Source: Hydrolagus colliei (lineage: Eukaryota). From it: DNA of 64,000 nt. Of this stretch, positions 1 to 64,000 are shown one piece after another. Each line of letters begins with the position of its first letter. The first letter of the stretch is position 1. The position numbers and the translations under genes were made by a program. The notes below the pieces were generated by a model. That model ran no database searches. It was given only the letters and a program-made list of their open reading frames with translations, and had not been told where the DNA came from. The DNA lies in contig CM068760.1 in assembly GCA_035084275.1 (NCBI GenBank), positions 7,998,001 through 8,062,000 on the forward strand, given 5' to 3'.

Positions 1-380
1 AGAGATGGTTTAACACGAAACAAGATTAACAGGACATCAATACATTATCTTAGACTAACTGCTCAATTCCCAACATGGGGTTTGAACGCACAGCCTTCCG
101 ATCCAGAGGAGAGAGTGCCACTGACTAAAGTGAGCTGGCAAGCTTTGAAAATATTTTCCTTGAAGAAGACTTTTTAATGCATCTCTGTCGAGATGAATTT
201 CAGAGATAAAATGTTTCTGTCAGCATGTCCCACATCAGCTTCTTTGCATCGTCTCGTATGATTTGGTAGCCGGGCTTTGGGTTTATTTTTTGTAAAGGTA
301 TTTGCATTTTATGATGATCTATTTCCTTAAAATGTTATTCATGTTCATCTGTCTTGTTGCCCCGTTCCTGCTTTCTGCAG

Positions 381-480
381 GTTGGCGAAGTATGACTCAA
401 CTTGTCAACTTGCACAAGATACTGCTGAACACATCCATGAACGAAACAGGCAAAAGAGAACTGGTGGCAATCCTGCAAAG
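381..480 (+). CDS. STX8: Syntaxin-8 coding exon 2 (Habc N-terminus; (W)[33 protein letters not shown])
   Basis: Acceptor ttctgcag ends at 380, donor gtacat starts at 481; 100 bp. Peptide resembles human STX8 WFSTYDSTCQIAQEIAEKIQQRNQ as recalled. Confidence 0.95.
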
Positions 481-488
481 GTACATCC

Positions 489-666
489 TTGGTCACTCAA
501 TCTACCGCTGTTTGTGGGACGCTGCTGTGCGCAATTGACTGCTGCGTTTTCCCCACAAAATATACAATCAATTCACTTTACAGTATATTCTGAGAAGCGC
601 TTTGGGATGTCTCCAAGACGTGATGAGGTGCTATATGAAAAGCAAGGACTATTAGTACTATTATTG
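489..666 (+). mobile_element. 5'-truncated SINE (Deu-like body plus L2-like tail)
   Basis: ctgtttgtgggacgctgctgtgcgcaattg...agcgctttgggatgtc...ttatt, shared with more than 20 copies in the window. Confidence 0.85.
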
Positions 667-2092
667 TATCCCTTGTTACCTAGGATTGTTTTGCGTTCCA
701 TTTTGTTTCACCTCCGGGAGATTTTCTGTTGTTGGAGGATCGAGACGAGATCGCAGCATTTGATTAAAAAGCACTTTCTTTGACCCTTAGTCCACGACCA
801 GTGTGGAAGTTGAAAGGGACTTTGCCTAAATTAAGTTTTCGTCCTTTCAAAACTGGCCTGAGCATTGGCAGCACCTGGACAAGTAACCTCGCAAGCTGTG
901 GTGCTCCGGGTAAATTCACGAAGGATTGGCAGCGTTTAATCTCATTGTGCCCAGTCAATACTCGGGAAAGGCTTCCATCAAAAGCAATGCTTGTCTGCTT
1001 TCAAAGGAGTTAATTCAGAATTAATTTGGAGATTGTAAGGACAGTTAGAGACTACGTTTTGGTCAGCCGAATGCCTGACACATGCGAAAACCCATTTTGA
1101 GAACGTTGTCTGCAAGTTTCCGACTACTAGTGAGCTAGGACCACCCTTGAGTTAGAGTTTTAGCTTGCAGGGTTACAGGAGCTGAGTGAGAAGAATCCCT
1201 GCTCCCAATGTCTGGAAATTTCACTCCCAATTTCGCCCGTGAAATATACAGTATTTTACAGTGTAAAGTACAGTGTACAGCGTACAGTGCGCTGTGAAGC
1301 ACTTTGAGATGTCTGTGAGCCAGGCTGGCCGATCAGTCATCAGCAATGCCCTGTAATGTTGTGGACCCGACTGTGTCAGGAACCAGGTCACCGCAGAGGA
1401 GTGGCTCAATCCTGATCATCGGTTGCCAAACACGTCACTTTGGTGGAAACTGTCAAGAGAAATCTTATAGAAATTACAAGAGGTTATTTATGCTTGTCAA
1501 GGCAAAACACGGTGTAATTTAAGCGTTTAAAGAAATTGACCAGATTAAATGGTATATTCCCTCTCTGTTTGTACAATAGTGTGATAAACCACTAAGCTTC
1601 CTCTATGGTTGGAGATCAGTTGATTGTAAAAACAGTGGACACCCTTAACACTAATAATCTAGCCATCTGGGAGCATTTGGGGGGAGTTTGAACAGCCTCA
1701 GATGCAGTTGGCTGCCATCAAAGTACTGTACTGAGGTGAAACTTTATTCTCTTGACCTAAGACAAAGGGCCTGTTGCTAGCTTAATAGTACACTGATGTC
1801 ATTTTCTGGGATCTTGTCCAATAATATCAGGCTAAAAACAATAGCTAAAACATAATTCAACCCAGCTTATTGTATGGGAACAGCTTCTCCATTGAAGTGC
1901 TAATTGCAATGTGTTTTAAATCATTGAAATTACTTTCCTGGGGTCCGAGAAAACTTTGCATAGACTGTGCTGATTTTTCAAAGGCAGACAAGGACAGTTT
2001 GAATGGAAATTTAAATGTTTTGTGTGTTTTTTTTTGCTTTCCCCCCAATCCAGTGCTTCAGGTTTGCAATTTCCCTCCGGTGAGTTTTACCC

Positions 2093-2220
2093 CTGCGCAA
2101 TTGGCTGCCGCGTTACGCCCACAAATATATACTCAGTTCACTTTACAGTATATTCTGTGAAGCGCATTGAAACGTCTAGAAGACGTGAAAAGCGCTATAT
2201 CAAATGCAAGAATTATTATT
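2093..2220 (+). mobile_element. 5'-truncated SINE, same family
   Basis: gcgcaattggctgccgcgtt...tgtgaagcgc...tatatcaaatgcaagaattattatt. Confidence 0.85.
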
Positions 2221-3649
2221 GGAAGTTTTCTTAAGTGTTGATTTTATTTTGGATGAATAAGTAAAAGTGAAGATGCCTTTCTTAAGCTATGTTTGTTCAG
2301 TATATTCAAGACTTGAGTATTTTTTTGGGGTGTGGGGGGAAAACCTGTGTTATATGGTTGTGCAGTCAATGTTCTAAAATCAGGGGGATCTAACTGGCGG
2401 CTCGGGGGCTCATTTTATCCCCCCCACCCCAACCACTTCATATGGCACCCAGCCCCCAGCAGCCAAAATCATATTGGGCATTTGATTGGATTTTCAGTGC
2501 ATAGACTGAGAAGAAAATGCTACAGATACTCGTCTCTGCTGATACCAAGATACCAACAGCTTGGGTCAATGCCTGGAAGAATCTAGTGGTGTAGGATATT
2601 GTAAGAGTGTCTTACATTCAAGTTGAATGAAAATAATGAAAGATGTGAGATAAAACAGACGATCAAACCGTACCTTTTAAATGATTTCCAGAATTATTAG
2701 TCTTTTACTGAACAGTACGCACTTTTCTTTCCTTGCCAATATAGAGCCATCATCTTTCCTAATCTTAACCTAAGGCAGCTGTAGTGGTGTATATATGTTT
2801 ATCTATATACTATATAAACCACTTTAATTTTGGATTGAAAATTGTGAGCTGGGCTATAACTTAAAGGTGTGCGGTGCCAACATATCTTTGTTCAAGGGAG
2901 GACGTCATGTACTGTGAGTACATGTTTTCATACAGCGTGTCATTGATGCACTTACAAAGAGGTGCGGAAAACTGGAACACACAGTGTTTATGTGTGCTTA
3001 ATGTCGAATGCCAGCTTTAAAAATAGGGAAGGGTTGAACTTCTTTGATCGTGTGCAGAATATGGCAATACCATGCATCACCTTAGTGTTAATAACATGCA
3101 TTACCTCTGAGCATTAACATGCATTTCCTTGTCCACATTGCTGCATATCTGCACATTTAAAGAGTGAAAATCCTTTCCATTTAGATAGGCAGTCGACTGA
3201 CTATGGGCACCCAGTCTATTACCTCCTGCACTTTCTGGTCAAGGGGCAGAGAAAAATGATTATTTTATTATAAGCGACAGAGAAAAATATCTGTGGCTTT
3301 AATTACAGAATCATAAAATGTTACAGGCCCTTTCGCCCATCAGATCTCCAAATGAGCCACCTAATCTCCTGCTTGCTTTCCATACTGTGATTTATTACTT
3401 AACCCTGCTCCCAAACATCATGCTATGAAGCTGACGCACAGCAAATGGTTATGGTGTTAGCTCTGAGACTTTTGCTCCATGCTAGTTTGTCACAAAGGAC
3501 CATGGCAGTCGGTAAATCAAGCCTGTAATCTATGTTCTTTTTAAAAAAAATCTTATTGAAACAAGTTTTAAATACCCACGTTGACTAAAATAGAGGAGCT
3601 TAGGCAAGATATTTTAAAAATGAATAATTTTGCAAAGCTTTATGAGAAG

Positions 3650-4165
3650 CACAGAAATTTACAGCACAAAAGGAGGCCGTTCAGCCTATTGATGTCCTCC
3701 CGAGGTGAAAGGCGCTATACAAATGTAATTTTGTTGTTGTTGTATTGTGCCTGTGATGGCTCTCTGAAAGAGCTACTGATTTAGTTTTGTTCTCCCTTTG
3801 TTTGCTACATATATCCCTTTATATTTCTCCCTCTCAGGTATTTATTTAATTCCCTTTTGACACTCAATACAAATTCTTCCTCAACTACTGTTCCAGGTTG
3901 GGGGCATTTCACATCCTTATAACCTCCTGCCTGAAAGAAAATTATAATCTCACTCTTTGTTCTTCCGGTGATTCATTGAAATCTGTGACTTCAAGTTCCC
4001 ATTTCACTGCCTATTTGCTTTATTATATTTCTCCCTATTTGCTTCACCAAAACCCCTTATAATTTTGAAAACGTATATTGGGCTTCTTCTCAATCTGGAG
4101 AAAACAGCCCCGGTCCCACCAGTCTCTTCTCAGAAGTGTTATCTGCCATCCCAGGGAATTTGGCC
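3650..4165 (-). mobile_element. Degraded CR1-type LINE 3' end, interrupted by a short L2-type tail insertion
   Basis: cacagaaatttacagcacaaaaggaggccgttcagcc and gagaaaacagccc are typical reverse-strand CR1 3' end motifs. Confidence 0.6.
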
Positions 4166-4308
4166 AATTTTCTCCTCTCTTTCACTTAAAGAGTTGAGTC
4201 TTGCCAAGGCATGTTAAAGTACCCGAGGAACATTTTTCATTTGTGAATCTCGACACTGAACTCTGCCAGGTTAATTAACTGTCGGGAGTGTATGAGACTG
4301 CGCCAGTT

Positions 4309-4465
4309 CATAAGAACATAAGAATAAGGAGCAGGAGTAGGCCATTCGACCCCTCGAGCCTGCCCCGCCATTCAATGAGATCATTACTGATCCTCTAATC
4401 TAACTCCAGCCTTATTCCCATATCCCTTCATCCACAAGAAATCTATCAGTTCCTGCCCTTATCCA
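4309..4465 (-). mobile_element. CR1-type LINE (or CR1-tailed SINE) 3' terminus
   Basis: cataagaacataagaataagagcaggagtaggccattcgacccctcgagcctg; homologous to the end of the 54297 copy. Confidence 0.8.
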
Positions 4466-4699
4466 GCATGAATGCATGTTTTTACAGGAGAGGTCACGGG
4501 ATTGTAATTATTGATAAGGTTCCCCCACCTTCCCTAGCCTAGGTGCACATCATTCATGTGTAGCACCTCGAGTGTTGTGGCTGAGGTCAGGAAGCTCAGT
4601 ACAGCCCTTTGATCGTTTCATCTGCATGACTACACTGGGCGGTTACTTTACCCAATAGATCACTAGATAATTACAACTACCATCAGATGGTTAATGATG

Positions 4700-5074
4700 C
4701 CAGAGGACGTCCCAAGGCGCTGAACAGTTAGGTAGGGACAAGAGCAGGGAGGGCAGGGGTTGGGGCAGGATGAAGAAGAGCAGGAAAGCCGACTGTATAT
4801 TTGTTGGCGAAACGTGGCAACCAAATTGCGCACAGCAGTGTCCCACAAACAGTTGCGGACTATATGTGGATGAAACGCGACAGCCAATTGTGCACAGCAG
4901 TGTCCCACAAACAGTCATGGATTGAAATGATCAATTTATTATTTGGGGGTGTGGGGGGGTGATTATTATTACGTGTGGAGTTAGGAAACTTGCCCAAGAT
5001 TTCTCCCTGCCTGGAATCAAATCCACGTCTCTCGCTTGTGAGGGGAGTGTTCTGAACACTTGAATTGCAGGACT
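4700..5074 (-). mobile_element. Composite SINE: tRNA head, duplicated Deu-like segment and alternative L2-type tail
   Basis: Head at about 4975-5074; two tandem copies of ...aattg(c/t)gcacagcagtgtcccacaaacagt at about 4790-4915; tail segment shared with 20137-20316 and 48201-48399. Confidence 0.8.
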
Positions 5075-5782
5075 GGCCAATTCACATGGAGCAAATCTTG
5101 TTCAGATCCCAGAATATACAGCAGAGGTCACTATAATCTGTGCGCAAACTACTGCTAGGATACAGTGCGGATTTGTTAACGAGGGAAGCAAGTCAAAATA
5201 TGCAAATCAATTTATTTTCTTTCAAATCGCACCCACCCAGCCATGAACAGCTTGTAAAGAAAACGCCTCACCGCAGAACTTGACAATTCACCATAATGCC
5301 AACGTACAGAATAAATCTTCAGGCAGCACCGCGGTCGTTATGCCTAACGAGTGTACTTTACAGAGCAGACCAGCACCTCGCTGGTTCAATTGTTTTTCTT
5401 TTTCCAAAAAGTCTACCAACTCAGAACAAAGAGAGCTGCCCGCGTCGTGGCTTTAATATTACGCACGCTGCAGAAGGATGTGCGGTAGTAGGTTTTAGAT
5501 AAGCAGTAAGACCATAAGGACCAATTGACTAGGACCAATGGAAGGGGCTCTGGAGGTTGAAAGCAAGAAGCTGGGAGAACTGAGTAGAGTTTTTTGGTGG
5601 GACTGTTTGATTTTGTAATGTGTGGGCTGAAATGAAAAAGTGTAGTACAGATTGTTTGTTGAGAACGTTAACAGTAGCTGACAATTCATCAACGAGCTTC
5701 CATCGCCTAGTGGGTACAATATGCACAGTAATAATACAATAATAATTCAATTATAATAATAATGCAATAATAAACAATAATA

Positions 5783-5906
5783 ATTTGGCTGCTGAGTTTC
5801 ACTCACAAATACACAGTCAATTCATTTTATGGTATATTCTGCGAAGCGCTTTGAGATGTCTAGAAGATGTGAAAAGCGCTGTATCAAATGCAAGGATTAT
5901 TATTAT
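5783..5906 (+). mobile_element. 5'-truncated SINE preceded by an imperfect (AAT)n tract (about 5728-5783)
   Basis: Family body and tail ending caaatgcaaggattattatt. Confidence 0.8.
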
Positions 5907-6600
5907 GACTTTGTTTCCCTTAAACAAACCTGTGGGGGGAGGCAAATGGTGAATGTTCTGTGTGATAAAATGTTTTTTCCCGTGCCTTTTGCACTTCCAT
6001 TGTGAGCAAATTGTAGTGTACGTGATACTGTATTTTTAATACAGCGCCTTGAGGCCGTTTGTAACTGATGATGTAATGTGAAAGACTTGAAAGGTTAAAC
6101 AATGCATTGCCTGCTTGTGGGGGAATTGTGTAACTTCGAAGGCATTACCAAGGTTTTGGTGCTTAAGCAGACATTTGGCTAGTTATTTAACAAATTCTGA
6201 ATGGGTGCCAAAGGCCAAAACTGCTGTCCAGTTTGTAGCTGAATGCGTTGCTGAATTCCTTGATGAGTATCTCTCGCTACTTATGCAACCGTGTACTCCC
6301 ATCTTGTCAGTGTGAAATGTGAGCATGTTTGTCAATCATTAGATAGGTTGAATATGTTGTGCACGTTTCGCGAACACAAAATACACAATCAAATACACAT
6401 TACAGTATATTGAAGCGCTCTGAGACGCCTTCCAGCGTGGAGGGCGCTATATAAATCCAAATTGTTTTTGTTGTTATTCCGTGAAGCGCTTTGAGACATC
6501 TTGAAGATGTGATGAGGAGCTACATTAAATGCAAGGAGTATTATTTTGTTTGTTTGACAATGGTACTTTTCCCTCCCACCACCCCGTCTCTTTTTTTCAG

Positions 6601-6695
6601 TTGAATGCAGCAATTCGAGTAAATCTCCAAAAACTCCAGGAACAGATCAGCCAACTGAAGGAAGTGTTGTTGCGGAACTTATCCATACGCCAGAT
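6601..6695 (+). CDS. STX8: Syntaxin-8 exon 3 (LNAAIRVNLQKLQEQISQLKEVLLRNLSIRQ(I))
   Basis: Polypyrimidine tract plus cag ends at 6600; donor GTATCCTT at 6696; 95 bp; phase-compatible with exons 2 and 4; resembles human LTVTIRALLQNLKEKIALLKDLLLRAVSTHQI. Confidence 0.93.
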
Positions 6696-7615
6696 GTATC
6701 CTTCCAAATAGTTTCTCTTTTTCCATAGCCACAAAGGTTTTAAAATAAAGCCCAGAATCGGCTCAGCTCTATAGACTTTTCTGAAAATTATAAGAGGTAA
6801 TTCATTACTTTGCAAAATAAAAAAAATGCCAAGTGGGGATGTCTTGACGTGAAAGACGCTATACAAGTGTAATTTTGATGTTGTTGCCTTTTCTTTCAAG
6901 TAACGAATAGAGATTTTTTTTTAAAAAAGCCTTGAAATTGCAGGGTTGATTTTTATGCTGAGTGACATGAATTATATTTTAAATCAGCTACAGTGAGCAC
7001 TGGGAACACCACACCTGCTGAAATCAAGCCTGTTTAATGCTGTCTGCTCGTCTCCAGGACCACCCTCAAGTGGTCATTCATTGCATGGGAGCCTTGGCGA
7101 TGAATGTCAGTGGGTATTTCATCCAGAGCAGCATCGCAGCCAAATCTGACTCTATGCACCTTCCAGAAAGAGTATTTAGTCGACTGATTGATTTTCATCT
7201 CATCTGGCTGAGGTCATTGGCGATTGACTGTGTACTTTGTGCATTTCGTCCACAAATTATACAACCAGTCCACTTTACAAATATACTCTGTGAAACGCTT
7301 TGAGACGTCTCAATGATGTGATAAGGCTGTATATCAAATGCAAAGATTATTACTATTCCGATGAATCTTTGTTAATTTCGGAAAATGTGCTTCAGTTGAA
7401 GAAACTCTATAGTATTTTTAGTTCTCACTTTGGCCAGTGCAGAATAATATATCTGATTTAATCGTGATTATTTGTTACACCACTGTTTTTAATCCATAAA
7501 CTCAAGTATAATTTTAATGTACAGTTTTCGAAATATAATTCTATCAATAGTATAGTGATGTCATGTTGATAACCATTGCAAAGGATATTGTGGTTCTTTA
7601 ATCATTCGCATTCAG
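6696..7615 (+). other. STX8: U12-type (minor spliceosome) GT-AG intron 3 of STX8
   Basis: 5' splice site GTATCCTT is the U12 consensus. Branch-site-like TTCTTTAAT at 7594-7602 lies about 13 nt before the AG at 7614-7615, with no strong polypyrimidine tract. Confidence 0.9.
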
Positions 7616-7726
7616 TACACAGCTCGAAGCAGACAGACGACAAAATTTGGTGGATGATTTGCTAACAAAAGAGCGACAACTTCAAGCATCTTTCAAGAAG
7701 GATGGCACGGAACCTGATATGATCCG
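7616..7726 (+). CDS. STX8: Syntaxin-8 exon 4 (TQLEADRRQNLVDDLLTKERQLQASFKKDGTEPDMI(R))
   Basis: ttcag acceptor, gtatga donor; 111 bp; close to human TQLEGDRRQNLLDDLVTRERLLLASFKNEGAEPDLIR. Not covered by the ORF track. Confidence 0.95.
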
Positions 7727-8759
7727 GTATGATTTATTTTGAGCCAGTGAGATAAAGGAAGGATAAGCCTCAGAACTCTGTCCAAAGTAGAATTTCTCAG
7801 CGCATGTTTATCCTTTATTTAAAAATATTTCGAATATGCTGCAACTATGCTTAAAATAGTTTTGTCCTGCACTAAGATGTTCGGTAACATTGTGTCTGAC
7901 TGGTACGCAACATGGTATGGAAAATCTGCGAGGAAAGGCTTCTTGTGCTATGAAGCACATCCTCTGTTTCTGTCACTTCTTTGGAAATTGTGAGCTTGCA
8001 TTTAGATGTTAATGTTCTGAGACTATGACCAGTGGCCTGGGGCCTCACTGCATAATTCTCCTGCAGACTGAAGCTTTACATTACGTGCTCACTAGACACC
8101 GGGTTTCTTTCGCACAGACTCTGTGTGCGGAAATTCTCAGCGTGGGAGGGAGTACATTATTTCAGTATTCATTTGCTACGTTGGCGTATTCTGCGCATTT
8201 TGGGTGCTATAAATGTTGGAGCTAATGTGGATGATGAATAGATCGAGTCCAATAGAATCCATTGTGCCAAGAAAAAGCAAAATGTGGAGCAGTCTGTCCA
8301 TCCTGGTTATCCCTTATTGGCTGCTTTATAAGGACATACACAAGTAAAGAGGACTGAATCAGCCGTTGTTTTAAAAGACTATTTTCTACTCTGAGTTTAA
8401 ATGGAGCTTTGATTCCTAAACTTTAGAGTCTGTCTTTGCTGCTTTTAAGCCTTTTGTCGATTGCGTTTGGACAGCCTTAACCCAATTTCTAGTGGGCTTG
8501 AGCTGACAGGAGAGGAGGAGGTCACAAAGATGGCTGGTGTGGGAAATGTAATCGTTGCAAGGGGTAGTGCTGCTCGCTTTCACTGAAACAAAGGACTGAA
8601 GGTTGAAGTTCCATAAGAAGGAGTGCACTTTGGGTGATTATGTAAACATTGAGTGAACTGCTGAGTTTGGTTAACATTGTGGATTAATTGATATTTATTG
8701 CACATAGCCTGGAATTGCTACCGTGTCCTGCGTTTGCTCCACTCGGTTGAGGCTGTCCA

Positions 8760-9015
8760 ATTGGCTTCTCGCGTCTCCCTGGGTGAGGAAGGTAATCAGT
8801 CAGTATTTCTGTGGCTGATCTCTACAGTGATTTCCCTGCTCCGTAGGGTGGGTGGATGCTGAGTCAGCACAGGATCAGCCTTGGCAGTGGTGCCTTCTGG
8901 GGTCCAATAGTCAGTCAGTGCCAAGGCTCACAGGTGAAGAATAGTGTCTGGACAAAGGACACATGTGGAACCGTACCCTAACACGAGTCAAAGCCTTCAG
9001 TCCAGGGGAGGGCGG
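8760..9015 (+). repeat. Old unclassified interspersed repeat; related fragments at about 7060-7230 (-), 37660-37735 (+), 60970-61075 (-)
   Basis: Shared motif gagt(c/t)a(a)gcacaggatcag(c/g)cttggc...tgcc between about 8860-8895 and 37674-37710; weaker reverse-complement similarity at the other sites. Confidence 0.5.
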
Positions 9016-10524
9016 GACAGTTGGCAAAGGAAATGTGGACCAGCTAAAACTTCACACTTCTTTCTGTTTCCCTATGTGTCCAACCGAGCAAAGCTGAGAA
9101 GTTTTCCTCTGTGCCTTTTGCAGTGACTTGTGTCTATTCTTTATTTTAAGCTTGATGAATCGGGCATGCTGAGATCTGCTATAATGTTGGGGTTGGCGGT
9201 AGGTGAAAGGTTTTATAAAGCTGATGCTATGCTCACACTGCTGGCATGTGGCGTCCCAGTAATGAGTACTGTGGCATTAATGAGGACTTTTTACAGAAGC
9301 TGCTCAACTCTTTATTGTGGAATGTGTATTGCATTAAAAAAAATAACTGGATGAGCATACCGAACCCCTAACAGTTTCGAATAAAGATCTGTTCGATAGC
9401 AAACGCAGCAAACCTAGGCAGATTGGGTTCAAAAGCAAACTAATAAATTGAACGCCAAGAATTTATTCACACTGGGCAAAATTGGCCAAAGATCAACTGT
9501 GTTATTCACTGGAACTGGTTTTTGTTCGATTGATCACATGTCAGCATTAAGATGGTCTTCAAATCAGCCAGTTCTGGAGGCGATATAATCACTCACAGTT
9601 TACATTTTTCGTTCACTGGGCTCTCATCCGCTTCTTTTAAAGCCAGCTGCCTGACAAATTTTATAATTGTTAGCAAATTTGCAGGACACGTCTTTTTAGG
9701 AAGGATTCCATTCAGCATCTGTGCCAAGTGACACCAAACGATCAGTCAGTTGTGATGCAGTCTTGCAGATCTTCATCCAGGAAAGCGACGTGAAACCTTA
9801 ATGTGTGGCCTGGGTCCAGAAAAAAAAGCTGCGGTTCAGTTATCAGAGGCATTTTGGAAAGGTTTCTTTATGGGAAGAATTTGCAGTGAAACAAAAGCCT
9901 CTGAAAGATTAGCTTCTGGTTATTAAACAGCGACACAGCTCCCTGATTCAGGTCCGCCCTCACCTTTTATATTTGAGCAAATCTCAAAGCCCCATAATTA
10001 GTTGAAGCTGATCAACAAAAAAAATCATCAGAAATCATCTGCACACTCCACTGCTCTGTGACAAACCTAGAGATTTAGGTAATTAACATGGCAAAATCAG
10101 TGGGAGGTTAATTGGATAAACTTTAATCTTTACACCGCTAAAACGAAACGTGGCAAGATCAGAGGGGGGAAAGGAAGTAGGATGGTGTTTACTACAAGGT
10201 GGTTACCAAACATGTCATAAAGATTATTGTTATCGGGTGGCATTTGTCATGGTTTTAGATGGATTTGTAACAGGTTGCTTGGGAAGAGACAGTGATTCAG
10301 ATTGCTGCTAATTGCTTGCATTATACTGTGAAGTCATTCATTTAAGAATGACCGTGGCATTACAGACAGGAATTTTGTTTGGTGTTTGTGCCTGTCTCAA
10401 GGTCTAGTGTGTCTTGACGATCTTTGCTAATGTCTGAAATTGCTATAAGATTTGTTGCTGTGCCAGCTTAAATCGCTTGTAATTTGTGCATTGTTCAGTG
10501 TGGATTTGCCTTTCTGTAGAGCTT

Positions 10525-10543
10525 CCGCCACCAGGTGGCAGAC
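10525..10543 (+). promoter_or_regulatory. Candidate CTCF binding site
   Basis: CCGCCACCAGGTGGCAGAC matches the core consensus CCASYAGRKGGCR. Confidence 0.6.
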
Positions 10544-11109
10544 AGACTTTAGGGGAACGGAAGTTGAGATTTTGCTAAATGCCGATCATACAGTATTTTT
10601 ATTCTCTATTATTGTGCAAATGTTGAATTGAAGTTTCTAACAGGCGCTTTTATTGGATTGGCTCTCGTGCTCAAATTCTTCCCGTACAGCGAACGCTTGA
10701 AGCATTTAGAGCTTCCAAATAGTTTCTTTGTGTGAGTGGAGTCTGTGATGAATCCTGTATCTTAAGAAAATATTTTTTGCATTGAAATTATCGTAAATCA
10801 CTGGGTAGTTTTGTACTTCTCTTGTCGTTTGGTACAATTTAGTGTAAACACTAAGGTCCTTTCATCTACGTTTGTGTAAATAACATAAATCATTCTGTGG
10901 TGTAAACAGATGAGCAGAAATTGCCAACGTTGCAGAATTAAATAGTGTTTGATTTAGTGCATTGGCTCCAATGTGCACGTCATTGAACCTTTGATCCTTT
11001 GGGTGCTCAATGATTAAGATTTCGAATGACTTCATTATATAATAGTTTATAATTTGAACTACTCCTTTGTACAGCTATACACTTTTGATATTCAAAAATA
11101 TTTTCCTTG

Positions 11110-11312
11110 TGAGAGTGAGTGAATAAGAACGAGTGACTGAGTGAGAGAGTGACTGAGTGAGTGAGCAAGTGAGGGAGTGGCTGAGCGTGTATGTGTGCAG
11201 GTGATTGGGGGTGTAAATAAGTGTGGGTGTGAATGAGTATGAGTGAGTAAGTGTGAGTGAGTGGCTGTGGGTGTGAGTGGGTGAGGGTATAGGTGTGAGT
11301 GATTGTCGGTGT
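11110..11312 (+). repeat. Degenerate (GAGT)n/(GT)n microsatellite
   Basis: Visible gagtgagtga/gtgtgggtgt runs; explains the His/Thr-rich ORF 11007..11330. Confidence 0.85.
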
Positions 11313-11428
11313 GCTCAGCCTGAAATGCATTCAGATGCGTGTAGGATTTGCTTATTGCAAAATCTTGTAAATAACCGTTTTTGTTGTTTTAATCATTAGT
11401 TTTGCCAAATTTAACACTTGCTACAGAT

Positions 11429-11731
11429 GGAGTTTTGTAGCTTGGTTTTGTAGCTCAGCACTCGCCTCGCAAGAGAGAGACCTAGGTTTGATTCCCGGCT
11501 GGGCGAAACCTTGGGCAAATTCCTTACTCCACATGCCTGATAATAATCCCTCACGAAAAAAGCAATAATAAATTGGTCACTTAAATTCAGGACTGTTTGT
11601 GGGACACGCTATGTGCAACTGGCTGCTGTGTTTCACCCACAAATATACAGTCAATCACTTTACAGTACCGTATATCCTGTGAAGCGCTTTGAGATGTCTT
11701 TGAGGTGTCAAATGCATGGATTATTATTAAT
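11429..11731 (+). mobile_element. Near full-length tRNA-derived SINE
   Basis: Head with a small internal duplication (gttttgtagct twice), B-box ggtttgattcc, ccttgggcaa CORE-like motif, Deu-like body, (ATT)n tail. Confidence 0.88.
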
Positions 11732-12039
11732 ATTACTTGCATCTTTTCACCCACTCCTGTTTTGAAAGCCTTTTCTGTCCCGCTCTCACATACATCATTG
11801 CTGATAAAGAAACTTCCAAACTATTTCTCTTCTGAACCAGCTCCCAGAAGAAGTGGTTCAAGTTGGTTTGCCCTCCCTCTCTCCCCCACCCAATGATGCA
11901 GCAGCAGCATAGCACAAATGGCACACTGCAAGCCTGTACATTAATGAGTTGATATCAGGAACCATTTGTTCAAACGTGTGTGGCATCACGACCATGAATA
12001 TTAGTACATTAGCGTGAAGGTTAATTTGATGGGGATGAA

Positions 12040-12231
12040 GCATTAAACTGCCGGTGCTTCTGGGTGCTGCCTAATCACGCCTAAAGACCGTCCTTTTTGA
12101 TTGCGCATTGCGGGTTCACCTCCCCATCCCTCTCCCTCCTTCGGCTCGAGGCCAGACTCCGCCACTGTCATGCGCTCCGTGACGCTACCCCACATAAAGG
12201 GACCGCCCTTTATAAATGCAAGTTGTTGTTG
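12040..12231 (+). mobile_element. Degraded L2-type LINE 3' end
   Basis: Pyrimidine-rich stretch, then ctgtcatgcgct...tataaatgcaagttgttgttg. Confidence 0.55.
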
Positions 12232-12934
12232 AATCTAAAGTAGAATTTTAAATCTTTGGGGTTGGAGGAACTGGAATAAAGTGGAGTGGGTTCAGATGAA
12301 TTGCCTTCTGTCGAGACAGACTGGATGGTCTTAACAACTTGTTGCTGTTTCTGTGCTCGAGAGGTCCTCGATTTGAAAGCTGTAGCTTGAAGCTGTGTTA
12401 GCCAGGCAGAATGCAATTATTTTTCTCCTTTCGTATTAGTCGCTCACTTTGAGCAGTTATACTGTGTGTGTTTACTGCTTATCGAGCTGAGATGATTACA
12501 GCAAATTTTGTTGCAATACTTTTACTTTTTGTATCAAGAAGCAAAATGAAACCTAATTTCAACTCCATGGCCCCAAAGTAAATTTAATCTTGTTTGGGCA
12601 GAAAACAGCTTAATCTGTCATCCTCTAGAGACCTTAAACAATATTAGCCGTCTGCACAGAGAGCAAATGTAGCTCACTTGAGCTGCCCACTACTGACATA
12701 TCCCTGCTTTGTTATTGTTCTTTGCAGAATCCATTTCAAATCTGTTATATTTTCAATTGTAGTGAGAAAGACTTGTGTTTGGTGAATGTAACAATTTGGA
12801 ATGCAAAATTTTCTTCCACGTGTGAAGTAGTTTCATTAACTCATTCCTGACTCCCTCACTTAGACTCTACCTTGTCTCCCTGAGGGAGCTACACTATCTC
12901 TAACTGCAGTTAGTTAGAGATTAGTTGAAGACCA

Positions 12935-13220
12935 CCGGTTTCCTTATTGCATATGTCTGCATTTAACTCGCAGTAAGTAGGAACCCGGTTGTCAAGTCAA
13001 TTGGCTGGATCGCTTTCACAGGGCAATAAATAATCCCTTCCAAAAAAAATAATAATTTGGTCTGCTCATTCCACAACTTTTTGTGGGTCACTTGTGCAGA
13101 GTTGGCGGCTGCATTTTGCCCACAAAATACTGTACACAGTCAATTCCACTTTACACTATCTTCTGTGAGGCTCTTTGAGAAGTCTTGATGAGGCGCGATA
13201 TGATATGCAAGGATTGTTAG
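12935..13220 (+). mobile_element. Older long-CORE variant of the SINE family (headless)
   Basis: Contains gcagtaagtaggaacccggttgtcaagtcaattgg, which is absent from the younger copies, followed by the family body and tail. Confidence 0.7.
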
Positions 13221-13288
13221 AGAATGTTGCATATGCTATCGTCAGTTCTTTTTGAGCCTTTCCATAGAATGTGTTTTTCTTTCTTCAG

Positions 13289-13413
13289 GTCCGGCCTGAT
13301 GACTAGGGAGCTCAGGGATATGCCCAACAACCCATGGTTAATGGAGGAGTCAGAGGACACCAAAGGACTTGACTTTGGGCAAATCAAACATCAACAACAA
13401 AAGATTATTCAAG
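13289..13413 (+). CDS. STX8: Syntaxin-8 exon 5 (SGLMTRELRDMPNNPWLMEESEDTKGLDFGQIKHQQQKIIQ)
   Basis: tttttctttcttcag acceptor, gtacaa donor; 125 bp; conserved NPW and QQQKIIQ motifs; inside ORF 13224..13466. Confidence 0.95.
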
Positions 13414-13683
13414 GTACAACCTGCGCAATGCCACCGATTTGGGCTCAGAAATCCTCACAAAACTGATGTGGCAAGCATAAGTATGCATTGCCTCCAGGAA
13501 CACATCAGTAACCACTACAACTGATTTAGATATTAATCTCATCCAGATAAGCTAACTCTAATTGAAGGAAACCATTTGGAAAATGAATGTACATGCTCTG
13601 TGTACTCGTTTACAACAATAATAAAGGGATTAATGGTAATAACCTATTTGCAGAATTTAAATCTGCTGTACTCGCTGGAGTAA

Positions 13684-13699
13684 CTCACTAGGTGGCGGC
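13684..13699 (+). promoter_or_regulatory. Candidate CTCF binding site
   Basis: CTCACTAGGTGGCGGC is one mismatch from the core consensus. Confidence 0.45.
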
Positions 13700-14059
13700 T
13701 ATTCCCAATGAAGCCGAGCAATTTTACTTTATAGTCTTGTTTCGGATTAGATTGTCTGGAAAATGTAAGTGTAATGGATTCAGATAGATATTTAGAAGAA
13801 TCACAGCTGCAGTAATGACCATTCGTCAAAATAATGGGATTGGTATTTGATTTAAATCCTGAGGTTTTATTTGTCACCACGTTTTTACAGTTTGGTTTCT
13901 TTGATGCAGCGTAACATTGCTGTAATGTGAGATGCTTCTTTTGCAATTTGCCAGAAACTTGGTTGCTAATAGTGAGTAGTAATAACTTCTTGTGCTATGG
14001 GTAATTTAACTTGACTGCCCAGGAACCATACCAGGCCATCAATGCTGAAAATCTACACA

Positions 14060-14385
14060 TATTCAGGAACGTTCGCATCTTCTTTGACCCTCAACTATCT
14101 TTTCTACCCCACATTCTTGCCGTGACCTGCTCTGTCTTCTTCCACAACTCGCCCGGATCCGCCTCACCATTGGCCGTCAGCCTCTCCCCCCCACCCCCAC
14201 CCTTTGGAACTCTATCCCACATTCCCTTCACCTCAAGTCCTCGCTGCCTGCTTCGAGGCGCATTTCAAGACCCTCCTCTTTGACTGTGCCTTTGGTAAAC
14301 CTCCCAGCCCTAACCTTCCCCTCTTGATCCCATCTCGGGTCCAAATCGTTGACTGTCCAATGCCTTGGAAATCCTCGTGATGTGG
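14060..14385 (+). mobile_element. Decayed L2-type LINE fragment
   Basis: ORF 14011..14283 contains FDPQLSFLPHI, also seen at 32989; ends gactgtccaatgccttgg. Confidence 0.75.
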
Positions 14386-14454
14386 TCCTCCTCTGATCGG
14401 TTACAAAAACTGAGTGCGAAAGTAGAGGTTAAAATGCTGTTATGCAGAGACAAC

Positions 14455-14836
14455 ATTGGTGTCTGCTTTTGCTCCCACAAAATACACAGTCCACTTTACA
14501 GTATATTCTATATATTCAACCATGGTTGGGAAATACAAGGCCCTATGGGAAAAAATGGGATAGGGGGAGTAAGTTGCTTGTTCTTTTACTAAACACAAAA
14601 AAATACACAAAAATCTAACAAAAACAATAAATGTTCAAATAACACAATCAAAAAAATTAAAAACAATAAATTCATGTTGTTTGCCTTAATCCTAAGAGAG
14701 AAGCGACATCATGGCTGGTTGATTGCAACATCGCAACTGGGTCCTAGCGCCAGTTTATTCTGTGAGGTGCTTTGAGACGTCTAGAAGATGTCAAAAGTAC
14801 CATATCAAATACAAGATTATTATTTATTATTATTAC
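14455..14836 (+). mobile_element. SINE 3' half split by a 246-bp insertion (14510-14755)
   Basis: Consensus ...ctttacagtatattct|gtgaagcgctttgag is interrupted exactly at tattct, which is present on both sides. Confidence 0.7.
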
Positions 14837-15286
14837 TTTCCAGCAACAATCTCTGGATAGCAACAGAGAATGTGAGCCCTGGTCAATTTTTAACAGTATA
14901 ACATAATAATCTTTGCATTTGATACAGCTCCTTATCAGGCCATTGAGACATCTCAAAGCGCTTCAAAATGATCTGTTGGGAATAAATCTAGTCGGACCTA
15001 AGTGGTCAAGAAGGCCAGAGATTACAGAATTGGCTTCCTCAAATCTGCATCCCAGATCTTGGCTGTTATTGCACTGCACATATCGTAATTGAGGTCAATT
15101 TACTCCACTTTGGTCATTATGCAAAATGCCTCAGAAGTATTCAGTGATTGCTCTGTTGCTTGGGCCCCGGGGGACAAATGTGGAAAGGAGGGAACGTTGA
15201 TCTGGTCTGTCCTGATGCACTTCAAGTTTTGTGTCCTTCGTACAGATAAGCACAGGTTGCAGAGGAGGCTATGCTGCAACAGAAGT

Positions 15287-15530
15287 AACAACAACAAAAT
15301 TACACTTGTACAGCGCCTTTCATGTCTGGAGGATGTCCCAAGGCCCTGGACAGTCACTGTGTCAGTCCCCGGGTGGGGATGCGGGGGAGGGTAGGTGGGT
15401 TAGGAGTTGCTGATGGGACCGTCGAAGAGGAGAGTTTTGAGGTGGAACTTGAAGGGGGCCAGGAAGGGGGCGAGGCGGAGGGACTGCGGGATGGAGTTCC
15501 AGAGGTTGGGGGCAGAGTGGCTCACTTCCT
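15287..15530 (-). mobile_element. L2-type LINE 3' end
   Basis: aacaacaacaaaattacacttgtacagcgcctttcatgtc...ggagttccagaggttgggg; (TTG)n tail on the minus strand. Confidence 0.8.
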
Positions 15531-15611
15531 AGTCCAGCAGCCTTTCCTTTGCTTGTGGATATTACAATAAGGTTTTTAAATTGTGTTTTTTTGTATTCTC
15601 TCTATATTCAG

Positions 15612-15704
15612 AACAAGATGCGGGTCTGGATGCTCTAGCAACAGTAATAGCCAGACAAAAACAAATGGGTCAAGACATAGGAAATGAACTAGATGAACAC
15701 AATG
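15612..15704 (+). CDS. STX8: Syntaxin-8 exon 6 (N-half of the Qc-SNARE motif: (E)QDAGLDALATVIARQKQMGQDIGNELDEHN)
   Basis: tattcag acceptor, gtaaga donor; 93 bp; near-identical to human EQDAGLDALSSIISRQKQMGQEIGNELDEQN. Confidence 0.97.
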
Positions 15705-16694
15705 GTAAGATGTTTTCAAGTTTTAGTACTGTTTCCCAACACTTTCCTAATGTCCGACTTGTATGACAGATTGTTCAGGGATTGTTGTATGCAAGAGGCT
15801 GCAGAAAATTTAATGAAAGCCAGACATTTACATGTCATTTACATTGACATAGCTCGCCATTTGCAAATGCCAGATCCATTGAGGCACTGTATTTAGAGAT
15901 TAACTTTCAGGAAATAACTGGCTTGAGTTAGAATCCTGCTGGAGTCTTTGTTTCCCAGTATAGTGTCATTGTTGATTACAAACACACAAGGCTGATAAAC
16001 CACTTCAGATGGTCAATAAAACTGATTTTTGAAATTCCAGTGTTACACCGGGCCTGTGAGAATGCCTACAGTTCATTAATCTGTGTGTGATTTTTTTTAG
16101 CATTCTACAGGTGGAAGCTTTGCCTGTTGTTTATTTGTGGTTGTGTTTCCGAGCAATTGGGCAAGTGTGGTTTTGCTCATATTTGAGGGTAAAGTGGTAC
16201 AGTAAAATTAATAAAAATAAACAAACAAACAAATAAATATTGCTTGCATTTGAGATAGCGTTTTACATGTCTTCTAGACGTTTCAAAATGCTTCACCGAA
16301 TACACTAAAGAGCATAGACTATATATTTGCGGTGGCCTACAAAATATAGTTTCTTATACAGTCATTTCACTTTACAGTTTATTCTGTGAAGTGCTTTGAG
16401 GTGCCCTGAAGATTGGACAAGGCACTATATCAAATGCAAGGATTATTATAGATTATTATATCACAGTTTTAGGACTGCCCAGTAGTTTTGAAGCAAGTGG
16501 AACAACCAAACCACACGGGAGTTTATCAGCCTTCTAATTCCCATATGTTTTCTTTAGATTATATTATGTTTGTTTATTAATAATAATCCTTACAGTAACC
16601 AATTTTTTTTTTAAAAAATTGAAACATTTATTATCCTAGGAAAAGTGATCTGCCATTTGACTAACGTCAAGTTACTACTTACTGCTCGGTATAC

Positions 16695-16803
16695 AGAGGC
16701 ATATGGAGTAAGGAAACTTGCTTAACTTTTGTCCCTGCCCAGGAATCGAACCTAGGTCTTCTCGTTTGTGGGGCAAGCACTCGAACCACTGAGCTACAGG
16801 ACT
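16695..16803 (-). mobile_element. SINE tRNA head fragment
   Basis: Reverse complement of gtcctgtagctcagtggttcgagtgcttgcc...ggttcgattcc. Confidence 0.8.
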
Positions 16804-17502
16804 TTACACCTACAACAAATCTAGTCTATGTGGTGTTTATGGTACACTTCTGATTGGAATAGTTCTGATTGCTTTGTAAATCAATCAGTCACACAATATA
16901 CATACAGTCAGTAACACTTTTTTTTCAGTATATTCTGCGAAACACATTCAGATGCCTGAATGACATGATATATATCCAATGCATGAATGATTATTATTAT
17001 AATAATAGCAGAAATGAATTTTCCTACACTTGTCTTATGAAAGAATCCTCATCAAAGATTCTTCCCCAGTTATGATTAACATACCCGCTAGATTGTGAAT
17101 CCTGACTCTTTGTTGGCTCTAGGCATTTCTATGTATTCAGATTTGGCCACTCAATTGTTGGGTAAATACGGTCATTGTTTTCAATTTTCTGGTTTTCAAT
17201 TTTCTGGTGTAAGCTGGAGATATTCAAGGATCGTTATTCAATTATTCTCCATTTGCCCCCTGCAGTCTTATTACATTGGGATTTGGATGAAGTCAGTGAA
17301 TTCATATTACATACTCCAGCCTGAGTAAATTATTTGTTATTTGAAGTGTCAAATACAAGATGATAACTCAGCAGATTTATCCTATCTGGGAGGGACCTCA
17401 GTGCATTTATGTTTCTACTCTATGTGATAGGTTGGGCATTAGTTTGTTTGGGATCTAGGATAAAGTTTGAATTGTGATTTTGAGCCATTCTTCTGGGATT
17501 CA

Positions 17503-17620
17503 TAATAATAATCCTTGCGTTTGATATAGCGCCTTATCATGTCTTCAAGACGTCTCAAAGCGCTTCACAGAATATACCGTAAAATGAATTGACTGTATAT
17601 AGTCAATTCGGGCGAAACGC
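17503..17620 (-). mobile_element. SINE 3' fragment
   Basis: ataataataatccttgcgtttgatatagcgcc...aagcgcttcacagaatata. Confidence 0.8.
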
Positions 17621-18089
17621 ACTCAATTTTAGGTAACAATTTCCTTTTTACCTAGAATGTTAAAGACTTAGTGAGTGAGTAACTAAACTAAATGACGGAA
17701 GACTATACAGTAGATGCCAGGTATAAGAAAGTGTTTGATGAAATTGTACGTTTCACGCATTTTTATATGGCGTGTTTTTTATTCTACTCAGATTCGGGCT
17801 GTTTTTGCAAGTGATTTTCCAGTACATTCTGCATCAACATTCTTTTTGCCAGAGGGATTTTTGTCAGCATTGTTCACTTGGCTCCAAATACTTTGCAGAG
17901 AATCAAGTTTTGACGATGCCCGAGAGATTTTAAAAACATCTAGAACGAAATCATCAAACCGTAGAAATGTCTGCAAAACTTCATTTTGGCTAATTTTTCG
18001 ATTGCATTAATCTCGCATTTAGTGAGCTCATTGTTTTCGGGTGCCATTTGCAGAGCATAATTGAACAGTGGATGTTTTTGCGAGATTTG

Positions 18090-18372
18090 TGTTTACAGAA
18101 CCAAGAGGAGCATAAGATGAGAAAGAGTTGACGGAGAGGTTAGCAGAACCATTTTCGCACAGAAGGTTATTAGAACATGGAATTCTTTGCCACAAGTGGC
18201 TATTAAGACTGGGACCATAACATTTAAAATACACTTGGATAAACATTTGAAGAGGAAGAGTATAAAGGGGCACTGGAAAAGAGCAAGGAACTTGGATCAA
18301 AATAGTTAGCTCCAGTGAAGGAGCTCAATTGACCAAATGGCTCCCATGTAATGCTGTAATTTCTATGATTAT
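18090..18372 (+). mobile_element. Degraded CR1-type LINE 3' end
   Basis: ttttcgcacagaaggttattagaacatggaattctttgcc encodes an FSHRRLLEHGI/W-N-S-L-P-like ORF2 end across frames; terminates gctgtaatttctatgatt. Confidence 0.65.
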
Positions 18373-18944
18373 ATCAGTAGTTTCGAAAGGGATCTACCTG
18401 ACTTTGATACTAAAATGTGCATCAAACGCAGAGTTTGCGCTATTCTGCAGGCTTTAGATCCTATTCTCTCAGGATGTAGAAACCGCAGTTTGTGAGAGGC
18501 TTTGCAAGAGACTTTGCAAATAAACTAGATTGATAATTTGTCAAATGTCTTAATCATAAATACATTAGTGAGAAGGAATGATTCATTCTAGGATGAGTGT
18601 TGCACACAGCTGTTTCCAATTGAGCCAACATACACAATGAAAGTAAGAAGTCAGTTCAATGTGTCACTTACAGTAATCACATAATGGTAAATGGTCCAGC
18701 AACTGTGTGCCACCTCCAAATGATAAAATGAGTAACCTTTATGTGATGTGATTGATTTTTAACATCCTAATTATCTAAGTCATAAAGTATGCTGCACTGA
18801 CTGTTTCAGGATGGGAATTAGAAGCTGTTTATTAGTCGGTGGTTACATTAGATTTCTGCTATAGTTATTTGTAGATTAAATATACAGTGCTTGTCAAACT
18901 GGAGCAGAACAATTTTGACATTTTTAAACCCATGTGAACTGTTT

Positions 18945-18949
18945 ATATA

Positions 18950-18989
<40 letters not shown>

Positions 18990-19000
18990 AAATATATATA
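18945..19000. repeat. Compound (CT)n(AT)n microsatellite
   Basis: Directly visible. Confidence 0.95.
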
Positions 19001-20054
19001 ATCTTGATGTTGAAGAGACCCATTTGTTTGCCTTGGGAGTTTGATTAGAGGGTTTGAATCTAACCAGAGGCCAAATTCCAAGTGGCAATCAGATTTTTTT
19101 GTCTTTGTGGTCGTTAGGATAAATTTCTCAAATAGCACATTTAATAGTCCAGTTCCTGATTCAGGCAGGTCTCCAGTACTCCAGCGCACCACTGAGCCAG
19201 CTTGGCTTATTGGCCAATCTTGGAGAAGGGCATACCAGTCACTGGAGGCAGAGATTCTTTCCACTTGGCTTCTGTTAACTTTAGGGTTGCCCAAACTGGT
19301 CAAGCAGCAGGAAAGCTTCCAGGCAGTGCTTTCAACGTCAAGCTTGTGGTTTTAGCTGCTTAAACTCCAGTAGTAAGCCAATGACCACTGTGGGGTCCCC
19401 AAGCCTTGGCTCTTATCAGGAATACCTGAGGAATTCCCACGTGTAGGTGGGATGAATGGAATTCTGATTGGTTTGGATCTTAAACCTGATAGATTTTTAT
19501 ATGTATTGGACACCCAGCTGACGAACAATGTGATCATCCCTGGATTGTCAAACAATAGACCTGTTCTACCTCCCCTGCACTGCTATTAATGATTTACCAG
19601 TTATATTCATACTTTATCACTTGAGTCATCATCAGTATCTTATCTTAGGAACATAAAATATTCTATAATTCAAACATCTAACATCAGTTTACAAAATTTG
19701 CTGCAATAAAGATGCTAGTTTTATTTTCTTTATGTTGTGTCCATTTTTCTAAAAATGCTTCCTATATGTATGTATATGTATATACAGAGCCTAAAGCGAT
19801 TGCCTACTGTTGGCAGGTGTCTTCATGGAAGCCTTCTATGCAGTTCTAAAACTGTTAGCTTTCTTTTGCTCTCTGCTCAATTAACGTCGAGCTCGGTGTA
19901 TGGCTGATTCTGCTCAGAACTCCAACCGTCCCCTTCCGAATGCCAGGGCAATGTTTAATGTTTGTCCTGTTGATTCTTTGCGCTTATGAAAAAAATATGG
20001 ACCTGGGACCTGTAAGATTTAAAAGTTTTACACTGCAATACTTGTCTGCAACAC

Positions 20055-20316
20055 TGACTGTCCAGCACCTTGGGACGTCCTCCCGACGTCAAGGGCGCTA
20101 TGCAAATGCAATTTTATTGTTGTTGTATTGACCCTCAATCAATCAATCAATCAATCAATCAAAACTTACATTTATATAGTACCTTTCACGTCAAGAGGAT
20201 GTCCCAAGGCGCTGTACAGTTAGGTAGGGACAAGAGCGGGGTAGACGAAGAAGAGTAGGAAAATTGACTATATTTGTGGGCGTAATGCGGCAGTCAAATT
20301 GCGCACAGCAGTGTCA
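20055..20316. mobile_element. Tail-to-tail pair: + strand L2-type tail (20055-20130) and - strand (GATT)n-tailed SINE (20137-20316)
   Basis: ccttgggacgtcctcccgacgtcaagggcgcta on + faces tacctttcacgtcaagaggatgtcccaaggcgct, with (AATC)n between them. Confidence 0.8.
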
Positions 20317-20809
20317 CCTTGGGAGCCTAGCCAGCAACGCCAAACACTTTGAGATGCAACCCCTCACCGCCTCCAACGTGGACGGTGATGTATAATTATA
20401 AACTGTATTGTGTTATTTATTGCGCTCAACACAAAACATAGAAAGTGTAATGCAGTATTTCCTTTTGAGATTGAGAATATTCACTCATTGAAGATGTTTG
20501 AAGGAACCCAAAAGCTCATGTTACGCTTCAAGCACCGTCTCCCTCCAGTTCTGAGTTTTGTTTTGTAATTCAGGGTAATCTGTTTCACAACAGTGCACAT
20601 CGGAGGTCCATACTTAGTTACAGGAAATTGTAGGCGATAATCCTCTTAACATCTCCTAAGTATCAGTCCCAGGTAGACAGTGCATGAAGAATACACACTG
20701 TTTGTGGGCAATTGGCTGATGGATTTCGCCCAGAGTATACGCAGTCAATCCACTTTACAATATATTGTAAAGCCCTGTAAAGCACTTTGACACGTCTTAA
20801 GAAGTGATG

Positions 20810-21129
20810 ATAATAATAATTCTTACACTTGATATACCGTAGGTCTTTTCACATTTTCTAGACGTCGCAAAGCACTTCACAGAAACTACTGTAAAGTGAA
20901 TTGACTGTATATTTGTGGGCAAAACGCAGCAGCCAATTGTGCACAGCAGCGTCTCACAAACAGCCGTGAGTTGAAGCGACCAATTTATTATTGTTCTTCT
21001 TGTTCCTTGAGGGATTATTATCAGGCATGTGGAATAAGGAAATTTGCCCAAGGTTTCACCCTGCCAGGAATCGAACTCAGGTCTCTCGTGTGCAAGGCAA
21101 GTCCTCTAACCACTGAGCTACAGAACTCC
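20810..21129 (-). mobile_element. Full-length tRNA-derived SINE
   Basis: Complete head, CORE-like, Deu-like and tail modules on the minus strand. Confidence 0.9.
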
Positions 21130-22394
21130 CGATATAATGATAAGTCATGATATCAAACGCTAGGATGGTTATTATTATTATTACCAGTTTTGACAAAGTC
21201 CCACTGTTTGAGGTATGAAATGGTTAACAATCATAATGAGACTCATTTGGGAATTCAATGTGATGCTGGCAAGTGATTAAATCTTGTTATTTATGTCCCT
21301 TTCTGAATAGACATGCTGCGTACCATTAAGACTGTGTATCTGCCTATGTTTAATGTTATTATAGATGTTATTATAAATGTAATGTTTTGAGTGCAGAACA
21401 TTTGAAGAGTTTACTAAACTTAACAACTACTTTATCAAGACTTGACCTTATTCATTCATTTCAATTGAGAGATATTGTATCTTCTCAAGGCTGAAAATTC
21501 GGAATAGTTCAGATTAAGATTCCTGAAACCTTTTTACAGTACTATGTTAAAAGAGTCAGAGTACTTATGTTTTTAAAAGCTTTTGATCAATTGGAAGTGA
21601 GTAAATGTTAATTGTTTGAACTAAAGCTAATTAATTTTTGCCCCTCATGTTTTCAAGCCTACCCTTTAATCATTCTAAGTAGCTTACTAAATGATTCAAA
21701 TTTCCAGCATTGGTACTGAAGTTATTTGGCCTTTTAGCTCTATAAGTGAAATTGTCTAATGAATTTTGTCTTTAATGCATTACACATTGTTTGATTTCAA
21801 GGCATCATTACAGCTCTTTTACATCATAAGTCATCTGCCAAAATCTAATTGTGTGGTTGCTTTTAGCCAAACTTAACCAAGTAGAAAATCAAGTGGAGCG
21901 TAATGTATAAACATTTTTCATTTATTTTATGTTCCTTTTTAAAAAAAAAGTTGACAGTGGATTAATATTTTTATAGTTTGGATACAAATTCATGATTTAT
22001 AGTCGAGAATCATTTAAACTGAAAGCTGAAATATCACTTTAGTACTTTGTCCAGTTGTTTGTAGCTTTGCCATATATCAACAACAACTTGCATTTCTATA
22101 GCACCCTTCTCGCTAGCATCCCAGAAGGCAATGCATAATGCATGTTGAATTGATGCAGCTATGACCCATTTCCTACTGATACAATAGATTGGTGCTACTT
22201 ATGCCCTCTGCCTTGGGAATGCCTTGTTTGATAGGGTTCCATTGCAGACTCAAAATATTTTTGTCAAAATATAACCTCTTCGAACATGCTTTCTGTCATC
22301 TTTCCCTCTCCACTCCCCTCGGCTCCCAGCTCGGGTACCCAATCGGCAATGTCAAGCGCTTTGAAATTTCGTCCCGATGTGAAAGATGCTGTTT

Positions 22395-22515
22395 TTTTCT
22401 TGAGGGATTATTATCAGGCATGTGGAGTAAGGAAACTTGCACACCCTGCCTGGAATCGAATCCAGGTTGCTCGCTTGCGAGGCGAGTGCTCTAATCGCTG
22501 AGCCACAGGACTCCC
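22395..22515 (-). mobile_element. SINE 5' half
   Basis: gagggattattatcaggcatgtggagtaaggaaacttgc...gagccacaggactcc. Confidence 0.85.
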
Positions 22516-23284
22516 ATGCAGAATTAAATGGATTAACATACAGATATATTTATGTTTATAGATTGATAACACTCAAATGATAGGTTATATTACTTTCTAT
22601 GAGTATTTGTGAAAGTTAAGTTAATACTGTGTTATGAAAGGAACTTGTCCATATATGTGTCCCATTTTAAAGCTGCAAAAATGTTCTTGTCTACGGATGA
22701 TGGTTTGAAGTCACCTTTGGGTGGACTGTTTTAAGCAGCTTGTAAAGATGATCTGGTGACTGCATTCTATAAAATAATCTAGGTGTATATATTCTTTCTT
22801 TTACAATTTCTTTGTGCAACTAAGAACATTTTGATTGTAGATCAACTGCATCCAGCGCAGCTGTTGCTAATAATAACCTGTCTCGAGTTTTGGCGACAAG
22901 TTGAAAAATTGTGATTAATGGTCAAGAGCTCCAGATGGGATTCCTGTTAGGAAACAATATTGCTGGGGAGGTTTAGCAGATTATGGAATCCGTTGGATTT
23001 TTATTCTCTGTCCATGGAGACATTGGAGCTTGGGATAATGGACCTTCTTCGTGAATTACCAGGCAGCCATGAAGTCAGAAACTGTAAGTGAAAACTTGAG
23101 TGATTTATATTTGACCTCTGAAGCCAAAGACTGATCGCGTATCAATTCTTCTTCTACTATGCAGGGTAGGTTAGGGTTTGAATTTTGATTATCAGACTTG
23201 AGCGCCACATTTCCATTTGCTAGTAATGGTAATGGCATGTGACATAAGCCAAAGCTATTATACTTTTATGGGACTTGACACCTT

Positions 23285-23548
23285 TGGATGAAATGTGAAT
23301 TGAGGTGCCGTCTGCATGTATAGGTGGACCCTAAGGATCCCATGGTACCATTCGAAAATAGAAGGGAATTTCTCCCAGTGTTTTGGCCAACAATTCCCCA
23401 GATAAAATTGGCTTTTCACTTTATGGCTGTGCAAAATTAGCTGCCACGTTTGCCTTCAAAACCACAGACATTACACTTTACCTGTAAAGCCCCTTGGAAC
23501 ACCTTGACAGTGTGATAAGATGCAATGCCAAATGCAAGGATTATAATT
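23285..23548 (+). mobile_element. Old DeuSINE (AmnSINE1/SacSINE1-like)
   Basis: gtctgc...ggtggaccctaaggatcccatggtaccattcgaa...ttctcccagtgttttggccaa resembles the Deu domain as recalled. Confidence 0.65.
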
Positions 23549-26089
23549 TGCTTCTTAGTTACAGTGAGTTACATAAATATAGCTCAGTACCCTGAAGTAG
23601 ACAATATACTGTAATTTTTGTTTGGCAGTTTTTATGATTTTAAAAACATTAACAAGCAACTGAAATAAACAAAGTAAGCAGAGAGCCTGTGCGATGCAGT
23701 GTCGTTACTTTAACCATGCCAACTGTATTTTTAAAATGAAACTTTGGAGATGTTGTGATCTCAATTTAAAAATAATTCAAATCCCTTGTTGAAAAGTAAC
23801 TTCAAGTTTATCACCAATTATTTGAAAACAGATTTCACCAGTCAGTGAAAGCAAGTGACATTCCACGGCAGATCTTATTGCAGCTCCTTGAATAGATAGC
23901 ACACCAGGGCACTACGGCGGCCATTGCTTAAAGAGTTCACTCACAAAAGCATAAAGTTAAGCAGCTCATCATATCAATTTAAAAACGTGGTTCAGTAATG
24001 CTCTATGAATGTGTTGCACAATGAGCGCAATGGTGGTTGATTAAGTGAAATGATGGACCGCATAATACCTTGTCCACCCCCGTTGTCCTTCACCTTTTCT
24101 GTAGCCTTCCTACCAGCTGAGCCTGCTCAAATGCCTGGATAGAAACAGCTTGATGCCTGCAGATATTAAATGGATGAGCGTTTTAGGAATTGTTGCCTTC
24201 TACAATTGAGGTGGTTTGATCTCTTTAAGGCCTGGGCTGGTTAAGCCGGTTTAAGTATAATAGTTCTTTTTATAGGATTGTTGAAAGAGTGGTGAATAAG
24301 GTCTGCTTATAATCAACTCTCAAGGCGAGAATTTCTTTGCTCTGCATTAAAGTAGACTTTTTAATGCGATCGTTATGTTTTACATGCATGATTTTTGTCC
24401 TTCGTGTTGTCCTACAGTGATTTTCCACTTCAGCTGTTTGCCAGTAGGTGCCACAGTGCAGCTACTGTGAGACTTGTTTACCTCTAGTTAAAAACCTGTA
24501 ATCATGGAAATCCTGCTGCAAATGGCTTGGATTTATAACAAAATACTTGAGCATCTACTTAATGGGAACCTGTTCACTTCCCCGGTTGAGAACTCAACGA
24601 ACACCAGAAGAAATAGATTGATTTAGTTGTTAGCAAAAGAATATTTAGAGCAGTAAATTCTTGAATCCCATCCCTTGCTGTTTGTTTTGGTATCGCTCTT
24701 AATATTCTAACAATATTAATCCTTGCGTTTAATACAGCGCCTTATCACGTCGTCCAAACGTCTCAATGCTTCACAGGGTATACTGTAACGTGAATTGACT
24801 GAACATGTTGTGGCCGAATCATGGCAGCCAATTCTTTTAGTTGATTTTAAGATTAGTTCCCAAGATGCTACAATTCTGTGTTCATTCTGGGAAATATATA
24901 TACTGTAGTTATTCTAGTTAGTTAGTTAGTTTAAACTGAAGGACTTTATTGCTAATTATTTGTGTGACAACATACTTTGTAAAATCCTGTACCAATCTTG
25001 TGGGCACGTAAATTACTTGATATATATCTAGTGAAATATCTTGCTGTATACCTGGCCTGCCTTAACTAGCGTGATTCGTGCTCCAGGTTGTATGACCTAT
25101 GCCTTCTACCATAAAATTAATAGAGGGATCCTTTGTTCCGTTGTTGGTTAAAGGATTTAGAATGGTTAGTCTAGATTGTATAAAGTGTCCTTCATATGAA
25201 ATGATCCTGACTCTGCAAATAGGATTGCCAGGAGGACTAACATCACTGTTATTAGTGTCTTCGGAGGTCTGTGATTTGAAGGTGAATGAAGATTCTTCAC
25301 ACACAGAATTAACTTATCTGACTTTGTTAAAATGCAATGCACACGACGTGCTTGAACTGAGCTCTGTTGGCTGCATAGGATGAATAAAGCTATTTTGCTG
25401 CATGTCAGCTATTGATGGAGGATGCTCTTCATATTATTGAAGTGACCAGTCACACAGCAGGAACTCATTAGTAGCTATTCATCATACATGACACGGGAGG
25501 TAATCCTTCTTGTTAATGTTTCAATAGAGTTATGCAGTTTTACAGCGGCTCTGGTTAATGTGAGACTGGACCAAAGAGTTATTTAGCACCCAGAAACAGG
25601 TTTATTTCTAAAAGAAGCGTATGGTAGAGAGGTAAAGGTAAAACTTTTCCCTGGGGCTTTGTGTCTCTGTGGGCTGTTCATTGTTGTGCAATTGATCGAT
25701 GACCATAGCTGTTCAAGTACACATTCTTAAGATGAGCAATGTGAGGTTTCCATTGCACGCATTATAGCCCTGTATCAATACAGGCAATCCCTGGCTCAAT
25801 ATACTAGTAATGTTGTATAAACTACTTAACTATTTCCACTGCAGGTGGACGTCACGTGGCAAATTGGGCTCCTAATGTGATGGAATCAAAATCTCTTGAG
25901 AACGACTGCACAGATCTGACTCTTGACGTTTCCTTAAGACCTCCCTGGAAGACAGAAAAAGTTTCTGTTGAACATGGATTTTTGGTCTTTTATTTTAAGC
26001 ATTTTGCTCACGCGCAAACAGACTTGAGGAGAAGTGCACTGGATTGTATAAAATTGTATAAAATGCAATATATTATTATTATTATTACA

Positions 26090-26230
26090 GAGACTGTTTG
26101 TGGGTAATCGGCTGCTTGATGTTTCCCACAAAATACACAGTCAATCCTCTTTGCAATATATTCTGTGAAGGCGCTCTGAGACGTCTCAATAAGATGATAA
26201 AGCGTTTTATTAAATGCAAGGATTATGATT
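26090..26230 (+). mobile_element. SINE 3' half
   Basis: gactgtttgtggg...cccacaaaatacacagtcaat...aaatgcaaggattat. Confidence 0.8.
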
Positions 26231-28055
26231 CTTATTTTCAGTGCAATGCTTCCTGTCGACTGATAGAATTATATAGCTCTAGCTGGTGGCTGAAAACACA
26301 TGTGAGAGCAATCCAACTGCAGTGGTAAAACACAGTGAAAAAGCTTGGCAAATGCTGACTGCAGTAGGGGGCATGTGTGGTTTACATATGAAAATAATTT
26401 TATTATTGGACGTGTGCTCGAGCCTGCAGCGTAGCTGTTCTTCAGTTAATTGGAAACCAGATGAAATACCGGTCAGAGGATGGAACAAGTTTTGCAAGAC
26501 AAATAGAAGGTGCTCGTTGTAGCAGCAATCAGTTGAATGGGGGAAGGTAATTAAAGTTACAGGGGAGTTGTGTATCAGCCACGTGATTGTGGTGCTGCCT
26601 GGATAGATGCTTGGTCTCCCTGGTGACGGCAGACAACTGGGTAAAGAAAGCTGAAGAGAAACTTTTCGACCGAGAAGGAGCACATTGGGAGAGAAAGGGC
26701 ATGTTTTGTAAAAATGAGAGAAAGGGAGATAAATGTGAATGCTGGTATGTTTGTGCTCGGAGAGTGTGTGGAATGAATGAGAAGTGAAGTTTTTAACAGC
26801 CACTTGGGTAAGTTTTGTGTTATTGAAATGAGTAACGTTATGATTTTTTTTAAAAAAATCACTGATAGGAAAACAATCTCTGATAGAAACCATGGATTTT
26901 GAAGCAAACATTACTGTTACTTACTCTGGGTACTCAACTTTATTTTACTAATTAAAATGAGAGAGGGGAGAAGCCTTTGTCCTCTCTCTTAAATATTATT
27001 TTTTTCTGTCATTTTCTTCTTGCAAATGAAAGACTAAGGGGAGGCACAAGACTGGAAACTGAACGGGAAAGAAATATGAACAAGCTGAGACGAAAAAGAA
27101 TAGTACTCTCGCTTACTCCAAAAAATCCAACACACGTTCGTAAAGAGAGCAAGGTGCTGCAAAACATCAAAAGAAGCAATTCAAAATGTGTATCTACCCT
27201 TTCATTACCTGCCCTCTAGAAAAGCAGTAGAGGTGATGTGTTACAGTTTATTTAAGACTGAGTTTTTGGCTAATATTGAATCAGTCAATAGTCGTCTGCT
27301 TATGATTGACATCCAGAAACAAGGATGCAGCTCTGCTAAAAGGTTACAAGTCCTACTGTTTGGAATTTGTGGAGCAGCAACAACAATTTGCATTCATATA
27401 TCAGCCCTCACACAGGGTAGTGCTTGACAGTGTGACGGGGGGGAGGTGATCATAGGCAAGGTTGAAGGCCAAGTTCTTCAGGTGCGTTCTGATGATGGGG
27501 AAGGATGGGGAAAGGCGAAGGGATAGAGGGAAATTGTTCCAGATTTTCGGGGCGTGGTGGTTGAAGGCGTGAAGTTATTTTAAAACAAGTGATTTTTAAA
27601 AAAATGGACCATTGCTGTGATTATCCCTTTGATTATGCAACGCAATGTTCTTGAGTTATATAAAATAGTACACGGACAGGCTGGGAAGAATTTTCCCCCA
27701 TAAAGTTGTCACCTCTTTCACCTGCTGGGTTTAATAATAATAATAATCCTTATGATATCACAGGGTTGAGACATCCCAAAAGTGCTTGGCAGAATATGCT
27801 ATGAATGGACTTGACTGTAGATTGCAAAATCATTTTAGAGAGTTTGTAGATCGATTTAAATTATTTTAAATATTCCAGGTAAGAGCTTAAATATAAATTG
27901 CACAATAACTTTCTTTTGTGCTGTACAAATTCAGCTTCTGCATCGCATCCAGCTTTGAATATTGAGTGGAAGTGATGTAACCGTTTTGTGGTTAGAACGC
28001 TGCACACCACATCATGGGTGGCACTCGGGGAAGATTAGCGAATACCTAGGGACGT

Positions 28056-28168
28056 CTGTTTTTGAGTAAAATATACTCGAGGTAATTCAATTTATTCCAT
28101 ATTTGGTTTCCAATCTCAGCCACTTTGCTGTGGGCACTCTCAGTACAATCAGCTGGCAAAGGTGCACA
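28056..28168 (+). repeat. Copy A of an unclassified diverged direct repeat (copy B at 30557-30670)
   Basis: Collinear shared blocks: gtaaaatatac, gag, attcaatttatt, ggtttcca, cact, tgtgggcac, ctca, ggcaaa. Confidence 0.75.
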
Positions 28169-29147
28169 GCAGTTTTAAGACCGACCTAATCAATGTAGGT
28201 TTGCAGTCTCTCATCGGTTTGGTGTTTTTTTATTTAACAAAACAAAAAAGTGGTGGGGGAGTGGGGGGTTGGGGGGAGCACAACGGTGGTCTTGAGAAAT
28301 GTGGAACATGTGTAGCATTGCGGAATTCACACTGAAGCAATTACGTTATAAACCAGGGCAGCTGCAGTGCAAGGTTGGTCCAATAATGTAGCGTGGGAAG
28401 TGATGCCAATGAAATTCTACATCGATAGATATATTTATAAAGGGCCACATGGGCCTCATCTGTGCTGCCAATAACATCAGTTTGAGGTTTGCACAGTGGT
28501 GACAGTGTGTCACTGATAACCTTGTACGTTGCACTAGATTTTTTTTAAAATGATCAGTAATTGTATTTGCTTTCTGTTGATGCTGCTGTGAAGGACGGAT
28601 TAATTAACCTTCGGCATTGCCTCAGCGCTTGGGACGTCCTCCCGACATGAAAGGCGCTCTATCAATGTAATTTTGTTGTTGTTGTTGTTGCCTGTGCCAC
28701 TCACTCTTGACGAGTAATATCTGGCACATTGATTTGCATTCAATGTTGAATATTCATAAGCCTCCTGAGGTCTGCTTTCAATCAAATAATTATTTTTTGT
28801 GCCACGTGATACTCACAAACACTTTGTATGTTTTTGTTGCACGAAAACCAATAAAATGGGTTACACCCAGGACGTTTGGCAATGTGACTTTCACTCAGTA
28901 ATACATGAAGTATCAATGGGAACAAAGCTGTGATGGGTCCTCCCATCCATTTCCTAGCTGGTTCTGATATTGTCCTGGAATGCTGTGCTATATTCTGTTT
29001 AATTTCACAGTGTATTCCTTGTTGTACCTCAATGGTAATGTACAAAAGTGCTGGAAAGAAGCAGCAGGACTCCCAGCTTCCATTGATCCATATTCAGCAA
29101 GCAATTAGCCACACAATGTTTGTGAAGCCATGGTTGTTAGTGAACAT

Positions 29148-29320
29148 GGAGCCCTGTAGCTCAGTAGTTAGAGCACTCGCCTCGCATGCGAGAGGGCATG
29201 GATTTGATTCTCAGCCAGGGCGAAACGTTGATCAAGTTTCCTTACTCCACACGCTTCGGTTTACATAGCAGTAAGTAGGAACCAGGTTGTTAGTCGATTG
29301 GTGGAATTGATCCGTTTCAT
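29148..29320 (+). mobile_element. SINE 5' half, long-CORE variant
   Basis: tRNA head followed by caagtttccttactccacacgcttcggtttacatagcagtaagtaggaacc. Confidence 0.8.
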
Positions 29321-29545
29321 AAAATGGACAATAGTCATTGAGGCTTCTGATGTCCACATCTTAAACCGAAACAGCTGCGTTTTCGATCTTTAATCTACAT
29401 TGTTGTTAAGGTTTAAAGAAGAGAAATTGCAGTGACCAGAAACAGCTGAAATTAAAGCATGCCACAGACTCTAAACTTAAAAGAATAGAAACACAAGAAT
29501 AGAAGCACGATTGTTGCCCTTATGATATGTGGGTGCACTGTTATT

Positions 29546-29869
29546 AATAATAGTAATCATAATCCTTGCATTTGATAAAGCTCTTTTCACGTCCTCTAGA
29601 TGGTCTCAACGCGCTTCAAAGAATATACTGTAAATTGAATTGACTGTATATATGTGGGCGAAACGTGACAGCAAATTGCGTACAACAGTGTCCCACAATC
29701 AGTCTTGGATTGAAATGACCAATTTTACGATTGTGTTTCTTTAGAGGGATTATTATTAGGCATGTGGAGTAAGGAAACTTGCCCAAGGATTCGCCCTGAC
29801 CTGCCTGGATTCGAATACAAGTGTCACGATTGTAAGGCGAGTGCTCAAACCACTGAGCTACAGGACTCC
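29546..29869 (-). mobile_element. Full-length tRNA-derived SINE
   Basis: All modules present on the minus strand. Confidence 0.9.
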
Positions 29870-30556
29870 ACATGCCTGTTTTAACCAGGGCTGCTGGTAT
29901 TTTAAAGACAGACATAAAACTTTAAAAGATACACGAATCTTCATGCAATTCAAGACATTTTGCACAGGTGTATATTGGGAGGAATAAGGAACCCAAAATA
30001 GAATTTAGTAAATGGCAGAATAATGTATTACATTATGATCAAAGTTGAATTTGAAACCGAATGTCACATACATCAGACTGAAATACAATAGTATTAGGAG
30101 CTTTTCAATAAATAGAATATTTCTGGTGAGATAGAGGAAGCAGTTTGGTAAAGTGTTAGGGTGTGCATTTTCTGTAACCGCAAACTGATAGAAGTCTATC
30201 GAACCCGAACCACAGATCCATGTGATTCAGATAGGTCGAGCTTTCCTGACAAGTAAGTAGCAGTGCTAACAATAGTTGCTGACTAATATCATTACAGCAG
30301 CCCACTTGAAACCCAAGACACACCTATAAGATTCCACTCTTGATCACTGATGAAAAGCCTGTACTGCTTTAGTCAGCACTAAGGAACCTGTAACAATTGA
30401 AAGCTGAACTGTTTTTTTCTCCCAGCTCTTTGTGACGTGTTTCATCAATCCTATCACCTAAACAAAATGCTACGATGCGCTGATAATGCAAATGCAACTC
30501 CCTCCGCCATCTCCCCCCATACCCTGATATACATCTCTTTTGTTTTCTGAGCCAGG

Positions 30557-30670
30557 CTGTTTCAGGGTAAAATATACATGAGTTCATTCAATTTATTGTG
30601 CGTTCGGTTTCCATTTGCATTCTTGGTCACTGTGGTGTGGGCACACTCAATGTAGCAGAAGGCAAACATT
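30557..30670 (+). repeat. Copy B of the unclassified diverged direct repeat
   Basis: See 28056-28168. Confidence 0.75.
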
Positions 30671-31694
30671 TCTCTACGGTAAGAGAAAGTCGCAGGATAT
30701 TCCTACGTCCCCCTGGCTGATGAGGGACATTATATACTGAAGCAAAATTCTAAATATGCAATGTCAATAAGTGTTTCAAGCTGCAGTAGTTTGTGATTGT
30801 ATTTTCAGGATATTTAGAATAGTTGAACAACAAAAATACTAATGTTTCAACTTGTGTTTCCTCCCCCCACTTAATTTCCTACACCACTAGTCTTTTCCGA
30901 CGTATTTTCCATCATGGACTGGTTCTGGTCTGGCCTGCCTGATGCAGTACACACACTCTTTCGGTGAAAACATTAGTCTCTAATGTCAGTGTTCAAGACA
31001 TTCAACAGTAGGCTTATTTATGGGGCTGTGAAATTGTCCTGAAGAATGACTTCCTCTGATTACTGATGTAATACTGTAGTAGTTGGCAGCCATATCTCTA
31101 TATATACTGTTTGTCTTTCATCCTCTATTTTGGCGTTGTGCTTTGGTGGTCGGTCTGTAGATTCCTATTGCACTTTTGTTCTGTAGGCCGGACAGTGGTA
31201 TGAGCTGTGATTTTCAGTGGTTCTATATTCGGAGTGCTTGTTTCTTTTCGCCTGTGAATTTCCACCAGGAAGAAAAGCAAAGAAAAGTTCAGAGACAAAA
31301 TCTACATTTCTTTCCTGATGTGATACCATATCAGCTGATTTTCACCACTTGGAATAGCAATGGCAAATGTTGTAGATAAAAATGATTTCAGAAGTCGCCA
31401 ATACAAATCTTACATACACCCCAAGGACATGTTTACTTTTTCATAATCTTCTGCTTAATCAAGTGGTTGCTTGACTCGTGTCTAATGCACACATTTAGGA
31501 ATAGTGACCTGGGTGGGAAATGCTTTTATCCCTAGGATAGCCAGCATGTGTTTTTAATTTGTCATTTTTAAGTGCTTTCACTTTTCTGCAGGCACTTTCA
31601 GATCAATGGAGGGGAAAGATTTCTGATTGCTTTTGTTGAAAGATGTGTATTGTCACCACAATGAATGAGGTTTATATTAGCAATACAATGCAGT

Positions 31695-31950
31695 ACTAAT
31701 TTACATTTGTATAGCACCTTTCACGTTGGGAGGATGTCCCAAGTCATTTGACAGTTAACAGTCCTGGATCCGAGCTGGGGCCAGGAGCTAAGGGGATGTG
31801 GTGGGGGGGTGGGGGGTGGGGGGTGAAGATGACCAAAGGTGCAGTTAAAGAGGTAGGTCTTGAGATGGAGCTTTAAAGAGGTGAGGGAGTAGGTTAGTCG
31901 GAGGGACTCTGGGATTGAGTTACAGAAATTGGGGGCAGATAGGTTGAAAG
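31695..31950 (-). mobile_element. L2-type LINE 3' end
   Basis: ttacatttgtatagcacctttcacgttgggaggatgtcccaag followed by purine-rich L2-like sequence. Confidence 0.7.
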
Positions 31951-32136
31951 TCCATGGTATTAAGAATTGAATAGGTAATTTATGTAATGAAGTTCTGCGG
32001 AAAAGGCTATTAACATTTCATCCTGTTACGCCATCACAGTTAAGAGATTCAATCCAGTTTCAACCATATTCCTGAAAAGTACCATTTTTATACTTGTTAA
32101 TTACAGTACGAATACATATTCTGCATTTCAGTCCAC

Positions 32137-32520
32137 ATTCATTTATATAGAGCCCTTCATGCAGAGTGTTTGATGGTGGCAGAGTACCGAGCTAAGCTGA
32201 GCTGGGAGGGAGGTGACCATAGGAACGGTCGAAGAGGAAGGGCTTCAGGCGCGATCCAAAGATAAGGAAGAAAAGAAGGGAGGTGGAGGGATAGAGGAAG
32301 AGTATCCAGAGTTTTGGGGAGGAGTGGCTGAAAGTAGAAATGGAGGGCACGAGGGACATAGAGTAGACCATAGCCAATCGACCGGAGGCAGAGGTTAGTG
32401 TGTTGGGGAGTAAGCAGGTCAGATTGGTAGGGAGATGCCAGGGCATGAAAGGATCTGAAAACAAGCATGGGGCTTTTGAAATCAATCCGTTTGCGATAGG
32501 AAGCCGGTGAAGCTTGGCTA
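32137..32520 (-). mobile_element. L2-type LINE 3' fragment (pseudogenised ORF2 C-terminus)
   Basis: ORF 32157..32552 contains RIDFKSPMLVFRSFHALASPYQSDLL, typical of the L2 ORF2 C-terminus (RIxFKxLxLxFKxLHGLAPxYLSDLL). Confidence 0.8.
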
Positions 32521-32959
32521 GAACTGGTGCGATGTATATATGTAAGATGCATTTTCTAATGGCTTGAAATGTTTCAGTGGTTTACAGTAATTGAAACTAT
32601 TCACATGAGCAATTAACCTGTTATAGGAAATATTCGAAAGAAAGATCAGTTGTGGATTTTGGCTGGGAGAGTTTTGTTTTTCGGCTAATGTGAAAAGGTG
32701 CATTTCTTGTTTGTAGTTAGAGAGGAGGCAGCTTTGAATTATGAATCACTTGCGGAATAAACTAGCTAATAATAATCATAAATAGCTGACGTCTGGAATA
32801 AGCCCCAGGATTCTGAAATGAGACTCATTGTGCAAAGCACTTTGAGATGTATAGATTTGATAAAGCTCTATTGATAATGATACACAGATTGCGGTATTGT
32901 GTTACAGCTTTAAACCTCAGACACTGGCAACATCACCTCCCGTGGATGCACACTCCATC

Positions 32960-33630
32960 TCATTGAGCCAGTCTGGAACCTTGGTGTCTTGTTTGACCCT
33001 CAACTGTCCTTTCTACTCCACATCCGTACCAAGACCAGCTCAGCCTCCCCTCACCTCCACAGCGTCACCCGGCTGCACCACTTCCTCTCCCCACAGACCG
33101 CTGAAAACCTTATCCGCGCATTTATTCCGTCTAGACTCGACTTCGCCAACTCCCCACTTGCTGGCCTTCTCAACTCTTCCCTCCGCAAACTGCAGATCAT
33201 CCAGAATTCTGCAGCTCATGTCCCCTCCCGCACTTGGCTCTCCACCTAATCCAACTCCCCTGGCTCCATTGGCTCTTCAAGCCCCAGAGGATAGAGTTAA
33301 ATGCTGGTCTTCACCTTCAAAGCGCTCAATAGCCTTGCTCCTTCCAAACTCTATGACCTGCTAACCCCACATTAGTCTATCCACTTGCTCCCTCTTGCTC
33401 AGCAGACCCTTTGCCTCCCCCCCCCCCCCCCCCCCACCCTTTCTCCTTCAAGGCACATCTCAACCCTCCTTTTCAACCATGGCTTCCGCCACTCACAAGC
33501 CCAACTCTCCCTGACCTACACCCCTCCTAATCTCAACCCCTTGCTCGGTTCCAAATCCCTGACTGTCCAATTCTTTGAGAACGTCCTCCCGACCTGTTGT
33601 ATATAAATGTAATTTGTATTTGTTGTTGTT
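32960..33630 (+). mobile_element. L2-type LINE 3' fragment (pseudogenised ORF2)
   Basis: ORF 32989..33249 FDPQLSF..HI...LIRAFIPSRLDFANSPLAGL...LRKLQIIQNSAA is a hallmark of L2 ORF2; stops and frameshifts follow; (TTG)n tail. Confidence 0.9.
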
Positions 33631-35789
33631 TGATATTAAAATAAATCCAGTAGTGTTTTTACGTGATTCCGCTCTGAATGTGCGCCTTGCCGACTGCTGT
33701 TCGATTGCATGTGGGAGACAATGTGACACCATGGTGCTCTCCTTTAAGCTCTAGGCAAACCTTACACAGCCATTGAAAATCAGTGGGCTTGGTGCACAGT
33801 CCCCACTTGCTGTTCCTGTAGAGTTTAGCTTTAGCTTCATTTGAGCATAGGGGATGGAGAGAGTATGACGTACATTTAATTCTCCTTATATGCTAATGTT
33901 AATTATATTTTTATCTTGTGATCTTAGCTCCCTGTCTGAAACATTTCCTTTGCGGTCTATTTCCAGGAACAGGTTGGTAGGTGGATAGACTTTGCTCACC
34001 CGTGCTCTATTTTGAGGGGCAGAGAAAGGGACATCTATTTATAGCTTACGAAGAGAATAGAAATAACAAACATTTATCTTTGGATGTTGATTTCACTGAG
34101 AGATTGTGGACAGTGCAGATAAATAATTCATTACAATCTGGATCTGATTGATATTGCAACGTATAAACCTTGTTTTCCTCGTTAATTATTCTTTAATAAA
34201 TGCAGAATTGCTTCGATACATTTTCCGCAAAAAATCCCATGGTTGTCTGTCGTGAGCTATCATAAATCTGTCCAGAACCATAAATGTTTTGTGCGGGATC
34301 TCTGTATTACAGGGGCATTTTAAGTTGTGTATTTGGGATTCCAATTCACAATAATTGTTTTAAACCGCCGTCCCGATGCCTTGAACCAAATGATTCCTGG
34401 GTGTATCACAATATTTTCTAGCCATGTTGGTGCCGAGGTGATAATAAATGTATTAGAAAGAACACTTTTCACAAATAGGATTGCTTGCATTAATACTGGT
34501 AATTTTGCTGATTACTCTGACATACTCTGCTCTTTAGTAAGTCAGTGATAAGTTACTAATTTCCTTTGATAGTTTGCAAGACTGACTATTCCAAGTTCTA
34601 TGCACATTTACAGACTTATGGTATGAAGTTTAAATAGTTTCATAGCATTATTTATGTTTAATTTAAGTAACTCGGAGAGGGAAAAATGTTCACATTCCCC
34701 GAAAGCAGTCAAAACCAGTTTTGCTCTTCAAATATTGCATGAACATTGGTGAACATGGATATCAAGAAATATTGGTTCTGCTAAGTTGTTACTCAATGTG
34801 GTCAGTGAATGAGGAGATATACCTTACATTGTTTGTCACAGATGGGATCTTTAGACTGGAAGCATTCTTTGCTACTGTGAGACGCTGGTGCTTTTATTAT
34901 ATCTGTCTTTAGCAATGAACGATACAGTCTGGTGCACACTTTTTCCAAGGATTCATTGCCTTTGTGTTAAGATATTGCTCACAACAATTGGTTCTTCACA
35001 ATGTATCTAGCTGCAAAATTAGCAAACCACAAGTGTGTTAAGTGGGGAAAAAAACATCTGGTTTGTAAAATCACACTTTAGATCCCAATATCGTAACATT
35101 TATAGCAGTCCTCTGAACTCCAAATTGAACAAGCAATCTTGCAGACAATTCAGATATACTGAAAATGTCCAGTGTAAAGCAGTGTTCAATTTAGGGTGTT
35201 TCATTGTGTGTTTCATTCACTCTCGAAGTAGATATTGAAAGCCAGCAAGGACGATGACATGGTATTATAGAATGATTGTGACATAATCCCTGAAAGTTAT
35301 ACTTTGCAGCTGGTTATCAGGAATTAATAGTCAGTTTATAACCATCATCTACATCCTGTGATTAGATTACAGTCCAGAAATCTATTTGTTAATTTTAAAT
35401 GATGTTGCATCTGTTAATCTTGTGGGGAGTCATTTTCTTTTGTCATTTTTGGCCAGCGCTGACTCTTGGTGCAGACACAACCATTCGTCAGTGTGTTTCA
35501 CTTCCTCCATAGCAATGACTTTTCACAAAAGATTGGTGACTGTTGGCAGGACTGCAGGATTATTCTTTGCAGTTGGTTTGCAAGGAAATCTTAATGTTCA
35601 TTTCTTGGGTTTTACTGTGGAAATAAGATACTGTCCAGTAACATACATTTACTAGTATTTGTAAGATAAATAATAATAATCCTTGCGTGTGGTATAGTAT
35701 CTTTCATGTCAGGAGGATGTCTCAAAGCGCTTCACAGGATTTACTGTGGTGTATTGTAGTGACTGTGTATTTGCTCGGCAAAAGATCTC

Positions 35790-36088
35790 TACCTCTGCTC
35801 GGCTGGCTCCAGCGTTTCGCATGTCCCACGTTCCACCATTGGAGGCCGCACTTTCAACTACTGCGCCTCAAAACTCTGGAACACTGTTTCTCTATCCCTC
35901 TGCATTGCCCCTTCCTCCCTCCCTTCCTTCCCCATATTCAGGTCGCGCCTGAAGACATTCCCATTTGACCGGGCCTACACTCTCTTTCTCCTCCCCCCGG
36001 CTCGGTGTTGTGCTCCGTCGCTGTCAAACGCTCTGTGACTCTCCCCTGCTTGAGTGGCACTATACAGATAAAAGTTGGTGTTGTTGCT
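35790..36088 (+). mobile_element. Degraded L2-type LINE 3' end
   Basis: ggaggccgcactttc...ctctggaac...ctgtcaaacgctctgtgac...tatacagataaaagttggtgttgttg. Confidence 0.65.
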
Positions 36089-36969
36089 CAGTCGATGGCT
36101 ATCTTTGTGGGAGGATAGCTCCCATGTCCAGTGAGGTCAGGTTGCTTGCTTGTAGATGTTCAGCCTGACGTTACCTGCATTTTTCAAGTTACAAGGAACA
36201 TAGGTTAGTCAACAGACATCTAACAGGACAGTTTATTTAAGTCCAACATTTGTGTTCCAGAGAAATGTTGAGCGTCCTTGTTAACCTCTAGATGCTGGGT
36301 TTGCATGTGTTAGTCATTATGCTAATGTTGCAGGTCATGTTTCATAGCCAGTTTGTGCCATCGCTGTTCTACATCCAGTGGTCACTGACCATCTGCTTTT
36401 GAAATCCATGAAAGTGCATTTACATGTGTGAAGGATTTTTTTGTGCTGGTGGGTTGGTGGGGGTGGGGGGGGGAGGAGAAACAAGAGTACTTTTTGGTAT
36501 GTGGGCCAAGAAAACCTTCATGTGCTTTAATAAATCCTGCACAAATTTGGTGACCGCATCTGTTTTTTGTGCGGTTCATTCCCTGTGTGCCTTGCAGATG
36601 TGAAAGATGTGAAATTGCATTGATTGCGCACAGAGAGACGTGTAAACAGCACGATAATTTAATGCTGTCCAGGAGATCATTCCTTCGAACCTCAAATCCA
36701 TTTGTGTAGCTGTTAAAGACCACTTTTAATTGTGCGAATTCCTTTGTAACATTGTCCAATAAACACCCTGATTCAGTCCTGTTAATAGTCCTGGATCAAA
36801 CTATAGTTTCCTCATGCACTTGGCACATTATTTGGCACATAGTTTGCGCATGAACTAAAACCAAAGAAATGGTGCAAATTTTAGTGTAGTTTATTGTTAT
36901 TATGTGAATCTTTGATTCCAAATTTAGAAGTTCATATTTTGGAAAAACATTACTGCTTCATCAATACAG

Positions 36970-37266
36970 TACTTGCCTCGCGAACTAGGTGGACTTGGGT
37001 TCGATTTCCGGACATGGTGAAACATTGGGCAAGTTTCATTTCTTCACATGCCTCTGTTTACCCAGCAGTAAGTAAGAACCTGGTTGTTAGTCAATTGGCA
37101 GATTGCTAAATCTTTCACTCCACGACTATGTGCGGACACTGCTATGTGCAATTGGCTGCCGCATTTCACTCACAAAATACTGTATACAGTCAATTCACTT
37201 TACAGTCTATTCTGTGACGTGCTTTGAGACAAAGACACTATTAAATGGAAGGATTATTATTATTGT
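36970..37266 (+). mobile_element. SINE, long-CORE variant
   Basis: ttgggcaagtttcatttcttcacatgcctctgtttacccagcagtaagtaagaacc, then Deu-like body and (ATT)n tail. Confidence 0.82.
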
Positions 37267-40200
37267 TAAACCTTTCAGAGAACATAAAGATAAAAGTCAT
37301 ATTTTAATGTAATCTTCCAGGTATAAAGCCAAGTCCATAACAAGTCAATACTGCTGAAGCATAGTGTAGAGATAGCAGATTAAAAATATTTTAAAAAAGT
37401 GATAGCCCTTTACATTATTGATAACAACATTGTACATTTATATAGCGCCCCTCAAGCAGGATAACTCGATAAGGTTAAATAGCACACAAATAAATGGTAG
37501 GTATGTTACAGAGTACCACAGATCAGAGCAGTGCTAGACTTATTCCTTGTTCTATGTTCAATACTGCTGGGAAGAGGCTTCACTTTCTCTGGGCCCCCAA
37601 AAATAAATAATGTGTAATTCTGTATCGATTGCTATATGGTGTTCCTGTTATAAAACAAAAGCATGTGTTTGCGTGAGTTAAGCACAGGATCAGGCTTGGC
37701 TTTGATGCCATCCATAATGAAGTAGTCTGCCAATATGTACAAGGGATAACAACTGGGATGAAATGCTGGACGATTACTGACCCCAGATAAACTATGCCAA
37801 CTGGTCTGCACATTTCAAGCGGGCAAATTGGGAGGTTTGGGAAAGAGGATGCAATTTTTTTTTAATGATGTGTGTGTTAATCCGGAACTACTTAATTTAA
37901 TTTTAAATAAAATTGCTGCAGTTTCACACATTTACTCTCTTGAGGCTAAACGCATTTATTATGGATATTATTTATTTATATTTTCTAAAGTCTCTTTAAG
38001 ACTTGAACCAAACAATGGCTATGGATGAAATGCAACTCATCGTGATTTAATCCAGCTCTTTCCAATGGTAAACTATGCATTTGTCACTATGTTCACATAT
38101 TGTGATTCTCTGATGTTTCCAACTCTTGGCAAATCTATTGCACTGGAGCATTGTAGGTTGTATTGCACCTTAGGTTAGGAGGGGAGAGAGAATTACAGCC
38201 TGAGGCTGGCTCTTTATACAGATACAAATAAAGCTTTACTTTTAATACATTGTAGTAAATTGTAGAGTTCATGCCTTTTTCAATTGTTCAATAACTCACT
38301 TATGTGTACGTTAAGATCACAGCCATCAACCTGTACAGTGCTTTGTCCACTGAGAACAAAGCTACCTCAATGGCAAGGATTATTATAACTCAACACTTTA
38401 CCCACTACTTGTTAAGGTAGTAAGTTTTTGAAAACAGTAACTTTGAGTAATCCTCTTGCAATAAAATGACATTGTAAAGAGTTACAGCGTACTGTATCTT
38501 AGATCTTAGAATTTTGGCAGAGTATTTGTTTCATGTATGAGCAGTTATCACGGGTGGGGGAGTTGGGTGTTATGATTTTCTTTCTCATGGATATCTATAA
38601 ATCTGCTGTGTGCAATTGGCTGCCGTGTTTTACCCACAAAATATATACGGTCAGTTCATTTTACAGTATATTCTGTGAATTATTTTGGGACGTCTCAAGT
38701 GCAAGGATTATTATTATTAGGAAACCCATCATGTCTGTCTGGTTTGTAATTTTATTTTTATTATCTCCACTTCTGCATTATACCTCCTGTTTTGCAGCAT
38801 TTGCGGTGACTTGAATAATTAGACCCGACTGTGCATCGATCCTCCATGGGTAGGAGAAGCCACAAAGTAGCTCTGTGAAACTCGAACCATTAGATGTGAT
38901 TTCCTCAGTGCCATGTAATTCTTGGGAATGTGGCTCGGGTCGCGCTGTTTCCCACTTTGATGTGCCTGTGAGAATGTGGAAGAGCGACAGCTTCTGTGAA
39001 GATACTCCCATTAAAAAAGGAAATGTTATCAATTATCAACTCAAAGTAAGAGTTAGGATAATTTCACCCGGGGGACCGTGGAGCATGAGTCTTGTAATAC
39101 TGACTTAAATCTCTTATCACTGGAACTAATGGACTAGCACAATCCATCTGAGTTCCAAGAAACGGGACCTTGTAAGGTGGTTCGGAATTCATTCTGTATG
39201 TCCCAAGTGGAAAGGCCTTTGGCATCTGGTGGAGGGTCTGCTTCTCCAGCTTGTTTAGCAAGACGGCACTAACATCATTCACTGCTAACAAAGGTCAAAG
39301 GGAAAAGTTCATGTCTTTGCCTAAGAGCCCATTTAATCCTGATTGACAGGCCTTTCATCATCAGCATGTGGTTAGGCTGCAGTTATATTGAGCTGTAGAA
39401 TAGATTTATCAGGCTCTGTTGATCCGGCTGTCCAGTGAATGTCACGTATTTATTAGTTCTCGAGTACTCTCAGTTTATAATATTTTGGTTTATTGCCACT
39501 TTGGCCGTATTTAATTGAATGTGTTATTGAAATGGTTAATGATTGCCCTTGTCCTTCAATAGCAATCGAGAGAAAGATATCCTCATATAGTTTATCCAGC
39601 AAGGATCACTGTGTACTGTACCTTTTGTTTAGCTTTAGTTATTTCCAATATTACTGACTAAATTCTAAATAATTATTTTAACGTTTGTAGTAAAGATAAC
39701 GGTGTGAGTTCTCCATTTGTTCTCTCGATCTTTTACAAAGTTGTCTCGAAGGTTTCCTTAATTAAACGCAGCAGTTTGGAAATTCCTACAGCATTGTGCA
39801 ATTCTCTCTTAAGCCTGACTAAAGTTACTTTTCCCATTGAGCCGACTCGGACATGAAATGAATTCTTCTTTTGTTGCCTTTATCAGGATATCAGGTATTG
39901 TAAAACCCTCGGCTTCTAATCGGATAAAAAGTTGTGAAAAATCACTGTCGGATAATTCATTGTGTTTACTTTTCCTTATCACATGTTTAAAGACCCGCTG
40001 AGGCGAGCGTGAAAGGTCACCACCCTTTCAACTAGCCACTAAATAGAAAAGGCACTGGTCATTTCTATGAGGATTGTCACAGCCAGCAATGAAAGATGAA
40101 ATGGTTAACATAGTAAATGTGCTGCTGAGTTTTTTGTTAAAAAGTCAGAAAGTTACAGGAAAGAAATAAAATAAGTTCAGTATTTAAAGCTTTGCGGAGA

Positions 40201-42519
40201 ATGCGTCCTTATTTCTCTCTTTAGTCCATGATTGTTTGATCGCCTGTTATATACAACCAACCAACTGCACCTTCTCAATCTTTCCCTATACATACATTCT
40301 AAACTATCACCTGTAACGTGCATAAATTCCTAGAATAAATGATGGGAAGTTTTAGTTTCTTCAGAGCTAACATTGTCAGTTCCACATCTTGATGTGTCGA
40401 TCTGCGCTGAACCGCAAGTTGGGAATAGAAGGGAATGCAGGTCCATAATAAATATTATTGAATTGTATGATGCCCAGCAATTCTAACTGGAAACATTTTA
40501 AACTGTGCTCAGTTTATTGGCAGGATTTTGACTGGAATGCTGGAAATGATGTGCTCTTGAGAATTCCTGGAGAAACATTGAAGTCCACTTCTGGAAAAGG
40601 GTTCATATTGTAACATTTCCTTTGGTTTGAGGTAAAGTGATACCGAAAAGATCCAACAAATAATGAATGGGTACTGGGAAAGACCTAAGACGTTGTATCC
40701 ACAAATTTTCCTCATGAACTCAAGTCTGGCTGATGGCTGAAACGCCTTTAAAAGTCACAGCACATATGGAACAGACCAATCAAGTATGAATAAAACTCTA
40801 AACTCGCTTAGAATTTGATGTGAGTTAATAGCAAATGGCTTGTAAATCCTCAAAATTAGCTCTTAACTGTGAAAAGCATATTAATGATTACAATCTATAG
40901 AAAATGAATGGTTTTATTTACTTTTGGTTTCATCATAAACATGCTCACAAACAGCCTATTGACATTTTGAGGTTTGCCTGCTTTTGGAATTAGGACAAAA
41001 ATCATAGTTTTCATGGACATTTGTTGCTGCTGGCAATTTACCAGGATAGAATGTAACAAATGAGCAAGCAAGGCATCCGATTCGACTGAAATATTTTGCT
41101 TTCATTAATTAAATTGTTCTCTTCTTGTATGAAAACGTAGAGCTCTTACTGTGTGATGGGCTGCTCAGACGCACTTCGTTCCCAGACTGACCTGAGGTCT
41201 CAGACATTCCGAGCAGTTTCATCAGCAGAAATAACGAAAGTGGGTGCTGTTGTACCTCTCAGTCACAAGGAAAACATTTGTCATAGGTACTGACGTTAGT
41301 GGATACTTGGCAATTTGCATTGTGTATAATGGGGAGAGGATTAGTGACATTACCCACAAATATATACCATCAATTCACTTTACAGTATATTCTGTGAAGC
41401 ACTTTGAGACGTCTAGAATACGTGAAAAGCCATATCAAATGGAAGGATTATTATTAGTACAGTATTGTTATTATTACCCACAGAAGCCTGCAAACATTCA
41501 ATGATACCATTGGAACTTCACAACTTTCCAAACTCAGCAAGGATTCAATGCTACTCATGGAAACAGTTGCGGAATCCCGTAACCAATTTTTAGTAGTGTT
41601 ATAGAGCTATAGATTTTCTCCCATCTGTCTTTCCTGAAGGTGGTGGTGATGCTCCATCCTGCATTTCCCCAGCACATGTGTTTGCCTGGGTAATGAGGGT
41701 CACAATGCTATTCTGGTGTGCAGGTCACCAGAGTCAACACGCACAAACTCTCTTCCATCAAAGATCTCAACACTTTCACCTTCCGTTCCTGTCTCGAGGT
41801 GAGATCCGCTAACTGAGACACCAAGGACTTCAAGGAGTGTGTAATTCAGTGCTGTCGTATGTAAAGCATTTACTCAACAAGACACCGGGGAGCTGCACAG
41901 CCCTTAATGGTCATATTGTTGGTTCAGTCCTAAATCTTCATTTGGTTCAAGTGTTTTTGGTGATTATGTCTCATGTCAAATGGGCTTTGTATCATCCATA
42001 AGGAAGTTATACATTTTCTTTGTTTGAAAAATAATGTGTGCGGCTGAAAACTGTTTTGAGGTTTGCGGATATAAATATCCGTGAAGTGGAAATATCCTGC
42101 AACTATCTACTATCTGTATTTTCTTTAACTAAATGGTAATTAGTTGGCCTCACCGGTAAATTAAAAACTCATGTGCTTCCAGTTCTAAATGCTCTCAGGA
42201 TTTTCGGTAATTAAATTTGACTTTTTCTATTCCTGAGAGACAGTGAGGTATTTAGGAGTTTCAAGCTCAAACTGTTATCTGAGGTTGGGACCAAATCCAG
42301 CTCAAAGGGGAACACTTTTGAAGGATTTGGAGAGAAAAAACCTTCAGAAAAAGCTAATGTCAGGGCACTTTGAGAGCTTTAAGTTGACGTCAATAAATAT
42401 TAGGAAAACTAGGTTTTGCTAGTTATCTTTGTTTTAGAGGTAATTCAGTGCAGTATTTGTTTAATGCCAATAACTAATGATATTTGCTTTACCATCACAA
42501 TCTATGTTTCCCCAGATTT

Positions 42520-42830
42520 GGAGTCCTGTAGCTCAGTGGTTAGAGCACTTGCCTTACAAGCAAAAGGCCTGGGTTCAGTTCCAGGCAGGGCGAAACCTTG
42601 GGCAACTTTCCTGACTCCACACGGCTAACAATAATCCCTCAAAAACCCCCAATAATAAATGGGTTATTTCAATCCACGACTGTTTTGGGGACATTGCTGT
42701 GCACAATTGGCTACCTCGTTTCGCCCACAAATATACAGTTAATTTACTTTACAGTATATTCTATGAAGCGCTTTGAGACGTCTAGAAGACTTGAAAGGAA
42801 CTATATCGAATGCAGGGATTATTATTATTT
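42520..42830 (+). mobile_element. Full-length tRNA-derived SINE
   Basis: ggagtcctgtagctcagtggttagagc (A box), gggttcagttcc (B box), body, hairpin tail, (ATT)n. Confidence 0.92.
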
Positions 42831-44901
42831 GATTTAGTTGCCTGCCTGACTGTCATTACAAAAATGACAAGTGAATTAACTCCAGAACAAAACAAATGTC
42901 TTACTATTTCCAGGAGGATAAACCTCTTTGCTAACGCTATTTTTGTTCTATTAGAAGTTTAAATATGTTTTTTTTTACTATTTTTATTACATTACAGGTC
43001 CGGTAAATTGACCCTAAATACATACAATGCCTTTTTGGAGAGATATAATCTTGCCACTTGTCATCTCATGATCCACAGAGTTCAGCTAATAATAATGGAG
43101 TGATTGCCTGCTGGGTATAATAATCATTTATCATGCTTTAAGCTAAATATTTGATCTTCTTTATCTTTTTCAGATTACGGTTGATTCAAACTCCTCCGCT
43201 AGGGGATAGAGTGTTTTTTTTTCCCCCCATACCTGTAATATGTAGTTTACAGTAATGGTTATTTTCTGCACACTTGGCTCGTAAAACTGTCATCATCTTC
43301 CATTTCATGAGTGACCAGCCTGTGTTTGTGTTATCTGTGGGTAACTCCCAGGACGATCTCTGCATTGTATGACCTGTACCAGATGTACAATATACAGTAG
43401 CTTCTCAATATCATTATCAAAATGACGACAATTTTCATGCTGAGAGTAGAAGGAAAAAGTGTTCCAAAGTATCTATGATTTGAGCTAGCAAATGGACAAC
43501 GAATGATTAGATCTATTTTCAGAAATTAGTTGCGTATTTCTGGCCGATTAGCTCTAAGAGGCATCTGACCATCTTTGTTTTTTTTTGTACGTTTGAATCT
43601 GGCACTTTACACCCAGCGCGTGCCGTGTCCTGCACCTTCTGTGAGGGAATAACCGTTACGCTTAAAGCAGAATAATCCGCCTTTTCTAATTGCGCACAAT
43701 GTTTTCATTTTGTAAAATAACTCTGCAAGTATGTTTTTTTCCACATCAGCAGTTGACCTCCAGAGATTACGATGTGGCATTTCCAATGATTATCCACGGT
43801 TAATTCTCTGCCTTGTTTTTCTGAGAGTCGAGCAAAACATTGCAGCATTCTTGAATTTGACTATCAGAAAAATAACTGAGGGTGAAGCGCTAGTCTGCTG
43901 CTGCCAAACTGCTGCTTGTGATTAAGAATGCCATCCCAGAGGTTTTAGTGACGGATATGTCCTGCTGGGTTTTGGCGCTCAATGCAACACTCGCAGGCTA
44001 CAAAACGCAAAGATGGCTTTGCAAACACAACCCGTTTAGTGAAGCTGTCGCCAACCTGAACGCTTTTTGTGTACTGCCAAAAAAAACTCGAGATGACTAA
44101 TGTTTGTTCATTAGTTTCTGTTGTGGTGCAAATTATGAAACGGCCAAGTCTTTAGGCTATAAAACATTCAAGAGGGGAAAGCAAATCCAAATGGGGGGGG
44201 GGTGGGGGGGGGGTGCTTGAAAGTTTGTTTTGGTGAAATGATACAGTCTCACAAAGTCAGCAATGTTTAATACAGGGTAACTAACCAAAGTGCCAACTCT
44301 CTTAGATTTGTGCTTTAATTCACTCTATTGAATAGTACTTATTGCTAGATGCAGTAGTTTTTCCAATTCTCTTCTAAAACGGCACGGCACCCTTTTCATG
44401 TTTCACCATATTCAGAATGACATTAAAGTGTGTTGGAAGTGTGAGTCTCACAAGTGTGAGACGCTATTCGATAGTAAAATATTGAGACCCTGTTCGATAA
44501 TGGTGTGCTACACATACAGTACTGAGAAACCTGGTGATTTTAGACCAATTTTACTTTTTTGGAGGGGATCTTCTCCTTTTCCTTTTGTGGTGGATGTGGG
44601 ATTGGGAGGAATTAATGGGCACCAGTCATCTATCTATCTTTGCCAAGAGTCCATTATTCAAATGCAAGTCTTCATCATCAGGCTGCTTAACATGGAGGAG
44701 CACTGCAACAGATTATGATCCTGTCCGTACACACAAACAACAACAACAAAATTACATTTATAGAGCGCCTTTCATGTCGGGAGGATGCCCCAAGGTGCTG
44801 AACGGTTAGCTCAGGACCCTTCCGGAAGAGATATTCGGATGGTATATCAAGTGCGGCTACTGTGTCCAATACATTCCGTGGAGCGTCTTATATTTGATGT
44901 A

Positions 44902-45643
44902 CAGTAGAAGCCCGTTTATCTGTGACTCAATGCACCGGCACTTCCGTATAACTGGCACGCCCCCCCAAAAAGGCCCATTCAATAAACCGGAACTTATCCG
45001 GAATAATAGCAGTGGAGCATTTGTAAATGCATAAATAATAACATAATAACAGAATATTGCATTGGTACTTATTGTTAAAACTACTCTCTTGCGCTTTTTA
45101 CCTTTGCTGGTAGATGCTGTGCTTGAAGCCATGATGCTGCGTTTGAGGTTTATAGTCCAGCGATTATTTTTTAAATGGAGCACGCCAAGCAGGGTTAAAA
45201 AAAACGGAGCGCGATTTTAAAGCCATACTAGCGGTAAGCCAATAACGCTAGCAAAAACTCACATTGTCGAGCAGGTGCAGTATTTTGGTTTGCCGTTAGT
45301 AAATCTAGGGCTTCGGCTTGCAGCTAGTAGAGTCGCGCAACTTTAAAATCGCGCTGCCGTTTTTTTCACCCACTTTGCGTCCTCCATTTAAAAAAGAATC
45401 GTTGGACTGTAAACCTCAAATCAGTAAAGGTGAGAAGCGCAAGAGAGTAGTTTTAACAATAAGTACCAATATAATATTCTGTTATTATCTGTTATTACTT
45501 AGTCTGGTGTGTATAGTGTGTGTGTAAAAAGAACTTAAATTTTTTTATAGTGAGTTTACGGCCGCGGGCCGCCTGAATATCCGGCCGGCGCTTTAACCGG
45601 CATAGTCCAGATCCCGCGGTGCCGGATAAACGGGCTTCTACTG
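44902..45643. mobile_element. Non-autonomous Tc1/mariner-superfamily (pogo/Tigger-like) MITE
   Basis: Perfect 19-bp TIRs CAGTAGAAGCCCGTTTATC / GATAAACGGGCTTCTACTG; TA target duplications at 44900-44901 and 45644-45645; long internal inverted arms. Confidence 0.92.
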
Positions 45644-47329
45644 TATTTGGTTTAGACTTGTCAGGGTGCTTTGATATGGCATCTTCTACACTATTTAATG
45701 AAGAGTGCCAACCTTCTAAGTCCCTTTTCCCGTGCAATATGAGATAACTTGCCTGCATTTATTGTTAAATTCTATCTTGTGGCCCAGGTGAGAACTACTG
45801 ATGGCGTTGACTCGTGATATCTGGACGGTAATCAGGGCAATCCCTGGACCCAGTCCCGAAAGGCAGGTCCTCTGTTGCCAGGCTCTGTTCACAAAACAGC
45901 CAAGTAAATACTGGTTGGCAGAGTAGTTTTATTTATTGCAATACTTAGGTGCTAGGAAAGACATTGACTTCTCTGAGCTACAAGTCTTTTCACTGCTGTG
46001 CAGTAGCCCACCAATCGAGTTTTATACAGGTTCTTAGCCAGACCGACCACAGTGGAGTGTCATCTTAAAGGAAGGGAATAGAGATGCAATTCATCTTTAT
46101 TTTTTTTCTTGCTGGTAGTTTTGATTGAAACTAGGTAAAAGTTCATTTAAAATGGAATAAGATAAGTACGAGACTCCTCGGTTGAATGGTATTGGTACCT
46201 ATTCCCGTTTAATATGAACCTGCCGCAAGAATAAATTGCTACGGGGGAGGTGAAGCATTTCATTAACCCTTTAAATACTCGTCTCCCTTCCAGTAATTCG
46301 GGCCGTTGTGCCGTTTTCGTGACATCTATGTTCTTTGGCTACCAAATGTTAGTGCTCAATATTCGAATGCAGTGGAAAAAGTCAATTGGCTATTGTAAGC
46401 AGTCACTACATTTGGAAGCGTTGAAAGATTGTTCTGAGAGAAGCTACCAGTAAGTTTTCCTGTAAGTTTCCACATACCTCGTCTCTATAAGTACAGTATA
46501 AGCAAATCCAATCTCGGGTAGCTGCCGCGTTGACACAGTACAATTGTAGTAAATGTAACTAAAATTAGACTCTTGAACCCTGATTTCATTGTCTGGAAGT
46601 TAAAAAGACTCTTGGGATTTGATTCTGTAATTCAAGCTTTTAATGGACATATACCGTAATTCATGTCACATTTGCTTACGCTACAGCATTTAAATTCTGG
46701 TGTGTAGATTTCAACTTCAGTACAAAACAGGTGCAAGTCTTCCAAACTTGGACCAGGGTATATATAGTTCTGTGCTTTATTTCCCCCCAACCCAGTTGGA
46801 TTATTGTTTTTTTGGGAACATGAGTTTGAGTGCCAAGTCTCATTTATTGTAATCTACAGTGCAAACTTCATTGTTTCACTCTGACCCTCAAGTGATTTTT
46901 CAACCTGCATCCCTTGCAAATGTTGGATAGCCTTTTTTACACCAGCAAAAGTAGGGATTATCTTTAATTCTAACGTTTGCACGAATAGTAAATGTGTTTG
47001 CGACAAAATAATTGAGTTAGACAAAGGTATCGATCAACCAAACAGTTTAAAACTTCAGTCTGGTTAACTTGGCATTTTTCTTCAGCTCAGTTTTAGCTTC
47101 GAGCTTTTGTAGAGTCATTTCTGTAGCAAGCCTGTTATACAATTGCCTTGTACGATCTGAACTCATAAAACATTAGTGTGGAACAGTATGTGAACATCAG
47201 AATATAACCTTTCATTTTGGGGTGATTTTGGACTTTGTAGCGATGCTGAGTTCCTATTTGTGATGTTCTGGCGGTGCTTTTAAACATTGAACCATTACCC
47301 TTCCTCCCTCTCCTGTTCCATTGTTTATA

Positions 47330-47655
47330 CAACTGGCTGCTACGTTTCACCCCTAAAAAAATACACATTCAATCCACTTTACAATCTATTCTTTGGGTTC
47401 GATTCCCGGCAGGATGATACCTTGGGCAATTTTCTTTACCCCATTTCTTTACCCGATAATAATCCCGCACCTAAAAAATGTAATAAATTGATCACTTCAA
47501 TTCACGACTGTTTGTGGGACACTGCTGTGCGCAATTGGCTGCCGCATTTCGCCCACAAATGTACAGTTATTTAACTTTACAGTATATTCTGTGAAGAGCT
47601 TTGCAATCTCTGGAAGACGTGAAAAGCGCTATATCAAATGCAATGATTATTATAC
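47330..47655 (+). mobile_element. SINE (partial head through tail) plus adjacent fragments
   Basis: gggttcgattcccggcagg...ccttgggcaa...gactgtttgtgggacactgctgtgcgcaattggctgcc. Confidence 0.88.
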
Positions 47656-47844
47656 TTAATTCTGTGAAGTACTTTGAGATGTCCCAATACGTGATAAGGT
47701 GCTGCATCAAAATCAAGGATTATCATTCTCTTGAAATATAAATGTAAGTGCTGGAGAGGTGCTAATGATCTTAAATGTAGTCAAATTATAACTATTTCAC
47801 AGATTATGGTATCCTGTGATTATGGTAACCTGAGAAGTATTGGT

Positions 47845-48166
47845 AAATCCTATAGCTCAGTGGTTAGAGCACTTGCCTTATAAGTGTGAGACCTATGTTC
47901 GAATCCAGGCAGATCAGGGCAAAACCTTGGGCAAGTTTCCTTACTCCACACGCCTAATAATAATCCGTCCAAAACAAAGCATAATAAAAGAATTGGTCAT
48001 TTCAATCCACAACTGTTTGTGGGACACTGCTGTGCGCAATTGGCTGCCGCATTTCACCCACAAATATACAGTCAATTCACTTTACAGTATATTCTGTGAA
48101 GCGCTTTGAGATGTCGATAAGATGTGAAAAGCGCTATATCAAATGCAAGGATTATTATATTATTAT
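47845..48166 (+). mobile_element. Full-length tRNA-derived SINE, close to consensus
   Basis: All modules intact. Confidence 0.92.
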
Positions 48167-48200
48167 AAATCTGCTGATGATGATGCAGTTGGGACTGCCC

Positions 48201-48399
48201 TCAATCAATCGGTCGATCGATCAATCAATCAAAACTTACATTTATATAGCGCCTTTCATGGCGAGGGGACGTCTCAAGGCGCTGTACAGTCAGATAGGGA
48301 CAAGAGCAGGGGGGGAGGGGTCGGGGCAGGATGAAGGAGAGTAGGAGAATTTACTATATTTGTGGCAAAACGCGGTAGCCAAATTGCGCACAGTGGTGC
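48201..48399 (-). mobile_element. 5'-truncated (GATT)n-tailed SINE variant
   Basis: caatcaatcaaaacttacatttatatagcgcctttc...gggacaagagcagggg...ccaaattgcgcacag; same type as 20137-20316. Confidence 0.85.
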
Positions 48400-49247
48400 A
48401 AATTGCGCACCACTGTGCGCAATGCCCTGCTGGTTAGTTAGGGCTTTGTGTGCCAGGGCTCAGGGCACACACATCCAAGGCTCATTGATGAGGTTGGTCA
48501 ACCACTGACAATGCCTTGGATCAATGTAGACATCCCTAATGTTTCTCAGGGCCAATTCCACCCCAGCTGGACTCCACTTCCATTTCTCTCTCTCCCCTCC
48601 ACGACCCACCCACCCACCCCTCCATTGATCCCAACAAACTACTGGAGAGCTATCAGACTTAAAGGACAATAGATATTTAATTGTGGTGCTCATTGCTGAA
48701 ATGCTGCTGTAATCCAACAACAACTTGCTGCCAACATAGCGCCCGTCACATGGGGTAGCGCCTTGCAGTGCTGGCCGCAGTAATCAGTGTAGCAAGATTC
48801 CTCTCTAATCCTTACTTCTTTTAGGAATTAAATTGAAATGAAGAGAAGAAGAAAATTATTTTGAACCTTCACCTTTTTCCCTATAAAATGAGATGTACTG
48901 TACAATTGACAACTCAATGTCATCACCTCCTGGTGATCTGTTCTGTAGCAAGAACTCAGTATGGACTGACCAGCCTTTCCTTTCTCCCTCTATTTAATTT
49001 GGGCTTCAAGAGTGTTGAAATAGTTGAATAAATACCAATTTGAGGCTGTGGACACATCATCTGAGATCTTCACTTCAGCTCCTGAAAATGCATTGGATTG
49101 TTTTCATTAAAGACAGCCAACCTTATACTAGCCTCATTGGCTACATTTAACTCCTTTCACCAAATGTGTTTTGCTTAATCGTTAATTGGATTTGCTGGCA
49201 AATCATTTGGTGACATTAATAGGAGGGTTATTAAGGCATTTTTCTTC

Positions 49248-49520
49248 ATAATAATAATAATCCTTGCAGTTGATATAGTACTTTTCACATCATCTGGATG
49301 TCTTCAAGATGCATTTTTGTGGGTGAAACGCAGCAGCCAATTGCTCACAGCAGTGTCCCCACAAACAGTCCAGTGACCAAATTATGATATTTTTCTTGAG
49401 GGATTATTATCAAGTGTGTGGAGTATGGAAACTTGCTCAAGGTTTCGCCCTGGCTGGAATCAAATCTAGGTCTCTCGCTTGTGAGGCAAGTGCTCTAAAC
49501 AGTGAGCTGCCGGGCTCCTC
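49248..49520 (-). mobile_element. SINE with internal deletions
   Basis: Tail, body and head motifs on the minus strand. Confidence 0.85.
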
Positions 49521-51113
49521 AAATAATGAGGTAGCAATAAGATTAATTTTACTAGTTTGTGACTTGCAATGTAATAACAGGGAAAGCAAGTCAAATAAAT
49601 CTAATTCAGGTTTGGTTTTGCAGATAGAAATGAGTTGCAGATTGCAGAAAGCAATTTTGAATTGGAGTGGAATTTCCAAGAACATTAAAGTATCTGACAT
49701 TCATTCTATTGTGATATCGCAAGTTTGCCATAGTTTATGAAAAAAAGGTTTTAAATCTCAGCCGCATTGACAGTCAGTGAATTGTTTTTGATCCTTTTCA
49801 TAGCAACCGATTGTAATTAAGTGTGCGTTTTTAATTGATGGCGTTGAGTGTTAGCTGCTGAAGCTAGTTACATTCGCTTGTTCCCTTTTGAAAAAGAAAA
49901 TGCCGTGTTACATTCAAACAGACGGGAGATTGACAAGATGCATCAAACTTGCTTTGAAAGAATGACAGTGTGTGAAATTGAAGAACTGTTTCTTTTGTAC
50001 AGGTTTCTGTTCCTGCCCATCATGCCTACCATGATTGAGTCCTGTTCAGAGCTGCTGAAAAGCTTTTATGTAAAGCTAAAGGCACATCTAACAGCCCAGA
50101 AAACCAAATATTTCGTTTTTTGTTTTACCAACTCAGCCATATCTTTTTTGTTCGGCTTGATTAAGTGACACTCAGCTTTTAGCTGTAAATAAAATGATAC
50201 GAAGAAGGGCTGCTAGGTTTAGTTTGTACCTGCTGTGTTCACCTTTCACTCACAAAGTACACAGTCACAAAGTTTGCAGTATAATCTGTGAAGCGCTGTG
50301 AGATGTCTCGATGACATGATAAGGGTCTGTATCAAAAGCAAGGAATTATTCTTATTATTATGTTCTTCAATGAGAACAGCAAATAAGTAACAGCAGCTGA
50401 TCCTGGCTAGAACAAACAGCAATATATTTGTGGTACCTCTTATCCACATCCTTTTATAATAATATTATTACTAATCCTTGCATTGGATATAGTGCCTTAT
50501 CACATCGTTGAGACTCATGAAGAAATTTTTTCAAAACAAAATCTGATATTCTTAGGGGGCAACTAATGACTTTGGGAAAATTAATTCCTGGTATTTATTT
50601 GTGTTTCATTAAATAAATCTCGCTCTGGACTTTTCAGACTTTGAATGTTCATTTGCTACGTGCCAGCACAAGCGTTGGTGGGCAATAAAATATTGTGCTG
50701 AATGCGTAAGAAGTAGCTTAATAAATGGGGTTATGCTGCCAGAAGCCAAAGGCCACTACTGTACTTTGTGTAATAATTTACAAAATAAGGCATGGTTGTA
50801 ACACAGGAGAATATTGTACACATTGCGTTTTACGTAATATAAACGTCTAGCTTTTTACAAAATATAGTAATCAACCTTGTATTTGATATAGTGGCTTTCA
50901 GATCAGGATGATGACTCAAAGCACTTCACAGGATTTATTGTAAACTAGTGATTGTTTACTTTTTGGCAAATTGATTAAAATGGAAGTAAAGGTTATGTTG
51001 GCAAAACAGTGCAGCTAATCTGTGCAAGCATGTATTTGATGACCTTGCTGGGCTAAAGGAAAAACAGTTTACGCATGAAAAACTTATAATTGGTTACTCT
51101 TTTAACCAACTCT

Positions 51114-51422
51114 GTAGTCCTGTATCTCAGTACCTGGTTAGATCGCTCGCCTTGCAGGTGAGAGACCTGGATTCGATTACAGGCAGGGCGAAACCATGGG
51201 CAAGTTTCCTTGCTTCACACGCCTGATAATGATCCCTTGAAAAAACCAATAATAAATTGGTCATTTCAATTCACGACTGTTTGTGTGTCACTGCAGTGTG
51301 CAATTGGTTCCCGCGTTTCGCCCATAAATATACAGTCAATTCACTTTACAGTATATTCTGTGAAGCGCCTTGAAACGCCATGAAGACGTGATAAAGCGCT
51401 ATATCAAATGCAAGGATTATTA
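51114..51422 (+). mobile_element. Full-length tRNA-derived SINE
   Basis: All modules present. Confidence 0.9.
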
Positions 51423-53829
51423 ATTTTATTAAAATTTACTGATGTCTATTAATTTAATTATATGGGGATTAATCATTAAAAATTGAGGTTTTGTTTAGAT
51501 TCTGGGAAATTCTTTAAAAAGATGCAATTGAAACCAAACTACAAATTGCGTATTCTTTCTCAAATTTGTCGTTTGAGCTCTCACCAACCAAATTTGAGAT
51601 GATCGCAGCAACAACTCCCAACAAATCTAGCCTGTTAGATGTTGTGAACATTGCCCTGTTCTCCTCATGGACATGACTTGATCATTTGAGATTGAGTAAC
51701 CAAACCAGAGAATACAAGACCTATTGACCAATGTGCAAACAGTGAGAGCTCACAAAACTCAACCCTGCACCCGCAGGGTTAAGTTTGGGCGGTGGAGATG
51801 ATGGTGTGGGAGGTAGGGGCTCATCTGTTTGCGATGTGGGAGGGCAGAAAAGGGCGTTGGGATGTACTAGAGATGCAGAAAGCCATTGTTCTGTGTGTGC
51901 AGGAGTGGTGTAGTCAAGGTAGCTCAGGGAGGAAGTGCTTTGTGTAACACATTTGGCCACATTGACTCGCTGGGATTGTTTGTACATCTGACAGGCTGTT
52001 TAAATGAACCCCGTGGTTGACATACATTGAATAAAAATAGTACCGCAAACAGATTTGTAATCTAATAAACTGGGCTGTTGAAGGAAAACCCCTAAAATTG
52101 TGAAGGTAGGGCCTAATTATACTTTCGCATGAAATCAAGGAGAAACAGGAATTGAAGGGGACCACCGCCAAAAGCAACATCTTTATTAATTCACACATCA
52201 CATTGAATCATTTAAGAGACCACTTCTGATGGTACTTAATGCAGGTGGCCGACTTGTACGTTCGCCGTGTGTTTGAAATTGGAAAGTGGTAAAATATGAG
52301 ATGGTGCCCCGAAAACAAACTGTTTTGATGTATTCCAAGCAATTTACTCTGAGCTGGAAAGGGAAAGCGATGAACTCAACAGCTGACGAGGTTCGTCGGC
52401 CAGAAATAATCCCGCGATGGCCTCGTGCCTGGTTTTACATCATGGGAACAATACTGGAGGAAGTCGCCACCCTGGTCTTAGGAATACACAGTTAGTATTG
52501 CATTGACCGATTCGCCCCTCGGGGTAAATGTGCACCTGAGTTTGACAGGAACAGTTATCTGATGACATGATATGTGCTGAATTATCAAAATTAAATAAAA
52601 CAAATCCCTTTCCTGCCTTACAAATCATAGTTTCCTGCCCCCAAATCAGCGTTTGATTGTGCACACTGGGTGATTTGTTTTGCAAACTCTCGGCTAAGTT
52701 ACATGTTCAATTGAGAACCACTCAATCGTTTAAGAGTGGAGAAAGTACAATGAGGCAGAGCTGAAAGCGTGTCGATATCTGCCCATTTCTGGGTGATGCG
52801 TATGGAACCATGGTCTTTGGAAGAAATTCAATTTGATCAATTTGTGCTGTTGAAAAAATAGGGTAATTTGACTTTGGTGGCAGGGGAGTGATTGAAAACT
52901 GTTTCTGCAGCAGCGATTAGCTTCTGTGTGTGAATTTTTTGAAGCGTTTTATACAAGGTCTGTCTGGTTAGGGTTGCCAAATGAAATAAGCCGTTTCCCA
53001 AGTGTGCTTATCATTCTTTGTCCTTGACAGTGATGGGAAACTGAGTTTTGAAGGAAGCGCTTAAGCACATTTTTTTTCTGATGCAAACATAAGACGACTA
53101 GCCCTTGCACTGGTTGGGGTATTGTGCAGTTTCCTGTGCGTTGAAGCACACAAGAGTGATGGGGCCTCACAAGTTGTCAACTCCTTGTCTTTAAACCTCC
53201 AGTGCAGCCAACAACTGAGTTGAAAACCGAAGGGTAGGGTTGGCAGAGGGTGGGTTTAATATCCACCAGAATTTATTTTAGTTTTAAATCCATCCTTTCT
53301 GGCAGTTTTGAAGGAAACGAGAAGTTTATAATTAGCTTGTGTGTATTTACAGTAGGTTTAGACACAGTTCTGTTATTAAACTCGGTGATTCTTACATTGT
53401 ATTTCAATGGACTTATAGAATAAATTGCACAAAACCCAGATGTTTCGGTGTGTGTTGGGGGAGAGTGGGGGGAAGAAAGCACAATTTTCACACGTTGTTC
53501 ATTAGTTGCAGGAGGTTCAAAACGTGTCTTAATCCTGTGCATTCTTAGTCGCTCTTTCATTTCGTCATGCCACATCTTTCAAATTGTTTCGTAATATCAG
53601 TAATTGAAAAAAGCATTCAGACTTGAGATAAGCTGTGTGAAAATTGACTTCTTTCTACAAATACACAACCCCTACACTTTTATTAAATCCCGTAAAAATG
53701 CTTTGAGGTTTTTTTTTGCCAAATATCAAGTGCAAGAATTGTTATTAGTATTTAGAGTGTATTGAAATCCAGGGCACATCTTGTTGCTCTTATCTGTTGT
53801 AGCTATTTTAGATATACTGTACATTGCTA

Positions 53830-54125
53830 AAAGGTTGTGGGTTCGAGTTCAACCATGGGGACTTTAAGCGCATGGTCTAGGCTGACACTCCAGTATAGTA
53901 TTGGGAGAGCACAGCATTGTCAGAGGTGCCATCCTTCAGAGGAGATGTTAAGCCAACGACTTGTCTGCCTATTCAGCTGGGCATCAAAGAACCTGGGGCA
54001 CTATTTGAAAGGAGAAAGAAGGTTCTCCCAGGGCTCTGGCCAACAGATCCTCCAGTTGAATTGGTCAGTTATCTCCTAGCTCTTTGCGGAATATTGTTGC
54101 GTGAAAATTGACTGCCACATTCACT
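53830..54125 (+). mobile_element. Old DeuSINE (AmnSINE1/SacSINE1-like)
   Basis: aaggttgtgggttcgag (B box), ctaggctgacactccagt, gtcagaggtgccatcctt, ggcactatttgaa, ctggccaac: the Deu domain series as recalled. Confidence 0.8.
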
Positions 54126-54296
54126 CATATATATATTTAACAGTGATCATATTATAATAATAATCTTTATATTTGGTATAGCGATTTTCACATCTTTTTG
54201 CACTTCACAGAATATACTGTGGAGTGGATTGACTGTGTACATTGAAGTGCTTTGAGATGGTTCGAAATGATAAGTGCAATTTCAAATTCAAGCATT

Positions 54297-54842
54297 ATAA
54301 GAACATAAGAAATAGGATCAGTTATAGGCTGCTTTGCCCCTCCAGCCTACTCCGCCATTTACTAGGATCATGGCTGATCTTCTAACCTAATTCCATCTAC
54401 CCGCCTTATCCCCATATCCTTTCATCCCTCCATCAATTAAAAATCTATCAATCTCAGTCTTGAAAATGCTCAAGGACTGAGCATCCACGGGCTTTTGGGG
54501 TAGAGAATTCCATAAATTCACTTCTCTTTGAGTGAAGAAATGTTTCCTCAACTCGAAAAGGCTGACACTTAATCTTGAGACTATGACCCCTGGTTTTGGA
54601 TACTCCAACCTGTCTCACACTGTCTACTCGGTCAATCCCCTTACGAATCTTATGGTGTATAAGATCACCTTTAATTCTTCTATATTCTAGAGAGAACATA
54701 GATAGCTCCAGGTTACTCAACCTATCCTCATAGCTTAACCTACTCATGCCAGGAACCAACCTAGTGAATCTACGCTGCACTCACTCTAAGGCAAATATAT
54801 ATTTCCTTATCTAAGGGACCAAAACTGCACACAGTAATCTAG
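54297..54842 (-). mobile_element. CR1-type LINE 3' fragment (frameshifted ORF2 C-terminus plus 3' UTR)
   Basis: ORFs QRRFTRLVPGMSRLSYEDRL...SLEYRRIKGDLI and RKHFFTQREVNLWNSLP...FKTEIDRFL; ends in a tcttatgttcttat repeat. Confidence 0.93.
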
Positions 54843-54975
54843 TCATTTCATCATGAGGTTCCCTTAACACTAGTGGAAATGGATTTATTCCTCTCACTCC
54901 TAATTGAAAGTCTTTAGATATCCAATAACTGGGAAAGAATTAACTTCACCTGTTTTCCTTTTCCCTTTTGTGCAG

Positions 54976-55077
54976 AGATCATTGATGACCTGACCCATTT
55001 GGTGGATACAACCGATTCCAGGATTCGCAACGAAACGAGACGAGTCAAAGTGCTCGATAAGAAGTCGGCGTCTTGCG
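54976..55077 (+). CDS. STX8: Syntaxin-8 exon 7 (C-half of the SNARE motif: (E)IIDDLTHLVDTTDSRIRNETRRVKVLDKKSASC(G))
   Basis: Long polypyrimidine tract plus tgcag ends at 54975; gtaggt donor; 102 bp; matches human EIIDDLANLVENTDEKLRNETRRVNMVDRKSASCG. Confidence 0.96.
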
Positions 55078-55106
55078 GTAGGTTTCGCTTTCAAACCGTT
55101 CCCTTG

Positions 55107-55123
55107 ATCCACCAGGTGGCATT
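55107..55123 (+). promoter_or_regulatory. Candidate CTCF binding site about 30 bp downstream of exon 7
   Basis: ATCCACCAGGTGGCATT matches core CCASYAGRKGGCR. Confidence 0.55.
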
Positions 55124-58100
55124 ACAATGTCATTGCTTTTGTCAATTTTTCCTTGAACATGGCCTACTTAACCCATTTCCCACTTATGCTCCGCAAGAGG
55201 TATTTAAAGGAGGTAGATATGCTCGTCAATGTACTGTTGTCCGCAGCCTTTTGTACGACAAAACAAAAGTGAAGGCTTTATGATGGCATTTGCATATGCA
55301 GCTGTTCAAACACGAAGTGAGGATTCATTGATAGTAAATCTCACCTACTTGCCCTCTCAAAGGACTCGCAGCAGCTGTTGTCAGCCAGTAAGCAAATGAC
55401 CTGGGCTCTGGAAGCAAAGCTGTTCAACACTGCCAGGCTTTGGTCAGAGTCGTCCATCATTTATGGGTTCACGTAATTCAGTAGCTCCCGTTTGCCCAAC
55501 TTGCTCTTGCAGTGTTACATTCAGCATCTTTTTTGTTAGGTATGTCCTAATTATAGCCATTAAAGAGAATTTTCCCCCACCCCCAAGAAAGCAAATCTGG
55601 TCTTTTCCATAGGCTTAGGGTTCGATGCTGTGTTTCAGCTTCAAGTCTTTGGCTCGCCTTCTCTTCTGAACTCAGCTCCCATGTCTGTGTCCTCTTGTTT
55701 CAAATTAAGATTGGCCATCACTGAACATTGGTGATTGCACTATTGCCGCCTCGGAGCAGACTTTCGCACATTGCCACTTTCACCTTAACTCATCTGCAAC
55801 TTTCAATTGTTCTTAGACATTTGAAGGCATTCGTTCTCGATTGGTAATTTACAATTTTGACAGGGAACATGTCTTCTATTATTGAAATGCAGATCTCCGT
55901 TACTATTGTGTTGTAATTTGCATTATCAAGCAAAGCATTCCCAACGTGCCTCGACTGAAAAGCAAAGAGCATTGTTCTTTGTGCATCACAACACGCAGAC
56001 TGGATTGATGGCCTTTTATAGTGTGCACCACTGTTTCGGCTGAAAAACATTAACCTAAAGCATTGTTTTGACAGCATCGGTCGAAACCTGATGAAAAAAT
56101 AGAGCTGCATAATATGAAGTGAAAAATAGCACATTAAGACCCGGTTTTATTTGCCAAACAGACCTGCCGTTGAGTTGCTTTGGGGAAATGCTTACATTTT
56201 TTCACCCGAGGAGCTTAGTTACCAGCAGGCAGGGTACAGCAGTCAGGTTTGAAGAAATAACAAAATGAAGGTCAGCTAATATTGCACTAATTCTGCTTCC
56301 TGGTGGCCATGACAGCCTGTAAGGTTTATTTGAAGATCCCAGACTTTGAGTCAGTGTGCGCTTTGTTACCGTATAAGTGTTTTAGGCTGTGCCAACAGTT
56401 TAGGATATTAATGAATCTTACAGAGAAGTGAATGGAGAATTCCTTCTCTCCCCTTTTTCTCTCCCCCCCCCCTCCCCTCACCCACCCTCCCTCCGCTTTT
56501 TGTTTGACACACACATCTTTGTCTGTCGAATGTTGCCGAGCATTACTAATGAGTAGGCAGAAGAACAGAAAAATAACGCAAAGAGGAGAAAAAAGAAAGC
56601 GTTATGGTGGGGGTGGGGGCTAGCAAGTACACAACGGCACAAGGTGAGATTAGTGTAGGTCGGTAAAATATATAGGATTGTGTTTCAACGCCCCCTTCCT
56701 CAAAGCAGCTGTCAAGATGTGCACATTGAAGAATTTTCTTCTTTTTTTAAAAAAAATGTGGGGACAACCTTTCTGACAACACCGAGTGCACCGAGTTTCT
56801 GCTAGTGTTGTTGAAATGCCAGTTTGTTGACCACCATGCCTCAGTGCTTCTTTAGTGTACCACTGCCTCATTATTACAAGCACCTTACCCCCCCCCCCAT
56901 CCACCCCAACAACCCTCTCTCCCCCCCACCTCCATGCACAGCTGCTAAAGGGGCAAAATTAAAGCAATTCACACTCTCAGTGACTTAACACCAGGAAATA
57001 ATTGGTCCTTGTTTTCTGGGACGCATTATTTAAGGAGGAGCTGGAATGCAAGAGGGAAAACCGTGGGGGGAATTGAGATCATTGCGATTTTTACAGGATT
57101 TATACAAAGGTATTTAATAATAAGTTGCAATACAGGGCAGGTTGTTGAGAAATAATTATCTGATAATTAAATGGAGTGAAGAAAGAGTGTTTTATTATTA
57201 TATTCTAAAGCCTGCAAAGGTATTAATACTCCCAATATGTTTTAATATACTCTTTGGTCCTGTATAGACATGTTAATGAGATGAATCTTGCTAAATAGCT
57301 CTTCAGACACTGCTGTTTTGGAGTGCAAAAGAATGAAATTCAGCCCCACTGGATTGCTTCAGTGACACACAAGAAGACTCTTTGTTTCTTGTTTATAAAC
57401 CAGAAACCTGCCTAAAATTGCTGAAATAGTGAGCGAGCTGAAGAGGCCCAACTGAGCGAAGGGCACCATAAATAAAGATTTGCGAGCTGGATTTTAATGC
57501 TTTGATTTGAGGATGACCACTCTTTAGGGGTTAAGGGATCTAACGGGAAAGACTGCTTAGACACTCTTTCAGAGGACTTAATTAGGAAACTTCAGTCTTG
57601 TTCTACAAGACCCTTTACGTGCAAAGCTTCTTCCTACCATGAAAGGCGTTCAGTCTGTAAAGTGTATACATACATGATGCCATTGTGTTTTGTTACCAAA
57701 CTGCAGATAGTAGCAAGTGCAAACCGGGAATTTGTCAAGGGTTATCCATGAAGGTCTTGCCCTCTGTGGAATCAAATGCATATTTTTCTCCCTTTTAAGA
57801 GACTTTCCTGGGCTGTTAAAAGTTAACTGAAATCTCATTTGGCCACCTTAACTGAAGGGGCATTGCAGCCCTGCCTGCCATGCATGTTCTTCAGCTGCAG
57901 ATCAGCCAAGGATAGGAAACAAATGAACACCACTGAGCCCAGTTAGTTTATGGTTGAATTTCCCAGGGTTTAATCATCTCAAAGGCTGCTGAGTGCAATT
58001 CCTCCTGCAATAATCTACTTATCAAGTCATTTACCACCTCTTCTAGGTTCTTTGCATCTTAAGTAGTTCCAAATTGTCTCGACTTTGAAGGAAAGCTTGA

Positions 58101-61100
58101 AAGCTGTTAAGTCAATTGTACAAACCAAGTATAATACTCCCATATCCATTGACCAGTTAAAAGTGGAAACAGGCTCTGAAAAAGCCCCTCCTCGGTTGCT
58201 TTTGTGGATCGTTTCACATTCTTTTAATGTTAGAATAATAATTGCACTAAATGATGGGGAAATATTTTTTCGGTGAAACAAAGAGGCAAGAATAATTAGT
58301 TAGTCACCAGTAAAACGTCATCTGAAATCTTGCCTTTTGATCCAAGGCCAATTGTTGTCTCACCCAATCGGACTGAATGGGCTGGTTACTGGCCAAGAAA
58401 GGGTTGTCCGATAAAGAACTGACCACAGTATATTTACATCACTGACCAAATATCAGCTAAGTGGGACAAACGCGTATCAAAGCAGAATTCCAGGCTGTTC
58501 GTGTTGAGTCAGCATGCATTTGCCAACAAAATACACCATCACCCCTTTACAGTACATCTTGCAAAGCGCTTTGAGACGTCTCAATGACCTAAGGCGTATC
58601 AAATGCAAGGATTATGTATGTTATGTTTTATCACATTGTCTCCTCTCCCAAAGAGTCACCTGTATTCCCTTGTCTCTGTTTTGTTTTGTCAAGCATTCTG
58701 AAATGCACAATATCAAATATTTGTCCAGGAGTGGAATAACTATTCACGCGCTGGTTACTTTCAGGTGGTGAGGAGCGAGAGAGGGATTTTTGTTAGAAAC
58801 CTGAATTCATCGATTTCTGCCATTAACTACCGTTTTTATTTACATTGTGTTGTTTTTAGTGTATGGATTTCTTCCAATTCTAATTCTTTCTTCCATCTCC
58901 CGATCGGGACTGGTTTAATCGCAAGTCACTGGCCGCCCTCTCCACAGTGAGTTTGAGGAGGTCTTTCAGCTCAGTCTTATCCTAATCTATATCCACTTTC
59001 TCTTGCTGGTCATTTGTGTCCCTAACTCAGAGGCCCCGTGTCCAGTTCAATGTTGTACTTTCATCCTGGTGGAGCAGTTAACTCAGCAAAGACCGAGGAC
59101 TTGCCTAATCTTTTTGACTCAATATGCAGCACATATATCCACTGAGCCATCGAAAGTGAGCCCAGCATAAAGCTACATTCTTTGTAGCAGGTTTTTGCCA
59201 TGGTTTCAAAGCTGTTGGTGTCAACAGTTGAATAATTCTGTGACATTTTGGCATTACATAAGAACCGAGAAAGGTATAAAAATGCCTCTGAATCTAATGA
59301 TTACAGCCATTGACTCTTAGCGATCAGAGACCGCAATAAGTTGAAGGAGGTCAACCTGCAATAATATAGAGCCGGCAGTAACTGCAATTGTGCGGAATCT
59401 TTATCGGTGCCTTGTGTAACCTAATGGGTATTTTGCACCATGTGTAAACACAATCATATAGAGGGAAGTACTGGTGCCCTCAGTTATGTAATTACTGTTC
59501 ATTGGAAAAGGTTTATTATGTAATTAAAATCAATTTTTTTTCATTGGTTAATTATATAATTAAGGACATCTGTAATTCACTAGATACACGTGGTTTACAT
59601 ATGGTGCATAGTAGTCTTTAATATACAAAGAAGTTTCCTTATCCTAATGTGGGATGTAGATATTCTGGCTATAAATCACCATGCCGGAATATAATGGGCT
59701 GTATGAATCAGTTGCTGCCATTTTCTTTCCCCTAATTTCGTTTGAAATATACTTTTCAGGTGATGACTGGAAATATGATTGAAAGAGCATTGTCTATTAT
59801 GAACAGCAGCTATTGCAAACTTTAACAATTGTCTCTCGTTGGGCCTATTTGAAATGTAATATCTTCAAATACTGTTTCACATCAAACACAAAATTAAGGA
59901 TTGAATTGTGAGTGTAGGGCAGTCTGAAAGAGCAGTCATTGCTTACCCAGTTAACTAACAAAACTGTTAACTCGTCATCTTCTCCTGGTTCCTGGGTACA
60001 TCAAATTCATTTTCAATGTAAGTTTTACCATCAGCCCTCTCTCTCTCCCCCCCCCCCCCCCCCCCCCACCCCCGCTCTGAGAAGCAAAGAGTTAAACAAC
60101 CTTTTGTTAATGTATTCTGTTCCCACAGTGTAAAAATGAGACTGATTAGCAGAAAAGGAGCTGCAGAGGGAGATAGTGGGTGGTCAGTTGAGATGACATC
60201 AAAAGGAGCTTTTGCTTACATTTAGAAACGACACTTTGATGTATTTGGTTGACAAACGTGACTGTTGTACGCTGACCTGAAAAGTCAAACAGGAGGCAAC
60301 AACAGAAGTCTCTCTAGTTAATTAGTGAGAACGTGACAATTTCCTAACTCGAATGAAAGAGCTTTAATCCCCTTTTTTTTAAAACAGGGAATTGGACTTT
60401 GCAAACGTAGCATATCTCCCGAGTGCGGTCAGGCCCTGAAATAGCATTTCACACTCGTTGCTGGTAATTCGAGACAGAATCACAATTGAATTCAGGGGGA
60501 AAAAAACACGGAATGGGTTAATTTGATGTTTCCATTGTAAATAACCAAGCGATCATTAATTGAGATGCTATTTTGACTGATAAACGTTAAGATGACGGTT
60601 TAAAGAGTACACTGCATGCAAAAAGAACCAATATTGCCTTTCATACTGGTGAATAAAGGTGTTATTGATTGATTAGCATCTCAGTTATAAGGAATTGTTT
60701 CTTTGGTATTCTGTCTTAAATTTTCCGTCCTCTTTGCAGTTCACTGATCTTTTGCAAAAGCAGCAATAGAAAGAGGTGTGTGTTTTTTTTAGGGTTTTTT
60801 CAACGCTCAGTTTGAGCTTTGAGACCCCAATTGTTTGTGTTATTAGGGAGTACAATGGACGTTTTGTAGCTGTTTTCACCCCGTCTGAAGGTTCCACATT
60901 CCCTGTGGGGTATTTCCCCATTGGGTGAGTGGGGTCAGTGAGCTCCAGCAGTCTTTTCGATCAGGCATTCAGGAGCGAGGGCGAGGGGTAGACAGCCAAG
61001 ACTATCCAATATGCGCTCTTTCCAGCAAGGAAGTAATCAAGGAGTGTGAAACCTAGCTGATATTACTGATCCTTGTGCTAGGGCTGAGAACTACCATTTG

Positions 61101-62056
61101 GATCCCCAATTGCTTTCCTGGTGAAGTTGGTAAACACTGAATGTCATTCCAACCACCTTCTGTTCTGTCTGGTTCAATGCCAGTCCAGTGCATTGGTAGC
61201 CTTTTTTTACACATCCGATCTTTCGGGAAAGTTTTGAGATCATTCCGATGTTATTACATAGCCATTTTCACAGGTGTCACTGGAATAACATTAGAAAGAC
61301 AAGCAGAATTTGGCTTTGTGCACAGAGCTCTCTTCAGCCAGCCTCGGGCAAGGGTGATTTGGAGTAGAAGTTATAAATCCATCTCCTCTCTCCAAATCAC
61401 TTCCAGCAGTATAAACCAAGTAATGATCTTGTAATTTGGTCAAATTCAAGGTTGGGATGCTGGGGTACTTGCAGTGTTTGTTAATATCGATTTAAAATTA
61501 TTTACTTAAAGGTCAATTTTGTCCTTTTGTTTATTCATGTTTTCAGCAGCAGTTTCCATTTAAACATATCAAAGTGCTTTTCCTTGTGACAATACAACTT
61601 GATGGAGTGGCTTCCTGCAGCTGTCACTCTCCGAATGACCCAATGTGAGTGAGTTATCCTGTACACATGTTGCAGCAACATTACAAAAAAAGCTCCCATT
61701 GAACCGTGAGCATTAAAATTACAGTATGTCAACCTGGATCCAATTCCACATGAAATGTGATTGAACAACATTATTCTATCCCTTCAAAAATGCCAGGTCT
61801 TTACAATGTATTTAATAATTATGTAATGGGCATAATTCTTCAATTTCCTTGACAAATTAGTGTCAGAGTCTACTTTTGTTTGCATTGTCCAGGTAGTTAA
61901 TGCTGAAAAAGCTAACAAACTATTTCTATTTCTCAAATCCCTTTCATCCATTTATTTTTCTCTCCATACTTAGACGTCCTTCCAATGTGAAAAGCACTAT
62001 TTCAAGGGCACTGATGATGATTGTTATTATTGTTGTTATTGCTGCGCTGGAAGTGT

Positions 62057-62361
62057 GGAGTTCTACCGCTCAGTGGTTGGAACACTCACCTCGTAAATGG
62101 GAGACCTGGGTTTGATTCCTGGCAGGGCGAAACCTTAGGCAAGTTTATTTACTGCACACTAGTCCCTCAAGAAAAAAAAATGTATTAAATTGGTCACTTC
62201 AATCCACGAGCATTTGTGGGACACTGCTGTGAGTAATTGGCTGCCTCATTTTGCCCACAAATATACAGAAAATTCGCTTTACAGTGTATTCCGTGAAGCG
62301 CTTTGAGACGTCTAGAAGTCGTGAAAAGCGCTCTATCAAATCAAGGATTATTATTATTATT
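62057..62361 (+). mobile_element. Full-length tRNA-derived SINE
   Basis: All modules present, (ATT)n tail. Confidence 0.9.
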
Positions 62362-63399
62362 CTTCGTGTTTACAATTAGGTGTTAATGCTGCCGATTTGT
62401 TTTCAATGCTGCTGCCATCACAACAAATCTAATCATCTCCTTTCTTTGTATTCACACATGCACTTTCCTAGCAAGGTTACTGCAAGTTTAATATACAATA
62501 TTTACACCCACCCCTCACCTGCTGGGAGTTATTCCGGGAGAGGGGTGGGAGGTGAGTTGTTGGAGGGAAGGGAAGGAATATTAGACACTTGATGGATTCT
62601 TTTCATGTGGGCTTCTAAACTTCAACCCAACCGTTTATCCTCAATAACTTCAAAGTAATATTAAGCTGAAGTTGTTAGTTTTTTGACTGTGTCTGGTTAA
62701 ATCCCGATGCATAACTGTCTTGTCAGTGGATATGGTAAGTAGTTTTAAATTGGCAATGATTTACTGGGCCATTTGAAAGTGAGTTTAACTTTGAGGTAAT
62801 GCCCCTTCAACTAAAACTACAATGAGTACTGTAGTTGTAGTTATCCCCCGTGTGTGATTGAGGAGGGCGAATAAGTCGCAACCATAAAAATCTCTTGGAA
62901 AAACAGGGAATTTAACTTCACCTATTACATTCATATCAAGGCAACCAATGTGTCACTAACAGTTAGCTGAAAAAGATGTAAAGTGCTGAGCATGATACCT
63001 AGGTGGGGGGTCCCAAGACTAAATTAGTCCAAAGCAGAAGTCATACAGAGGTAGGCAATACTGTAGAAAGTTAATAGCACAGCTGGAGAAATCCGGTGAG
63101 GAGAAATGGGGAAGACTTCTAGCATTGAAACCAGCATTGAAGACAGTGTTCGGGCCAGTGACTGAAACGTGTGAACAAGGAAGATAAGATACTTTTTTCA
63201 TAAGGCAAGGAATCATTCTACCAGTAAAAGGAGCATCTCTACCTCTGTTATTTAAGCACAACTTCACAATGCCTTTCTCTACAACTTCTTCAGACCGTTT
63301 GTGATTGTATGACTGTTTTGTTTTGGCTTGGTAGTAGAAGGCAATGTGACATATTATGGGTGGTGATGGTGTCTGTTTTCGCCCATATTATACCAGTCA

Positions 63400-63745
63400 A
63401 GGATGACACTCCACTATAGTGCTGGGGTAGCCCTACATTGTGGAAGTTGCCGACCTTCAGATAAAATGTTAAAGCCAAGCTTCCTTCTGCTTGTTAAAGC
63501 GGACTTTACAGATCCTATGACACTTTTTGTAAAGAAAAGGGGGAATTTCCTTGTGTCCTAATTAACAATCCCACAGGTAGATTTAGTCATTGATAAAATT
63601 TATCACTATTTGTCGGACAGGGCTGTGCGCAAGTTAACTGCCATGTTTCTCCACAATATACTCAGTCACTACACTTGACAGTAAATCATGTGAAGCAATT
63701 CAAAGGCCCTACAGTAGCAAAAGCCGATGTCCCAAATGCAGCAAT
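63400..63745 (+). mobile_element. Old DeuSINE remnant
   Basis: gatgacactccactatagtgctg...gatcctatgacact...gctgtgcgcaagttaactgcc; homologous to 53830-54125. Confidence 0.7.
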
Positions 63746-64000
63746 TTGTTCCCATTGAAAATAATAATAATTGTTATTATTGAATTGCTTTTCATTCTTC
63801 CTTCATATTCAATTTTATCATGGTAGTAAACCAACTTGTTTGTTATTCTGGGTTATTCTGACTTGCAAAGTAGAGCCAATTGGATACGTTGCACATTAAT
63901 GATTTGCAAAATGGATAATCATGAATCTCAAAAGCTGGCAATGGTTGATGAAAAGGCTGACGGGCATGTTTGATTTTGTTGGCATTGCGCATTTGTAATT

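Follow-up and report, generated by a model that had tools for sequence, protein, structure and literature searches.

Histidine at the SNARE zero layer of syntaxin-8 in the chimaera Hydrolagus colliei: one of two residues found there among vertebrates

Syntaxin-8 (STX8) of Hydrolagus colliei carries a histidine, His179, at the zero layer of its Qc-SNARE motif. This residue is real and ordinary, and public sequence records already show it in the elephant shark and in many fishes. We hold it highly probable that the gene is an intact, single-copy STX8, with His179 being one of two zero-layer residues in use among vertebrates and the His form likely a normal Qc-SNARE.

Exons 2–7 of STX8 lie within the window (the whole 64,000-nucleotide stretch of DNA that was analysed) and form an open frame. 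The features, in window coordinates, are:

381..480, forward strand: STX8 exon 2 (100 nt)
6601..6695, forward strand: STX8 exon 3 (95 nt)
7616..7726, forward strand: STX8 exon 4 (111 nt)
13289..13413, forward strand: STX8 exon 5 (125 nt), its end joined to exon 6 by RNA reads
15612..15704, forward strand: STX8 exon 6 (93 nt, AG/GT ends), covering the N-terminal half of the SNARE motif up to and including layer 0
15698..15700, forward strand: codon CAC for His179, zero layer of the STX8 Qc-SNARE motif
54976..55077, forward strand: STX8 exon 7 (102 nt), the C-terminal half of the SNARE motif
16730-16802, 21056-21127, 22441-22512, 29151-29222, 42522-42593 and 49446-49515, both strands: tRNA-like matches, with the best score at 42522

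The complete gene has eight exons and an open reading frame of 236 codons: coding exon 1 (17 nt, G000:C27:7996937-7996953) is located upstream of the window, and exon 8, which starts at G000:C27:8071518 and encodes the hydrophobic transmembrane tail and the stop, is located downstream. The preliminary description had reached residue number 179 by assuming a 17-nt first exon; with that exon found, the number holds without the assumption. The translation of exon 6 is EQDAGLDALATVIARQKQMGQDIGNELDEHN, and the CAC codon is near the end of the exon. The protein has the architecture expected of STX8, namely an N-terminal helical domain, one SNARE motif and a C-terminal transmembrane anchor in about 236 aa. 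Its assignment to syntaxin-8 is borne out by 88.5% identity (184/208 residues over exons 2-7) to STX8 of the elephant shark Callorhinchus milii (XP_007886702.1, P0292), which likewise has His at 179 but, coming from another species, differs at 24 positions elsewhere; identity to the proteins of four elasmobranchs is 73-79%, in keeping with a holocephalan source. The named matches of a search with the His-bearing query (49 of the 52 set aside) were syntaxin-8, or hypothetical proteins with the UniRef name Syntaxin-8 or none. Searching the 1.0-Gb genome yielded a single STX8 locus and no second, Gln-bearing copy, such searches giving lower bounds. Decay to a pseudogene was considered and is ruled out by the open frame across eight exons together with the conserved layers.

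The introns hold repeats of their own. The six tRNA-like matches in the 39-kb intron 6 score 29-52 bits and are likely the heads of tRNA-derived SINEs. In intron 5 (14028-15591) there are very high-copy repeats, with a summed contig depth of up to 2 million as compared to about 40-80 in unique DNA.

We assigned layers with SNARE layer offsets that we take to be the conventional ones. On this assignment, 14 of the 15 non-zero layers from -7 to +8 carry the residue most frequent among vertebrates, in agreement with the earlier view that the surrounding layers are conserved; the protein's Leu at layer +8 is common to 7/109. Exon 6 aligns without gaps to syntaxin 8 of PDB 1gl2_D (ELDEQN; E 3.4e-12) and to the C-terminal helix of SNAP-25 (EIDTQN), in both cases with His against Gln, and the available part of one study names Q179 as the 0-layer residue of STX8 (PMC4055267), all of which upholds the zero-layer register first proposed for this His. 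Read literally, the Q-SNARE definition asks for Gln at layer 0, and His179 falls outside it. Gln does not define the STX8 family, however, because 22 of the 120 best STX8 matches also have His.

To establish whether CAC is genuine we examined six of 22 sequencing runs, and the verdict rests on four of them: X1, X5, X6 and X21. Two runs were not counted: X10, in which the codon is uncovered, and X13, for which 2/7 differences are listed. The X1 contig, which may derive from the source sample, covers 15495-15950 with no differences, and that of X5, a run with the same organism label but a different sample and study, covers 15522-15950 with a single, intronic difference at 15551. For a related organism (organism B), the codon lies within the X6 DNA contig, and none of the differences listed for that contig falls on it. 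RNA run X21 of organism B contributes 45 reads, 41 of them at 99% or more identity, with a depth of 27 over 15690-15701 and no difference listed at 5%; the loose ends of these reads run on into exon 5 in 22 reads and into exon 7 in 22. Since the contigs of two samples and the spliced RNA of a relative all carry CAC, the codon is no sequencing error. What speaks for a mistake in the assembly, or for a rare private allele, is that H. colliei itself is represented by contigs rather than raw reads, and that X1 may be the source sample; contigs drop rare alleles, and this species may therefore still be heterozygous or harbour a rare allele at the site. Given that the codon recurs in the independent sample X5, in the DNA and spliced RNA of organism B and, as His179, in C. 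milii, we regard an error or private allele as extremely improbable.

A separate observation concerns window position 13312, at which the window has T, the X6 DNA contig C and the X21 reads A (23/23 RNA reads); X6 and X21 bear the same organism label, and the difference between them is one of alleles or populations.

How widespread is His at this position? A Gln-bearing ray STX8 query returned, among the best 120 of 478 matches, 22 proteins with His, 98 with Gln and none with a third residue; here and below, protein rows are representatives of 90%-identity clusters, not species. The His-bearing query, which is biased towards His, gave 20 His and 32 Gln among 52 proteins. His is present in 9/9 members of the C. 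milii cluster. The fishes carrying it, over both searches, include Erpetoichthys (reedfish), Acipenser (sturgeon), Chanos (milkfish), Xyrauchen, Triplophysa, Polymixia, Myripristis, Thalassophryne, Sphaeramia, Anabas, Siganus and Scatophagus, as well as Fundulus, Nothobranchius, Iconisemion, Kryptolebias and Nematolebias, killifishes among them. His is also found in two amphibians (the caecilian Geotrypetes and the frog Leptodactylus) and in the echinoderms Antedon, Anneissia and Acanthaster. A deeper search (best 150 of 1772) added 145 matches, of which 18 do not cover the site and the remaining 127 comprise 96 Gln, 30 His and 1 Asp; the distant matches, taken by similarity, are putative orthologues. 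Nineteen of these, picked mostly for His, were looked up, and seven had no name. His carriers among them are a fourth echinoderm, Apostichopus, together with Tachypleus, Hypsibius, Sitophilus, Ixodes, Fabomonas, Ancoracysta, Naegleria and a protein clustered with Polysphondylium violaceum; Gln is found in the hagfish Eptatretus, Priapulus and Plakobranchus. An unnamed distant STX8-like protein (P0249) has Asp at layer 0.

The preliminary description had mentioned His at this layer in some fungal and amoebozoan syntaxin-8 proteins, and this was sound: the accessible text on Beauveria bassiana reports a zero-layer His in BbSyn8 and mentions such substitutions for Aspergillus oryzae too (PMC11204939), and an amoebozoan-cluster protein (P0255) has His as well. 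BbSyn8 thus resembles the H. colliei protein within the same family, although it is fungal rather than vertebrate and the spread of His in vertebrates goes undiscussed in the part of that paper available. The suggestion that His would be novel in a vertebrate, in contrast, did not survive the searches, since His is widespread in vertebrate STX8 (22/120 best matches to the ray query), a finding that the preliminary description had itself named as one that would undo the novelty. Our literature searches, the coverage of which lay outside the main SNARE classification papers and supplements, returned nothing that deals with a vertebrate STX8 bearing His or with Q179H, and no assay of any His-bearing STX8, and the accessible portions of PMC2639358, PMC8041195, PMC11091695 and PMC3680383 contain nothing on a His zero layer. 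Because key classification papers fell outside this coverage, the vertebrate Gln/His relaxation may already be in print; SNARE alignments in papers' supplements could show vertebrate His.

To follow the site through evolution we hand-coded a species tree on the general outline of vertebrate phylogeny, with polytomies, and placed on it 111 named vertebrate proteins (89 Gln, 22 His), leaving out unnamed rows, extra isoforms and invertebrates. Parsimony requires at least 17 Gln/His changes at layer 0, as compared to a mean of 20.7 when labels are shuffled (0.85% of 2000 shuffles at or below 17). Of the core layers, layer 0 is the most changeable: among the other 15, +2 comes next with 9 changes and -5 after it with 8, and seven never change; on the same tree it ranks with the fastest six of 62 positions of the STX8 motif. 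In the paralogue STX6, Gln is present in 97/97 proteins covering the site among the best 120 of 472 matches, these rows not being independent and the other 23 proteins being without the exon that bears the site. Within STX8, Gln is fixed in 9/9 elasmobranch and 7/7 amniote proteins on the tree.

Those partners of STX8 that were identified in this genome have canonical zero layers. STX7 and VTI1B have Gln at the zero layer, as in a complex of the 1GL2 type (syntaxin 7, vti1b, syntaxin 8 and endobrevin), and VAMP7 has Arg; an STX12/13-like exon and an STX6 exon have Gln. Two further exons, which by general likeness we take to be VAMP4-like and VTI1A-like, carry Arg and Asp at layer 0, respectively. 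The Asp of the latter (L039, G000:C15:780926-781012, reverse strand) matches PDB 2nps_C. Another R-SNARE (L030/L031, G000:C1:50461382-50468730, reverse strand), an uncertain candidate for VAMP8, has Arg at layer 0 and, in a PDB search, is about equally distant from VAMP8, VAMP4, VAMP2 and yeast Nyv1. The genome search found no clearer VAMP8 and one VAMP1/2/3-type exon, a result that may reflect the reach of the search itself. Inspection of the partners for compensation, as had been advised, revealed no zero-layer change in STX7, the STX12-like protein, VTI1B or VAMP7. Mammalian STX8 in PDB 1GL2 shares the register of the SNARE motif but has Gln179 in place of His179, and the 2Q:1H:1R core proposed for the endosomal complex accordingly still stands as a prediction, with canonical Q, Q and R from STX7, VTI1B and VAMP7.

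Our preferred explanation is that the site drifts between two tolerated residues. A neutral imidazole, similar in size to Gln, would be able to take a hydrogen bond from the R-SNARE arginine in a 2Q:1H:1R layer without a charge clash. Because one third-position change interconverts CAR and CAY, the site would be expected to drift between Gln and His, with selection presumably removing the other one-step neighbours (K, E, R, P and L from Gln; N, D, Y, R, P and L from His). The sizeable His minority and the missing third residue among the best matches to the Gln-bearing query are consistent with such drift, as is the non-Gln zero layer present in the structure of a vertebrate endosomal complex: VTI1A (PDB 2NPS chain C) is, like H. 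colliei STX8, an endosomal Q-SNARE departing from Gln, although it is a Qb helix and has Asp rather than His. In yeast Sso1, according to the part of the study available, every substitution of Q224 except R, P and K grew normally, and all of them cut sporulation to some degree (PMC2600744); since sporulation was always lowered, replacing the zero-layer residue may carry some cost. Against drift stands the roughly 4 to 1 excess of Gln over His, and this excess, together with fixation in elasmobranchs and amniotes, could reflect a mild preference for Gln. In the sections of the literature accessible to us, STX8 Q179A is described, by citation, as unable to form SNARE complexes (PMC4055267), BbSyn8 with its His is speculated to be perhaps not a conventional SNARE (PMC11204939), the role of the ionic layer is called contentious and an added Arg is shown to be harmful (PMC4970327), and PMC3750193 holds nothing further on the zero-layer mechanism. 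The His variant is likely harmless.

Two other readings bear on the same counts. The preliminary description had offered His as either a retained ancestral state or a reversion; the tree favours neither, a Gln gnathostome ancestor costing 17 steps vs 18 for His, and shows repeated switching instead. That His was the state of the ancestral jawed vertebrate (or deuterostome), was kept in chimaeras and gave way repeatedly to Gln is a reading we would entertain only tentatively. It draws on the presence of His in lineages that branch early (C. milii, reedfish, sturgeon and the four named echinoderms) and on the root of the ray-finned fishes, at which His is favoured by one parsimony step (13 vs 14), but it has to contend with Gln in hagfish, elasmobranchs and coelacanth, with the extra step at the gnathostome ancestor, and with a root state that so many switches make unrecoverable. 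Being a statement about history, it is compatible with drift. An adaptive account, in which the Gln and His forms are functionally unequal (in how stable the complex is, in proofreading by HOPS or in disassembly by NSF) and selection favoured one or the other by lineage, strikes us as unlikely. The restriction of switching to STX8 (STX6 keeping Gln), the retention of His across whole clades (the sampled holocephalans and the aplocheiloid killifishes) and the slight shortfall of changes relative to shuffled labels would suit it; however, retention within clades is expected from shared descent, and in our judgement chimaera, reedfish, killifishes, frog and weevil have no obvious habitat or physiology in common. 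At a nominal threshold of p < 0.05, His is associated with the residue at six positions (smallest p = 0.0002, at positions 187 and 150). These values are uncorrected for relatedness or multiple tests, and for this reason no clear partner site emerges. A two-state Gln/His switch at the STX8 zero layer that tunes how stable the late endosomal SNARE complex is, or how it is recycled, is to our mind an improbable form of this idea; were it true, pairs of fish species would be natural experiments on the purpose of the ionic layer.

As a finding from a single genome, His179 carries little weight: the residue is public for the elephant shark and other fishes, and His in fungal Syn8 is in print. What remains is a small matter of molecular evolution: at the best-known of the conserved layers, STX8 in particular switches between Gln and His, and across the vertebrates its helix admits either residue where the textbook 3Q:1R layer has Gln.
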